A DNA stretch of 64,000 nucleotides from Dictyostelium discoideum (Eukaryota), in NCBI GenBank assembly GCA_000004695.1, contig CM000154.2, positions 3,680,001 to 3,744,000 on the forward strand. Reading direction: 5' to 3'. The notes beneath the pieces were generated by a model. That model was given only the letters and a program-made list of their open reading frames with translations. It did not search any database and was not told the DNA's origin. Positions 1 to 64,000 of this stretch are shown one piece after another; the stretch's first letter is position 1, and every line of letters starts with the position of its first letter. Both the position numbers and the translations under genes were made by a program.

Positions 1-1247
1 ATTTTATGTAATGGATTCAATCAAAAATTAACCAAAGGTATAATACCAGAAAGTGTTAAAGAGTTACGTTTAGGTGATATAAAACAAGAATTAATTATTG
101 ATTCAATTCCTAATACTGTAACAACTGTTACTTTATATAATGGATTCAATCAAAAATTAACCAAAGGTTTAATTCCAAAAGGTGTTAAAGAGTTGTATAT
201 AAGTGATATAAAACAAGAATTAATAATTGATTCAATTCCTAATACTGTAACAACTCTTATTTTATTTGATGGATTCAACCAAATATTAACCAAAGGTATA
301 ATACCTGAAGGTGTTAAATTGTTGTATATAAAGTGTTAAAGAGTTACATATAGGTGATATAAAACAAGAATTAATTATTGATTCAATTCCTAATACTGTA
401 ACAACTGTTACTTTATTTGATGGATTCAATCAAAAATTAACCAAAGGTATAATACCAGAAAGTGTTAAAGAGTTGTATATAGGTGATATAAAACAAGAAT
501 TAATTATTGATTCAATTGCTAGTACTGTAACAACTGTTGGTTTATATAATGGATTCAATCAAAAATTAACCAAAAGCATAATACCTGAAGGTGTTAAAGA
601 GTTGTATATAGGTAATATAAAACAAGAATTAATTATTGATTCAATTCCTAATACTGTAACAACTGTTACTTTATGTAATGGATTCAATCAAAAATTAACC
701 AAAGGTATAATACCAGAAAGTGTTAAATTCTTACGTTTAGGTGATATAAAACAAGAATTAATTATTGATTCAATTCCTAATACTGTAACAACTGTTATTT
801 TATGTAATGGATTCAATCAAAAATTAACCAAAGGTATAATACCAGAATGTGTTAAAGAGTTAGATATAGGTGATATAAAACAAGAATTAATAATTGGTTC
901 AATTCCTAATACTGTAACAACTGTTACTTTATGTGATGGATTCAATCAAAAATTAACCAAAGGTATAATACCAGAAAGTGTTAAATTATTACGTTTAGGT
1001 AATATAAAACAAGAATTAATAATTGGTTCAATTCCTAATACCGTAACAACTGTTAGTTTATGTGTTGGATTCAATCAAAATAACCAAAGGTATAATACCA
1101 GAACGAGTTAAATTGTTACATTTAAGTTATATAAAACCAGAATTCATAATTGATTCAATTCATAATACAACAACTGTTAGCTTATTAGAACGTTTTAAAA
1201 TCAATTATCTCGAAAGTATAATTCCAGAGGGTGTTAAATTAAATTAA
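1..1247 (+). pseudogene. FNIP-repeat protein gene, C-terminal part entering from upstream of the window; reading frame broken twice (possible pseudogene, or repeat-collapse/sequence error)
   Basis: About nine tandem 132-bp units, each encoding about 44 aa of the form GFNQKLTKGIIPESVKELYIGDIKQELIIDSIPNTVTTVTLCN (Dictyostelium FNIP repeat, LRR-like). Frame 1 is open 1..336. A partial 22-nt duplication (aagtgttaaagagttacatata, about 323-344) shifts the frame into the long ORF 473..1111. A 5-nt deletion (aatta missing, about 1078-1083) shifts into ORF 1062..1247, which ends at TAA 1245-1247. Confidence 0.55.
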
Positions 1248-2129
1248 AAAAAAAATAAAAATATTAATGATACAAAAAATAAAGTTTAATTTAATATAAA
1301 AAAAGCCAGCCCAAAAAGAATTACAAAAAACTCTCACAAATCCATTTGTGCCCAACTTGTTCCAGTTTTTTTTTTCCAGTTTTATTATTTTATTATTTAT
1401 TTTTTTAATCACCGAATTGTTGTTATTTTAAAATTTTTTTTTTTTTTTTTTTTTTTCATATTATCATAAACAAAAGTATCTTTTTATTTTTTATTTTTTA
1501 AATTTTAAAATTCCAATATATTTTTGTTCAAAGGATAGTACTTGTTCATGTAATAAATGAAATATCACCTTAAAATGAAAAAAAAAAAAAAAATCCATTA
1601 CGCAGGTAATGATGCTTAATTCCAAAAAAAAAAACACTCAAATTAATTTTTTGTTTTTAAAAATTTTATTTAAAATAAATATACAAAAAAACAAATTAAA
1701 TTAAAGTAAAATAAAAATAAGAATAAATAAATAAAAAAAAAATTAAAAAATCAAAGACATAACTCATGAAAAATAAAAAATAAAAACAAAAAGAAAACAA
1801 TAAAAATATTATAATCTGATTAAAATTAAAATAAATATTTATTAAAAAAACTATTAAACGTTTCTAGTTTGAGATCGAATTAATTTTAAAATTTCTTTTT
1901 TTAAATTGTTTATCAGAAAATGAATTGAAACTGATATTTTTTAATTATTTTGAATAAAAGAATTAACATGTATAAAAAATAATTCAATTATAATTAATAA
2001 AAACCATTTTCCCTCACTTTTTTCATTTTTTTCCCACCTAATTTAAATATGTTTTATCCAATAATAAATATACAAAAAAGTGTGTATTAATTTTTTTTTT
2101 TTTTTTAAAACTGGAAATTAAAAGAGCTA

Positions 2130-2450
2130 TTAAATGAATTTGTTGAATGGATTCAATGAAAAATTAAAACCAGGTTTTTATGTGAAGGTATTAAATCGTT
2201 ACATTTATATGATATAAAATAAGATTCTTTAATTAGCAATATTCCAAGATTAGTTAATCATGTTTTATTAAAATTAAAACCCTACATGTATATTGTAAAA
2301 AAAAATGAAGATTCCTTTTTTCAATTTTATACTAAACAAAAACATATTATAGAATTAATTCCAAATATAAAAAATTTATTTTTAAATCCATGGATTTAAT
2401 CAAATTTTAACATCTAGAATAGTATTAGAAGAAGGGATGTGGATTGTTTT
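2130..2450 (+). repeat. Degenerate FNIP-repeat relics (decayed copies of the upstream repeat gene)
   Basis: ttgaatggattcaatgaaaaattaaaaccagg (LNGFNEKLKPG) at about 2140-2230 and ggatttaatcaaattttaacatct (GFNQILTS) at about 2390-2430. Both have stop codons and no long ORF. Confidence 0.35.
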
Positions 2451-2835
2451 TACAAGAATTAAAACTAAAACAGGTGATTCAATTGAAAAAATTAATAATT
2501 TACCATCACTATTAAATATATTAAATATTTAAAAAAATTTAATAAACATTAAAAACTCTAAATAATTTTTTTTTTTTTTTTTTAGATATATTGAAAATAA
2601 TTATAACTTTTCTTTTTTTTTTTTTTTTTTTTTTGATTTGAAAATTAAATAAATATAGTCGTAAAAAGTCTTAGTTTTTAAAATATTCGGATTAAAAAAA
2701 AAAAAAAATCAAAAAATTATGTTTGCAAATTTGCGAATGGCCGCATCGGCATTTTAATTAAAACAAATAAACTTTTTTTTTTTTTTTTATTTTTTTTTTT
2801 TAATTTTTATATTTTTATCGTATTTTTTAACTTAA

Positions 2836-2878
<43 letters not shown>

Positions 2879-3215
2879 ATTTATTCTACTTTTTTTTTTA
2901 TATCTTCAAAGTAAAGATAGTGTAAGTAAAAAATAGGGTGGGTCTTTTTTTATTTTATTTTTAGAATAAAATGAACAGACACACACCCTTACGAAATTAT
3001 TTTTTATTTTTTTTTTTTTTTTTTCTACACTTTTTTTTTTTTTTTTTTTTTTTGTAAATTATTTTTTTTTTCTCCACGCACCTAAAATCCTTAATTAGTT
3101 TGTTTAAACATTCATATATTAATCTTTTTTTTTTTTTTTTAAAAAAAATAAAAATAAATAGCTTTCTTTTTTTTTTTTTTAATATAGTAAATATATATAA
3201 ATAAATAAATAAAAA

Positions 3216-5745
3216 ATGACAATAAAAAATAATATTTTAGTTATTGGTAGTGGTAGTAGAGAACATGCAATTACATGGAAATTATTAGAATCTAATCAAG
3301 TTGATAAAGTTATATTAGTACCAGGAAATGCATCAAGTTCAACAATGGAAAGAGTTATAACAGTTGAATGTTCAAAAATTGATGCAGAATCAATCTCAAA
3401 CATTTGTAAAGAACATAATGTGGAATATGTATTTGTCGGACCAGAGGTACCATTAGTAGATGGTATAGTTGATGGATTAAAAAGAAAAGGTATCTCTTGT
3501 TTTGGTCCAACCAAAAAAGCTGCACAATTAGAAGGTTCAAAAGTATTTTGTAAAGATTTTATGGCAAGAAATAATATTCCATCTGCACGTTATCAAACTT
3601 TTACTGATTATAATAAAGCAAAACAATATATTGAATCTTTAAATTATAAAATTGTGTTAAAGGTAAATATATTAAAATAAATAAAAATAAATATAAAAAT
3701 ATTATTATTAATAGTAATTTTATAATTTATAATTAATTAAAAAGGCATCTGGATGTGCAGCAGGTAAAGGTGTTTTAATACCAAATAATAAAGAAGAAGA
3801 ATTAGAAGGATTAAAAAGAATTATGGTTGATAAAGAATTTGGTAGTGCAGGTGATGAAATTGTAATTGAAGAATTTTTAGATGGTGAAGAATGTAGTTTA
3901 ATGTGTTTTTCCGATGGTTATAGTTTAGTAGTTATGCCACCAGCACAAGATCATAAAAGAATATTCGATGGTGATAAAGGTGCCAATACTGGTGGTATGG
4001 GTGCATATGCACCAGCACCATTCATTGTAGACTGTAACAATAATGCTACCACTGATAAAAGTAAATCAAAGAGTTCATTTGGTACAATTATTGATCGTTG
4101 TGTTGAAACCATTTTAAAACCAACAATTAATGGAATGAGAAAAGAGGGTAAACCATTTGTTGGTGTTTTATTTGCAGGTTTAATGGTATCATCATCATCA
4201 TCAACAACCAATGATAAAGTTATCAATGTTTTGGAATTCAATTGTCGTATGGGTGATCCAGAGACTCAAGTAGTTTTACCATTGTTAGAGACTGATCTAT
4301 TTGAAATTGTATTGGCATGTATTGAAGGTCGTTTAGATGGATTGGATGTAAAATGGTCAAATAAGTTTGCAGTAACTGTTGTTGCCGCTTCAAAAGGTTA
4401 TCCAGATTCTTATCCAAAAGGTTTGAAAATTAATGGTTTATTAGAGAATAAAAATACAAATGATAATATTATTTTTCAAGCTGGTACAACTGTAAATGGT
4501 AGTAATGATATTGTTACAAATGGTGGTCGTGTTTTATCATGTACATCGGTATCGGAGTCATTAGAAGATGCAATAAAGAATTCATATAAATTAATTGAAA
4601 CTATTAGTTTTGAAGGTATGCAATATCGTAAAGATATTGGTCAAAAAGCATTAAACCATTTGGAAAGAAAGAAGCAACAACAAGCCAATTCAAAACAATC
4701 TGTATCCTATAGTGAATCAGGTGTTGATATTGAAAGAGGTGATGCTGTAGTTGATAATATTGGACCATTGGCAAAAGCAACCACTAGATTGGGTTGTGTT
4801 AGTGATTTGGGTGGATTCGGTGCATTATTCGATACAAAAGCAGCAGGATTTAGAGATCCAATTTTAGTATCAGGTACTGATGGTGTTGGTACAAAATTAA
4901 AGATTGCACAAGAACTTGGAATTCATGATAGTATTGGTATTGATTTGGTAGCAATGTGTGTCAATGATGTAGTTGTTCAAGGTGCAGAACCATTATTCTT
5001 TTTAGATTATTTCGCCACTGGTAGAATTCATGTAGATGTCGCAACTCAAGTTGTCTCTGGTATTGCACGTGGTTGTAAAGAATCTGGTTGTGCATTAATT
5101 GGTGGTGAAACAGCAGAAATGCCAGGAATGTATAAAGATGGTGAATATGATTTAGCAGGTTTCAGCGTTGGTGCAGTTGAACGTGACCAAATGTTACCAT
5201 CAAACATTCAAGAGGGTAACATTCTATTGGGTCTTGCATCAAGTGGTGTTCACTCAAATGGTTATTCATTGGTTAGATATTTAATTGAAACCAAGAGTGG
5301 TGGTTTAACTTATAATTCAATTGCACCATTCGATTCAAGTAAAACACTTGGTCAAGTATTATTAACACCAACTAAACTCTATGTATTATCTTGTCTTGCA
5401 GCAATTAAAAGTGGTGGTGTAAATGGTTTAGCTCATATCACTGGTGGTGGTATCACTGAGAATTTACCAAGGGTAATTCCAGATGGTTTAGATTGTGAAG
5501 TTGAATTGGGTAGTTGGGAAATTCTTCCAATCTTTAAATATTTAGTTGAACTTGGTAATATGGAAACTGAAGAATTATTAAAAACTTTCAACTCTGGTAT
5601 TGGTATGATTTTAATTGTTTCACCTGATAAAGTTGATTCAATCACTAAATCTTTAGAATCAAATAATGAAAAAGTTTATAAAATTGGTAAAATTATAAAT
5701 TCAAAAACTTCAAAACAATCAAAATCAAAAGTAATTTATAAATAA
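3216..5745 (+). CDS. purD: Bifunctional phosphoribosylamine-glycine ligase / phosphoribosylformylglycinamidine cyclo-ligase (GARS-AIRS), 2 exons
   Basis: Exons 3216..3662 and 3745..5745, with an 82-nt AT-rich intron (gtaaat...aaaag). The N-terminus MTIKNNILVIGSGSREHAITWKL and GDEIVIEEFLDGEECS are GARS ATP-grasp motifs. The C-terminal half has AIR-synthetase motifs (GGFGALFD, VAMCVNDVVVQGAEPLFFLDYFATG, LAHITGGG). There is no GART domain. Confidence 0.9.
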
Positions 5746-5749
5746 ATAA

Positions 5750-5783
<34 letters not shown>

Positions 5784-5882
5784 TGCATTTTAATAAAAAT
5801 AATAATAATAATAATAAAAATAAAAATAATAAAAGAGATAGTTTATATTTTAAAAAATAAATAAATAAATAATTTTTTTTTT

Positions 5883-7136
5883 TTATTTTCTTTTATTTAG
5901 TAATCCATCTAAAATTTTTTTTTTTTTTTTAATATTTAACGAAGTTGTTGAAGTTGTTGTTGTTGTTGTTGTAGTTGAAGTTGAAGTAGTATTATTATTA
6001 TTATTTGAAGAAGTTGTAGTTGTAGTAGTTGTTGTTGTCGATACTAATGAAGATAAATTTGAAATTGAAGTTGAAGTTGTTGAGGTTGTTTGAATTTTAT
6101 TACAATTATTATTAAAATTTGTTGTTGTTGGTATTGTTGTTGGTTTATAATAATTATTAAAATTTTGATTTATTTTTAAAAGATTTGAAAATTCAATTAA
6201 TTGATCATCTTTAAATTGGTTACCATCTAATTCAAATGATTGAATAATTTTATTATTATTAAAAATTGATAAAATTGATTGATAACATTTTTTAATTGAT
6301 TGTTCAGAATTTAAAGATTGATCTAATAAATTATTAAATGAAATATTTAAACCGGTTAAAGTTGAATTATAATTTTCTAATGAGTTTGAAATTGAAATTA
6401 ATGAATTTGACAATAAATTATTAAAACTTAAATCTAAAATTTCTAAAGATTTATTTTCTTTTAGCATTGTTGAAATTATTAAACCAACATTATTATTATC
6501 AATATTATTATTATTATTATTATTATTATCTAAATCAGAAATATTATTATTTCTTAATAATAATTGTTTTAAATTTGATTGATTATTAATTTTTAAAGAA
6601 TCCATTAATTGTTTACAACCAATTGATTGGAAATTATTATCAGATAAATCTAAAATTTTTAAATTTGAATTTTTTAATAACATATTTGAAAAGTCAATTG
6701 AAACATCATCACCATTAAATAAATTATTTGAGAGATAACAATATTCTATGGTAGTGTTATGAATTAAACTATTTGATAAAGAAATACCAGTTTCTTTTGA
6801 TAATTGATTATAAATTAAACTAATTGTAATCAATGATTTATTATCTTTTAATGCCGATGCTATCTTTTCACCAGATTCATCATCCAATTTCAAATAATTT
6901 AAATGAAGTGATGTAATTGATTTTGTATAATAAATCAATTCAAATAATGACATATTAAATGGTTTACCAAATGTATTATGACTTAAATTTATAGATTTCA
7001 AAGTTTTATTATCACCAAGATTTCTAATTGCATCAATCATTTTTGAATTAATTGAAATTGATGATGGTGATGATGGTATCCAATTTGCACTTGAAAAATG
7101 AAAATCATTACCACTACCAACCATCATCCAAGAATG

Positions 7137-7169
<33 letters not shown>

Positions 7170-8453
7170 TGTTGATGGTGGTGTACCTAATAATAATGAA
7201 TTAAAATTAAAATTACCACCATTAAAATTACCACCATTACCAATATTATTATTATTACTATAATTACTATTATTACTTAATGAATTTGTAATATTAAAAT
7301 TATTTGTTGAATTATTATTTGGACTATTTAATGATAATAAATTAATATTAAATCCATTTGATGATGATGATGATAATGATAAATTTATATTATTATTATT
7401 AACTTGTAATAATGTTGTTGATGATGATAAATTATTATTATTATTATAATTATTATTTATAATTGTATTATTTGTATTTGTATTTGGTGTTAATGGTGGT
7501 GACGATAATGAAAAATTTTGAACCATACAATCTAATCTACAAACTGCTTCTAAATTTATATTTGTTATTGAATGATTTTTATGTAAACCTTCAATTATTG
7601 CTTTTAAACCAGATATTTTAAATTCATTGAATGATAAATTTAAAATTTTTAATGTATGATTATGACGTAATGCATCACCAATTAAAATACCATCCTTTTC
7701 ACGTAAAAAATTTCTTGATAAATTTAAATCTGTCAATACATTATTATTTTTTAATGAAGAGATAATAATTGATGAACCATTTGAAACTAAATCTAAATTC
7801 ATTAATTCTAATTTCGTTATTGAATATTGTTGACAATTTATCAAGATTTCACTAATTCTTTCACCGAAATTTCTTTCATTATCTAAACAATAATTTACTA
7901 AACTTATAGTTTGAATTGTGGTACATTGATTTAAAAATTGTTGTAATTTACCATTGGTAATTTGATATGAATTATTTCTAGGTGTACCAATTACAATTGA
8001 TGTACTTTTAATTAAATTATTATTATTACTACTATTGTTTTTTGATGATGATGATGATGATGAACAAAATGAATTTGAAGATGAATTTGAAGATAAAGAT
8101 GAGGATGATGAAGATGTATATGGTTGTGGTTGTTGTCTTGTTATATAAATATCTGTAAATTTACATTCTCTACCATTTGGAATTAATGGATTGGTTGCTA
8201 ATTGTAATATTTTTTCAAAACTTGAATGTTTAAAAAAACAAAAATGATATGGTACAATTTGTGATCCCCATTTTTTACAAACTAATGATAATTTTATTAA
8301 ATTATATAATGTTGGATCATCTTGACTATTCTTTTCAATAATTATTGATATAATTGTATTTGGTAAATTATAAATTATTGTTTTTTTTTGATTTTTCATT
8401 TCTTTATTTAAAATTTTATTATTATTATTATATATAATATTATTACTTAACAT
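5883..8453 (-). CDS. F-box-like / leucine-rich-repeat (RNI-type LRR) protein, single exon, 856 aa
   Basis: N-terminal LPNTIISIIIEKNSQDDPTLYNLIKLSLVCKKW resembles an F-box. Multiple about 28-aa RNI-like LRRs follow (LTDLNLSRNFLREKDGILIGDALRHNHTLKILNLSFNEFKISGLKAIIEGL; LDLSDNNFQSIGCKQLMDSL; LEILDLSFNNLL). Long poly-N/S/T tracts are present. Confidence 0.8.
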
Positions 8454-8731
8454 AAATTTTTTTTTTTTTATTTCTTTTAAATTTTTTTTTTTTTTTTTTT
8501 TTTTTTAAAATTTTATTTTAAAAAATTGGTATATTTATTTTAAATGATTTAAATTATTTTTATTATTATTGGTTTTATTTTTATTGGGACAAATAAATAG
8601 GAGTTATTATTTTAACTATTATTACAAATTAATATTTTTTTTTATTTTTTTTATTAATTTGTTTATTTTTTTTCTAATGACAAAAAAAGTAATAAGGAAA
8701 AGTAATAAGGAATGTAATAAATTTTATTATT

Positions 8732-8769
<38 letters not shown>

Positions 8770-9212
8770 TTTTGTTTTGTTTACTTTTGGCACAAAACCA
8801 CCCTAAAAATAATTAAACAAGTAATCAAAAAAAAAAAAAAGGAAAAATTATAATTATCCAAAAATTAAAAATTTAATTAAAAAAATGTTTTCCCCCCCTT
8901 CCAATTAAATTAATTTTAAGTTTTTTTTTTTTTTTTTTTCATCCCATTTTTAAAAAAGGAAAATTTGATAATTTCGGTGGAGGTTTTAAAAAAAAAAAAA
9001 ATTTAATTTTAAAAAAAAAAAAAAAAAAAAGGTTAAAAAAAAAATTTAAAAAAATTTTTTTAAAAAATAAAAAAAATTTTTATTTAATAATTTTTTAAAA
9101 ATAAAATTTAAAAAAAAAAAAAACAATTAAAAAATATTATTTTTTAATTTAAAAATATTAAAAAAAAAAATGAAATGATGCAAACACACATAAAACACAC
9201 ACTTAAAAACCA

Positions 9213-9248
<36 letters not shown>

Positions 9249-9347
9249 ATTTGGAAATCAAATATTTTAAGAATATGTGTTTAGTGAAAAAATGTTAGTA
9301 GTATAAACAATTGGATTTATTTATAAATTTTTATAAATTAAAAAAAG

Positions 9348-9382
<35 letters not shown>

Positions 9383-9896
9383 TTAACCAAAATACCTTAA
9401 AAACTTTAATTTTTTTATTTGATAACAAATTAATTTTCTTTTTTAAAATTATATTTATTTTATCAAAGAAAATTTTTTTTTTTTTATTTTTTTTACTTCT
9501 TTTTTTAATTTTAAAATTATGTTTATATTATTAAAATAAATTTTTTTTTTTTTTTTTTTTTTCCTTTTTTTCTTTAAAGATTTGTATAAATATTTATTTT
9601 GCAACAAATAACGACAATATTTTAACTGTATGTTTCTATTTATAACTTTTTTTTTTTTTTTTTTTTTTTTTAATTTTTATTTTTTTTCAAAATATCTCAA
9701 TTGATTTCTTTGAAAATATTTCTAAAAAGTTTTTTTTTTAATTTTTATTTTTATTTTTTTTTTTATTAAACAAAATTGCTTTGACAATTTTAATTCAATT
9801 TTTTTTAATTTTTTTTTTTAATTTTTTTTTTTTTTTTTTCTAACTCAAAATTAAAAAAAAATAATTTAAAGGATTTCTAAAAATTTTGAAAATTGT

Positions 9897-12063
<2,167 letters not shown>

Positions 12064-12216
12064 AATTAAAAAAAAATAAAAAAAATAAAAAGAATCTTGT
12101 ATATTATTATTATTTAAAAAAAGTAATTTAAAGTAACTTGTTCTCTCTCTCTCTCTCTCTCTCTTCTAAATACAATGTTTTATTTCTTTATTTTTATATG
12201 TATGTGTATATTTATT

Positions 12217-13170
12217 TTATTGTTTATTTAAATTCATTAAAAGGTTACCACTAGTTGGTACATAAGTAACTTGTTTTGATTTTGATAAAGATTCAGTGAT
12301 ATCTTTGTAAGCTTCAATACGACGTAATTCAATGAAAGCAGCACTATTACCCATAGCTTGACCAATAAGTTTTGCAGCTTCAGCTTCACCTTCAGCTCTA
12401 ATAATGTTTGCTTTTTTCTCTTGTTCATTTTTCATTACAATATATTTTGAACGTTCAGCTTCTTGTTGAGCAACTTGTTTATGTTCAATTGCATTTGTAA
12501 AATCTTGTGAAAAACTAAGATGTGTAATTGAAACATCATCTAATAATAAATTAAATTCTTTTGCTCTTTTCATTAATGATTCACGAATTTCTTTTGATAC
12601 AACTTCTCTTTGTGTAATTAATTCTGTTGCATCATATTGTGCCTTTTATTTTATTTTATTTTATTTTATTTTATTTTATTTTATTTTATTTTATTTTATT
12701 TTATATATATATATAAAGTATTAATGATATGATGTGATATATGATATATTGAGTGATTGAGATTGAGATTGATTACTTACAACAACAGATTTTAAAACTT
12801 CATTTCCAAGTGATGGTAAAATTCTTTCATCATAATCTAAACCTAATTTACTAAAGATTGATGGAAGATGTTCAACATCTGGTCTAAATAAAACACGAAC
12901 TGTGACACTTACAGTTTGAAGATCTTTACTACCAGTATCACTCTTTATGTTTCTTGGTGATGATCTAATATCGAAAATGATTGGTTTTTGTAACCATGGC
13001 ATAATGAAATGTGTACCTTCTCCAACTGATTTCTCTTTAACACCACTAATTCTATCGAAAATAACTGCTCTTTGTCCACCATCAACTGTATACATTGAAC
13101 TTTGTGCTAATGATAAACCAGTACCAACTGTAAGTGCAAGTGGTATAAGTTTATTTAAAAATGATTGCAT
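12217..13170 (-). CDS. phbA: Prohibitin (PHB1-type), 2 exons
   Basis: Exons complement 12781..13170 and 12217..12642. The 138-nt intron (donor gtaagt) contains an (ATTTT)9 microsatellite. The protein is about 271 aa and aligns throughout with prohibitin-1 ([37 protein letters not shown]). Confidence 0.9.
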
Positions 13171-13575
13171 CTTTTGTTTTGATTTTGAAACTTTTTATTG
13201 AATAATTATTATTATTATTATTATTATTATGTGTTTTATAAAGTTGCTATGAAAATTTATTAATAAATTTTTTTTTTTTTTTTAGAAGATGAATTTGAAG
13301 TGGAAATTAAAAAAATTAAAAATTAAAAAAAAATAAAAAATAAAAAAAAAATAAAAATAAAAAATTGGATGTGCGTAATTCCAACTTGTCAAATTCATCT
13401 CAAAAAAATTATTAATATTTATGTTATTCTTTAAAAATTTATTTTTAGTTTGTTTAAATATTTTAAAATAAATAAAATCATGATTAATTTACAAAAAAAA
13501 TTAAAATTATTCCAAGTTTATAAATAAATGAAAAATCGTAATTTATTTAAATATTAATTTTTAATTTTCATCAAA

Positions 13576-13648
13576 GCCCGTTTAGCAAAGTTGGAATTGC
13601 GGCAGCCTTCTAAGCTGCAGGTCGTGGGATCGAGACCCACAATGGGTG
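13576..13648 (+). tRNA. tRNA-Arg (anticodon UCU)
   Basis: Folded by hand. Acceptor gcccgtt/aatgggt (two G-U pairs). D stem gcaa/ttgc with loop agttggaa. Anticodon stem gcagc/gctgc with loop cTTCTaa (U33, anticodon TCT, purine 37). 5-nt variable loop. T stem gtggg/cccac with loop atcgaga. Discriminator G. Total 73 nt, followed by T-rich run ctttttaaa (pol III terminator). Confidence 0.75.
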
Positions 13649-13677
13649 AAACTTTTTAAAGGTGTACCAATAATGGT

Positions 13678-13695
13678 CGCAGGTTCGATGTCATA
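13678..13695 (+). promoter_or_regulatory. External B box (ex-B) downstream of the tRNA gene
   Basis: gcaggttcgatgtc matches the GGTTCGANNC B-box consensus about 35 bp 3' of the tRNA. Extra downstream B boxes are a known feature of Dictyostelium tRNA genes. Confidence 0.45.
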
Positions 13696-13699
13696 TTAA

Positions 13700-15077
13700 A
13701 TCCAATTTATGTAAAGATCTTGGAAACGACCCTTATGGTCATCTCTTTATTGTAAAAAAAAAAACCACAACAACACTACTTAAACCGCACCGCGATCAAG
13801 AGGATACAAGATACACGTGAAAAGTAATTCATCCTTTTCTATCCTTAATCTCGGTCAATTTTAACCAATCTTTCAAAAAAAATCACCAATCCACCACGAT
13901 CTACAGATCTAACTTACCAAATCGCCGATTCAAAGGAATCCCATCGAGATGAATTCCTACGCAGACGCGGCTAAAATGGCCAACCCCTCCACCCATATGG
14001 ACGAGGCATCAGAGAACTTCATTAAGGAATTCTCCACAAAAACAGCAGAGATAAAGGAGACCTACCCCAAATTATCAATAGGCCTCAAAGACATCTCCAA
14101 ATACTGCGAGACCATATTGAACATGACTGCTCTCTCAACCTACGAGAAAAACAACGGATTCTACCCAATTACACTCGAATTCCCCAAAATGGATCTCATG
14201 GGGTTAGAAGAAATGAGAAAAACACTCTCAAACTACGATATCCCAATCGACAAGATATACATAGGCAAAGGAACTAGAAAAACGATCCACCTGATGATTA
14301 AAAACGAACAATCTCTCCTAAATATCATTAGAGATAGAAGCAAATTGGGAACCTTCATCACCTCCAGTAGAGACTACCACGTCCTCACAGGAAGAGTAAG
14401 AATTCCAAGAGAAAAGGCAGGAATAGTGGACGCCCTCATCAAAACTGCCTTTGCAGAAGAAATACCCTATGCAATATACCATACTATATACTCCACCGAC
14501 CACCTCCTAGTATTCGGTCTAATAGAATGCAAAATAGGCGATCAAATGAAATCTGGCCAACACAATACAGAAATCGCCAACTTTACCATCAGAACGGCCA
14601 CCAAAACCTACTCCTCACAAAAGAAAAATAAGAAAGTAGAGTCAAACAACACGGAAGAACCATTAGAAGATGAGATGACAGATGATCCTCCCAACATCCA
14701 AAACAGGATAGCAATCAAATCCTCTCAACCAAAACCACAACAACAAACAAACAACNNNNNNNNNNNNNNNNNNNNNNNNNNNNNNNNNNNNNNNNNNNNN
14801 NNNNNNNNNNNNNNNNNNNNNNNNNNNNNNNNNNNNNNNNNNNNNNNNNNNNNNNCTTCAACGATCAAGCTAAGAAAAACAACAGCTAATTACTATTGTA
14901 TTCCAGAATCATCTCTCCCAAATATTATATCTTTTGATCAATTCATATGATTAAAATAACCCTTCAGCTTAAATGATAAGCCTTTAAATAAATATTAAAT
15001 AAAACTCGTATTAACACAGATGGACATATATCAATCTTGTTAATCTAATATTAAAAAAAAAAAAAAAAAAAAAAAAT
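13700..15077 (+). mobile_element. tRNA-gene-targeted non-LTR retrotransposon (TRE3-like position, downstream of a tRNA), 5' part plus 3' end with poly(A); interior lost in an assembly gap
   Basis: A sharp composition switch begins about 60-120 bp downstream of the tRNA: GC-richer sequence with C-ending codons (atc, acc, ctc) unlike host genes. ORF 13949..14755 (MNSYADAAKMANPSTHMDEASENFIKEF...) runs into a 100-N gap at 14756-14855. After the gap about 200 bp of non-coding sequence ends in poly(A) 15053-15077. An internal A12 at 13753-13765 suggests a nested or earlier truncated insertion. Confidence 0.55.
14756..14855. other. Assembly gap (100 N) inside the retroelement
   Basis: Run of n. Confidence 1.
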
Positions 15078-15826
15078 ATTGTAAAAAAACATTAGAATTT
15101 ATAAATAAAACTATTAATGGACAAACAATAAAAAAAAAAAAAAAAAAAAATATTGTTATTCCATAAATAGTCTCCTTTGACCAATTAATTATATTGTAAA
15201 ATAATTTCATTATTTAATTTATCTATTTAATTCATTTAATTTTACCAACATATTTGAAACTGGATCTTAAAAAAGAAAAAAATAATTATTATAATTAGAA
15301 TAATACACTATATTTTAAAATTAAAATATAATGTAATTATTTTTAATTTGTAAAGTTTACTTTTTCCCCAATTTTTTTTTTTTTTATTTATTTCTCAATT
15401 TCCTAATACCTTTGAAAACTATTCCTTTTTCAAGTGTATTAATTAGTGGGGAATAATTAATAAAAACTATTTCTTTTTCAAATGTATCTAATTACACTGG
15501 AAAAAAAAAGAAATTAATAAATTTTATTATAAACAAATAAATTTAGTTATATACGTGGATGATTCCACAAAATAAATTGACGAAATTAGGATGGATTTTT
15601 CAGTTTTAAAAAAAAAAAAAAAAATTAAAAAAAAAAAAAAAAATACAATAATTTTTACGTGGAAAATTCTAAATAAAATAATTAATAAAAATTTAAATTC
15701 ATACTTAAAAAAAAAAAAAATAAATAAATAAAAAAAAAAAGAAATTTTAATTTCCAAAGAAAATTAATATCAGTCCTTTTACCAAAATTTTTTTATTTTC
15801 ACTTTTTTATTTTTTTTTAAAATTCG

Positions 15827-15882
<56 letters not shown>

Positions 15883-15902
15883 AAAGATTCCAAAATAATA
15901 AA

Positions 15903-17426
15903 ATGAACAAATTAATTAAAATCATTGTAATTTTTACAATTATTGTAAATGTAATTAATGGTTTAGCATATCCAAAATATAATGCAGAAGAATTAATATT
16001 GGATGGTAGTGGTAGTTTCCCAGCACAATGGTTCACTCAAACATTAGATCATTTTAATTTTCAAAATAATCAAACATTTCAACAAAAATATTATGTAAAT
16101 GATCAATATTATAACTATAAAAATGGTGGACCAATCATTTTATACATTAATGGTGAAGGTCCAGTTAGTTCACCACCATATTCTTCTGATGATGGTGTTG
16201 TAATTTATGCTCAAGCAGTAAGTAGTAATTCTACTAATTTTAAAATATTTAAATATTAAAAATTATATATATATATATATTAAAAATTTATAAAAAAAAT
16301 AAAAAAAAAGTTAAATTGTATGATTGTTACATTAGAACATAGATTTTATGGTGAATCATCACCATTTTCAGAATTAACAATTGAAAATTTACAATATCTT
16401 AGTCATCAACAAGCATTGGAAGATTTAGCAACATTTGTTGTTGATTTTCAAAGTAAACTTGTTGGTGCAGGTCATATTGTTACAATTGGTGGATCATATA
16501 GTGGAGCATTATCAGCATGGTTCCGTATAAAGTATCCACATATTACTGTTGGTTCAATTGCATCATCAGGTGTTGTACATTCAATTTTAGATTTCACTGC
16601 ATTCGATGCCTATGTATCATATGCTGTTGGTCCAGAATGTACAAAAGCACTTCAAGCTGTAACTAGTGCTGCTGAAGATGAATATTTTGCTGGAGGTATT
16701 AGAGAACAACAAATGAAACAAATACTTCAAGCTGAATCATTGGTTGATATTGGTGATTTCTTTTATTGGTTAGCCGATTCGATGATGGAGGGTGACCAAT
16801 ACGGCTACATAGATGAATTATGTAGTCCATTGGTTGACGCTATCAATAGCGGTACCAGTGGTATCGATTTGATTACAGTCTACTCCAATTACACTATCAA
16901 CACTTGGGGTAAAGTTTTAGGTACTCCAGATGAATATTCAACAGCTTGGCAACAAAATGTCACCTATGACCCATCAAAGAGTGCCGATAGAGCTTGGTGG
17001 TATCAAACTTGTAGTTCATTAGGTTGGATGCAAGCTGCACCATCTGAAAATTCAATTAGATCTTCATTGGTAAATATGACCTATTTCCAAACTCATTGTC
17101 AACAATTATTCGGTCAAGCCATTTGGCCTCCAAATGTAAATGCTGTAAATACTCAATACGGTGGTGATCAATCAAATCCATTATTGAATGCAGCTGGTAC
17201 TAATATTTTATTCACCAATGGTCATGCTGATCCATGGAGTCAAGCTTCAATCGTAAATTCAAATTATCCAAATGTTGAACCCTCTGCAATGACCACTTGT
17301 CGTAAATGTGGTCATTGTGTAGATTTAAGAGGTTGTCCAGGTGGTTGTGATTTACCAAATAATTTAGATCAAGTTAGATCACTTTCATTAAAATCAATTG
17401 CACAATGGTTAAATTTAAATAATTAA
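15903..17426 (+). CDS. Serine carboxypeptidase S28 family (prolylcarboxypeptidase-like), secreted, 2 exons
   Basis: Exons 15903..16217 and 16311..17426, with donor gtaagt and a 93-nt intron. Signal peptide MNKLIKIIVIFTIIVNVINGLA. S28 motifs include FTQTLDHFNF, GGPIILYINGEGP, the catalytic-serine region IVTIGGSYSGALSAWFRIKYPH, and C-terminal DPW and HC. Confidence 0.85.
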
Positions 17427-17609
17427 AAATAAAATAAAATATAAAATAAAATAAAAATTAAACAAATAATAATAATTTTTGTAAATCTATTTTTTTTATT
17501 TTATTTTATTTTTTTTTATGTTTTTCTTTTAAAATTTCAATTTCTTTTCATTTAAATTTTTATCAAAAATCATTTTATTTTTTAATCTAGATTAAAAATA
17601 GGTGACAAA

Positions 17610-17640
<31 letters not shown>

Positions 17641-18099
17641 GAAAGGGGTGAGAAATTAATTTTTGATCAGAAAAAAAAAAAAATATAAAAGCCAATAAAA
17701 AATAATTTATTAATCAATAATCATATATCTATTGAATTTCAAACAATAAATGCATTTTATTCAAAATGATGGTATCAAATTAAGTTATTTTTCAATCAAA
17801 AAAAGGTTCTAATTAAAAAAACTTTTGGAAAGTCGCTATCACTAACTTTGTGCACAGATATTTCCATTCACAGTATATAATAATGTAGGTAAATTAATAA
17901 AAAAAAAAAAAAAATTAATAATAATTATAATATTATATAATTAAATAAAAAACAACCCCTCTAATATTTTTTTTTTTTTTTTTTTTCTTCTCTCAATTAG
18001 TACACTAAATTTTAATACCTATCAAAAACATGGATTTATATTTTTTTTTTTTTAATATTTTAAGATAAATCATTGTTTATTAAATCCAATAAACTATAT

Positions 18100-18408
18100 T
18101 ATTTTATAATTTATAAAAAAAAAGTCAAATATCTCCAAACTCGTCTCTATTGGTCTTTATCTTTCTTTAAAAACTTAAATCATTGTTTACAAATTGCAGT
18201 AAACAACATTTCGTTACAGTTAAGGGAAATAATATTCAAAAGAACAAACAAAAACAAAAACAACAACAGCAACAACAAATTCTTTCAAACTTGTCTCTCA
18301 TGTGCTGTCTCTTTTCTTTAAAAACTTAAATCACAGTTTACAAATTGCAGTAAACTATATTTCGTTACAATCAAAGGAAAAAATGGTGCAAAGAACAAAA
18401 ATAAAAAG

Positions 18409-18465
<57 letters not shown>

Positions 18466-18600
18466 TCTTTCAAACTTGTTTCTCGTTCGCTGTCTCTTTT
18501 CTTTAATAACTTAAACCATAGTTTACAAATTGCAGTAAACTACATTTCGTTATAATAAAATTAAAAAATAGTGGTAAGAAACAACAACAAAAAGAAGAAC
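18100..18600 (+). repeat. Tandem repeat, about 185-bp unit, about 3 copies, each with a conserved hairpin and a (CAA)n tail
   Basis: Units at about 18100-18290, 18279-18470 and 18463-18600. They share a core ttctttcaaacttgtctct...gctgtctcttttctttaaaaacttaaatca.agtttacaaattgcagtaaac.a.atttcgttaca. GTTTAC-aaattgca-GTAAAC forms a 6-7 bp inverted repeat. Unit 2 carries (CAA)19. Confidence 0.7.
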
Positions 18601-18711
18601 AAAAAATTAATAAATTTAATCTTTTACGTCTCTTATGAGATTTAATTTAAACATATTATTTTCAATTTTTATTAATTTAAATTTATATTATCATTTTTAA
18701 ATTTCATTATT

Positions 18712-18759
<48 letters not shown>

Positions 18760-19101
18760 TTATTGATAATTGTTTATTTGATGTTGAAGGTGGAATTTTT
18801 AATTCAATTCTTTTGATATCTTCTGGTGGATTTCAAATGACAATAGCAGAAGTTTTTAAAAGAATTAGACCAAAAATACCACCCTTGATGTCTAATATAC
18901 AAAAAATGAATGTAAATAATTAAATTCCAGATCAAAAATATATATTTATACGTATATATGAATGATTACATTCATTTTTATGATATGATTTGCATATTTT
19001 TGGTGTTCTATTTATCTAAACTAATTCATAATAAAAACAATTAAAATTAAAAAAAAAATTGAAGGATAAATAATTAAATTTTAAAAATAAAATTTAAGAT
19101 T

Positions 19102-19136
<35 letters not shown>

Positions 19137-19323
19137 TCTGATTTGTTAATGTTTTTATAATAAAATAATGTAAATTTAAAAAAAAAAAACCAATCAATTT
19201 CAACCTTTTTTGAAAAAAATAAAATAAAATAAAAAAAATAAAAATTAAAGTATTATTTACAAATTTATTTAAGTATTAAGTATTTACAAATCAATTATTT
19301 ATTATTTTTTTTTTTTATAATTT

Positions 19324-19375
<52 letters not shown>

Positions 19376-20825
19376 ACATATTAAAGGATTAACAATAATT
19401 TTTGTTAATGTTGATATATCAGTTGTTGAGATTTGATTTTTATTGAAATCAGCAAAAGATGAACTTGTATTATTGTTTACATTTTTATCTATTATTTTAT
19501 TATTTAAATTAAAGTTTATTATGTTTTCTGTAATTTTGTAAATAATATTTAATAAAATATTAATATTTTTTTTATTTAAAAAAAAAAAAAAATTATTAAT
19601 TATTAAGTAAAAAAAAAAAATTAAACATACTTAATATCATTTTATTTTATTTTTAATTTAAATTATTATTTAATTATTATTTATTTATTTTTTTTTAAAA
19701 AATATTTATATATATTAATATATTTTTTTAAGTAAAAATATATATTATTTTTATTATTATTATTATAAATTATAAAAAATATTATATAAACAAATAAAAA
19801 TTCTTTTATTTAAATAGTAACAACATCAATTAAATTTATTTTTATTTTTATTTTTTTTTTAATTTTAAAAAAAAAATTAAAAATAATAATATTTACATAA
19901 ATAAAATACTAATAATAAAATTATTATTATTATTTTTATTAATATCATTATTATTATTATTATTATTACAATAAAAAATATCATCATCAACCTCAAAAAT
20001 TAAAAATTCACATTTCAAATATTTAAATCTTTACTACCCACATTCTCTAAAAATAAATCAAACAATCCTAGTTTAAAAAAAAAAATAAAAAAAAAAAAAA
20101 AAATTATATATATAAATAAAAATTTAAAAATTTAAAAAATTTAAATAACAAACAAGTAATACATAAATAATAATGGTATATTAAAAAACCATAAACCTAT
20201 ATTTAAAAAAAAAATTATCATTATAATTATTATTATCATAATAATATTGGTATTAAAATCTTATACACAAAAGTATTTTTTTTTTTCTTTTTTTATTTGT
20301 TTTTTTTTTTTTAAAATTTTAAAATAAATAAAAAATTAAAAAAAAAAACAATAAATAATCTTATATATAGAATAAGTTAAAATGTTACCCCATGTAAGTG
20401 TGTGGGTTATGTTTGTTGTTTTTTTTTTTGTTTTGCTAGATTTTTTACATTTATAGGGTGTATGAAAAATGAAATTAGATTTAAGTGGGTGTGTTTAAGT
20501 GGGGGTTAGAATTTTGGTTATTGTATTAGGATTCTTTTGGTTATAGAAGGTGGGGGAAGTGGTTAAACTTTAAATTCAACAATTTCTCTAAATTGAAATT
20601 GTTGTTGTTATATTTAGATTTTTTATTTTTAATTAAAACTTTTTTACATTTTGTAGTTGTTTTAATATTATTTACATTTATAGTTTTTTTACACCATAAT
20701 AAATATTAACTTGCTTTTCAATTTTAATAATCTTTATCTTAATTTAATTTTTGATATTCCCAATACCTTTTTTGGTTTAAATTTTTTTTTTTTAAAAAAT
20801 TAATAAATAAATAAAATAAAATAAA

Positions 20826-22135
20826 ATGGACAGTAATTTAATTAATTGGCTAAAAAAGTGTTCTGAATCTATATTAGATTCTCTGATAATAATTTCAAGG
20901 AATGAAATATTTATATCAAAAGAAAATCTTATTGATTTTTGCAAATCAAAATGGTAAAATATATATATTTATGTTTAAATAAAAAAATAAATAAATAAAT
21001 AAATAAATAATTTTAATATTTATTAACTATAATTATAAATTTTAAATAAAAAAAAAACAAAAATTTAAAGTTATAAAAAAATTGGATTAGGTGAAGATCA
21101 ATTTAGATTATTAAAAAATGAAATATCAATATCATTAGAAAATCATTTTAGAAATGAAAATGAATTAATATTATATAAATATGAACCCGTTAAAGAAATA
21201 AATTTAAAATTTGAAACAACAATTAGAGAATTGATTGAAAATAATATAAAATTAAATCAAATGAGGTTTATTAAAAATAATAATGAAAATAATGAAAATA
21301 ATAATAATAATAATAATGAAAATAATAATAATAATAATGAAGTTAGAATTGATTTAAATAAATATATTCAAAATGGTAATGATAATAATAATAAAAATAA
21401 TAATATTAAAGAAGATTCAGAAATTCAAAAACCAAATAATGAAATTTTAGTTATTGAATTAATACCAAGAAAATGTGATTCCTATTTTTATTATGAAATT
21501 CCATTAATAATTGCAGGTTGTATGACAGCAAAAGAATATTCAAATTTTATTAAAACAATTAATAGAGCCTATAGTGGATATTGGATATTATTTTTAATTT
21601 ATTCTTCGTATGCAATTTCAATTTTAGCCATTGTAATAACAATACCATATTACAAAGCATTTCCAATTTGGTTAATATTTTTTGGTGCAATGATTTTATT
21701 TTCAATATTTCTTTTAATTTATAGATTATTTTTAAGAGTAATTATTAAAAAAAAAGAATTTTTTATTTTTATTTCTATTTAGTTTTTATTTTATTTTATT
21801 TTTATTTTGTATATTAATCAATTTTTAATTTAAATAATAATAATAATANNNNNNNNNNNNNNNNNNNNNNNNNNNNNNNNNNNNNNNNNNNNNNNNNNNN
21901 NNNNNNNNNNNNNNNNNNNNNNNNNNNNNNNNNNNNNNNNNNNNNNNNATAGAAAATTATTGAAAAATCAGTACCACTTGAATTTCATATTGTTTATAAA
22001 AAGAAAAAGTTCCCTCAAACTAAAAATACAATGACAATGATAATTCACTATTTTTATAACTCTAAAAATACAAATGTTACAAATAATATTTACAATGAAG
22101 AATCTCAAATGAAAATTAATGAAATTGATGTTTAA
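20826..22135 (+). CDS. Hypothetical two-TM-helix membrane protein, paralog A of a tandem triplet, 3 exons
   Basis: Exons 20826..20953 (phase 2), 21071..21737 and 21953..22135; intron 2 contains the 100-N gap 21849-21948. N-terminus MDSNLINWLKKCSESILDSLI. The central exon has an asparagine-rich segment and two hydrophobic helices (YWILFLIYSSYAISILAIVITIPYY; IWLIFFGAMILFSIFLLIY). The C-terminal exon is KIIEKSVPLEFHIVYKKKKFPQTKN... Confidence 0.55.
21849..21948. other. Assembly gap (100 N) in intron 2 of paralog A
   Basis: Run of n. Confidence 1.
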
Positions 22136-22309
22136 AAAAAATAAATAAAATGATTAAAAATATTTTTGAAATTTTCCTATTGTTTTTATTTATTACCTTA
22201 AAAAAAATATATTTAGAATTTTTACTAAAAAATTAAAAAATTAAGTAATTGTGTGTTTAGGGTGCAATTTAAAAAAAAAAAAAAAAAAATTAAAAAAAAT
22301 TTTATAACT

Positions 22310-23492
22310 ATGGAAAGTAACATTATAAATTGGATATATAACAGTAATGAATTTATATTGGATATTTTACTATCTTTATCAAAGAATGGTTTTTATATAT
22401 CAAAGTCAAGTTTAAAAAAATTAATTAATTCACCAAATAAAATGTAACTATATTAAATTAGAAAAAAATAAAAAAAAAAAATATCTTAATTTGTAATTTT
22501 ATTTTTTTAAATATTTATAATAATATTTATATTTTATAAAATATTATTATTTATTAGTTTACTAATAACAGTTTGTTAAATTTTTTTTTTGGTAAAATAC
22601 TATTTCTTGAAATGATTTACCTAAAATTTAAAAAAGATATAAATATAAATTAGAAATTGAAAATTATTATATTTTAAAAAAAGTATTTGAAAATTATTAT
22701 TTTAATAGTTCAGAAAAAAGTGAACAAATTACATTAATTAATTTAGATTTTATAAATGATAAAGAAAAAATTAATACCTGTAATGTAATAAATGTAATAA
22801 TAATTAACAATATATGTTTAAACCAAAGACATATAATTAGAGTAACAGAAGAAAGTAGAATTGATCCAAATGGGGTTAAATATGAAATAATTCCAAAAAA
22901 TTATAAAAGCTATTTCGATAAGAAATTACCATTAGAACTGTCACATTTAATATCAAGTAATCAATATATTAATTTTATAAAATCTATTAATTCTGCTTAT
23001 AATGGTCATTGGATTAAATTTTTAGTAATTTTTTTTTATATTATTGGTTTAATGGTTTATTTAATTTTATTAAAAAAAAACATTTTACCAAATCAATCTT
23101 GGATTTTTATTGTAGTTTTATCCTCAATTAGTTTTTCATTAATTATTTTTCATTTAATATATTCACATTTAATTAAGGTAATTTTATTTTTTTAAAAAAT
23201 AAAAAAAAAAAAAAAAAATTGAAAAAATTAAAAAAAAAAAAAAAGATATTAATCATTTTTTATTAAAATTAAAAAAAATAAGTATATTATAATTAAAAAA
23301 ATAATATATGAATTTAATAAAAAATTAATATTTCAAATGAACTATAGTGATTTTCATAAATTTATTGAATTTAAATTGATAAGGAAAAAAAAAAAATTCA
23401 TTCAAACAAATGATAAAATAACATTGGAATTTGTTTATTACCCAAGAAATTCAATTAATAATAATAATAATATAAATGAGTTTAATTTATAA
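22310..23492 (+). CDS. Hypothetical two-TM-helix membrane protein, paralog B, 3 exons
   Basis: Exons 22310..22443 (phase 2, donor gtaact), 22637..23177 (donor gtaatt) and 23283..23492. MESNIINWIYNSNEFILDILLSLS...; IPKNYKSYFDKKLPLELSHLISSNQYINFIKSINSAYNGHWIKFLVIFFYIIGLMVYLILL; C-terminus HKFIEFKLIRKKKKFIQTNDKITLEFVYY. Exon phases match paralog A. Confidence 0.55.
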
Positions 23493-23698
23493 TAATCATT
23501 AGTAAATAAAAATGATTAGTTTAAAATTTATAATATATCAGGTGTTTTTTTATTTTCTTTTTTTAAACCCTTTTTTTTTTTTTTTTTTATTTTTTTTTTT
23601 TTTTTCTATTTTACCACTTTTTTTTTTTACCACTTTTTTTTTTTTCCAAATTTCCTCAAGATAATTTTATAATATAATTTACGTTTTAATTATTTAAA

Positions 23699-24515
23699 AT
23701 GGAAAGTAACATAATTACTTGGTTAAATAATTGTTCTCAAGAATTAGTTGATTCTGTTTTAGCATTATCCAATAATAGATATTTTATTTCTCAAAAGAGT
23801 TTGGAAGATTTTACAATTGAGCAAATGTAAGAAAAAAAAAATAATAATTTAAATAATTAAAATAATTAAAAAAAAATTTTATAATATATATTAATTTTAT
23901 ATAAAATTTAGATTTAACTATTCAATAAGTGTAGAACAATATAATACAATAAAAAATGGAGTTGAAGCATTAGAAATTATAAATGATGATTTTGATCAAA
24001 GAGGAACCAAAGTTGAGATAATATTTCATTATGATGGATTAAATGGTGTAAATAAATGGTATAAAGAATCAATTAGAAAAATAATTTCAAATAATATTAG
24101 TTTAAATACAGATTATGTTATAATTAATAATACAATGATAAAAGAAATTGAACCAAAAAGTAGAAAAATGTATTTCAATCCAATTCCACCAATTGAAATT
24201 TCTCACTTGTTATCAGATGATAAATATCATGATTTTATATTTTCATTAAATAGATCATATGGTCCATATTGGTATGTCTGTTCGGCAATAATTTGCTTTG
24301 GTTTAGCAGTTTTATTTTTTTTCTCTTTTATATTTATTAGTAAAGCTGTTGGTTTTTCATTACTATTTGTTTTTGGTATTTCTAGTGTTTGTCTTGGTAT
24401 TTTCTCATTCATTTATGTTAAATCATTAAGAGTATGTATTTTAATAATTTTAAAAAAAATCATAATTTATTATCTATTCAAATATTAATTTAAATAATTT
24501 ATTTTTTGAAAAAAA

Positions 24516-24583
<68 letters not shown>

Positions 24584-24776
24584 GTATAATATAATAAAAA
24601 AAAAAATTATAAAATTTAATAGATTACTAGAATCAAGTCAAATACCATTACATTTCAGATTCTTAAGAAAGGAAATAAATTTTCCTCAAACAGATGATAA
24701 CCTTACAATGGAAGTTTATTATGATTTTATGAAAAACAATGATTTCCAACAATTTTTATCTTCCTCAACCGTTTAA
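23699..24776 (+). CDS. Hypothetical two-TM-helix membrane protein, paralog C; exon 3 has a 1-nt frame inconsistency at its only available acceptor (possible pseudogene or sequence error)
   Basis: Exons 23699..23826 (phase 2, donor gtaaga) and 23912..24431 (donor gtatgt). The conserved C-terminal coding block 24624..24776 (LLESSQIPLHFRFLRKEINFPQTDDNLTMEVYY..., TAA 24774-24776) is +1 out of frame relative to the only upstream AG (24621-22). ORF 24135..24488 carries the TM helices YWYVCSAIICFGLAVLFFFSFIFI and LLFVFGISSVCLGIFSFIYV. Confidence 0.45.
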
Positions 24777-24918
24777 ATTAAACAATAATAATAAATTAAA
24801 ATAATAAATTAAAATAAAATTAAAAACAATAATTAAAAATTTAAATCTTACTCTAATGGTAATAATACTTTTTTTTTTAAAATCTCTTTTATTTAAAACT
24901 ATTTAATTAATTATAATA

Positions 24919-25652
24919 TTAACAAGATTTTAAGAAATAATTTTTTTCATGCCATTCTGAAAAGTTACGAATACAACCACCACCGACAGACGATGTTTTA
25001 CAGTTGGAGTTTTCACACAATTTTTCGTATGCTTTTTATAAATAAAAAAAAAGAAATTAAAAAATTAAATTAGTAAATAAAAAATTAAGGAATGAGAAAA
25101 AAAAAAAAACCTACGTTTATCATTATCACAATACCAACTTGAGTATTCGTTTAATCCATTATGGAAAACTATATCATTGGTATAATAATAATAATATTGT
25201 GGATCTGATTCACAAGCACTATCACCATAAGTAGTTTCTCTAAATCCATAAAGTGGAATTGATGGATTATTTTCAATTGAAATAAGAACGTAATTGGTAG
25301 CTACATAGATATCTCTGTTGGCATATTCTGGTGCTCTATAACATCCACCAACTTGATATGATACATCTGGATTTGATTTTTGCTCGCTGCATGTAATGTC
25401 ATAATCTGAATATTCTGATATAGTTCCATTTGTACCTGTACTATCTAGTGTAACTCTGTAATTATTACTCGAATGATTTATATTTATTCCAAAGCATTCA
25501 CCAATTTGAAAAGCAAATCCAACACCATTTTCTCCATTCGAAACTGTGCAATTTTCGTCCAAATATGGAGTCATATGTAAATAGCTAACTCCTTCAACCT
25601 TTGAATATCCAATTAATAATGTAATAAAAAAAAGAAATATTTGGTATTTCAT
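24919..25652 (-). CDS. Secreted cysteine-rich protein of unknown function, 2 exons
   Basis: Exons complement 25115..25652 and 24919..25031, with donor gtaggt (phase 1) and acceptor aaaaag. Signal peptide MKYQIFLFFITLLIGYSKVEG. The protein is about 216 aa, Tyr/Cys-rich (GECFGININ, GGCYRAPEYANRDIY, ACESDPQYYYYY, SWYCDNDKP-YEKLCENSNCKTSSVGGGCIRNF). No homolog was recognised. Confidence 0.5.
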
Positions 25653-26332
25653 TTTTTAATTTTATTTTATATTTATAAACCGCGATGATTCAAAACGAAA
25701 ACTATTAACATTAAAAAAAAAAAAAAAAAAAAAAAAAAACATCGTTAAAAAAAAAAGATTTTTTAAGATATTTATTGAAATTTCTATAAAATAGTTATTT
25801 CTTCTAAAAACTAGACAACAAAAACAAAACAGCCTGAAAAATCAAACAAAGATTCCAAATAATTTTAAGGGGCAAAAAATATCAATAACATGGTGTAATT
25901 TGGGAAATAAAAAAAAAAATAAAACAAAATAAAGAGGGAAAAAAAAAAGAAAAATAAAAAAAAAAAACTCTACACTCCCTTTGAAATAGGAAAAAAATTA
26001 AAAAATGAATAAAAAAAAAAAATAATAATAATAGTAATAATAATATAATAATATTAAATCTAAATTATGGTAAACAAAAAATTATTTTTTAAAAATGATC
26101 AGTGTCAACGTGAAAATAAGAATAAAATAAAAATAAAAAAAAATTAAAAATAAAAAAGGTGAAAATGAAAAGTGAAAAATTTACGTTATCAAAATTTGTC
26201 GCTAAAAAAAAAAAAAAAAATTGAAAAAAAAGAAAAAAAAAATTGAAAAAAATTTTAGTGGGTGCTCGTCGTTTTAAATTTTTTTTTTTTTCCGCTTAGT
26301 GCTTTTCCTTTCCTTTATCATATCAATCTAAA

Positions 26333-27026
26333 ATGGTATGTATACTATGTGATTTTAGATATTAATAGGTCATGCTATTTTTTTGGATCAATCTTTCATT
26401 GTTTGAAAGATAAGAGATGAAAACTTGTATGATAATTTATTTTAGAATGAATAGAATTGATATTAATATAATTAAAATAAAATAATCATCAATCAATATC
26501 ATCATTATCAACAAACAAACAATCAATCAATCTATTATCAATTATAGGGTCGTGTTAGAACAAAGACAATCAAAAGAGCTTCCAAACTCCTCATTGAGAA
26601 GCATTACCCAAGACTTACCAATGACTTCGACACTAACAAGAGAACTTGCGACAAACTCGCCAAGATCCCATCAAAACGTTTAAGAAACAAGATTGCTGGT
26701 TTCTGTACCCATTTAATGAGACGTATTGCTAATGGTCCAGTCCGTGGTATTTCTTACAAATTACAAGAAGAAGAAAGAGAAAAGAGAGATAACTACGTTC
26801 CACAAGAATCAGCCATCAAAACCAACGAAGTTAAAATCGATCGTGATGTTGAAGAAATGCTTAAATCTACTTTGGAATTCCCAACCATCCCACGTAAGTT
26901 TTAATATTAAAAAAGAAAAGAAAAAGCAAAAAAAAAGTACCTAACCTTACCTTTTTTTTAATTATAGAAATCCACGTCGTTGACCAAAAGAGATACAACA
27001 AAAACACCAAAAAATCAAACAAATAA
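26333..27026 (+). CDS. rps17: 40S ribosomal protein S17 (eS17), 3 exons with an ATG-only first exon
   Basis: Exons 26333..26335 (ATG then gtatgt), 26548..26893 (donor gtaagt, phase 1) and 26968..27026. [85 protein letters not shown] is near-identical to eukaryotic eS17. The product is 135 aa. Confidence 0.9.
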
Positions 27027-27193
27027 ACGTCAGATTGTTGATTATATAGAATTTTTTTTTATTTATTTATTTTAGCAAAGTTTTTTTTAGAATCTTCTTT
27101 TAATTTTATTATTATACTATTATTACATTTTACCCTCCATGAGGTATGAGTTGGGAGGTTATATTAACAGAACGAATAAAAAAAATAATTAAT

Positions 27194-30571
<3,378 letters not shown>

Positions 30572-30911
30572 TTTTAATTATTATTTTTGGAAATGATTAA
30601 AAAAAAAAAGTGATTAAACGCTGCAAAAAAAAAAAAAATTAAAAAAACAGAAAAATATAAATAAAAATAAAAAAAAAAAAAAAAAATATTTTTAATGAAA
30701 AGTGGAAAAAAAGTTGAAAAAAAAAAAAAGCAGAGGTAAAAAAAGATATATTCTTTTATTTTAATCAAAATATTTTTTAATTATATTAATTCACTTCAAT
30801 TATATATTTTAATATTAATAATCTATTAAATAAAATATAAAATAAAATAAATAAGAATAAATAAATAAAAATAAAAAAAATAAAAATTAAAAAAAAAAAA
30901 TCAGTTTTGAT

Positions 30912-30952
<41 letters not shown>

Positions 30953-31189
30953 AAAACGAAAATAAAAAAAAAAAAAAAAAACAATTCGAATTTTTTTTTT
31001 TTTCATTTCTCACATTTCATTGTTTCATTTTCATTATTAAATAATACAAAAAAAGTTTTTTTAAAACAATATAGCGAATAGAATTAAAATATTTAATTAC
31101 AATATTTTAATAGGAATAATTACAAACAAAAAAAAAACTTTTAGAAATACAACAAATAAAAAAAATAAAATATAAAAATATAATATAAA

Positions 31190-31628
31190 ATGGCAACCAA
31201 AGCAGTTTCAGAAGTCATGAGACAACAATTAAAAAGAAAAGTTTTTAGAAATATTCCACATAACATTTTAACCCAATTTCCAGATCATACAGTTAAATCT
31301 TTAAGTCCAAAATTTGTTGAAGCTTTACCAAATGTACCAGCTGGTGTTATTAAAATCACCCTCATTAAAAGTGGACAACGTGGTGTTGATGAACATATTA
31401 AAGGAACAATGAATGCTTTAGGTTTAAAAAAAATGCATCATTATATGTTCCATAAAAATACACCAGAAATTAGAGGAATGATCCATAAAGTAAATATATA
31501 TATATAATTTTTTATTTTTTTTTTTAATCACTCTTATAATATCTCAAATTTGTTTCTAATATTTATTATTATTATTTTTATAGTTAAGACAATATGTAAA
31601 AGTTGAAGAAATCCCAATCAATAATTAA
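31190..31628 (+). CDS. Mitochondrial ribosomal protein L30 (uL30m) family, 2 exons
   Basis: Exons 31190..31489 and 31584..31628 (donor gtaaat, acceptor tttatag). IKITLIKSGQRGVDEHIKGTMNALGLKKMHHYMFHKNTPEIRGMIHK-LRQYVKVEEI matches the bacterial/mitochondrial L30 signature (KVTLVKS.IGR....R.T..ALGL.K......H.DTP..RGMI.KV..LV.VEE). Confidence 0.7.
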
Positions 31629-31790
31629 AAAAAGTTTAAAATTAAAATTTATATAAATATAGTAAAATAAAAAAAAAAAAAAGATAAGGAAAAAAAAAAA
31701 AAAAGATAAAAAGTTATGGATTTTTTTTTTTATTTTGAAAAAAAAGAAAGAACATCATTATATATTTATTTATATTTTTACTTATTATTG

Positions 31791-31793
<3 letters not shown>

Positions 31794-31882
<89 letters not shown>

Positions 31883-31883
31883 T
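31794..31883. repeat. (TTA)30 microsatellite, intergenic
   Basis: Perfect trinucleotide run. Confidence 0.95.
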
Positions 31884-32217
31884 ATATTGTTTCCCTTAAA
31901 ATATATTTTTAATATATTTTAAAAAAAACAAAAAAAAAAAAAGATATCTATCGGATTAACTTTTAAAATTTTTTTTAATAAAAAAAAGGAAATTATACAA
32001 AATTACTATTATTATTTGATTTTGACTTTTTGGACTTGATCATTTTTTTTTTTTTTTTTTTTTTGATTTTTTTTTTTTTTTTTTTTTTTTTTTATATATA
32101 TATATTATTTATATGTTATTATTTGATTATTATTTTTTTTTTTGATTTTTTTTTTTTTTTTTGATTTTTTTTTTTGATTTTTTTTTTTTGATTTTTTTTG
32201 ATCTAAAAATAGAATAT

Positions 32218-33933
32218 TTAAACTGGTTCTATTATTGGGTTTTCTTTACCATTATTATGATTATTTAAATCAGCACCATTATTAGTTGGTTGTAATTGTT
32301 GTTGATTTTGTGATTGTTGATTATTAGTTTGTTGTTGTTGATCTTTTCTAGAACAATTTTTTGGAATAGCACTAATTTTCATTGGATAAATAAAGATTGT
32401 TGCTAAAAGGAACCAAAATGAACTAATACCAAAAACAATAGCATAACCATATTGTGAAGAAATTTTAGTACCATTTTCAAGGGTAATTTGAGTAGCTTGT
32501 AAGATGCTACCAGTGATAGCTGGAGCAACTACAGTTGGAGCGATAAAAGAGATATGCCAAATACCCATATCTTTGCCAATGGTTTTATTTGGTAATGAAT
32601 GAAGTGCCAATGCCCAATCAACACATTGATAAGCACCATAACCAACACCTAAGAAACCTGATAGAATCAACAAACCAGCAAATGAAGGATTGAATGAAAT
32701 TGTGATTAATAAAGCTATAGCCACAACTTGAATACCACTACTAATGTATACTAATAGTTTTGTACTGTAAAAATCAGCTAAATAACCACCAGCGATTGAA
32801 GCGGGTATGGAACACATGACCAACACCACTATGATATAACTATTTGTCATTAAATTCGTTTGACCAATGATATCAGTGGCGAAATATAACAAGAAACTAA
32901 AGATCATGTAGATACCAAGTGTATTGAAGAAACGGGTGATTAAGACCCAATAAAAGTTGAAATAGATACTTGATGGGAGATGCAAAGATTTGAAGAAACT
33001 TGGTAAACTACCATCGAATGACCATTCATCATTAGAATCTTCATGCATTGTACAGATGGTGATCAATGCGGAAATACCAAGGAAGGCAATGGTTGCACCA
33101 TACAAATACCATGTATGAATTACATTTTTCACTTCTAATAAAGTACCAAACAAAATTGTACCAATCAATAGACCCAATGAAAAACCAACACCTAACCAAC
33201 CACTTGCAATACCAGATTGTGAAGGATGTACAACATCTGGAATGATACCAGAGAATGCACCACCTGCAATACCTTGACCAAGTTGATAACCACTACAAAC
33301 TATAATAAATCCACCAATTGAATGATATGGTTGATCAAATGTTGCCTCTAAACATAAAAATATAATCATTATCATCGTTCCAACCAATAGATATGGTCTT
33401 CTTCTTCCAAATGGTGTTTTTGTATGATCACTAATATATCCAAATATTGGTGTAATCAATAAATTTATAAACATTCCACTAATTGGTAATATACCATTCC
33501 AATATGTTTTATCTTCTGGTCTTAATATTGAAACTTGATATGGAATTGCAAATGCTGCTGTTGCACCTTGAACAACACTATATCCAAAAAACCATCTTTT
33601 AAAAAAATTAAAAAAAAAAAAAAAAAACAAATAAATAATAAATTAAAAAAAAAAAAAAATTAATATTAAATTTATTATAATAATTTTATATTTATATATT
33701 TCTATATATGTATATTTTTATAAAATTATAATAATAATAATAATAATAATTATAATAATTAATTACATTGATATTTTTATAAAAAATAAAGATGATGATA
33801 TAAAGCTACTTCTAATTTTAATATTATCACGACTATCTTTACTACTTGCTTCTGATATTATTTCTGAACTTTTTGTATGTTCTGATGAATATGTTAAGGT
33901 GGTTTCTGATGTTGCTGATTCCATTTTATCCAT
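32218..33933 (-). CDS. Major facilitator superfamily (MFS) transporter, 2 exons
   Basis: Exons complement 33767..33933 (MDKMESATSETTLTYSSEHTKSS..., donor gtaatt, phase 2) and 32218..33595. 12-TM topology with the MFS loop-2/3 signature GYISDHTKTPFGRRRPYLL. The C-terminal tail is Q/N-rich. Confidence 0.8.
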
Positions 33934-34344
33934 ATTCTTTTAATTATATTAATAATAAAATTATTTTTATTATTTTTATTTATTTTTAAAATAGTTTTTT
34001 TACTATTATTGTTGTTTTTTTTATTGTTTCTATTATTTTCTTTTTTTTCACTTCTAATACTATAAATATTTCTATTTTTATTGTTTTTACTATATTTAAA
34101 ATTTACAAAATATAAAATAATAAAAATAACAATAATAATAATTATTTTTGAATTTAAATAATTAATTTTTGAATTTGTATAATTATGAACTATTTCTATT
34201 TTTGATCATTAAAAATAAAATAAATAAAATAAAATAAATAAATTAAATTAAATTAAATACATTAAAAATAACAATAATTAAAATTTAAAAATAAAGTATT
34301 ATTATTAATGTTTTTAAGGTTTTCCCTTTTTCTTCTTCCCTCTC

Positions 34345-34347
<3 letters not shown>

Positions 34348-34399
<52 letters not shown>

Positions 34400-34432
34400 T
34401 TTATTATTTTTATTATTTTTATTATTATTATT
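34348..34432. repeat. (ATT)n / (TTATT)n microsatellite
   Basis: Direct observation. Confidence 0.9.
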
Positions 34433-34853
34433 GATTTAAATAAATCTATTTATAATTATTTTTTTTTTTTTTTTTTTTTTTTTTATTTTTTATTTTTTTT
34501 TTTTTTAAAAAAATAAATAAAAAATTTAATATGTATATATAGAGAGAGGAGTGAATACTATTATTGGTTATTTGATAATTTAATTTGTTTTTTTTTATTT
34601 TTTTTTTTTTAAAAAATAAAAAAGGTGATTAAAACAAAAAAAAAAAAAGAAAAAAAAAAAAAAAAAAAAAAAAAATTAAAAGGTTCAAATTAAATCAATA
34701 AAATATTGTTATTTTTTATTTATTGTTGTTTTTGTTAAAAAAAAATTATTATATGATAATATTTTAATTTTTTTAATAATTTGATTAAAAAAAAAAAAAA
34801 AACAAATAAATAAGAAGATATTTTGGTTTTACTATATATTATAACAATATTAA

Positions 34854-34953
34854 NNNNNNNNNNNNNNNNNNNNNNNNNNNNNNNNNNNNNNNNNNNNNNN
34901 NNNNNNNNNNNNNNNNNNNNNNNNNNNNNNNNNNNNNNNNNNNNNNNNNNNNN
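34854..34953. other. Assembly gap (100 N)
   Basis: Run of n in AT-rich intergenic DNA. Confidence 1.
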
Positions 34954-35375
34954 AAAAATTTTATAATATATATATGTGTGTATGCAAGTATAAAAATTAT
35001 CATATATAGTCAAAAGAGCAGTAAACCCATTTTTTTATCATTATACTTTATTTATTTTTAAAAAAATAAATATAAATAAAATAAAAATAAAAAAATAAAA
35101 TTAAAAACTATTTTTATTTTTAATTATTTTTTTTTATTTTGAACGATTCATTTTATTTGTATAATAAATTAAATTTTATTTTTGTTACTAAACATGGAGT
35201 GAGGGTAACCATTTTTGAAATATGATTCAAATCTTATTTTTTGTAAAAAATAAGATAATCACTGATAGATGTTATGTTAAAAAGTGTAAAAACAACACCA
35301 CAATTAATAAAAAACATTTAATAATACAAATAATCTATTGACATTTTGAAAAGTCATTTTTTTTTTTTTTTTGAG

Positions 35376-35407
<32 letters not shown>

Positions 35408-36193
35408 AATAATAATTAAATTTAAAAAATACGAATATGATAATATTATTGGTAATAGTATATTTGTGGTGAAAATAATAATGATTATTTTAATTTTTTT
35501 ATTTTATTTTAAAATTTTTGGTTGTCTATGTTTGTTAATAAAGATATTGTTTCTTTGATAAATTGTAAAATATTATAAAAAAGACCAATAGGACTAAAAT
35601 CATTTATAATAAATAAAATAAAATAAATATATATATATACACACACCACACATAACACATCACATTTCGATTTTTTTTGTTTAGAGTTATACATTTATTT
35701 AGTATATATATATATTGGGCAAGGTTAAAAAAAAATAAAAAAAAATAAAAAAAAACCAAACGAAACAAAAATAAATAAAAAAATAAAATGATGATTATTT
35801 TAAGATTAAATTATTTTTTTTCTATTTTAAGACTATATGTAAAAATAAAATTCGAAAATTAATGCGGAAATATAATAGTGGTCATTATTTTAAATATAAT
35901 TTAAATAAAAAAAAAAATAAAAAAAAAAGTGTCTTTTACTAAATTTAAATTTGGTGGATATTGCGAATGTGTATTTATTAAATTTAACTTCTATTGAAAT
36001 TTTTTTTTTTTTTTTTTTTTTTATTTTATTTTGTTTTGTTTTCAATTAATATTTTAATTTTTATTTTTTATTTTTTTATTTAATTTTAAAAAATAAAATG
36101 ATATGATTGTGATGAAGATTATGATTATGATTATGCATTTACTATTTTAGTAATTTTTTTTATTATTTTTTTTAAATTTAAAATTTAAAATTT

Positions 36194-36293
36194 NNNNNNN
36201 NNNNNNNNNNNNNNNNNNNNNNNNNNNNNNNNNNNNNNNNNNNNNNNNNNNNNNNNNNNNNNNNNNNNNNNNNNNNNNNNNNNNNNNNNNNNN
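36194..36293. other. Assembly gap (100 N)
   Basis: Run of n. Confidence 1.
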
Positions 36294-37212
36294 TTTTTTT
36301 TAGATGATTTATTGAAATACTAGTCTCATATATATATTAAATTTTATATTCTATTGTACAAAGAAATTGATCATTATCAATTTACCCTTTAAAAGATGAG
36401 TAACAAAAATAAAAAATAAAAAAAAAAAAATAAAAATAAAAATAAAAAAAAAATAAAAAAAGTAAAAAAAAAAAAAATTATATTAAATACACAAAGACAT
36501 ATTAATAGAAAGAAAAAAAAAAAAATCAAATAATTATTTGTTTTTTTTTTTTTTTTTTTTTTTTTTAGGATAATTTAGTGTTAAAATATTGTTTTTTTTT
36601 TTTTTTGGGTGTGTTAAAATTATTTTTTCCATTTTTCATCACATAATAATAAAAATAATAATAGCATATATTACACCCACATTCTCCTTCAAATATTTGA
36701 AAATATAATAAAAAAAAATACCACCCCACTCAACATAAATACTAAAATAATTAAAAAAATAATTAAATTAAATTATATAAAAAAAGAAAGAAAAACCCAC
36801 TTACAAACATCATGTGATGTGGTAGTTAAAAACATATAAAAAAATAAAATTCCTCATTAAAATGCTATAGTGTTTTTTATGTCATCTAACTTGCAATATT
36901 ATCCATCTTTGTTAATTCACATTTTTATTTAATTTTTTATTTTTTTCAAATTTATATATTTAATTTGTTTTGTTTTTTTTTATTTTGTCTTGTTTTTTTT
37001 TATTTTTGTTTTGTTTTTTTTTTTTTTTTTTTTTTTTCTCACTCAAATCGTAAGATGTAAAAAAAAAACGTTAATTATTTTAATTACCACACTGTCACTA
37101 TTTCCTATAAGCAGTATAAACATTTTTTGAAAATTATTTTTTTTAAACATTTTGAATATGGTAATAACAATATAAAAAAAAAAAAATGAATTTACAAACA
37201 AATTGGCAATTG

Positions 37213-37246
<34 letters not shown>

Positions 37247-37346
37247 NNNNNNNNNNNNNNNNNNNNNNNNNNNNNNNNNNNNNNNNNNNNNNNNNNNNNN
37301 NNNNNNNNNNNNNNNNNNNNNNNNNNNNNNNNNNNNNNNNNNNNNN
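37247..37346. other. Assembly gap (100 N) flanked by A-run and (AAT)n
   Basis: Run of n. Confidence 1.
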
Positions 37347-37776
37347 TAATAATAATAATAATAATAAAAATAATAATAATAAAAATAATAATAATAATAA
37401 AAATTATAGTACTAAAAAATGAAATAAAATATACTATATAAAATCGATTGATTATTTATTTATTTAATTTTTTCTTTTTTCTTTTTTTGTTTTTTTTCTT
37501 TTTTTTTTTTTTCTTTTGATCATTACAAATTATTTGATATATTACTTTTTTTGAATTTTTTTTTTTTTTTTTTTTTTTTTTTTCTTGCTCGCGAACAAGG
37601 AATACACAATTTATACTATTACTGTGATAATTTTCATTTGTTGTTTTAATTATTATTACTATTATTATTATTACTATTATTTTTTGATTTTTTTTTTTTA
37701 ATTTTTGATTTTTTTTTTTTTTTTTTTTTGGTTCCAAAAAAACCTGGAAATAAATTTTTTTTTTTTTTTTTTTTTT

Positions 37777-39423
37777 TTAATCCTTTAAGATTGAATCAGC
37801 TACATAAGTGAAACCTTCAAAGCTTGTATCTTTACCCATAGCATCACCTAAAGCACTTGTTTCAACCAAACTATCCATTGGTCTTTCTTGAGTGAAAACT
37901 GGATCAATTTGACTAATATCTGTGCCAGATTTAACTTTTGGTTTAAAGTGAACTTCAACTTCTTTTCTATCCAATTTCTCCCAGTCAATATTTTTGAACC
38001 ATGGATGTTGTTTAACTTCACCACCACCTTTAGTTCCAAGTCTTTTATCAACTTCTCTAGTTAATAACTATAAAAAAATTTAAAATTTAAATAAAATAAA
38101 ATAAAATAAAATAAAATAAAATGTTATTAATTATTAATTATTATTATTAAATATATTGTGTATACATACACCTTCTAATAATGATTTTGCTTCTGGTGAA
38201 ATATAAGTTGGAATTTTTAATTCACCATTTAAAATTTTTTGATACATTGTTGATACATTTTGAGAGTAGAAAGGTGGTAAACCAGTTAACATCTCATAGA
38301 GAAGAGTTCCAAGAGACCACCAATCGACGGCACAACCATGACCATGACCATTCAATACCTCTGGTGCTAAATACTCTGGTGTACCACAGAAAGTGAATGT
38401 ACCATCGGTTGTTTCAATCTTTTTAGATAACCCAAAATCAGTGATACAAATATGACCTTCACTATCTAATAAAATATTCTCTGGTTTCAAATCACGATAT
38501 ACAATATCTTGTTTATGTAAATGATCCAATGCTGATACAATCTCTGCTGCATAAATCTTTACTCTTGGTTCTGAAAATCTACCTTCTCTCTTTAAATGGA
38601 AAAATAATTCACCACCATTAACAAAATCTAATACCATATATAATTTATCTTTTGTCTAAATATAAATATAAAATAAAATAAAAAATAATTAATATTATTT
38701 TTTAAATTTTTATAAAAAAAAAAAAAAATAAAAAAAAAGTACTTATTACTTATTACTTACTTGAAAAGCATAATGTAAATTTACAATGAATGGATGAGAA
38801 ATACATTGAAGGATAGTTTTCTCAGATTTAGTATGATTGACTTGTTTACGAGCAATGATAGCATCTTTACGTAAAACTTTCATAGCAAAGATTTTATCTT
38901 CACCCTTTTTCTTAACTTGCATAACTTTACCAAAACTACCTTTACCAATTACATTTAATAATTCAAAATCATCTTTTGTTGCTGATTGTTTATTCTTTGA
39001 AAAAATGACTTCCTCTGGTCCTTCATCTTCATCATCATTACCATTTCCACTACCATTTGGTGAATCTGGTGAACTTGATGCTTCATTTGATGCACCATTT
39101 ATATTATTATTATCTGTATTTTTTTGTGATTCTTCAATAGTTGGTGTACCTGTTTGAGTAATTGGTGTTTGGGTAGCTGGTGCTGGTATATTTTGTTGTT
39201 GTTGTTGCTCTTTATTATCTAATGAAACTGCTGCTGTAGTCGTTTGTTGTTGTTGTTGTTGTTGTTGTGCACTATTATCTAAATTTTGTTGAGTTGGTGT
39301 TGGTGTTGGTGTAGGTGTTGATGTTGGTGTTGTTTCATCATTTTTATTTCCTTTTTTTGGTTTTCCTGCTTTGGCGGGTTTACCTGATCCTCCATTCTTT
39401 ATTTTACTTTGTCCTTTTCCCAT
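37777..39423 (-). CDS. pkgB: AGC-family Ser/Thr protein kinase, PKB-related kinase with an N-terminal myristoylation signal instead of a PH domain (PKBR1), 3 exons
   Basis: Exons complement 38761..39423, 38170..38655 and 37777..38067, with donors gtaagt and gtatgt. The N-terminus MGKGQSK is an N-myristoylation consensus with no PH domain. Kinase motifs: [29 protein letters not shown], activation loop [14 protein letters not shown], and C-terminal hydrophobic motif FEGFTYVA. The product is 479 aa. Confidence 0.8.
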
Positions 39424-39661
39424 TTTTTTATTTTTTTTATTTTTCCTTTAAAATAAAGAAATAATCAAAAATAAATATGTAATAATAAATATAATAAATA
39501 AATTAAAATAAATAGATTTTTTTTTTTTTTTCTCTTCTTTTTGTTTTGGCTTTTGTTTTTTTTTTTAAAAAATTTTAATTTGATTTTGATTTTAAATTCT
39601 TGATTTTTGTGATTATTTTTTTAACTAAATCTAAAATTATTTAATTTAATATTAAAATTAT

Positions 39662-39692
<31 letters not shown>

Positions 39693-40018
39693 GAGAGAGA
39701 AAGAGAGTGTGTTTGAGAGAGAGTGTGTGTGTGTGTGTTTTAAAAAAAAAAAATTTTATTATTGTTTTTTAAAAATAGGTGCGTTTCTAAAAATAAATAT
39801 TTATTGAAAAAAAAAAAAAAAAAAAACCCCCCCCAAATAAAATAAAAAAAAAAAAAAAATAAAAAAACCCAAATAAAAACCCAAAAAAATAATTTTATAA
39901 TTTAAAAATTATTGATGAGAGTGATATTTAATATTTAATTGGTGATAAAATTGTATATAAAATGAAAATAACAATTTATATTAAAAAAAAAAATTAAAAA
40001 AAAATTAAAAATAAAATA

Positions 40019-40054
<36 letters not shown>

Positions 40055-40055
40055 A

Positions 40056-40093
<38 letters not shown>

Positions 40094-42025
40094 AATAATA
40101 ATAAAAAAAAAAATTTAGATAGGGTGTGATAGTGAGTTTGGTGGTTGAATGATTTTTGTGTCTGTGTTATTGGTGTGAGAAAGAGAGTGAGAAGAAAAAA
40201 AAAAAAAAAAGAGTTTGCTGAATTATATTTTGATATAATAAAAAAAAAAAAAATAATAATAATAATAATAATAATATTTATATTTTTATTTTATTTATAT
40301 TTAAATTATGATTATGATTATTGATGATTGTACGGAGATGTAATAGGTTAAATTGTTTTATATATTTATACATATTTTAAAACATTATATATATATAACA
40401 AGGTTTGTATATTGTAAAGTGGTTATAATCATCACATATTATTATTATTATTACTAATGAATATACTTTTTTTTTTTTTTTTTTTTTTTGTTAAAGGAAT
40501 TAATAATAATAAAAAAATTAAATTAAATAAAGTGGAATAAAATAAAACCAAACCCTTTTTTAAAAACTTTTTAAATAAATATATATTCCCCAATTATTAT
40601 TGATTACAGCCGCCGGGTTAAAAAAAAAAAAAAAAAAAACCAATAAAAAAAAAAAAAAAAATCAAAAAAAATCAAAAAAAAAAAAATCAAAAAAAAAAAA
40701 AAAATTTTAACTGTCTAACGCCTTTTTCTTTTTGATTTATTATAATAATTGTACAAATATGAAAATATTTTAAAAAATAAAATAAAAACAAAAAAATAAA
40801 AGGAAAAAAAAAAAAAAAGAAAAAGAAAAAAAAAAGATATAAAAAGTAAAAGAAATTGTATTTTTACTTTAATTTTCTTTTTAATTATTTTATTATTTTT
40901 TGTGGGCCGCAAGAAAAAAAAAAGAATAAAAATAAAAAAATAAAAAAATAAAAAAATAAAATAAAAAAAAAAGATATTTTTTGGAGTAGTGGGAACATGG
41001 GTGATAAAAAATAAAATAAAAAAATAGATATTTTCATTTCAATATTACCACTTTAAGATACTGCACGTGAGAAGTTACAACAATGTAGAAAAAAAAAAAG
41101 TTAAAAAAAAAAGAGAGATTTAAATAAAGTTAATCAAATTTGGGGGCTCTATTACTTTTTTATCATTTTTTTTTTTAATTAATTCTTTGGTGAATTTACT
41201 TTTTTTTTTTTTTTTTTTTGGTTTCACAATAAAAAATATTTTCCCCCATCTCACTATCAAATCGATCGGACAAAAAAAAAAAAAAAAAAAATTAAAAAAA
41301 AAAAAAAAAAAAAAAATCCAATTGTATTTCAATACAATCACTACACATCTAATAGATTGTGGAACTGTTTAATTAAATTTTATTTTTTATTATTTTTTTC
41401 TTGTTTTATATTTTTTTTATTTTTTTTTTTTTTTTTGGTTTTGTTTAAAAAAAAAAAAAAAAAATTGGAAATTTATTTTTCTTTGAGGTGGGGTGGTTAT
41501 TTAAAATTAGTTTTTTTTTTTATTATTATTTTAAATATTTTAATTATTCTTTTTTTTTTTTTTTATTACTTTAATAAAAGGGACTTTTTTTTTTTTTTTT
41601 TTTCTTAAATGAAAGAAATGGAATTGGAAATTTCCCAAAAAAAAAAAAAAATTTTATTTCTTAAAATGGACAAACTCCCAAAAAAAAAAAAAAAAAGGGG
41701 TGTAACAACAAATGTTTTTTATTAAATTAATTTAATTTATTTTTTATTTTAATTTAATTTTTTATTTTTTTTTTTATTTTTTTTTTTCTCTTTCATTTAA
41801 TACTTTTTTTTTTTTTTAAAATTTTTATATATATAAAAAATTAATTTTATCTTTCATATCATTTTTTTTTTTTTTTTTTTTTTATTATCTCTTTTTTTTA
41901 TTTTTAAAATTACATTTTTTAGTATTACTATAATTTATATCATACAAGTAAATATTAACTAATTAAAATTATTAAAACATTTTTTAAAATATGTGATACT
42001 AATTTTTTTTTTTTTTCCAAGATTA

Positions 42026-42113
42026 AAAAAAAAACTGAAAAACTGAAAAACTAAAAAACTAAAAAACTAAAAAAACTAAAAAACTAAAAAAACTAAAAAA
42101 CTAAAAAACTAAA
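42026..42113 (+). repeat. (AAAAACT)n heptamer tandem repeat, about 12 copies, ending 14 bp before the miox ATG
   Basis: aaaaactgaaaaactgaaaaactaaaaaactaaaaaactaaaaaaactaaaaaact... Confidence 0.9.
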
Positions 42114-42126
42114 TCTTAAAAAAAAA

Positions 42127-43282
42127 ATGATAGAAACTAGAACAACAACATCAACAAGTGAAATTAAACATGATAATTCATTAAAAACTGGATTTGAAAT
42201 TACTAAAGAGGTTGAAGAATTTAGAAATTATGAAAATAGTGAAGATAGAGTATCAGAAGCTTATAGGAATAGTCATACTTATCAAACATATGATTATGCA
42301 ACTGAAAAGAAGAAACAATATTCTCAATTGGATACAAGTATAAAAATGGGATTATGGGAAGCTGCTGAACTATTAAATACAATCATTGATGAAAGTGACC
42401 CAGATTCAAATATTCCTCAAATTAATCATTGTCTTCAAACTGCTGAAGCAATTAGAAAAGTATACCCTGATTCAAAATATGATTGGTTTCATTTAACTGG
42501 TTTCATTCATGATCTTGGTAAAGTTTTATTATCTAAAAAATTTAAAGAACAACCACAATGGGCAACTGTTGGTGACACTTTTCCATTAGGTTGTAAATTT
42601 GATGGTAAATATATATATATTAAATTAATATATAAATTTATAAAGAAAATAATTATTAATTAATTTTTTTTTTTTTATTTTTTTATTTTTTTATTTTTTT
42701 ATTTTTTAGAAAGTAATATTTTTTATGAATTTTTTAAAATGAATCCAGATTATAATGATAGCAAATATAATAGTGAATGTGGTATATATAAAAAGAATAT
42801 TGGATTGGAAAATGTTACAATGAGTTGGGGACATGATGAATACTTTTATTTGGTTTGTGTTGGAAATAAATGTTTATTACCTAAAGAATCGCTTTATATG
42901 ATTAGATTCCATTCTTTTTATCCATGGCATAGACATAATAAATATACTCATTTAACAAATGAAGAAGATGAAAAAATGCTAAATTGGGTAAAGGAATTTA
43001 ATAAAGTAAGTTTTTTATTTATTTATTTTTTTTGGAAAATAAAAGAAATTTTTTAAAAAAAAAAAAAAAAAATTATTATCTTTTTTTTTTTTTTTTTTCT
43101 TATACTAATTTATTGATTTTTTTTTTTTTTATTTTATTTTTTTTTTATAATAATATTAATAATAATTACTACATAAGTTTGATTTATATTCAAAAGACAG
43201 TGAGCCAGTGGATGTTGAATCTTTAAAACCATATTATCAATCTTTAATTTCAAAATATTTCCCAAACGAACTTCATTGGTGA
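42127..43282 (+). CDS. miox: myo-Inositol oxygenase, 3 exons
   Basis: Exons 42127..42604 (donor gtaaat, phase 1), 42710..43005 (donor gtaagt) and 43178..43282. Motifs: HDLGK, DTFPLGC, SWGHDEYFY, MIRFHSFYPWH, and C-terminal DLYSK...LKPYYQSLISKYFP..W. The product is 292 aa, comparable to human MIOX at 285 aa. Confidence 0.9.
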
Positions 43283-43540
43283 TTAAAATTTTCACTCTCC
43301 CCAATTAATGCACAACTTTGTGTAAATTCAAAGAAAAAAAATAAAATAAAAAAAATAAAAAAAAAAGAAAAGAAAAATTAATGAAAAAAAAAAATAAAAA
43401 AACAAAAAATAAAAAAAATAATAAAAAAAGATATATAATAAAAAATAAAATACTTTATTTCATTTATTTTTTTCTATTTTTATTTACATTATCATTTTTT
43501 CATTTTCCCAAAAAATTAAAAAAAATTTAGAATTAATAAT

Positions 43541-43574
<34 letters not shown>

Positions 43575-43871
43575 TTTTTTTTGTTTTTTTTTTTTTTAAT
43601 TTATTTTTTTTTTAATTTATTTTTTTTTTTTTTTTTTTTAATTTAATTTGAAACTCAAAAATTTTTTTTTTTTTTTTTTATTTTTTTTAATATAAAAATT
43701 ATATAAAACACATAGTCAAAAAAAAAAAAATTTTAATATCACACCACTACTATTACAACTTGTTATCATTACCTATTTACATTTTCCTCCTTATTTTATT
43801 TATTTTTATACAAATAATTTAAAAATACACACACACACAACATAAATAATTAATAATAATAATAATTAAAA

Positions 43872-44975
43872 ATGGTTACAGAATTAGTTGATAAAGCCAC
43901 AAATGAATTATTAATTCAAACCGATTGGACAACAGTTTTACAAATTAGTGATATCTTAAATAGAGATCCAATTCAGTAAGTATTAAAATTTTTTTTTATT
44001 TTTTTTTATTTTTTTTTATTTTTCAAAATTAAATAATTAACCTAAACTTTAATTTAAAGTGCAAGAGGAGTTGTTAGACAGGTTACGAAAAAGTTAAAAG
44101 ATAGATCAAGAGTTATTTTATTAGCTTTGGAGTTAGCAGATTCTTTACTCCAAAATTGTCATTGCACTCATGTCTATTTTGCAGAGAGAACTTTTCAAAC
44201 TGAATTATGTAGATTAATTATGAATAAAAAGGTAAATATTTATTTATTTATTTTTATTATTTATTGTTTATTATTTATTAATTTTATTTTAATTTTTTTT
44301 TAATTTTTTTTAATTTTTTTTTATCATTTTATTATTATTAATAATAATTTAGACAAAATTGAATGTTAAAGAAAAAACATTAGAAATTGTAGAGAGTTGG
44401 GGAAATGCATTCCAAGCTAGACACGATGTACCAGGATTTTATGAAACTTATTCATTTATTAAACGTTCTGGTTACAAATTCCCACCAAAACCAAGCGATG
44501 CACCAATTTTGAATTTTAATAATTCACCAGCAAAGAGAACAGTTAGTACTACCATCTTAACTAATAATAGTCATTCAACTACTCCACCACAAGCAAATGT
44601 TCCATCATTTAATAATGTATCAAGTGTTGGCTCCAACAACGCTGGTGGTGGTGGTTCATCCTCTCAACCAATAAAGAATCAAGAAATCTCTTCAATTAAA
44701 GGTTCAACTTCTGTATTCAATGAAATGATTTCCTTCTTGAATGTTGAAGATGAAGATCCACAAGAAAATGATTTAATCAAAGAGTTGTTTGAAACTTGTA
44801 AACAATCCCAAATTAGAGTAAAAGAAATGATTGAATCTGGTTCAACCAATGAAAGAGATTTAAATGTTTTATTGAAATTAAATGATGAAATTAATAATGC
44901 ACTAAATGATCATGAAGCTTGTATAAAAAGAAGAAGAGCATTCGTTGAAAATGGATATAAGCCAGTCCCACCACC

Positions 44976-45040
<65 letters not shown>

Positions 45041-45874
45041 CACATTCAAATAATCATAATGGTACTACAACTACAACCACCACAAATAATAATAATAAAA
45101 ATCCATCATATCTTACAAAGCATAAAGAATTAGAAGAAATTGATTTCTTTAAAGCACCTGACGGAATCAGTCCATATTCTGTTCAACAACAATTACAACC
45201 TTTCCAACAACAACAATTTAATAGTACTTATAATCCATTTGCTCAACCTCAACCTCAACAATTCCAACAACAACCACAACAACAACTCCAACAGCAACCA
45301 CAACAACAACAGGGATTTAATCAAAGAATACAGCAACCACAACAACAAGCAGATGCTTTTGATTTATTTGTAGCAAACAGACAACAAAGTAATAATAATA
45401 ATAATAATAATAATATAAATAATACTACAAGTAGTTTTGGAGCAAATAATCCATTTGCAAATAATAGTAGTAATAATAATAATACTAATGGTGCAATTCA
45501 ACCATACATACCAAATACAGCAAAGTCACTTCCGCCAGTTTCACAACAACTACAACAACCAATGCAAAATCAATTCTCACCACAACCACAAAAATTTGTT
45601 GGATCATCAATAACTCCATCTGCACCACCTCCATTTAAACCAAATACAACTCAATCAAACCCATTCAATACCTCTCCACCACTTAATAATATGAACAACC
45701 ACAACAATAATATGATGCAACAACAACAACCACAACAACAACAACAACAACAACCACAACAACAATTTAACCCAATGTATAACAATAACGCAATGGCTCC
45801 AAGTTACCCAAACTATAACGCAATTGGAGCTGATAATCAACACAATACTAACCCATATGGTATGATGAATCATC

Positions 45875-45906
<32 letters not shown>

Positions 45907-46068
45907 CCAATGATGAATCAAATGAATAATTTTTCAGCACCAACATACTCTCAATTTACAAACTACGCCCAACCAAACCAACAACCATACAATAATAACT
46001 ATGGAGGAATGAACCAATCAAATATGTATCCAAATAATAATATGAGTGGTAAATCATCTCTTATTTAA
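43872..46068 (+). CDS. tom1: Tom1-like protein (VHS + GAT domains) with a long Q/N/P-rich C-terminal region, 3 exons
   Basis: Exons 43872..43975 (donor gtaagt, phase 2), 44060..44231 (donor gtaaat) and 44353..46068. The VHS domain spans exons 1-3 (ATNELLIQTDWTTVLQISDILNRDP...ARGVVRQVTKKLKDRSRVILLALELADSLLQNCHCTHVYFAERTFQTELCRLIMNKK...). The GAT-like helix bundle is SSIKGSTSVFNEMISFLNVEDEDPQENDLIKELFETCKQSQIRVKEMIESGSTNERDLNVLLKLNDEINNALNDHEACIKRRR. Confidence 0.75.
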
Positions 46069-46286
46069 ACACATTCAAAGAATAAAAATATAAAAAACAA
46101 AAAAAAGTTAAACAAAATGTAATATTGAAATAAAAAAGAAAAAAAATATAAAAAAAAAATAAAAAAAAATAAAACTTTTTTTTAAAATCATTTTATAAGA
46201 TATAAAAATAATTATTATTTGATTTATTATTTTTTTTATTTTATTTTTTTTTAAATGAATGGGTTAAATATAATCTATTTTATTCC

Positions 46287-46336
<50 letters not shown>

Positions 46337-46518
46337 TTTCAAAACTTTTTAATTGTTAAAAAATATTGTTCTTTTTAAGAATAAATTTGATTATTTATAA
46401 AATAAATTATCAACTGATTTTACTTTATTATTTTCATCGTCTTCTTTCTTTTCTGTTGACAAAAAAAAAAAAAATTATTTTTATTTTATTTTAATTTAAA
46501 TATTTACAATTTTATTTA

Positions 46519-49302
<2,784 letters not shown>

Positions 49303-50537
49303 TTTTTTTTTTTTTTCTTTTTTTTTTTATGTGAGTGTGTATTTATATATTTAATATTTAATATTTATTATATTGATATCATAATAAAAAGAAAATATTT
49401 TAGTATTTTGGGATTAAATTAAAAAAGTTTTTTTCATTATGACGTTATCACCTAATCATTTTGAAAAATTAATTTTATTTATTTTTTTATTTTTTATTTT
49501 TTTTTTTTGGTGCTGTTTTTTCCATTTTTAATTTTTTTTTTTTTTTTTTATTTTTATGGTGTGAAAGTCTGAGCTTTTTTGTTAATTTTTTATTTAACTA
49601 AACATTAATTCCAATTCAAAAAAATTTAACTAAACATTAATTTAAATTAATCACAATTGTTAAATAAATGAAAAAAAAAAAGATAATTTTTTTTTTTTAA
49701 AAGTGTCAGATTAGAATGTTTTAATAATGATTTAATTTTATTCATTTTTAATATGAATTTAGTATGGATAAATAGATCACCCAAAAATATACAAAATGAT
49801 ATAAAAAATAAAAAAAATTAATGATTGCAAGAGGGAATATATAAATTTTTTTTTTTTGTACACAAAAAATTAAAAAAACAATAAAAATAAAAAATTTAAA
49901 AAAAATAATAAAAAATAAAACAATTTAATTAAATCAATTTTTTTTTAATTTTACATTTTAAAACAAATTATTTATTTTTTTTGTGATGGATTAATTGGAT
50001 TTGAGATAGAAACCATAATTTCATTTTTTGATTGGAATGAGTTGAGTCTATTTTCATTATAAACAATTGATTGAGAGTTTGAATTTGAATTATTCATTCC
50101 CATTGACAATAAAGATTCTAAATAATTTTTAAAAAAAAAAAAAAATAAGTTTAATTTTCCAAAAAAAAAAAAAAAAAAAAAAAACAAAAAAAAAAAAAAA
50201 AAGTTTAATTTAACTTACTGAAGATTGACATTTATTACTTGGATACAATTACAATTTAATATTACAATGTTTTTTTTTTTTATCTAATAATTTTTCTTTT
50301 TGTTTCTTTTTTTATTAAATACTTTTTTTTTTTTTTTTTTTTTTATTTCTTTTGTGGTGCATTTTATTTTTTTTAATTTTTTATTTTATTTTATATTTAA
50401 TATCAAATTTTATGGCCAATCTTTTTTTTTTTTCACATAAATAAGATGTAATATCTAAAAATTCTAATTTTAAATTCACCACTAGATAATCTCACATTTT
50501 ATCCTCATCAGCCACATAACCCTCAAATTCTAAAAAT

Positions 50538-50576
<39 letters not shown>

Positions 50577-50692
50577 AAACCTTTTCAAATATATAAAATT
50601 ACAAAATCATTTTGCCACACTATTGAAAAGTTTGTCTTTTATTTTTATTTTTATTTTTTTTTTTTTTTTTTTTGTTTTTTTTTTTATTTTAA

Positions 50693-52178
50693 TTAACTGT
50701 GATTAAACATTTTATTTAAAGATTGAGCCATATGAACTGGGCCAGAGAATGGTTTATTAATAATATTTGACCAAACATCATTTATTATATCAAAATGAGA
50801 GAAATTTATAAATGCATAAGGATCAACCCCAACCAAAAATATGGCTTCTTGTCTTGGTGTTAATAATGAAGAAATTGATGAAAATGTATCCAACATTAAA
50901 CCACCGTTCAAAGTGAGTTTATTTTTTAAAGATTCTAATTTACCTGCGAGTTCTAATTGTTTATCAATAGCAGGTAGTGAATAAGAATCAATTGGTGTTG
51001 TTGTTGTTGAATTGTACACTAATTCAGTTGGATTTAATGAAGATAATGGATCAGATGGATATGAGAATATAAATTTATAAAAAAATGATTTTATCTCTAA
51101 ATCTAACATTTGAATTTCTTTAAACATTGATGCACTAACTTTAGTATGTTGAAAACGAATTGAATCCAATTTATTTGATTGTTCAGGTGTAATATTTGCT
51201 TCTTTTTTAAAAGTGTTATACCAATTATGATCATTAGTTACCTTTTGATTATCACCATCATCATTATTATCATTGAAAATATTTAAAACAAATGGACAAA
51301 ATTGACCTGGTGTATAACCTACGATTGATAATCTTAATTGAACGTATGGATTTGCAACTTTTTCAGCCTCGTATTCAATATGTGAGTATCTCTCTTCAAT
51401 AACACGATGATATTGATGTAATAGATAAATCAATGATCTATCATCATTCCTCTCCAATGATAGTTTTAATTGATTTGTGATGGTTTTACAATCTGTCATC
51501 ATTTTCATTATATCATTACTTGGTTTCATTAAATCGACAGAACCTGTTTTTCTTAGAGTTTGATTTTCTTTTTGAATTTTACTATTCTCCATTTCTAATA
51601 ATGATAATTTATCCTCAATCTCCTTTATATAATCTTTCTTTTTTTGTCTATAATTTCTACTTGCTTTATTTTGATTCATTTTTTTAATTGATTCTGTTGA
51701 TTTTTCTTGTTTTTTAGTTTCATTTATAATTTTGGTTTTTTCATTTGTTTCTTCTAAATTTATTTTTGTTGTTTTTGTTGTTGTTGTTGTTAATATTGGT
51801 GTTGGTGTTGGCGTTGGTGTAATTGGTGCAATTGTTGTTGGCGTAATTAGAGTTGGTGTTATTGTTGGAAATGTAGTAAGAGTTGGTGTAATTGTTGGCG
51901 TAATTATTGGATTATTGGTATTATCCAAACTAATTTTGTATTGAGGTATTTTGTAACACTCTTGTTGTTGTTGTTGTTGTTGCTGTTGTTGTATATTTAT
52001 TGGATTATCATTAAAGGGTGGAAATATTGGTTTATTTTGGGAAATTGCATTATTATTTACATTACTAACTACATTACTATTTACATTATTATTTACATTA
52101 TTTGCACCAAGATTTATATTATTTAAATTATTTATACTGTTTACATTATTAATATTGTCGGTTGTTTTATTATTATTA

Positions 52179-52275
<97 letters not shown>

Positions 52276-52643
52276 TATTATTACTATTATTACTATTGTT
52301 ATTGTTATTCATATTATAATTTATACTAGTAATATTGTTATTATTATTATAATTTGAAAATATTTGATTACATTGATCAATATATTGTGAAGGTAATTCA
52401 TAAGGTTTTTGATATTGGTCTTGATATTGTTGTTGACGTTGTTGATATTGATCTTGATATTGTTGTTGATAATTTTGTAATTGTTGTTGGATTTGTGTTT
52501 GTTGTTCTTGTTGTTGCTTTTGTAATGATTCAAGTCGTTCATTGAAATTAAAATTATTATTATTTAAGTAATTATTTGATTCGATACTTTGGACATTTAT
52601 TCCATCATTTGTATATTGTTGTGGGAATTGTTGTTGTTGTTGC

Positions 52644-52719
<76 letters not shown>

Positions 52720-52730
52720 GCTGTTGTTGC

Positions 52731-52761
<31 letters not shown>

Positions 52762-52843
52762 GAAGTTGTGAAAAATCATCCAATAAAAGTAACCACGTAT
52801 TATTTTCTGGCGGAATTGGTAAGAAATTTTGATATCCATCCAT
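50693..52843 (-). CDS. bZIP transcription factor, paralog 2, single exon, 716 aa
   Basis: MDGYQNFLPIPPENNTWLLLLDDFSQLQQ(Q)n. Basic region [41 protein letters not shown]. The C-terminal domain is shared with paralogs 1, 3 and 4 (NPYVQLRLSIVGYTPGQ...[39 protein letters not shown]). Confidence 0.75.
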
Positions 52844-52941
52844 TATTGTTCATATAATTAATATACTATGAATAAAAAATTAAAAAAATTAAAAAAATAA
52901 AAAAAATAAAAAATAAAAAATAAAAAAAAAAAAAATAAATA

Positions 52942-52978
<37 letters not shown>

Positions 52979-53306
52979 ATAATTTTCAATAATTATTTTT
53001 ACTTAATAATTTCCTCTAAAGGATATTCCAAGATTTTAAAATTATCAATACGTGTTGAATCTTAACAAAGAATTAAACTTTTTTTTTTTATATATATATA
53101 TACTTTTTTTTCACATTCATTTTTTTAAATAATTTTGAGTATTTTTGGGTTCTCAATGTATTTATTTTAATCATATTAATAAATAAATAAAATTAAATGA
53201 TTGTTGTAAATGGAAAAAAAAAAAAATGGAAATAAAGCTTGAAATGTATTTTTTTAATTTGTTTAGAAAAAAAAAAAAAAAAAAAAAAAGGAAAACATTA
53301 TTTTAT

Positions 53307-55560
53307 TTATTGATTTGTTGGGTTTCTAAATAATTTTTTTAAAGTCTCACCAATATCAATTGGACCAGAAAAAGAATTTTGAATTATGTTTGACCAAACA
53401 TCTTTAACCAATTCGAAATCTAAAGAATTAGCACAAGCGAAAATGTTAACTTTTGTTAAGAGAACTGCTTCTTGTTTTGGTGTTAAAATTGCAGAAATTG
53501 AAGAGAAAGTGTCTAAAAATAAACTACAATTAAGAGTTAATTTATTTTTCAAAGTTTCCAATTTATTAATGATATCCAACTGTTCATTGAGATCTAATGG
53601 ACCAAAGATTTCAATTGGAAGTACTTTTGAAGCTGGTATACCTTCGATATTATTATCAGTGATATCATTTCCAAGTTGTAATGCAAATACCTTTTCAAAA
53701 AAGAAAGTTTTAATCTCTGAATCTAATTTCTCAAGATCGAATTGAATCTTTTCACTGACCGCACAATATTGAGCTCTTAACGAGTCCAATTTATTTGACT
53801 GTTCAAGAGTTATATTAACCTCTTTTTTAAATAAATTAATCCATGAATCAGCCTCTGGGCCTTGGAAAATATTAATTCCTGATAGGCTTTGTTTTGGAGT
53901 GTAACCAACTTTTGCCAATCTCATTTGTGTGTATGGATTGGCGACTTTGTCAACCTCTTTTTCCATATATAAATATCTTTTTTCAACAACACAATGATAT
54001 TGATGTAAAAGATAGATCAGAGTTCTTTCATCATTAATATCTAAACATTTTTTCATTTCAAGTAAGATTTTATTACCATCTACCATTAATTTCATTAGCT
54101 CAGGTCCTAATTTCATAGCTTCAGCACCTCCAATCTTTTTTAATGATTCATTCTCTTTATGAAGTTTATCATTTTCAATTGATAATGCTAACATTCTCTC
54201 TTCAATTTCTTTTATATAATCTTTCTTTTTTTGTCTATAATTTCTACTTGCAATATTTTGATTTATCTTTTTTAATGATTTTCTTGATGGACTATCAATT
54301 GGTATTTGTAATGATAAATCAATTGGCACAATTTTTGAATTTTGTAAATTTGTTTGATCCAAATTTCCAGTTTCATTTTTGTTTAGTTTTGTTATAGTTT
54401 TTGTATTTGTTGTTGTTGTTTTTGAGTTTGGTTTTAATGTTGAGTTTGTTGTTGTTGTTGAGATTGAGGTTGAGTTGGATGGAGTTGATGTTAATGTTGG
54501 TGTTACTGTTGGTGTTAATGTTGGCGTTACTGTTGGTGTTAATGTTGGTGTTACTGTTGGCGTTAATGTTGGTGTTGTATTATTTGACAAAATTGAATTA
54601 TTATTATTATTATACATTATTAATTTTTCAATGTTAATATTATTGTTATTTATAAAATCAATTGGGAGTTTATTTAAATTTGATTGTTGTAAAATATCTA
54701 CATTTGTTGGCAAAATTGGAAAAAATTGACTATTATTATTGTTATTATTATTAATATTATTATTAACTTGATCACCAATTGAAAATGATGCTATTGATGA
54801 ATATGACGGTGATTGACTTATTGGAGGTGGATCAACATTTTGTTGTTGTTGTTGTTGTAGTAGTTGTTTTTGTTGTGGTGCTACTTGAGACTGTGTTTGT
54901 AATTGTGGTGAAATTGGTGTTGATTGTGGTAGTGTTTGAGGTTGTTGATTATTTTCTGATAGATAATTTATTATATTTATATTGTTTCCTGATAATAGTT
55001 GATTATAATCGATTTGATTGTCATCACTCGTTATTAATAATGAAGATGGGGATATATATGGTTGTTGATATTGTTGTTGATAATCTTGTTGACGTTGTTC
55101 ATATTGTTTTTGACATTGGTGTTGGTAACCTCTTAAATGTTGTTGTATTGTATGTTGTTGTTGTTGTAATTGTTCTAACAATTGAAGTTGTTCCATCAAT
55201 ACTTGTTGATCATATGTATTATTACCATTATTATTATTATTATTATTTACATCATTATAAATATCATTAATAAAATTATTATTATTATTATTATTATTAT
55301 TAATACTATTCTCATTATTATAATTAATATTATTAATACTATTTTCATTATTACTATTATTATAATTAATACTATTATTATTTAAATTTACATTATTATT
55401 ATTTATAATATTATTTAAATTTACATTATTATTATTATTATTATTATTTTTATTAATATTATTACTATTATTATTATTATTTATAATATTATTTAAATTT
55501 ACATTATTACTATTATTATTTATAATATTACTAATAATATTATTAATAGTATTTAAATTA

Positions 55561-55631
<71 letters not shown>

Positions 55632-55838
55632 AGTATTATTATTATTAATAGTATTTAAATTATCATTATTATTATTATTATTAATAATATTATTTTGGTT
55701 TAAATTAATATTGGTATTATTTTGTTGTTGTGGTTGTTGAGATTTTTGAAATTGATTTTGTTGAAGTTGAGAAAAATCTTTTAACAAAAGTGACCAAATA
55801 TTTTTTTCAGGTGTGGGTAATGGATTTTTACTATCCAT
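53307..55838 (-). CDS. bZIP transcription factor, paralog 3, single exon, 843 aa
   Basis: [27 protein letters not shown]. Basic region [42 protein letters not shown]-terminal domain [17 protein letters not shown]...[38 protein letters not shown]. There is a (TPTLTPTV)n Thr-Pro repeat. Confidence 0.75.
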
Positions 55839-56206
55839 CTTTTATAATTATTTAAATAAAATTAAAAATAAACTATTTTTAAAATATTTGTTCAAAAAAA
55901 AAAAAAAATTTTGAAATTGGTGAAAGAACGTGGACACATAATTTCGATGTGTAAATATTAAGGTGTTGATAAAAAAAAAAAATAAAAAAAAAATAAAAAA
56001 AAATAAAAAAAAAAATAAAAAAAAATAAAAATAAAAATAAAAATTTATTATTGTTTTTGGTGCTTTGCGGTTAAAGCAAATCCCAATTCAAATTGAGGTT
56101 AACAACTGCAATTATTTTTTTTTTTTTTTAAATTTTTTTTTTTTTTTTTAATTTCTGAAATTAAATTAAAAATAGATTTTTTTATTTTCATTTTTTTTTT
56201 TTATTT

Positions 56207-58432
56207 TTAAGGTTTTTCAAAAATTTGACTTAAATCACCAATTTTAAATGGATCACTTGATTTTTTCATTTTTGATTTATTTGCCCAAACATTTGTGATC
56301 ATTTCAAACTTTTTCAAATTGAAACATGAGAATATATCGATTTCAACCAAAAGTAAAGCTTCTTGTTTTGGTGTTAGTATTTTACTAAGTGAGGAGAAAG
56401 TTTCAAACATTAGACAACTATTTTCAAAGAATTTGTTTTTTAATAATTTCAATTTACAAGCAAATTCAATTTGTTGAGAAAGGTCCAAAGGTTTTGAAGT
56501 TTTCAAAGAGATACTATAAGATTGAAAAACAAAAATATTTTGAAAAAAGAATTTTTTCACCTCAGAATCCAAATCATGAATTTCATCCAACAGTTTAAGA
56601 TTATATTCGCAATATTTTTCACGAATGATATCTAATTGAACCGATTGTTGGGATGTGATATTAGCCTTCTCTTTGAAAAGGTTAAACCAGCTATCAGACT
56701 CTATGCCTTGGAAAATGTTGGTTAGGAAAGGTGTAGATTTCAACACGTATCCAATAGAAGCCAACCTTAGTTGTATTTCCGGACTTGCGATTTGTTCAGC
56801 GTCTTTATCAATGGACGAATATCTTTTAGCCACTGCACCATGATACATGTGCAATAAATAAATTAAGTTTTTTTCATTATCTTCTTTTAAAGCCTCGCCT
56901 ATTTGTCTAACAATACTTCTAATCTCTAGCATTAGTTGCTTCTTTTCTGGTGACGGTTTTAAAATAGCCATTGTACCACCTTCATGTTCTTGTTGTCTAA
57001 TTGATTCATTCTCTTTTTTTAATTTTTCATTCTCTAAAGTTAATTCCATCATTTTATCCTCAATATCCTTTATATGATCCTTTTTTCTTTGTCTAAAATT
57101 TCTATTTGCTATATTTTGATTAATTCTTTTTATTGATTTTTTTGATTCATCATCAAATGTTAAATTAAATTGTTGTTGTTGTTGTTGTTGTTTTTGATAT
57201 TCTAATTGTTGTTGTTCTAATTGTTGTAATGTTAATATTTTATTTATATCTGTTGTTTGTTGTTGTTGTTGTTGTTGCTGTTGCTGTTGTTGTGATGGTG
57301 ATATTTGATTTATATCAGTTGAGTTAGAGTTTATTATAGTTGGTACAGGTGATGATGGAGTAGGTGGTGAAGTATTTTCTTTTTGTTTTTCTATATTATC
57401 TCTTTTTTGGTCTACATTCAATGTATTTATTGTGTTATTCGTTTTTTGAGTTTGAAAATATGATAAAAGGTGTTGATCTAACTTTGGTGTATTAAAAAAT
57501 ATTTGTTGAGAAAGAGGCATTGAATTCGATGACTGCTTTGATTGATTCTTTTTATTTATTTCTTTTTGCTGTATTGTTTGTGGTGGTAATTGCTGCTGCT
57601 GTATTTGTGGCTGTTGTAGTTGTATATGTTGTTGTAGTTGTATATGTTGTTGTGGTTGTATCTGCTGCTGTGGTTGTATCTGTTGTTGTACTTGTACCTG
57701 TGGCTGTTCTATTTGTATTTGTTTCTGTATTTGTTGTGGCTGTGGTTGTGTTGGTATTTGTTGTGATTGTATTTGAATATGTTGTAGTTGTGATTGTTGA
57801 GGTAGCTCATGTTGTATTGGTAGTTGTTGAAACTGAGGCTGTTGTTGGTGTTGTTGGTGTTGTTGGTGTTGTTGTTGTAGTTGTTGTAGTTGTTGTTGTG
57901 GTTGTTGTTGTTGTTGTGGTGGTGATGATGGTGATGGTGGTTGTTGTTGTTGTTGTAAGGATTGTGGTGGTTGTTGTAGATTTTCTTGACCTAAATGAAA
58001 TTGTTGTTGAGGAACTAAATCATTTTTTTCAGAATAAATAAAAGAAGGTGGTGTATATGGTTTTTGATATTGTTGTTGATATTGCTGTTGACGTTGTTGA
58101 TATTGTTGTTGATATTGTTGTTGAAAATTATGTAATTGTTGTTGAATTTGGTCATGTTGCTGTTGTTGCTGTTGTTGTAGAAATTGAATTTGTTCAATGA
58201 TTTGAGGTTTATTTTCAATTGATGTATCACTATTTAATGATTCCTCTAAACTTTGAAAATTTAATCCACTTATATTTGTAGTGGTAACATCGCCAGTGTT
58301 AAAATCTATACTATTTATAAAGTTTTCTTGGTTGTTTTGAACAATTGGTAATTGTTGCAATTGTGAAACATCATCAAATAAAAATAACCATGCATTTTCT
58401 GGTTCTAATATGGAATTGAAAGATTCATCCAT
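56207..58432 (-). CDS. bZIP transcription factor, paralog 4, single exon, 741 aa
   Basis: MDESFNSILEPENAWLFLFDDVSQLQQ. Basic region KRINQNIANRNFRQRKKDHIKDIEDKMMELTLENEKLKKEN. C-terminal domain SPEIQLRLASIGYVLKS...[39 protein letters not shown]. It is Q/P-rich. Confidence 0.75.
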   Translation of the reverse strand: MDESFNSILEPENAWLFLFDDVSQLQQLPIVQNNQENFINSIDFNTGDVTTTNISGLNFQSLEESLNSDTSIENKPQIIEQIQFLQQQQQQQHDQIQQQLHNFQQQYQQQYQQRQQQYQQQYQKPYTPPSFIYSEKNDLVPQQQFHLGQENLQQPPQSLQQQQQPPSPSSPPQQQQQPQQQLQQLQQQHQQHQQHQQQPQFQQLPIQHELPQQSQLQHIQIQSQQIPTQPQPQQIQKQIQIEQPQVQVQQQIQPQQQIQPQQHIQLQQHIQLQQPQIQQQQLPPQTIQQKEINKKNQSKQSSNSMPLSQQIFFNTPKLDQHLLSYFQTQKTNNTINTLNVDQKRDNIEKQKENTSPPTPSSPVPTIINSNSTDINQISPSQQQQQQQQQQQQTTDINKILTLQQLEQQQLEYQKQQQQQQQFNLTFDDESKKSIKRINQNIANRNFRQRKKDHIKDIEDKMMELTLENEKLKKENESIRQQEHEGGTMAILKPSPEKKQLMLEIRSIVRQIGEALKEDNEKNLIYLLHMYHGAVAKRYSSIDKDAEQIASPEIQLRLASIGYVLKSTPFLTNIFQGIESDSWFNLFKEKANITSQQSVQLDIIREKYCEYNLKLLDEIHDLDSEVKKFFFQNIFVFQSYSISLKTSKPLDLSQQIEFACKLKLLKNKFFENSCLMFETFSSLSKILTPKQEALLLVEIDIFSCFNLKKFEMITNVWANKSKMKKSSDPFKIGDLSQIFEKP

Positions 58433-58709
58433 TATTATTACAATTATGCATTGTTTGTATATTAACAGTTTTTAAAATGAAATAAAAAAAAAAATAAAAA
58501 AAAAATAAAAAAAAAAAAAAAAAATGAAATAAAAAAAATTAAAAATAAAAAAAAAAATAAAAAATAAAAATAAATAATAAATAAAAAAAAAAAAAAAATA
58601 ATTAAAAAATCCTTTTTTTTTTTTTTGAGACAGGGGAAAACCGTCCAAAAATGTTGAAAACTGTTTGTCAAATTTTGATTTATTTATTTTTTTTTTTTTT
58701 TCAATTAAT

Positions 58710-60039
58710 TTAATATGTAAATAAAATTAATGACATTATTATTATTATTAAATTAAATGAAAAAGTTGAATTTATATTATTACTACTATTATCGAAATCA
58801 TGTTTTGAAGGAATACCAAAATATGAAGTCCATAAAACTACATTTGGTCTTTCGACATCAAAAGATTGAATTAAGAATTTACTATTAACATTTCCAGTGA
58901 TTGCAACTGGAACAAAATTTGAACCAAATATAATAGCATCATTTGTATTAATATTATGAGTATCCGTATAAATATTTGCAACACTAATTTCATTATCCAC
59001 ATTGACTTTAGCAGTTGGTAACCAAGAAAAACTAGCGGCTAATGGGAAACCATTTATATTAATTTTATTATTATTATTCATTGAAATATCGTATTCCAAT
59101 ACAGCAAAAAATGAAGTTACAGCCAATTTTGAATTTAAATTATTTGAAGCACCTGTTGAAATACAACCAATTTTAATAGGACTACCACTACCATCATCAC
59201 CATCATCATCACCACCATCACTATCATTACCATTACCATTACTATTTACAATACATTCACTTGAACTTTGTTTATTAATATCACTATTAAAATAATCATT
59301 TATTAAAATATCAAATCTTAATAATTCTGAAGACATAATTTTACCATCACCTAAATAAACTGGATAACTTGAAAAATAAAGTACAATAGTGATTAAATTT
59401 TCATAATCACCAATACTAGTTACATTTAATTGAAATACCATAGCATCTTCAAAGAATGAAGGAGTTTTGTAATTTATATATTTATAATCAAATTTATATT
59501 GTAATTGAGCTAGATCAACATATCCTAAAAATTGATCACTTCCATATTGAAACCCATCTTGGTCATTGATTTCTTCATACTCTATTATAAAAGTTGGCAT
59601 GAAAATTGATGTTATACAATTTGGTATAAACTGATTAATGTCATCATAGATTAATTGATAATCAGAGTTATTAAAATATTGGAAATAAAAAGTAAGTGGA
59701 ATTGATGCTAAACCCAAAGTACTGCTAAGTTTATAGGCTACAGCATCCTTTTCAAATATATTACTATTATTTAAAATTGTTCCTTGATTTGAAAAACCTC
59801 TAAAATCAAAAGATGGTGGAGAATCTGATGTATCTAGAATGAAAATTCTAGATACATCATCACCATCAAGTGATCTTAACATTACACCATCTATTTAAAA
59901 ATAGATAATAATAAATATAAAGAATTTTAAAAAAAAATAAAAAAACAAAAAAATTCTTACCTAAACCAATAGTTGATTGTGAGTTTACAAATGAATGACT
60001 AAAAATGAACAATACATATAAAAAAAAGATTTTAATCAT
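58710..60039 (-). CDS. Secreted, probably GPI-anchored surface protein of unknown family, paralog A, 2 exons
   Basis: Exons complement 59961..60039 (signal peptide MIKIFFLYVLFIFSHSFVNSQSTIGL, donor gtaaga, phase 1) and 58710..59890. It shares IFMPTFIIEYEEINDQDGFQYGSDQFLGYVDLA and GCISTGASNNLNSKLAVTSFFAVL with the neighbouring paralog. The C-terminal hydrophobic tail is NLIIIIMSLILFTY. Confidence 0.6.
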
Positions 60040-60463
60040 AATAAAATATTGATATTTATAATTGTTGATTTTCTTTTGTTTTAAACTATTGAAAAAACAA
60101 ATTGTTGAAATGATTTTAAAAAAAAAAAATAAATAAAAAAAAAAAAAAAAAGATTTTTTTTTTATTTTGGTGTTTTGTTTTTAAAACTTGAAAAAACAAA
60201 TTTTTTAAAGTTTTTTATTTTTTATTGTGCGGTTTGGTAAAATATTTTTTTTATTTAAAAAATCCAATATGATAATTTTTTGTGGTAATAAAAAATTAAT
60301 TATTTATACATGTATAAATTAATTCATGTATAAATAATTAATTTTTTCAATTAGATTTTTTTTTTTTTTTTATTTCGGATTTAGAAAAATTATAAATACA
60401 TAATTATTAAATTTAATTTATTTAGAATATATATTGGTTTTTTTTTTTTTTTTTCCAATTAAT

Positions 60464-61633
60464 TTATAAGAATAATACAAATAAAACTAATGATAAGATT
60501 AAACCAAAAGAGAAAATTGTTGAAGTTGCTGAATTATCAACTGAAGCACCAATACTTGGATCCCATAAGAGAGTGTTTGGTCTAACGGCATCAAAAGAGT
60601 GGACTAAGAATTTACTGAAAACTTTACCACTTAAAGCACCATTAACAGAGGCAGAACCAAATACTTTACCATCGGCATCACTGGCGGTGGTATTAGCAAT
60701 GATATTTACAGTTTTAACATCTGAACTACCATCGACTTTAACTTGAGCATTTGAAACCCAAGAGAAACCAGCATTTAATGGGGTACCATCAACATTGATT
60801 TCACCATCACCATTGAGAGAGAAATCTAAACCGACGGTGGCATAGAATGAAGTGAGGGCTAATCTTGAATTTGGGTTTGATGATGGACCAGTTGAGATAC
60901 AACCAGCAGTGATGACATTGCCATTGATTGCACAATCTTTAACATTGTTTGAACCATAGTAACCATTGATTAAAATATCGACTTTAGATTGCTCAGCTGA
61001 TAATCTGCTATCGGCCAAATCGATTGGTGCACCTGATACGTAGAATACCATTTGGAATAAGTTTGCATATTTTGAGCCGGAACTTGTTAAGTTGACTTGA
61101 TAAACTGTGAAATCTTTACCATCAACTTCCAATTGAGTGGTTTCTTTGGAGAGGGTGTATGGTAAAATAGCAAGATTGACATAACCTAATAAATCGTCTT
61201 GACCATATTGGAAACCTTCTTGATTATTGGTCTCCTCATATTCAACGATAAAAGTTGGCATGAAAATTGATGAAAGTGAAGTAGCATTAACATTTATTCC
61301 TTGATTTGTGTCAGCTTTGAAATCAAAGTAATTGAAAAAGTAAGTTGGGAAAACTTTAACGAGACCTCTGATTGTATCAAGTTTAAAGATTGATGTATCA
61401 ACTGAAACACTACCACCCTTTCCACCATTTAAAATAGTTCCACCAACTGAAACACCTGTTAATGTAAATGATGGTGAAAGTATATTACTATCAGTATAAA
61501 CATATGAACGGATTACATCTCCATCCAATGATACTGATGCTGCACCACTTAAACCAACAGTACTTTGAGAGTTTACAAAAGCACTAATGCAAACTAATAA
61601 AAATACAGTTAAAATGAAATTTTTAATCATCAT
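60464..61633 (-). CDS. Secreted, probably GPI-anchored surface protein, paralog B, single exon, 389 aa
   Basis: Signal peptide MMIKNFILTVFLLVCISAFVNSQ. Shared blocks IFMPTFIVEYEETNNQEGFQYGQDDLLGYVNLA and GCISTGPSSNPNSRLALTSFYATV. It is Gly/Ser/Asn/Val-rich with a C-terminal hydrophobic tail FSFGLILSLVLFVLFL. Confidence 0.6.
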   Translation of the reverse strand: MMIKNFILTVFLLVCISAFVNSQSTVGLSGAASVSLDGDVIRSYVYTDSNILSPSFTLTGVSVGGTILNGGKGGSVSVDTSIFKLDTIRGLVKVFPTYFFNYFDFKADTNQGINVNATSLSSIFMPTFIVEYEETNNQEGFQYGQDDLLGYVNLAILPYTLSKETTQLEVDGKDFTVYQVNLTSSGSKYANLFQMVFYVSGAPIDLADSRLSAEQSKVDILINGYYGSNNVKDCAINGNVITAGCISTGPSSNPNSRLALTSFYATVGLDFSLNGDGEINVDGTPLNAGFSWVSNAQVKVDGSSDVKTVNIIANTTASDADGKVFGSASVNGALSGKVFSKFLVHSFDAVRPNTLLWDPSIGASVDNSATSTIFSFGLILSLVLFVLFL

Positions 61634-62379
61634 TTTTTTTTTTTTTTTTTTAATTAAATAAATAAATTGTTTAGATAATAATATTGGAAGAAAAAAATAA
61701 AAAAAAAAAAAAGCGTTAAATAGTTTTTGATTTGTTTTAAAAAAAAAAAAAAAAAATATAAAAAATTAAAAAAAAAAAATAAAAATAAATATCTTAAAAA
61801 ATTAATTTAAAAATAAAATAAAATAAAAAAAAAAAAAAGTAAATGTACCGAGGATTTTTTCAAATAAACAATGTTTTCATTAAAAATTTTTGACCATATT
61901 TTAATCATTTTTGTAATTAACCTTTTTTTTTTTTAATCACAACCCAAAGAGAGGTTGGGAAAATATTCATCATTAAAACCTTTTTTTAATTAAAAATAAA
62001 AATAAAAAAAAAAAATAAAATAAAAAATAAAAAATTGAAATCTTAACCCACCCAAAATTAAAGAGTTATATCAAATTTTTCTAATAAGCAATGTAATCAA
62101 AAAAATAAAAAAAAATAAAAAAAAATTAAATTAAATTAAAAAATAAAATAAAAAATAATAATTATTATAAATAAATAATAAGTTCAATGTGATCAACTAA
62201 TACCAATTTGTGTTCAAAAAAACGTCATATATTTTATTTGAACATTGTTTTAATCATTTTTTTTTTTTTTTTTTTTTTTTTTTGAATCCTCTAGAAATAG
62301 AAAAAAAAAAAAAAAAACATCATCAAATGGCGATTAACTGCCAATTTTTTAAATTAAAAGGTTAATTAAAAATGCGACC

Positions 62380-62411
<32 letters not shown>

Positions 62412-62662
62412 CTCTTTTATTATAAAATAATTTTCTTTTATATTATTTTATAATTTTTATTTTTATTTTTTTTATTTATTTATTATATACACATGAAAAC
62501 TATAGTAATTTAATAAAATTCTCTATTCAATGAATGATTTTTATTTTTATTTTTTAGTTTTTTTTTTTTTAGTTTTTTATTTTTTATTTTTTTTTATGAT
62601 ATTGCAACTTTATTTTATTATTTATTTATTATTTATTATTTTATTTTTATTAAACATTTTTA

Positions 62663-63534
62663 TTATTTAAGACCAAAACCTTCATAATGAGTTAAAGCTT
62701 TAGTTAAGAGATCTCTTAGTTTTTCAAATTCTGGATATGCTGGTAAAATTAAGGTATTGAAACATGTATGTGCTGATGGTAATCTATCACTATCGGCAGT
62801 TTTTGTGATTGTAAAACTCATTTTCTCTAAACCACCATAAGGCACTCTATCACCACCTGTTACAAAAGTTAAAAATCTCCTTTTATCTTCGTCTGATAAA
62901 CCATGTAAAACCTTCCAAAAATTTCTGAAAATAAATAAAATATTTTAAAATTTATTGTTAGTATTATAAAAAAAAAAAAAAAAAAAAAAAAATACTATTA
63001 TTATAAATTATAAATTATATTACTTACTTTATAGTTGTATCATCTTGAGTATAACCACCTTCATAATTTGTACCACGTTCTAATTCAATGAAATTTAAAT
63101 CTTCAACACCACAAACCAAATTACCCAATTCTTCGGGTTTTAAAATCTTTAAAATTGGTGAATCACAAACCATTCTGAAACCTTTAAAAAATGGAGCAAA
63201 TTGTTTACTAATTGATTTATTTAACAAGTAATCTTTGTAGAGGTCTAAATATTCATTTCTATTTTCATTGGTGACTTGAATATCATCACCACCTTGTTTA
63301 AGATTGTGAACTTTGGTTTGACCATATATACTCTCATAGGTTGCACAAAAATACAATGACCAATCACTAACATCCTCTTCTGTTGTTTTTATCTTTATAA
63401 AACTTTGATAAACCTCTGGATCCAATGATTCTATATCTTCCATTGTTAAATCTAAATTTAATAATTTTTTAAAAATAACTAAAGGAAAATGTACATCTAA
63501 AATAATATTATTATAAAGTGCTAAACCTATAATC

Positions 63535-63607
<73 letters not shown>

Positions 63608-64000
63608 AAATTAATATTAATATACATATTATAATAATAATAATAAATATTTTTTTATTATTATTAATGATTACTTACAATACCAATTAATTCAAATTCT
63701 GTATAATCAACAGAATCAGGATTAAACCAAAAACAATTTGTGGTTGTATTATATTTAAACATTCCATATTCAGGATCAAATATTTTTCTAACGATTAATT
63801 GAAAGAATTCTCTTTTTACACCACCTTCATCAATACCTTCTTCACCCATGAAATGAACCTTTAGTTCTTTTCTAAGTTCACTCTTTCTATTCTCCTCTCT
63901 TAATGTTTGAACTTTATCCAATGTATCATCTATAAGATGTTCTCTTCTAATTTTAAAAATTAAAAAATCGGCTGCTGATGTTATACCCATTTGACCAAAT
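62663..64000 (-). CDS. HECT-domain E3 ubiquitin ligase, 3' part (C-terminal HECT domain), at least 3 exons; 5' end lies beyond the window
   Basis: Exons complement 63679..>64000, 63028..63533 and 62663..62924; both donors are gtaagt. HECT motifs: FMGEEGIDEGGVKREFF (N-lobe), the NFWKVLHGLSDEDKRRFLTFVTGGDRVPYGG segment, and the catalytic-Cys region LPSAHTCFNTLILPAYPEFEKLRDLLTKALTHYEGFGLK-stop. Intron 1 contains (AAT)21 at 63538-63601. Confidence 0.85.

Follow-up and report, generated by a model that had tools for sequence, protein, structure and literature searches.

A full-length TRE3-class retrotransposon, most probably TRE3-A, downstream of a tRNA-Arg(UCU) gene in Dictyostelium discoideum

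The tRNA-Arg(UCU) gene and the block downstream of it

The window (64,000 nt of D. discoideum, contig CM000154.2, positions 3,680,001 to 3,744,000 of the forward strand) carries a tRNA-Arg(UCU) gene at 13576–13648 on the + strand, located by ARAGORN, by Rfam model RF00005 and by a B-box pattern match. The match to the Rfam model is full-length, every stem is standard, and the score of 59.2 bits (E = 9.6e-12) exceeds the gathering score of 29. The anticodon TCT is at 13609–13611, the A box at about 13583–13594, and the internal B box, GGATCGAGACC, was placed by pattern match at 13627–13637. The sequence of the gene is unchanged in five orthologous or paralogous copies. A 73-nt cloverleaf had been described at this position in an initial annotation made from the sequence, and the ARAGORN call and Rfam score bear it out as a functional-looking tRNA gene.

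A run of five T residues (T5; 13653–13657, + strand), read directly from the sequence, follows the tRNA gene and, from general Pol III biology, would be its terminator. Beyond it lies a candidate external B box (exB), GGTTCGATGTC, found by pattern match at 13682–13692 on the + strand. It starts 33 nt past the end of the tRNA gene and has 1 mismatch to GGTTCRANNCC; the core GGTTCGA is perfect, and the candidate differs from the GTTCRAnYC consensus at the last two positions. The second B-box-like motif that had been noticed downstream of the tRNA is present, and its core (CAGGTTCGA) is invariant in four orthologous or paralogous copies with diverged flanks, and across five sequences in all. An exB, defined as the B-box motif GTTCRAnYC about 41 bp downstream, occurs at 66% of D. 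discoideum tRNA genes (PMC3159450).

The insertion begins 99 nt downstream of the tRNA gene and 55 nt past the exB candidate, with the left copy of a 13-bp target-site duplication, TATTGTAAAAAAA (13748–13760, + strand). This is followed by a 5′ junction of four more A residues and 17 copy-specific nucleotides, CCACAACAACACTACTT (13765–13781; the junction as a whole spans 13761–13781, + strand), so that the element body lies 112–133 nt from the tRNA end. All of the following parts are on the + strand as well. The 5′ UTR (13782–13948) shows 99.3% identity to positions 9834–10000 of a full-length copy at another locus (L001), and codons 1–269 of the 417 codons of ORF1 occupy 13949–14755, where the reading frame is cut by an assembly gap of 100 N (14756–14855, no strand). 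The last 30 codons of ORF2 and its stop codon (14856–14950; translation STIKLRKTTANYYCIPESSLPNIISFDQFI*) lie on the far side of the gap, followed by a 3′ UTR of 102 nt (14951–15052; 99.5% identity to L001) and a poly(A) tail of 24 residues (A24; 15053–15076). The right copy of TATTGTAAAAAAA comes directly after the tail, at 15077–15089. The 3′ UTR end, ...AATATT, falls at the same base in seven copies, and all copies compared end in poly(A) of varying length (19–41 nt).

Several features reported for this block hold. The open reading frame of at least 269 codons runs from the ATG at 13949 up to the gap at 14756, and the composition is foreign: the GC content is 38–45% inside the block against about 13% in the intergenic flanks, and C-ending codons make up 36% of ORF1 against 3–10% in three neighbouring host genes. 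Target-site duplications had been suggested as something to look for at the element ends, and the 13-bp TATTGTAAAAAAA is found on both sides. The two A runs are also present, with corrected lengths: the terminal run is A24, not A25, and the internal run is A11 (13754–13764), not A12. A poly(A) run alone is no evidence of a retroelement here because A/T runs of at least 12 are very common in the window (about one per 340 bp); the evidence for the element is homology and the target-site duplications.

The sequence behind the gap and its coding capacity

A gap-free D. discoideum assembly (L002) carries the same insertion with the Ns replaced by 4056 bp. Over 11.7 kb it shares 99.1% identity with the window, and the junctions are the same; the gap ends correspond as window 14755 to position 12539 and window 14856 to position 16596 of the L002 reverse complement. 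The size of the gap predicted from the L001 copy is also 4056 bp. The hidden sequence covers ORF1 codons 270–417 and ORF2 codons 1 to about 1204, so the initial annotation was right that the 3′ end of ORF1 is concealed and wrong that all of ORF2 is, its last 30 codons and stop being visible. Any ORF prediction that reads across the 100-N gap is an artefact.

In L002 the ungapped element occupies 4163–9389, and both ORF1 (417 aa) and ORF2 (1234 aa) are intact. The order of parts is 5′ UTR, ORF1, ORF2, 3′ UTR and poly(A), in about 5.23 kb, and STIKLRKTTANYYCIPESSLPNIISFDQFI* is the C-terminus of the 1234-aa ORF2 in both L001 and L002. The last base of the ORF1 stop codon is also the first base of ORF2, which lies in the −1 frame (in L001, ORF1 at 10001–11254 and ORF2 from 11254; the same overlap is found in L002), and a −1 frame of ORF2 relative to ORF1 has been published for TRE3-A (PMC5911963).

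No Pfam domain or other known domain was found in ORF1, similarity to L1 ORF1p was not detectable, and an AlphaFold2 model built from six aligned sequences reached a mean pLDDT of 36. In ORF2, residues 8–253 match the full Exo_endo_phos profile (E = 0.0017; 18.6 bits against the Pfam cut-off of 24.5) and residues 524–771 match RVT_1 (E = 1e-33); a C-terminal Cys/His (zinc finger) motif, CPLCKEDMSKDPYGHLFFSC, was read directly from the sequence. The order AP-type endonuclease, reverse transcriptase, zinc finger is that of TRE3. The best solved-structure matches of ORF2 are to human LINE-1 ORF2p (E = 2e-50, residues 312–820), which shares the AP-endonuclease followed by reverse transcriptase, poly(A)-primed target-primed reverse transcription and target-site duplications, and differs in that LINE-1 is without tRNA-gene targeting. 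No LTRs, integrase or RNase H domain were found in the window element, which sets it apart from the LTR elements that target tRNA genes (DGLT-A, Skipper-2), with their LTRs and integrase.

Element family and subfamily

The presence of a TRE3 behind a Dictyostelium tRNA gene is already well-described biology. Descriptions of such elements go back to the 1990s, and a TRE is found at 61% of D. discoideum tRNA genes. The present copy fits this pattern. Its ORF1 shares 99% identity with a D. discoideum protein that occurs in many copies (P0001, 417 aa; a cluster of 37 members), and the cluster of ORF2 counts 79 members. Five further copies in the fetched loci show 98.6–99.3% identity; that of L001 lies 100 bp behind a tRNA-Ser gene and that of L008 lies 90 bp behind a tRNA-Phe gene, both in the same orientation as the tRNA. 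Element and tRNA strands agree throughout (+/+ in the window, L001 and L008; −/− in L002). The reading frame therefore comes from a repeated retroelement with copies at unrelated loci and not from a single-copy host gene, the outcome that had been named as one that would overturn the initial annotation. As a published rule, TRE3 elements insert 40–150 bp downstream of tRNA genes and co-oriented with them, with either the internal or the external B box as the point of reference (PMC5911963), and among 60 TRE3-A copies the observed distances range from 14 to 228 bp (PMC5006619, Table 1).

TRE5-A (DRE) is likewise an L1-clade non-LTR element of this host that is targeted to tRNA genes via the Pol III apparatus, but it inserts on the other side of the tRNA gene, about 50 bp upstream, and in the opposite orientation, whereas the window element is downstream and co-oriented. 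A TRE5-like ORF2 (P0010, locus L006) is only 30% identical to that of the window element. Position, orientation, homology and the ORF2 reverse transcriptase all agree with the tRNA-targeted, gap-interrupted non-LTR element of the TRE3 (downstream) class that had been proposed, and we are highly confident that the feature is a full-length TRE3-class non-LTR (LINE-1-clade) element, most probably TRE3-A, co-oriented downstream of tRNA-Arg(UCU).

The subfamily was assigned from length and abundance because the database names of both ORFs are all 'hypothetical protein'. The element body measures 5227 bp plus a short 5′ A run, against consensus lengths of 5229 bp for TRE3-A, 5279 bp for TRE3-B and 4734 bp for TRE3-C, and TRE3-A is the most abundant TRE3 (PMC5006619, Table 1). 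On length (5227 against 5229 bp) and abundance only, the sequence is most probably that of a TRE3-A. It also resembles TRE3-A in its two ORFs and poly(A) end, in the −1 frame and the endonuclease, reverse transcriptase and zinc finger of ORF2, in its co-oriented position some 100 bp behind a tRNA gene, in belonging to the highest-copy TRE3 lineage, and in the formation of tandems at tRNA genes that are already occupied. The 17 extra nucleotides at the 5′ junction are the one difference, and no conflicting feature was found. TRE3-A was formerly known as Tdd-3 and has 67 copies, 13 of them intact; the TRE3-D consensus is 1559 bp (partial).

Membership of TRE3-B, -C or -D is unlikely. These subfamilies share the class, target region, orientation and ORF2 architecture of the window element, and the TRE3-B consensus exceeds the measured copy by only about 50 bp (PMC5006619, Table 1). 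However, 5227 bp with a 5′ A run fits 5229 bp far better than 5279 or 4734 bp, and the partial 1559 bp of TRE3-D does not fit either. An ORF2 that is 58% identical to that of the element (P0009) forms a single-member cluster and shows that a second, rarer TRE3-like lineage exists. P0009 is clearly distinct from the window element and is probably one of TRE3-B, -C or -D. The contrast between clusters of 79 and 37 members and the single-member clusters of this 58% relative favours TRE3-A for the window copy.

Junctions, empty sites and integration history

Target-site duplications in three other copies are 9–10 bp long. Insertion of the window copy would have proceeded by target-primed reverse transcription: a bottom-strand nick made at 13747/13748 by the ORF2 endonuclease would be the starting point for reverse transcription of the element RNA's poly(A) tail, and a staggered second nick 13 bp away would give rise to the 13-bp duplication. 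The position at about 100 bp would be dictated by recognition of the Pol III factor complex, with TFIIIC on the internal or external B box; we infer this mode of targeting for TRE3 from the literature on the TRE family.

The right-hand duplication is followed by a second poly(A)-ended piece, comprising a 40-nt sequence (fragment X, CATTAG...ACAAT) and A21 (together 15090–15150, + strand), and then by TATTGT at 15151–15156 (+ strand). There are thus two similar junctions, A24 plus TATTGT (15053–15082) and A21 plus TATTGT (15130–15156), and TATTGT also occurs at 13748–13753. In the empty allele of isolate L011, TATTGT is single-copy and fragment X is absent, and deleting 13754–15156 from the window restores colinearity with that allele (score 98, against 67 when X is kept). 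The alignment of fragment X with the TRE3 3′ end is not significant, as 129 of 3000 genomic 40-mers score as well. A 25-nt match to it (92%) lies downstream of another tRNA-Arg gene in L006 and is not terminal there, and a TRE3-like relative in L005 gave no 3′ reference because it is interrupted before its 3′ end.

Fragment X and its A21 probably remain from an older insertion at the same site that was severely 5′-truncated and ended in poly(A), the retroelement origin of X being read from structure only, and the third TATTGT is read as the right-hand duplication of that insertion. An earlier, heavily 5′-truncated insertion at the identical nick site would have left X and A21, and the newer full-length copy would then have inserted between this remnant and the tRNA gene, giving a TRE–TRE tandem. 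Tandems of this kind have been published (PMC5391098; PMC5006619, supplementary Table S2 note) and were also seen in L007 and L009.

A 3′ transduction would account for the same junctions differently. The distal piece 15077–15150 would derive from transcription past the polyadenylation site of a source element into its flank, ending in a second poly(A), and would have arrived in a single event with a 6-bp TATTGT duplication; a source TRE3 copy with TATTGTAAAAAAACATTAG... after it is then expected elsewhere. One event would explain both poly(A) tracts, and the lack of significant similarity between X and the TRE3 3′ end agrees with it. We consider it improbable, since the transduced flank must start by chance with the TATTGT of the target (roughly 1 in 1000 at this composition), the 13-bp TATTGTAAAAAAA match suits the 9–10 bp duplications of other copies better than 6 bp does, and the sequence after the poly(A) was found in none of the five other copies examined. 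The 13-bp duplication and the second poly(A)-ended remnant sharing TATTGT instead support sequential integration, which strengthens the earlier hint of nested or repeated integrations. The junctions illustrate the re-use of one site and the formation of a TRE tandem.

The site is empty in three diverged isolates (L004, L010 and L011), the whole block being absent from their orthologous loci. The reference lineage has the insertion and these three isolates lack it, suggesting that it is recent and polymorphic, and it could serve as a lineage marker. The isolates with empty alleles are about 10% diverged, and the order of the two insertions is not readable from them. The missing block also bears on whether this is a single-copy host gene beside the tRNA, with poly(A) runs that are ordinary AT-rich intergenic DNA: the frequent A/T runs and the domainless ORF1 would allow this, but the many near-identical copies at unrelated loci behind different tRNA genes, the reverse-transcriptase ORF that follows ORF1, the empty orthologous loci and a codon usage foreign to host genes leave it next to no probability. 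Equally negligible is a scaffolding misjoin of different elements or loci at the gap. In its favour, repeats are typical misassembly sites and the window holds five 100-N gaps; against it, the separate gap-free assembly matches the window in order on either side of the gap, where it shows a single intact element with the same junctions, and the flanking prohibitin and S28 peptidase genes are syntenic in five further assemblies.

A fourth isolate (L003) carries a Skipper-2-like chromovirus at the same tRNA-Arg locus. Skipper-2 (DGLT-P) also targets the region downstream of Dictyostelium tRNA genes, but belongs to the LTR retrotransposons, has gag, pol, integrase and a chromodomain that is diverged, and is unrelated to the window element in sequence and mechanism. 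A more speculative reading, rather less than an even prospect, is that the phosphodiester bond 13747/13748 was used twice by poly(A) retroelements, that a Skipper-2-like chromovirus independently hit the orthologous tRNA locus in a sister lineage, and that the window copy could be an active TRE3-A source. As both ORFs are intact, the copy belongs to a small set of potentially mobile TRE3 copies, and being full-length, intact and insertionally polymorphic, it could be one of the few active TRE3-A sources. If this reading is true, the locus would be well suited to gauging the precision of the B box/TFIIIC 'ruler' that positions the TRE3 nick. The importance of the locus beyond annotation is otherwise small; for annotation, the 100-N gap stands for 4056 bp of intact retrotransposon.

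The prohibitin gene in the flank matches D. discoideum PHB1 exactly (PHB1_DICDI; phbA, DDB_G0290123). P0004 (DDB_G0289071) gave a match of 100% identity over 152 aa; since its gene number lies a long way from phbA's, it may be another copy rather than the window's own gene model. At the 5′ junction, a 15-nt match to ORF1 gave no evidence of template switching, CAA-rich strings being common in the genome. The four other 5′ ends compared lack the 17-nt CCACAACAACACTACTT and read A(7–11)CCGTACCG; among the fetched loci, the 17-nt sequence occurs only in the orthologous copy in L002.

The tRNA-Arg gene and its putative external B box

ARAGORN predicts a single tRNA gene across the window, a tRNA-Arg with anticodon TCT (13576–13648, + strand). 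It matches the Rfam tRNA model over its full length, with standard pairs in every stem (59.2 bits, E = 9.6e-12; gathering score 29), and therefore looks like a functional gene rather than a pseudogene, in keeping with the cloverleaf described in the initial annotation. A T5 run directly after the gene (13653–13657) is read as its RNA polymerase III terminator. The second B-box-like motif, previously placed about 35 bp downstream, is GGTTCGATGTC at 13682–13692, 33 nt past the tRNA end, with one mismatch to GGTTCRANNCC. The core, CAGGTTCGA, is unchanged at the orthologous locus of three other isolates and in one paralogous tRNA-Arg(TCT) gene, and the spacer around it has diverged in these four sequences. 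In D. discoideum, 66% of tRNA genes have an external B box, ~41 bp downstream (Siol et al. 2011, PMC3159450); the motif agrees with these in position and core, but departs from the GTTCRAnYC consensus at the final two positions. Directly before it lies GGTCGCAG, giving the combined sequence GGTCGCAGGTTCGATGTC (13673–13692). This resembles a tRNA T-arm and bears the GTC signature described for tRNA-internal B boxes (Siol et al. 2011). The external B box may have originated as the 3′ half of a tRNA, now a relic.

The retroelement and the content of the gap

The block downstream had been noted for foreign composition and C-ending codons, and both hold. Its GC content is 38–45%, compared with ~13% in the intergenic flanks, and C-ending codons make up 36% of ORF1, versus 3–10% of the prohibitin, S28 peptidase and WD40 genes nearby. 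The visible part of ORF1 (269 codons, + strand) runs from 13949 to the 100-N gap at 14756–14855. It matches, at 99% identity, a 417-aa D. discoideum protein with 37 members in its 90% cluster, as well as several further D. discoideum paralogues and one D. citrinum relative. ORF1 thus belongs to a repeated element, as first proposed, rather than being a single-copy host gene. No Pfam domain was found in ORF1, and its AlphaFold2 model was uninformative (mean pLDDT 36).

A near-identical copy of 5227 bp is found in the gap-free D. discoideum assembly GCA_054883475.1 (locus L001), 100 bp behind a tRNA-Ser(AGA) gene. It encodes ORF1 (417 aa) and ORF2 (1234 aa), the latter in the -1 frame with its first base on the final base of the ORF1 stop codon, and ends in a poly(A) tail. 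Window 13782–14755 is 99.3% identical to the first 974 bp of this copy, and 14856–15052 is 99.5% identical to its last 197 bp.

Orthologous loci were fetched from five other assemblies with the prohibitin protein as anchor. One of these (L002) carries the same insertion free of gaps, and shares both the junction sequences and 99.1% identity with the window across 11.7 kb to the left and 4.4 kb to the right. Window positions 14755 and 14856 align with L002rc 12539 and 16596, so the 100-N gap represents exactly 4056 bp, the figure also predicted from L001. Both ORFs are open in L002 (417 and 1234 aa). This colinearity with both sides, together with the shared junctions, rules out misassembly across the gap and, with the open ORFs, shows this to be a full-length, potentially mobile copy. 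ORF2 of L002 carries RVT_1 (residues 524–771, E = 1e-33), a weak match to the whole Exo_endo_phos profile (residues 8–253, E = 0.0017, under the Pfam cut-off) and a C-terminal Cys/His motif (CPLC...H....C); its best relatives of solved structure are human LINE-1 ORF2p (E = 2e-50). The gap does hide the 3′ end of ORF1, but not all of ORF2 as had been supposed: its final 30 codons and stop codon can be seen at 14856–14950 (+ strand), followed by a 102-nt 3′ UTR and a poly(A) tail (15053–15076) that is A24, not A25.

In their domains and -1 frame, these features agree with published TRE3 ORF2, which has an endonuclease, a reverse transcriptase and a zinc finger (PMC5911963; PMC5006619). Its place behind the tRNA gene, in the orientation of that gene, also agrees with the published TRE3 range of 40–150 bp (PMC5911963), and assignment to the downstream TRE3 class is near certain. 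The published consensus of TRE3-A measures 5229 bp, that of TRE3-B 5279 and that of TRE3-C 4734 (PMC5006619, Table 1); the measured 5227 bp plus a short 5′ A run, together with the high copy number, make TRE3-A the probable subfamily. In position, orientation and identity (ORF2 is 30% identical to a TRE5-like one) the element does not fit TRE5. The observation is confirmed and its interpretation supported, for an element of a textbook, already-known kind in a well-annotated genome.

The TRE5-like ORF2 used in that comparison (P0010) belongs to locus L006 (4952–10972), where it lies upstream of a second tRNA-Arg(TCT) gene in opposite orientation; fragmentary element-like sequence follows that gene downstream. 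Head-to-tail tandems of the TRE3 element occur in L007 (2653–11883) and L009 (1–10282), and in L008 (6660–15077) another kind of endonuclease/reverse-transcriptase element comes after it. An identical 5.2-kb copy at equal locus coordinates in L007 and L008 suggests a segmental duplication.

Junctions and insertion history

The left junction reads ...CTCTT TATTGT A11 CCACAACAACACTACTT AAACCGCACCGCG..., the internal A run being present but one shorter than the A12 first reported, and the right junction ...AATATT A24 TATTGT A7 CATTAG...ACAAT A21 TATTGT TATTCC.... The 13-mer TATTGTAAAAAAA, at 13748–13760 and again directly after the poly(A) tail at 15077–15089, is a target-site duplication. Three other copies have clean 9–10 bp duplications (AGATTTGGA, ACGAGAATT, TAATGCATA), and their 5′ ends are all A(7-11)CCGTACCGCGATCAAG. 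The 17 nt at 13765–13781, specific to the window copy and its orthologue, are interpreted as additions made when the 5′ junction formed. A 15-mer, AAAACCACAACAACA, at 13761–13775 overlaps these and recurs in ORF1 (14731–14745), which could hint at template switching during 5′-end completion, but CAA-rich strings are frequent in the genome, and this 15-mer has nine one-mismatch matches elsewhere in the window.

Insertion occurred 99 nt past the tRNA end and 55 nt past the external B box. The architecture, poly(A) end, target-site duplications, and position and orientation relative to the tRNA gene are directly visible. By established non-LTR biology, target-primed reverse transcription would have started where the bottom strand was nicked (13747/13748), and a second, staggered nick would then have cut the top strand 13 bp away; by analogy with the TRE literature, RNA polymerase III factors on the B boxes would have directed site choice.

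The element is absent from L004, L010 and L011, from isolates ~10% diverged. At L003 (GCA_054859235.1, Dictyostelium cf. discoideum), the orthologous tRNA-Arg(TCT) is followed after ~79 bp by a 5.7-kb LTR retrotransposon (3749–9451) in opposite orientation. These empty or otherwise occupied sites indicate that the TRE3 insertion is lineage-specific and recent; its intact ORFs and 98.6–99.3% identity to other copies are consistent with recent insertion.

The empty site of L011 (...AATTTGT|TTTTCCATGAATAGTATCGTTTGACCAATTA) aligns with the window (...TTATTGT|TATTCCATAAATAGTCTCCTTTGACCAATTA) after deletion of 13754–15156, with a global alignment score of 98, versus 67 when the full-length element alone is removed. 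The better alignment shows that the 40-nt fragment X (15090–15129) and its A21 are also inserted DNA and that TATTGT was single-copy in the unoccupied site, bearing out the earlier hint of nested or repeated integration. When compared with the 3′ end of the element, fragment X gave no significant match. A 3′ transduction might also produce the second A(n)TATTGT junction, but would require an unlikely coincidence. The simplest history would be two events at the same nick: a severely 5′-truncated poly(A) element inserted with the duplication TATTGT, and the full-length element then entered between this piece and the tRNA gene, duplicating TATTGTAAAAAAA. Such a history agrees with the TRE-TRE tandems reported where TREs enter an occupied tRNA gene (PMC5391098; PMC5006619, Table 1 footnote and supplementary Table S2 note).

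Other features of the loci

In L001 (9780–9830), a 38-nt piece of the element 3′ UTR precedes the full copy on its tRNA-Ser(AGA) side. It stops early at ...CGTATTAA, then A12, and is a tiny truncated insertion in tandem with that copy.

The L003 retrotransposon has LTRs of ~351 bp, a gag with a zf-CCHC zinc knuckle, and a pol with protease, RT, RNase H, integrase and, after these, a weak chromodomain (22.7 bits). The element resembles Skipper-2; its gag and pol frames are open, in contrast to the reportedly degenerate Skipper-2 copies of AX4 (PMC5006619).

The prohibitin neighbour is a two-exon gene (12217–13170, - strand) whose translation is exactly D. discoideum prohibitin-1 (PHB1_DICDI, DDB_G0290123). 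The window (GC 21%) has five 100-N gaps and most likely derives from the D. discoideum AX4 reference; the other four gaps (21849–21948, 34854–34953, 36194–36293 and 37247–37346) are flanked by AT-rich low-complexity DNA with no retroelement sequence, and the first is spanned by ~126 bp in the diverged isolate L004. A 129-bp tandem repeat (3–1179; nine copies, 80% identity) inside apparent coding sequence probably belongs to an FNIP-repeat protein gene, because FNIP matches occur at the corresponding end of L003 and L011.

Follow-up and report, generated by a model that had tools for sequence, protein, structure and literature searches.

Does a short array of hairpin-bearing repeats next to a peptidase gene of Dictyostelium discoideum carry a function, as an RNA or as a DNA site, or is it simply a repeat? 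The array lies in the window, by which we mean the whole 64,000-nucleotide stretch of DNA analyzed, and it is intergenic, as the initial annotation had placed it, between an S28 peptidase gene (Q54GI7/XP_635876, stop at 17426) and the downstream genes. Elsewhere in the window, at 46500-58450 on the - strand, four paralogous genes stand in tandem; their products, of 686-843 aa, are rich in polyQ and polyN and share a conserved basic-zipper-like C-terminal half. The array itself occupies 18062-18605 on the + strand, where a partial unit, U0, is followed head to tail by three full units, U1 to U3, which start at 18127, 18278, and 18463 with spacings of 151 and 185 nt:

18062..18126, + strand: U0, a partial unit that looks like an AT-decayed copy, made up of the palindrome region and a short 3' flank and found by repeat family search
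18127..18277, + strand: U1, 151 nt, CT-rich in its 5' part, with the palindrome at 18184-18204 and a tail at 18237-18277 that is CA-rich
18278..18462, + strand: U2, 185 nt, with the palindrome at 18335-18355 and a (CAA)18 microsatellite tail at 18411-18464
18463..18605, + strand: U3, the last unit, with the palindrome at 18520-18540 and a short A/C-rich tail

Each full unit runs from a CT-rich 5' part through a core of ~57 nt to a C/A-rich tail, and tandem-repeat calling (TRF) returned a period of 185 with a score of 551 as well as 23.7 imperfect triplet copies. Within the core lies AGTTTACAAATTGCAGTAAAC, in which an 8-nt loop is enclosed by a 6-bp inverted repeat, the pairing extending to 7 bp in U2 and to 8 bp in U1 and U3; the perfect inverted repeat of 6-7 bp first described is therefore correct for U2 and too short for the other two units. 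This 21-mer occurs three times with at most one mismatch (0.01 expected by chance), and the pattern GTTTAC-N(4-12)-GTAAAC occurs three times as well (0.05 expected). The direct repeats that had been noticed from the letters are thus real, each of the three full units having the palindrome GTTTAC-N8-GTAAAC and a C/A-rich tail, but the fourth, partial unit, which a covariance model (R1) matches with 58.3 bits, had been missed, and the array spans ~18062-18605. Likewise, the 85-90% identity claimed for the repeats applies to U2 against U3 (88.8% over 107 nt) and to the ~57-nt core of U1 (93%), but not to the whole of U1, which is only ~70% identical to U2 and U3, and the pure triplet run of U2 is one repeat shorter than the (CAA)19 first counted. 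The G+C content of the array is 27.6%, which is exon-like, versus 7-10% in the flanks. A covariance model search found no further unit copies in the 260 kb covered, within which the array is a single locus, and the core, which it had been proposed to search for as a dispersed family, has no copy beyond the array in the same 260 kb.

Orthologous loci were fetched by means of the peptidase protein and the cluster members. The lineages compared were AX4 (with its re-assembly, L011), strains L008 and L009, and D. cf. discoideum L001, and the outgroup loci were those of D. citrinum (L007 and L010), D. firmibasis (L002), and D. purpureum (L003). AX4, L011, L008, L009, and L001 all carry the array, with U0 and three units in the same order in all four lineages; the question whether other strains possess it is thereby answered, and the unit number is constant. 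No copy of the array was found within 10 kb on either side in the loci of D. citrinum (two strains), D. firmibasis, and D. purpureum. The peptidase is 91% identical in D. citrinum and 86% identical in D. firmibasis, and in both species BLAST aligns the sequence just 3' of the peptidase stop to the window only from ~18650-19150 on, while in D. purpureum synteny is broken at the locus. The array accordingly forms part of a larger feature:

17430..18900 (approximate boundaries), no strand assigned: lineage-specific segment of ~1.45 kb, delimited by BLAST of the intergenic region against the orthologous loci and by direct reading of the D. citrinum sequence

Three components make up this segment: a moderately conserved block A (17639-17898), the array itself, and a long inverted repeat. 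Among the lineages compared, only D. discoideum and D. cf. discoideum have it; D. citrinum and D. firmibasis lack it at the syntenic site, and none of its three components has a match in any of the four outgroup loci. For lineage-specific sequence, the spacer behind the S28 peptidase gene is a hotspot, with ~1.45 kb extra in D. discoideum and, in D. citrinum L010 (11630-12340), a different, GC-richer insert of ~240 nt that is absent from L007 (11509-12060). The long inverted repeat (18758-18925, + strand) is imperfect and directly follows a T44 run. It folds strongly in AX4 (-44.3 kcal/mol, z about -4.7 to -4.9), with z-scores of -2.1 and -2.2 in L008 and L009 and of -0.9 to 0.3 in L001, and has 0.29 variable columns between strains. 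It is not among the published D. discoideum miRNAs, and it could be either a young source of hairpin RNA or siRNA or a decaying inverted duplication.

The array is non-coding. Stop codons occur in all three forward and all three reverse frames of every unit, which bears out the earlier view that the ORFs called here are merely translations of the repeat, and the periods of 151 and 185 nt are not multiples of 3. The only ATG-initiated ORF encodes 43 aa (MVQRTK...) and has lost its start codon in the orthologous unit of L001; no exact match to it is on record among public assemblies. Translated as a composite, the array had no protein homologue among 5.8 billion sequences, and with stops in all frames and no homologues a coding role of the array was rejected.

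NCBI nevertheless has + strand gene models across the region in two of the four assemblies, encoding 109 aa in L011 and 123 aa in L001. We regard these models as ab initio artefacts, because the last "exon" of the 109-aa model is frame-shifted in the other strains and no protein of this kind was found in the databases searched; rebuilding the 109-aa model was uninformative, as 113 splice combinations fit. Block A, a 260-nt stretch on the + strand with 21% GC that follows a T26 run, contains the ATG from which the models in L011 and L001 start, carries splice-like signals (CACTAAC..CAG and AG/GTAAAT), and has 0.085 variable columns among strains; it has no Rfam match and is absent in the sister species. 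The 54-codon ORF at 18759-18920 was considered as a real last exon and rejected, since it is formed by the inverted repeat, is frame-shifted in L008, L009, and L001, and has no homologues, two protein matches to it being spurious and to repetitive proteins.

The triplet tracts differ greatly between strains. The pure CAA run comprises 18 repeats after U2 in AX4, 8 and 6 repeats in L008, 6 and 4 in L009, and 32 after U1 in L001, so that in the four lineages sampled the tracts range from 4 to 32 repeats and the array is polymorphic in length while constant in unit number. Outside the CAA tracts, the array as a whole evolves at about the neutral rate, because the remaining parts of the units vary at 39 of 346 columns among the four lineages (0.113), close to the 19 of 186 four-fold degenerate sites that vary in the adjacent peptidase gene among the same lineages (0.102). 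The 65-nt cores have 18 variable columns out of 193 (0.093, four lineages), and variability is higher in the AT-rich flanks, at 0.17-0.32. The impression of a conserved array amid drifting flanks that arises between strains is mostly due to the high mutability and poor alignability of those flanks. The units group by position and not by strain, and the triplication is therefore older than the split from D. cf. discoideum. Furthermore, variants confined to particular strains are common to U2 and U3 (in L001, TTGAGAAC; in L008 and L009, TAAACCA), a trace of gene conversion and concerted evolution.

We consider it somewhat probable that the array arose recently, within one lineage, as a low-copy tandem duplication of the minisatellite type, and that it has microsatellite tails and evolves almost neutrally. 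Of the possibilities named in the initial annotation, the minisatellite fits best, given a single locus in 260 kb, lineage specificity, polymorphic CAA tracts, a near-neutral rate, and gene conversion, but the array is not a simple copy-number-polymorphic minisatellite, the unit number being the same in all four lineages. From this we infer both the absence of a function and a mechanism of origin: (i) a non-coding segment would have arisen at the site after the split of D. discoideum and D. citrinum, or else have been lost in the relatives; (ii) a unit of ~115 nt would have multiplied head to tail, with unequal recombination or replication slippage as the likeliest cause, leaving three full copies and one older, decayed partial copy; (iii) the C/A-rich unit ends would behave as microsatellites, growing and shrinking by slippage; and (iv) occasional gene conversion would hold neighboring units alike. 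The array could then be explained without any sequence-specific function, and the small palindrome may be just the best-kept part of the unit, possibly under weak constraint. On the other hand, the neutral reading does not account for three features. The palindrome is better kept than the rest of the unit, the unit number is fixed, unlike that of a typical unstable minisatellite, and the base composition is exon-like even though AT-biased decay should have worn it down; of the 11 polarized substitutions, only 5 are GC to AT, though so few events are of little use. Functional readings therefore stay alive.

The preservation concerns the 21-nt palindrome alone, and it is clear between paralogous units and marginal between strains. 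In AX4, U1 and U2 agree at 20 of 21 positions of the palindrome, versus 34 of 57 upstream and 26 of 36 downstream, and to this extent the earlier claim that the hairpin is conserved while its flanks drift is upheld. Between strains, where the same claim receives only marginal backing, the palindromes of U1 to U3 vary at 2 of 63 positions against ~6.4 expected at the synonymous rate, a deficit with P of ~0.05 by our own Poisson estimate; with U0 included, the figure is 7 of 84.

The functional reading that survives best, though we hold it to be unlikely, makes the array part of a + strand RNA polymerase II lncRNA of ~0.6-0.7 kb, extending from ~17990, just after a T20 run, to a point after an AATAAA at 18609, in which four hairpins with 8-bp stems and 8-nt loops, separated by C/A-rich spacers, would act as a multivalent platform for an RNA-binding protein. 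Its predicted signals are as follows:

17967..17986, + strand: T20 run, a candidate oligo-T element ahead of a + strand start, present in other strains
18609..18614, + strand: AATAAA, a candidate polyadenylation signal for a + strand transcript

D. discoideum transcripts have been described with this architecture of a T run and then a start: T-rich stretches of up to 26 nt immediately precede pri-miRNA start sites (Liao et al. 2018, PMC6161686). The AATAAA is found just 3' of the last unit and is kept in L008, but it reads AATAAT in L001, which weakens the case. The exon-like GC content, the better keeping of the palindrome relative to the rest of the unit, and the placing of + strand gene models across the region by annotation pipelines in two assemblies are also consistent with a transcript, whereas the neutral overall rate of substitution is not what such a transcript would lead one to expect. 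The same is true of the folds: compared with shuffled controls on both strands, whole units have z-scores of -0.8 to -2.2 and fold no better than the shuffles, the sole consistent element being the internal hairpin of 6-8 bp with its 8-nt loop.

Changes in the stem bear on this reading more directly. With G.U wobbles counted, 15 of 16 hairpins still pair across strains, the exception being U1 of L001, in which an A to T change breaks a stem pair and which speaks against an RNA structure. The 13 distinct hairpin sequences have 94% of cells paired, four of the eight pairs invariant, and two pairs changed on both sides. At the loop-closing pair, a C to T change in U0 (L009 and L001) and in U1 (L008 and L009) gives a G.U wobble in a + strand RNA and would give an A.C mismatch on the - strand. 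In U0 of AX4, whose stem reads GTTTAT..ATAAAC and whose core is almost canonical in the L008 and L009 orthologues, the partner G has also become A and the Watson-Crick pair is restored, along a path from C-G through U.G to U-A; this only G to A change in a stem thus sits opposite a partner that was already U. The stem changes in the hairpins are GC-to-AT transitions, presumably the commonest type of mutation in so AT-rich a genome. Covariation is not significant, since the sequences are related and an equal score is reached by 19 of 500 shuffles, and the compensatory changes for which the initial annotation had proposed to look come down to two stem pairs. Taken together, the stem changes would suit a DNA site slightly less well than a hairpin in a + strand RNA, the events being too few to carry more.

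The catalogue of developmental lncRNAs (PMC5295588, supplementary file 15) lists one lncRNA in chr5 3.52-3.93 Mb, at 3715454-3716186. With the window start taken as chr5:3,680,001, this lncRNA, DDB_G3971523 (732 nt, + strand), would map to 35454-36186 of the window, and under this inferred but most plausible mapping no lncRNA of the catalogue lies at the array, which counts against an lncRNA there. So mapped, DDB_G3971523 ends 8 nt before an N gap that starts at 36195, and the gap would be a natural stopping place for a read-based model; identity of the array with the chr5:3715454-3716186 lncRNA was accordingly rejected, the position next to the gap being the more likely one. Supplementary file 19 of the same work names no gene in chr5 3.34-4.02 Mb as a neighbor of DDB_G3971523, and no identifiers of the series DDB_G02900xx-02902xx are present in the supplementary files searched. 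In its evolutionary form, which we think rather unlikely, the proposal would be that of a species-specific lncRNA born de novo in the ~1.45 kb segment after D. discoideum and D. citrinum split, with the hairpin modules (8-bp stem, AAAUUGCA loop) selected as multivalent protein sites and the CAA linkers drifting and expanding freely.

Selection on the palindrome could also act at the level of DNA, and an improbable alternative is that the TGTTTAC-N8-GTAAACA palindromes are cis-regulatory, being bound by a putative dimeric protein and influencing a neighboring transcription unit, for example, an RNA of the inverted repeat that would start after the T44 run at 18758. A dyad-symmetric motif that is the best-conserved part of the unit and recurs 3-4 times at a spacing of 110-185 bp, far above chance, would suit such a role, as would the position of the array 160-700 bp upstream of the T44 run and the strongly folding inverted repeat behind it. 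However, the change in U0 is symmetric in both half-sites and so keeps pairing rather than a binding sequence, the putative target is poorly conserved, its variable columns being as many as given above and its fold weakening to a z of -0.9 in L001, and the element is absent in sister species that retain the neighboring genes. We know of no Dictyostelium factor with this specificity.

It is still less probable that the array is a mobile-element remnant, or an internal repeat of one, brought in with the ~1.45 kb species-specific insertion. The absence of the whole segment at the syntenic site in sister species, a GC content unlike that of the flanks, the different extra segment in the spacer of one D. 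citrinum strain, and a tRNA-associated retroelement 2-4 kb upstream would all agree with an insertion of this sort. Against it, the array shows no similarity to the adjacent full-length retroelement in L011 or to anything else in the window, has no protein-level matches and no terminal repeats beyond A/T runs, and is found at only one locus in the 260 kb searched. In the region of the retroelement (13576-15800), the tRNA gene occupies 13576-13648, and behind it an N gap interrupts the retroelement ORF (13949-14950). In L011 (4105-9062), which represents a re-assembled AX4-like chromosome, the site holds a 1059-aa reverse-transcriptase ORF, and at the corresponding site of L001, L008, and L009 there is no retroelement; it is therefore a polymorphic tRNA-associated retrotransposon insertion. 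Separately, two intergenic stretches of the window, 18977-19051 on the + strand and 49731-49808 on the - strand, are 82% identical over ~78 nt (TTTTGGTGTTCTATTTATCTAAACTAATTCATAATAAAAA..., E 3e-14), and this pair may represent a small dispersed element or a common regulatory or terminator motif.

There is no sign that the array encodes a known RNA or protein. With Rfam 15 at curated thresholds no family was matched by the array, while the tRNA elsewhere was, and a permissive scan gave only CrcZ at 9-21 bits against a threshold of 95, a score stemming from the CA-rich CAA run, with no structured match of the array to any known RNA family. The nearest DUSE element (WCCCAYAA) is at 13635, inside the tRNA gene and 4.5 kb from the array, and inspection of the array sequence showed neither box C/D nor H/ACA motifs. 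Neither the D. discoideum miRNA supplements nor the searchable literature contains the core, a sequence search of the literature with the palindrome and the arms of the inverted repeat returned nothing relevant, and exact 20-mer scans of metagenome and prokaryote collections yielded three chance matches with unrelated flanks. The least supported among the readings, and a very improbable one, is hence the earlier lead idea of a small RNA gene cluster in which each unit would give a 60-70 nt RNA related to Class I RNAs, snoRNAs, or miRNA precursors: three repeats with a hairpin in a core of ~57-65 nt had suggested it, but there is no Rfam family scored even weakly save CA-rich noise, no DUSE within 4 kb, no snoRNA box, no trace of the core in the miRNA supplements or searchable literature, fold z-scores that are unremarkable, and a stem of 6-8 bp that is internal, does not link the 5' end to the 3' end, and is far too short for a miRNA precursor.

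The array is thus probably an ordinary species-specific tandem repeat, and a new instance of a minisatellite-type repeat. If it is only a neutral repeat, it adds one more example of the repeat-prone genome of D. discoideum, and strains could be marked by its hypervariable (CAA)n tracts. Should selection really act on the palindrome, on the other hand, one would have a structured non-coding element that was born inside a single species and whose birth can be dated; it is present in D. discoideum and D. cf. discoideum and absent in D. citrinum, and four natural alleles are on hand for testing how such elements arise. The array would gain in interest only if selection on the hairpin emerged from transcript data or from a larger panel of strains.

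Among known systems, the dictyostelid Class I RNAs, reportedly described by Aspegren in 2004, resemble the array in belonging to Dictyostelium, in having a conserved core of ~60 nt with a short stem, and in being present in several copies. Class I RNAs are, however, 42-65 nt long, with a stem linking the 5' end to the 3' end and an 11-nt motif beside the 5' stem (Kjellin 2021, PMC7919456); their expression is reported to require the DUSE, located ~60 nt upstream or upstream of a TGTG box, and they are conserved across all Dictyostelia (PMC7919456). The array, in contrast, is restricted to D. discoideum, has its stem internally, lacks a DUSE, and matches no model. The miRNA loci of D. discoideum (Liao 2018, PMC6161686) are likewise intergenic, with a T-rich stretch ahead of the putative start, and the inverted repeat at 18758-18925 that neighbors the array folds like a precursor hairpin in AX4; unlike the hairpins of ~20 bp or more that yield ~21-nt RNAs, those of the array have 6-8 bp, both the array and the neighboring inverted repeat are absent from the published lists, and the fold of the latter is not conserved across strains. 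The array fails the defining features of Class I RNAs, of miRNA precursors, and of every testable Rfam family.

Regulatory lncRNAs built of tandem modules share with the array a repeated short hairpin, unstructured spacers, and, on the same strand, an upstream T run and a downstream AATAAA; the array, whose transcript is putative, differs in having only 3-4 modules and no significant covariation. The closest relatives of the array would be minisatellites, in a genome well known to be rich in simple repeats. The identical unit number in all four lineages, a GC content that is exon-like in place of the usual A/T-rich composition of intergenic repeats, and a 21-nt palindrome that is noticeably better kept set the array apart from them. 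With minisatellites it shares head-to-tail non-coding units of 100-200 bp at a single lineage-specific locus, triplet tracts that vary between strains, gene conversion between neighbors, and near-neutral substitution.

Follow-up and report, generated by a model that had tools for sequence, protein, structure and literature searches.

Three similar genes lie head-to-tail on the forward strand of Dictyostelium discoideum AX4 chromosome 5, at positions 20826-24776 of the window (the whole stretch of 64,000 nucleotides analyzed, to which all coordinates refer), and they raise the questions of whether all copies are intact and what kind of protein they encode. With regard to the first, the triplet consists of intact three-exon genes, with a frame anomaly in copy A beside an assembly gap. 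With regard to the second, there are strong indications that the C-terminal domain of the proteins is homologous, though divergent, to the GOLGA7/GCP16/Erf4 domain (PF10256). Copy B corresponds to DDB_G0290155 and copy C to DDB_G0290151 (Q54GI2), neither of which is mentioned in any paper that we found. The features of the locus are the following:

20826-20953, + strand: copy A exon 1, 42 codons plus 2 nt, phase 2 end (MDSNLINW...; donor gtaaaa)
21071-21737, + strand: copy A exon 2, phase 0 end after Arg
about 21150-21440, + strand: Asn-rich insert of copy A, within exon 2
from about 21444, + strand: putative Erf4-like N-terminal half of copy A, within exon 2
about 21582-21647 and about 21663-21731, + strand: TM1 and TM2 of copy A, within exon 2
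21849-21948, no strand: 100-N assembly gap, inside copy A intron 2
21949-22135, + strand: visible part of copy A exon 3 (…KIIEKSVPLEFHIVYKKKKFPQT…stop)
22310-22443, + strand: copy B exon 1, 44 codons plus 2 nt, phase 2 end
22637-23177, + strand: copy B exon 2, gene model by paralogue comparison
from about 22872, + strand: putative Erf4-like N-terminal half of copy B, within exon 2
about 23010-23078 and about 23097-23165, + strand: TM1 and TM2 of copy B, within exon 2
23283-23492, + strand: copy B exon 3 (YIIIKKIIYEFNKKL…KFIEFKLIRKKKKFIQT…stop)
23699-23826, + strand: copy C exon 1, 42 codons plus 2 nt, phase 2 end
23912-24431, + strand: copy C exon 2, gene model and product match to Q54GI2
from about 24132, + strand: putative Erf4-like N-terminal half of copy C, within exon 2
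about 24267-24338 and about 24348-24422, + strand: TM1 and TM2 of copy C, within exon 2
24583-24584, + strand: acceptor AG of copy C intron 2, in frame (phase 0)
24585-24776, + strand: copy C exon 3 (YNIIKKKIIKFNRLLESSQIPLHFRFLRKEINFPQT…stop)

All three copies consist of three exons, and every intron of the triplet begins with GT and ends with AG. Exon 1 (128, 134, and 128 nt in copies A, B, and C) ends in phase 2 after 42-44 codons plus 2 nt, exon 2 (667, 541, and 520 nt) ends in phase 0 after R or K, and exon 3 is short, which is the architecture that the initial annotation had described. The GC content is 12-24% in exons vs 3.5-9.8% in introns. In tblastn comparisons between copies, exon 2 yields E-values of 1e-10 to 1e-14 and exon 1 of 1e-4 to 1e-7, which far exceeds chance; judged by this similarity the copies are paralogues, and together with the gene models it bears out the proposed tandem triplication of a three-exon family. 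The sequence blocks quoted in the initial annotation, the conserved C-terminal block among them, are indeed present in the copies. No fourth copy was found in the window by tblastn. Weak tblastn matches at 32.6-33.0 kb (- strand) fall inside an unrelated multi-TM open reading frame and were discarded as chance hydrophobic similarity; that reading frame is followed by a Gln/Asn-rich downstream tail and is transporter-like in appearance. An Rfam search across 17.4-27.2 kb gave a single sub-threshold chance match. DDB_G0290157 is pkgB and is unrelated to the triplet.

Copy C had been suspected of being frameshifted, an incipient pseudogene, or spliced in a non-canonical way, as the AG at 24621-22, taken for its only available acceptor, does not keep the conserved exon-3 block in frame. 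This AG is equivalent in position to the one that precedes the visible exon 3 of copy A. However, a canonical acceptor that is in frame exists at 24583-84, and splicing there gives a product identical to the annotated 279-aa protein DDB_G0290151/Q54GI2 (P0003), whereas AG 24621-22 simply falls within two codons, AAT AGA (Asn-Arg). With the acceptor at 24583-84, exon 3 starts with YNIIKKKIIKFN, a homologue of the copy B start YIIIKKIIYEFN, and the acceptors of the two copies match. In four other genomes the open reading frame of copy C is intact, with dN/dS values of 0.03-0.07 that make it the most constrained copy. Copy C is not frameshifted, and, as its acceptor is canonical and in frame and purifying selection is stronger on it than on the other two copies, a decaying pseudogene or an unusual splice is very improbable.

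What had been suggested for copy C, a frameshift or an error of sequencing within A/T-rich DNA, fails there but does apply to copy A beside the assembly gap. The gap at 21849-21948 hides an (AAT)n microsatellite together with the true exon-3 acceptor and about 12 codons (YKHLHRITGRFN... in relatives). The apparent start of exon 3 at 21953 is probably artefactual and due to the gap, since in three relatives the corresponding AG sits within the codons AAT AGA and the acceptor is located about 40 nt upstream. At 21960-64, only 12 nt from the gap, AX4 reads TTATT, whereas a wild D. discoideum isolate, D. cf. discoideum, and D. dimigraforme (L001, L002, and L003) read TTAATT, and the exon lengths compared, 183 vs 184 nt, do not differ by a multiple of 3. 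Such a 1-nt deletion would put the gap-hidden start of exon 3 out of frame; read from the start that the exon has in orthologues, the shifted frame stops after ...RKLLKNQYHLNFILFIKRKSSLKLKIQ*. It is possible, though unlikely in our view, that the AX4 laboratory strain has truly lost a working copy A. Next to an assembly gap, read quality tends to be at its lowest, the 58 codons downstream are otherwise intact, and AG 21951-52, which is in frame, could serve as a rescue acceptor. Most simply, this only frame problem of the triplet is a contig-end sequencing error in the AX4 reference. Elsewhere in copy A, exon 1 is equal in length in L001-L003 and 6 nt longer in L004, and exon 2 differs from its orthologues by multiples of 3.

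In copy B, the AX4 annotation of DDB_G0290155 places the exon-2 acceptor at AG 22707-08, differing from our exon start at 22637. The annotated acceptor is likely wrong, as homology to the paralogues and the D. dimigraforme model P0010 favor the upstream one. Recent strain annotations place false introns within the TM hairpin.

The triplet keeps its synteny in sister species, and both synteny and intact open reading frames are seen in L001-L004; exon lengths differ from those of relatives by multiples of 3, copy A exon 3 excepted. In D. citrinum, copy B has decayed. With dN/dS values of 0.23-0.27 for copy A and 0.15-0.26 for copy B, in addition to the low values of copy C, the substitution pattern indicates that the triplet is under purifying selection. 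The conserved blocks, for which other dictyostelid genomes were to be searched, were found there, and the subfamily with the N-terminal MESNII.W region was detected in group-4 Dictyostelium species only, i.e., D. discoideum, D. citrinum, D. dimigraforme, D. firmibasis, and D. purpureum. When 1.84 billion representatives were searched exhaustively with the family profile (HMMER), 14 matches at E<=1e-3 were obtained, and within this library the full-length ones come only from D. purpureum and species of the D. discoideum group; homologues of the MESNII.W region were likewise restricted to dictyostelids, as far as the content of the library reaches.

Each protein begins with a Dictyostelium-specific region of about 115-170 residues without a recognizable fold, followed by a C-terminal domain of about 150 residues in the order beta-strand, helix, two membrane helices, helix, and beta-hairpin. 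The two adjacent hydrophobic helices span about 21-23 residues each and reach Kyte-Doolittle maxima (19-residue window) of 2.3-2.7, in agreement with the two TM helices noticed before. The description of the proteins as Asn-rich holds for copy A only (15.7% Asn), through a 62-aa insert with 47% Asn, and drops to 8.4% once the insert is removed; copy C contains 8.6%.

Although the initial annotation did not recognize the family, several sequence comparisons point to its conserved core being a divergent Erf4/GOLGA7 domain. For copy B, the best or only match in Pfam is PF10256 (E 0.024, 15.0 bits at full length; E 9.6e-4, 19.6 bits for the segment preceding the TM helices), and the same holds for the segment of the copy A orthologue (E 0.043, 14.3 bits), whereas a Pfam search with copy C gave no match to it by sequence; all three window proteins stay below the gathering threshold of 29.3 bits. 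PF10256 is also the best match for the family members P0015 (7.5e-3), P0017 (1.6e-4), P0018 (7.8e-3), P0019 (8.4e-5), and P0021 (3.3e-4), and all family matches fall in one register, at profile positions 14-74. A bridge is provided by the distant relative P0022, a two-domain protein from a Logan assembly, which the family profile detects among 1.84 billion proteins at E 4.1e-5 and which alone lies above the PF10256 gathering threshold (41.8 bits vs 29.3, E 1.2e-10). In hhalign, 13 family domains align with 11 vertebrate GOLGA7 sequences over 125 colinear columns (Prob 68.6, P 4.6e-5), the GOLGA7 alignment being shallow, as the best 120 homologues listed are near-identical vertebrate sequences; a profile of the triplet only gives a weak alignment (Prob 30, P 5.4e-4, 32 columns). 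By sequence, the triplet profile found noise only in the PDB (E > 0.6) and nothing meaningful in NCBIfam, and P0022 vs the PDB gave just weak SMAD noise.

Adineta ricciae A0A816DLW3 (P0021), P0022, and D. purpureum F0ZWK2 and F0ZWK0 (P0017 and P0019), picked up by PF10256 and, at E 7e-10 to 4e-5, by the family profile, possess the same core as the triplet, in which a hairpin of two hydrophobic helices separates the N-terminal motif from the C-terminal strands. Unlike the triplet, they lack the MESNII.W N-terminal region and lie outside the chromosome-5 triplet, and none of them is characterized.

The AlphaFold2 model of copy C (pLDDT 70-88 over residues 117-262) predicts a strand at 117-122, helices at 145-159, 162-185, and 189-233, and strands at 238-249 and 254-262, which is the order of an Erf4-type fold; exon 3 would accordingly encode the post-TM helix and the beta-hairpin in this model. 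The best Foldseek match of the model in the PDB is GOLGA7 (9oa6_B), at a marginal E of 0.21 (prob 0.6), and a low-confidence model of a copy B orthologue did not reproduce the match. Like the family, human GOLGA7/GCP16 (8HF3_B, 9OA6_B) is arranged as beta1, helix, two membrane helices, helix, beta2, and beta3, with a three-stranded sheet. Common to both are the motif F..(F/L)P.E(L/I)...(I/L)....(F/Y)...(I/V)..(I/L)N..Y ahead of the membrane helices and a conserved Tyr past the second one. This Tyr, at the end of TM2, is invariant in the family and aligns with Y86 of GCP16, which contacts the polyproline helix of DHHC9.

The differences are considerable. Sequence identity between the triplet and GOLGA7 is about 13%, and GOLGA7, with its 137 residues, has no N-terminal extension, whereas the triplet proteins carry 115-170 extra residues there. 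GOLGA7 is palmitoylated on Cys residues of its hairpin; these have no conserved counterpart in the family, and the copy B hairpin contains no Cys. GCP16 combines a three-stranded antiparallel sheet (beta1', beta3', beta2') and flanking cytosolic helices with two membrane-inserted helices, α2' and α3', that enter one leaflet only, so that it has no TM helix (bioRxiv 10.1101/2022.12.12.520165). Peripheral or monotopic association of this kind is a trait of Erf4/GOLGA7 that the triplet proteins do not share, as their hydrophobic helices are full ones of about 21-23 residues, the whole segment exceeding that of GOLGA7 by about 22 residues (57 residues from the N..Y motif to the conserved Tyr in copy B vs 35 in GOLGA7). 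Yeast Erf4 (8HFC_B), a subunit of the Erf2-Erf4 Ras palmitoyl-transferase, is also peripheral and without a TM helix, has its insertions elsewhere (N-terminal loop, beta1'-α4' linker), and is encoded by a single-copy gene.

It is strongly indicated that the counterparts of the two membrane-dipping helices of GOLGA7 and Erf4 are lengthened in the triplet proteins by about 22 residues in total and make up a full two-TM hairpin. As such a hairpin would keep both flanks on the cytosolic side, the three-stranded sheet could still form. By analogy, we infer a role of the triplet proteins as accessory subunits that would bind and stabilize DHHC-type (Asp-His-His-Cys) protein S-acyltransferases; specificity for partners or substrates would then come from the lineage-specific N-terminus and from the existence of three paralogues. 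On balance we lean towards this reading as a whole, i.e., real genes for proteins with a divergent GOLGA7/Erf4-type domain, a TM hairpin, and an accessory role in DHHC acylation.

The proteins might instead have kept the fold by descent and lost the DHHC work, acting as lineage-specific membrane adaptors or regulators of something else. Most DHHC9-contact residues of GOLGA7 are not conserved in the family; among the published contacts of GCP16 only the Tyr equivalent to Y86 clearly is, conservation of K11, F13, R16, Y18, R118, and R121 not being evident. Yet Erf2-Erf4 and DHHC9-GCP16, too, differ in the details of their interfaces and keep their function, and that one Tyr is invariant. The restriction of the family to dictyostelids plus a few scattered matches, the fairly fast evolution of copies A and B (dN/dS about 0.25), and the decay of copy B in D. 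citrinum would fit a dispensable lineage-specific role; nothing in these data suggests an alternative partner, and we consider a DHHC-independent function rather unlikely, if a serious contender. It is considerably less probable that the triplet is an orphan Dictyostelium family whose likeness to Erf4 reflects chance and a generic helical hairpin. The direct Pfam matches of the window proteins, all of them sub-threshold, would be expected in that case.

Extending the favored accessory-subunit reading, one might tentatively speculate that a hitherto unrecognized integral-membrane branch of the Erf4/GOLGA7 superfamily with a two-TM hairpin exists in dictyostelids and, sporadically, in further eukaryotes (e.g., bdelloid rotifers), that it has expanded in Dictyostelium to several paralogues, the triplet among them, and that the N-termini of these paralogues tailor individual DHHC S-acyltransferases to different partners or compartments. 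If this is true, accessory subunits of S-acylation would be far more diverse than the single known GOLGA7/Erf4 type. We found no paper that ties Dictyostelium to DHHC accessory subunits and none on TM-bearing Erf4-like proteins, and the best ten literature matches on Dictyostelium DHHC enzymes include no accessory subunit.

For the annotation of the locus, the analysis corrects gene models at the presumed frameshift of copy C, the likely misplaced exon-2 acceptor of DDB_G0290155, the hairpin introns, and the probable 1-nt error in copy A. It provides a testable candidate function for the uncharacterized DDB_G0290151 and DDB_G0290155, the gap-broken third paralogue, and the related genes of further Dictyostelium species, and it suggests that the Erf4/GOLGA7 fold can exist as an integral-membrane protein.

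Gene models built by sequence reading and translation in all frames place three genes head-to-tail on the + strand of the window, which is extremely AT-rich:

Copy A: exon 1 20826-20953, exon 2 21071-21737, exon 3 21953-22135 (+), 325 aa as visible
Copy B: exon 1 22310-22443, exon 2 22637-23177, exon 3 23283-23492 (+), 294 aa
Copy C: exon 1 23699-23826, exon 2 23912-24431, exon 3 24585-24776 (+), 279 aa

Every intron has GT...AG borders, intron 1 (phase 2) and intron 2 (phase 0) occupy homologous positions in all copies, and GC content is 12-24% in exons versus 3.5-9.8% in introns. The proteins are 31-37% identical, and tblastn connects the copies through exon 2 (1e-10 to 1e-14) and exon 1 (1e-4 to 1e-7). 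Gene structure and paralogy are established by these models and comparisons, in agreement with the tandem triplet, three-exon architecture and intron phases of the initial annotation, whose conserved sequence blocks are present in copies A-C; tblastn across the 64-kb window found no fourth copy. The TM hairpin reported earlier is evident from hydropathy: each protein has two adjacent helices of ~21-23 residues, and its N-terminus lacks a signal-like segment. The description as Asn-rich holds for copy A, which owes it to a 62-residue insert with 47% Asn, and not for copies B and C. About 230 bp upstream of the copy A ATG lies a GT-rich, ORF-free block (20340-20600), which is 82-95% identical in four other Dictyostelium genomes, unusually high for intergenic DNA here; it has no Rfam match, and candidate roles are a promoter element and a non-coding RNA missing from the annotation.

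For copy C, a frameshift (incipient pseudogene), a sequencing error or a non-canonical splice had been suspected, with the AG at 24621-22 taken as its only available exon-3 acceptor. Intron 2 offers two AGs 5' of the conserved block: the one at 24621-22, within codons AAT AGA, is out of frame, whereas that at 24583-84 is in frame and adds 12 codons (YNIIKKKIIKFN) to exon 3. These are homologous to the exon-3 start of copy B (YIIIKKIIYEFN) and of copy A orthologues (YKHLHRITGRFN). The resulting product matches annotated Q54GI2 (DDB_G0290151, D. discoideum AX4 chromosome 5) at every residue, and dN/dS against four relatives is 0.03-0.07, the tightest constraint of the three copies. The in-frame acceptor, homologous exon-3 start, identity to Q54GI2 and low dN/dS therefore rule out that copy C is a pseudogene.

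Copy A does show a frame anomaly. Orthologous loci were compared from D. cf. discoideum (L001), a wild D. discoideum isolate (L002), D. dimigraforme (L003) and D. citrinum (L004). In AX4, intron 2 of copy A contains a 100-N assembly gap (21849-21948), whereas in L001 this intron is filled by an (AAT)n microsatellite. The acceptor in L001-L003 (…ag/TAT) precedes the restart of the AX4 sequence by ~40 nt; thus, the gap hides the repeat and the true exon-3 acceptor, and the start at 21953 assumed initially uses an AG that is exon-internal in the relatives. In addition, AX4 is one A short (…ATAGAAAATTATTGAAAAATCA… versus …AATAGAAAATTAATTGAAAAATCA… in L001-L003): TTATT at 21960-21964 in exon 3 replaces TTAATT of the three relatives, a 1-nt deletion, and the common portion of this exon measures 183 nt versus 184 nt in L001. 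In all remaining exons, length differences between AX4 and L001 are multiples of 3. Since the difference lies 12 nt from the contig end, an error in the AX4 reference is the simplest reading and probably the correct one; the deletion may also be a genuine AX4 mutation, and the AG at 21951-52 may act as a rescue acceptor. Four more 100-N gaps occur in the window (14756, 34854, 36194 and 37247).

In the relatives, a Peptidase_S28 gene borders the triplet on one side and CfaA_B_C / ribosomal S17e genes on the other, and the window shows matching neighbours. The following loci are unrelated to the triplet; the genes in the first line are named from Pfam labels of syntenic genes in relatives:

25065-25652 (-), 27194-30571 (-), 16320-17426 (+): a CfaA_B_C (counting-factor-associated) family gene, a large AMP-binding + NAD_binding_4 enzyme gene and a Peptidase_S28 gene
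32218-33630 (-): unclassified multi-TM ORF, transporter-like in appearance

Elsewhere, a tandem duplication (185-bp unit, 1.9 copies, 86% match) occupies 18247-18602 and a tRNA-Arg(TCT) gene 13576-13648.

In L001, the reading frames of A, B and C are intact, including both TM helices. Against the relatives, constraint extends to copies A (dN/dS 0.23-0.27) and B (0.15-0.26). Recent NCBI strain annotations are shorter (B 182-184 aa, C 256 aa) because false introns were called inside the AT-rich hairpin coding sequence:

L001 6001-6746, 7311-8343; L002 4501-5352, 5911-6954: truncated B and C strain annotations; ORFs intact on direct check in L001

The AX4 model of copy B (DDB_G0290155, flagged partial) uses the AG at 22707-08 and omits 24 codons conserved with A and C; the AG at 22635-36 is phase-compatible and fits the D. 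dimigraforme model and the L001 reading frame. In D. citrinum (L004 4780-5830), copy B survives as a remnant that comprises TM2 and exon 3, contains an in-frame stop and has lost the N-terminal exons; at ~5061-5205 there is also an A-like exon-3 fragment interrupted by a stop. Together they indicate gene birth and death in the cluster. At least two neighbouring members with the N-terminal region occur in D. purpureum.

The triplet genes carry no precomputed Pfam domain and are annotated merely as hypothetical or 'transmembrane protein', and the family was not recognised initially. PF10256 matches and profile alignment point to Erf4/GOLGA7, to which the C-terminal domain is very probably homologous. 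A full-length Pfam scan gave a single weak lead, PF10256 for copy B (E 0.024), and none of A, B and C reaches its gathering threshold (29.3 bits). When 1.84 billion representatives were searched exhaustively with the family profile, 14 proteins scored E<=1e-3: dictyostelid orthologues and remoter paralogues, one rotifer protein and a two-domain Logan-assembly protein (P0022). PF10256 is the best Pfam match of D. purpureum F0ZWK2 (1.6e-4) and F0ZWK0 (8.4e-5), P0018 (7.8e-3) and Adineta ricciae A0A816DLW3 (3.3e-4); P0022 exceeds the threshold (1.2e-10, 41.8 bits). With pre-TM segments alone, it is the sole Pfam match, always in one register (B 9.6e-4, A orthologue 0.043, family-related P0015 7.5e-3 and P0020 0.14). 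The human GOLGA7 query sequence is 100% identical to 8HF3_B and 9OA6_B in the PDB. With hhalign, 13 family domains were aligned with vertebrate GOLGA7 over 125 colinear columns (Prob 68.6, P 4.6e-5); a triplet-only profile gave Prob 30.

Residues 117-262 of copy C are modelled by AlphaFold2 with pLDDT 70-88:

Copy C predicted elements: strand 117-122, helix 145-159, helices 162-185 and 189-233, strands 238-249 and 254-262

Searched against the PDB with Foldseek, this model best matches GOLGA7 from the Zdhhc5 complex, although marginally (E 0.21); GOLGA7 was not recovered with the low-confidence model (mean pLDDT 50) of the copy B orthologue. GCP16 (GOLGA7) and Erf4 lack a TM helix and have two membrane-inserted helices, flanking cytosolic helices and a three-stranded sheet of beta1', beta3' and beta2' (bioRxiv 10.1101/2022.12.12.520165), an order that agrees with the copy C model. 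The hairpin segment of the family is ~22 residues longer than that of GOLGA7, a difference large enough for two half-inserted helices to become membrane-spanning with both flanks on the same membrane side. The invariant Tyr ending TM2 corresponds in the alignment to Y86 of GCP16, a residue in contact with the polyproline helix of DHHC9; most other GCP16 contact residues are not conserved in the triplet family. For the N-terminal 115-170 residues, neither a match nor a confident fold was obtained.

The triplet is read as a probable form of the Erf4/GOLGA7 fold that is integral to the membrane, carries an N-terminal extension and has expanded in this lineage. No paper mentions these genes. By analogy, their proteins might be accessory subunits that stabilise DHHC S-acyltransferases, a tentative assignment that falls somewhat short of probable. 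The triplet is not a surprising new system; its use lies in a lead to function and in corrections to several gene models.
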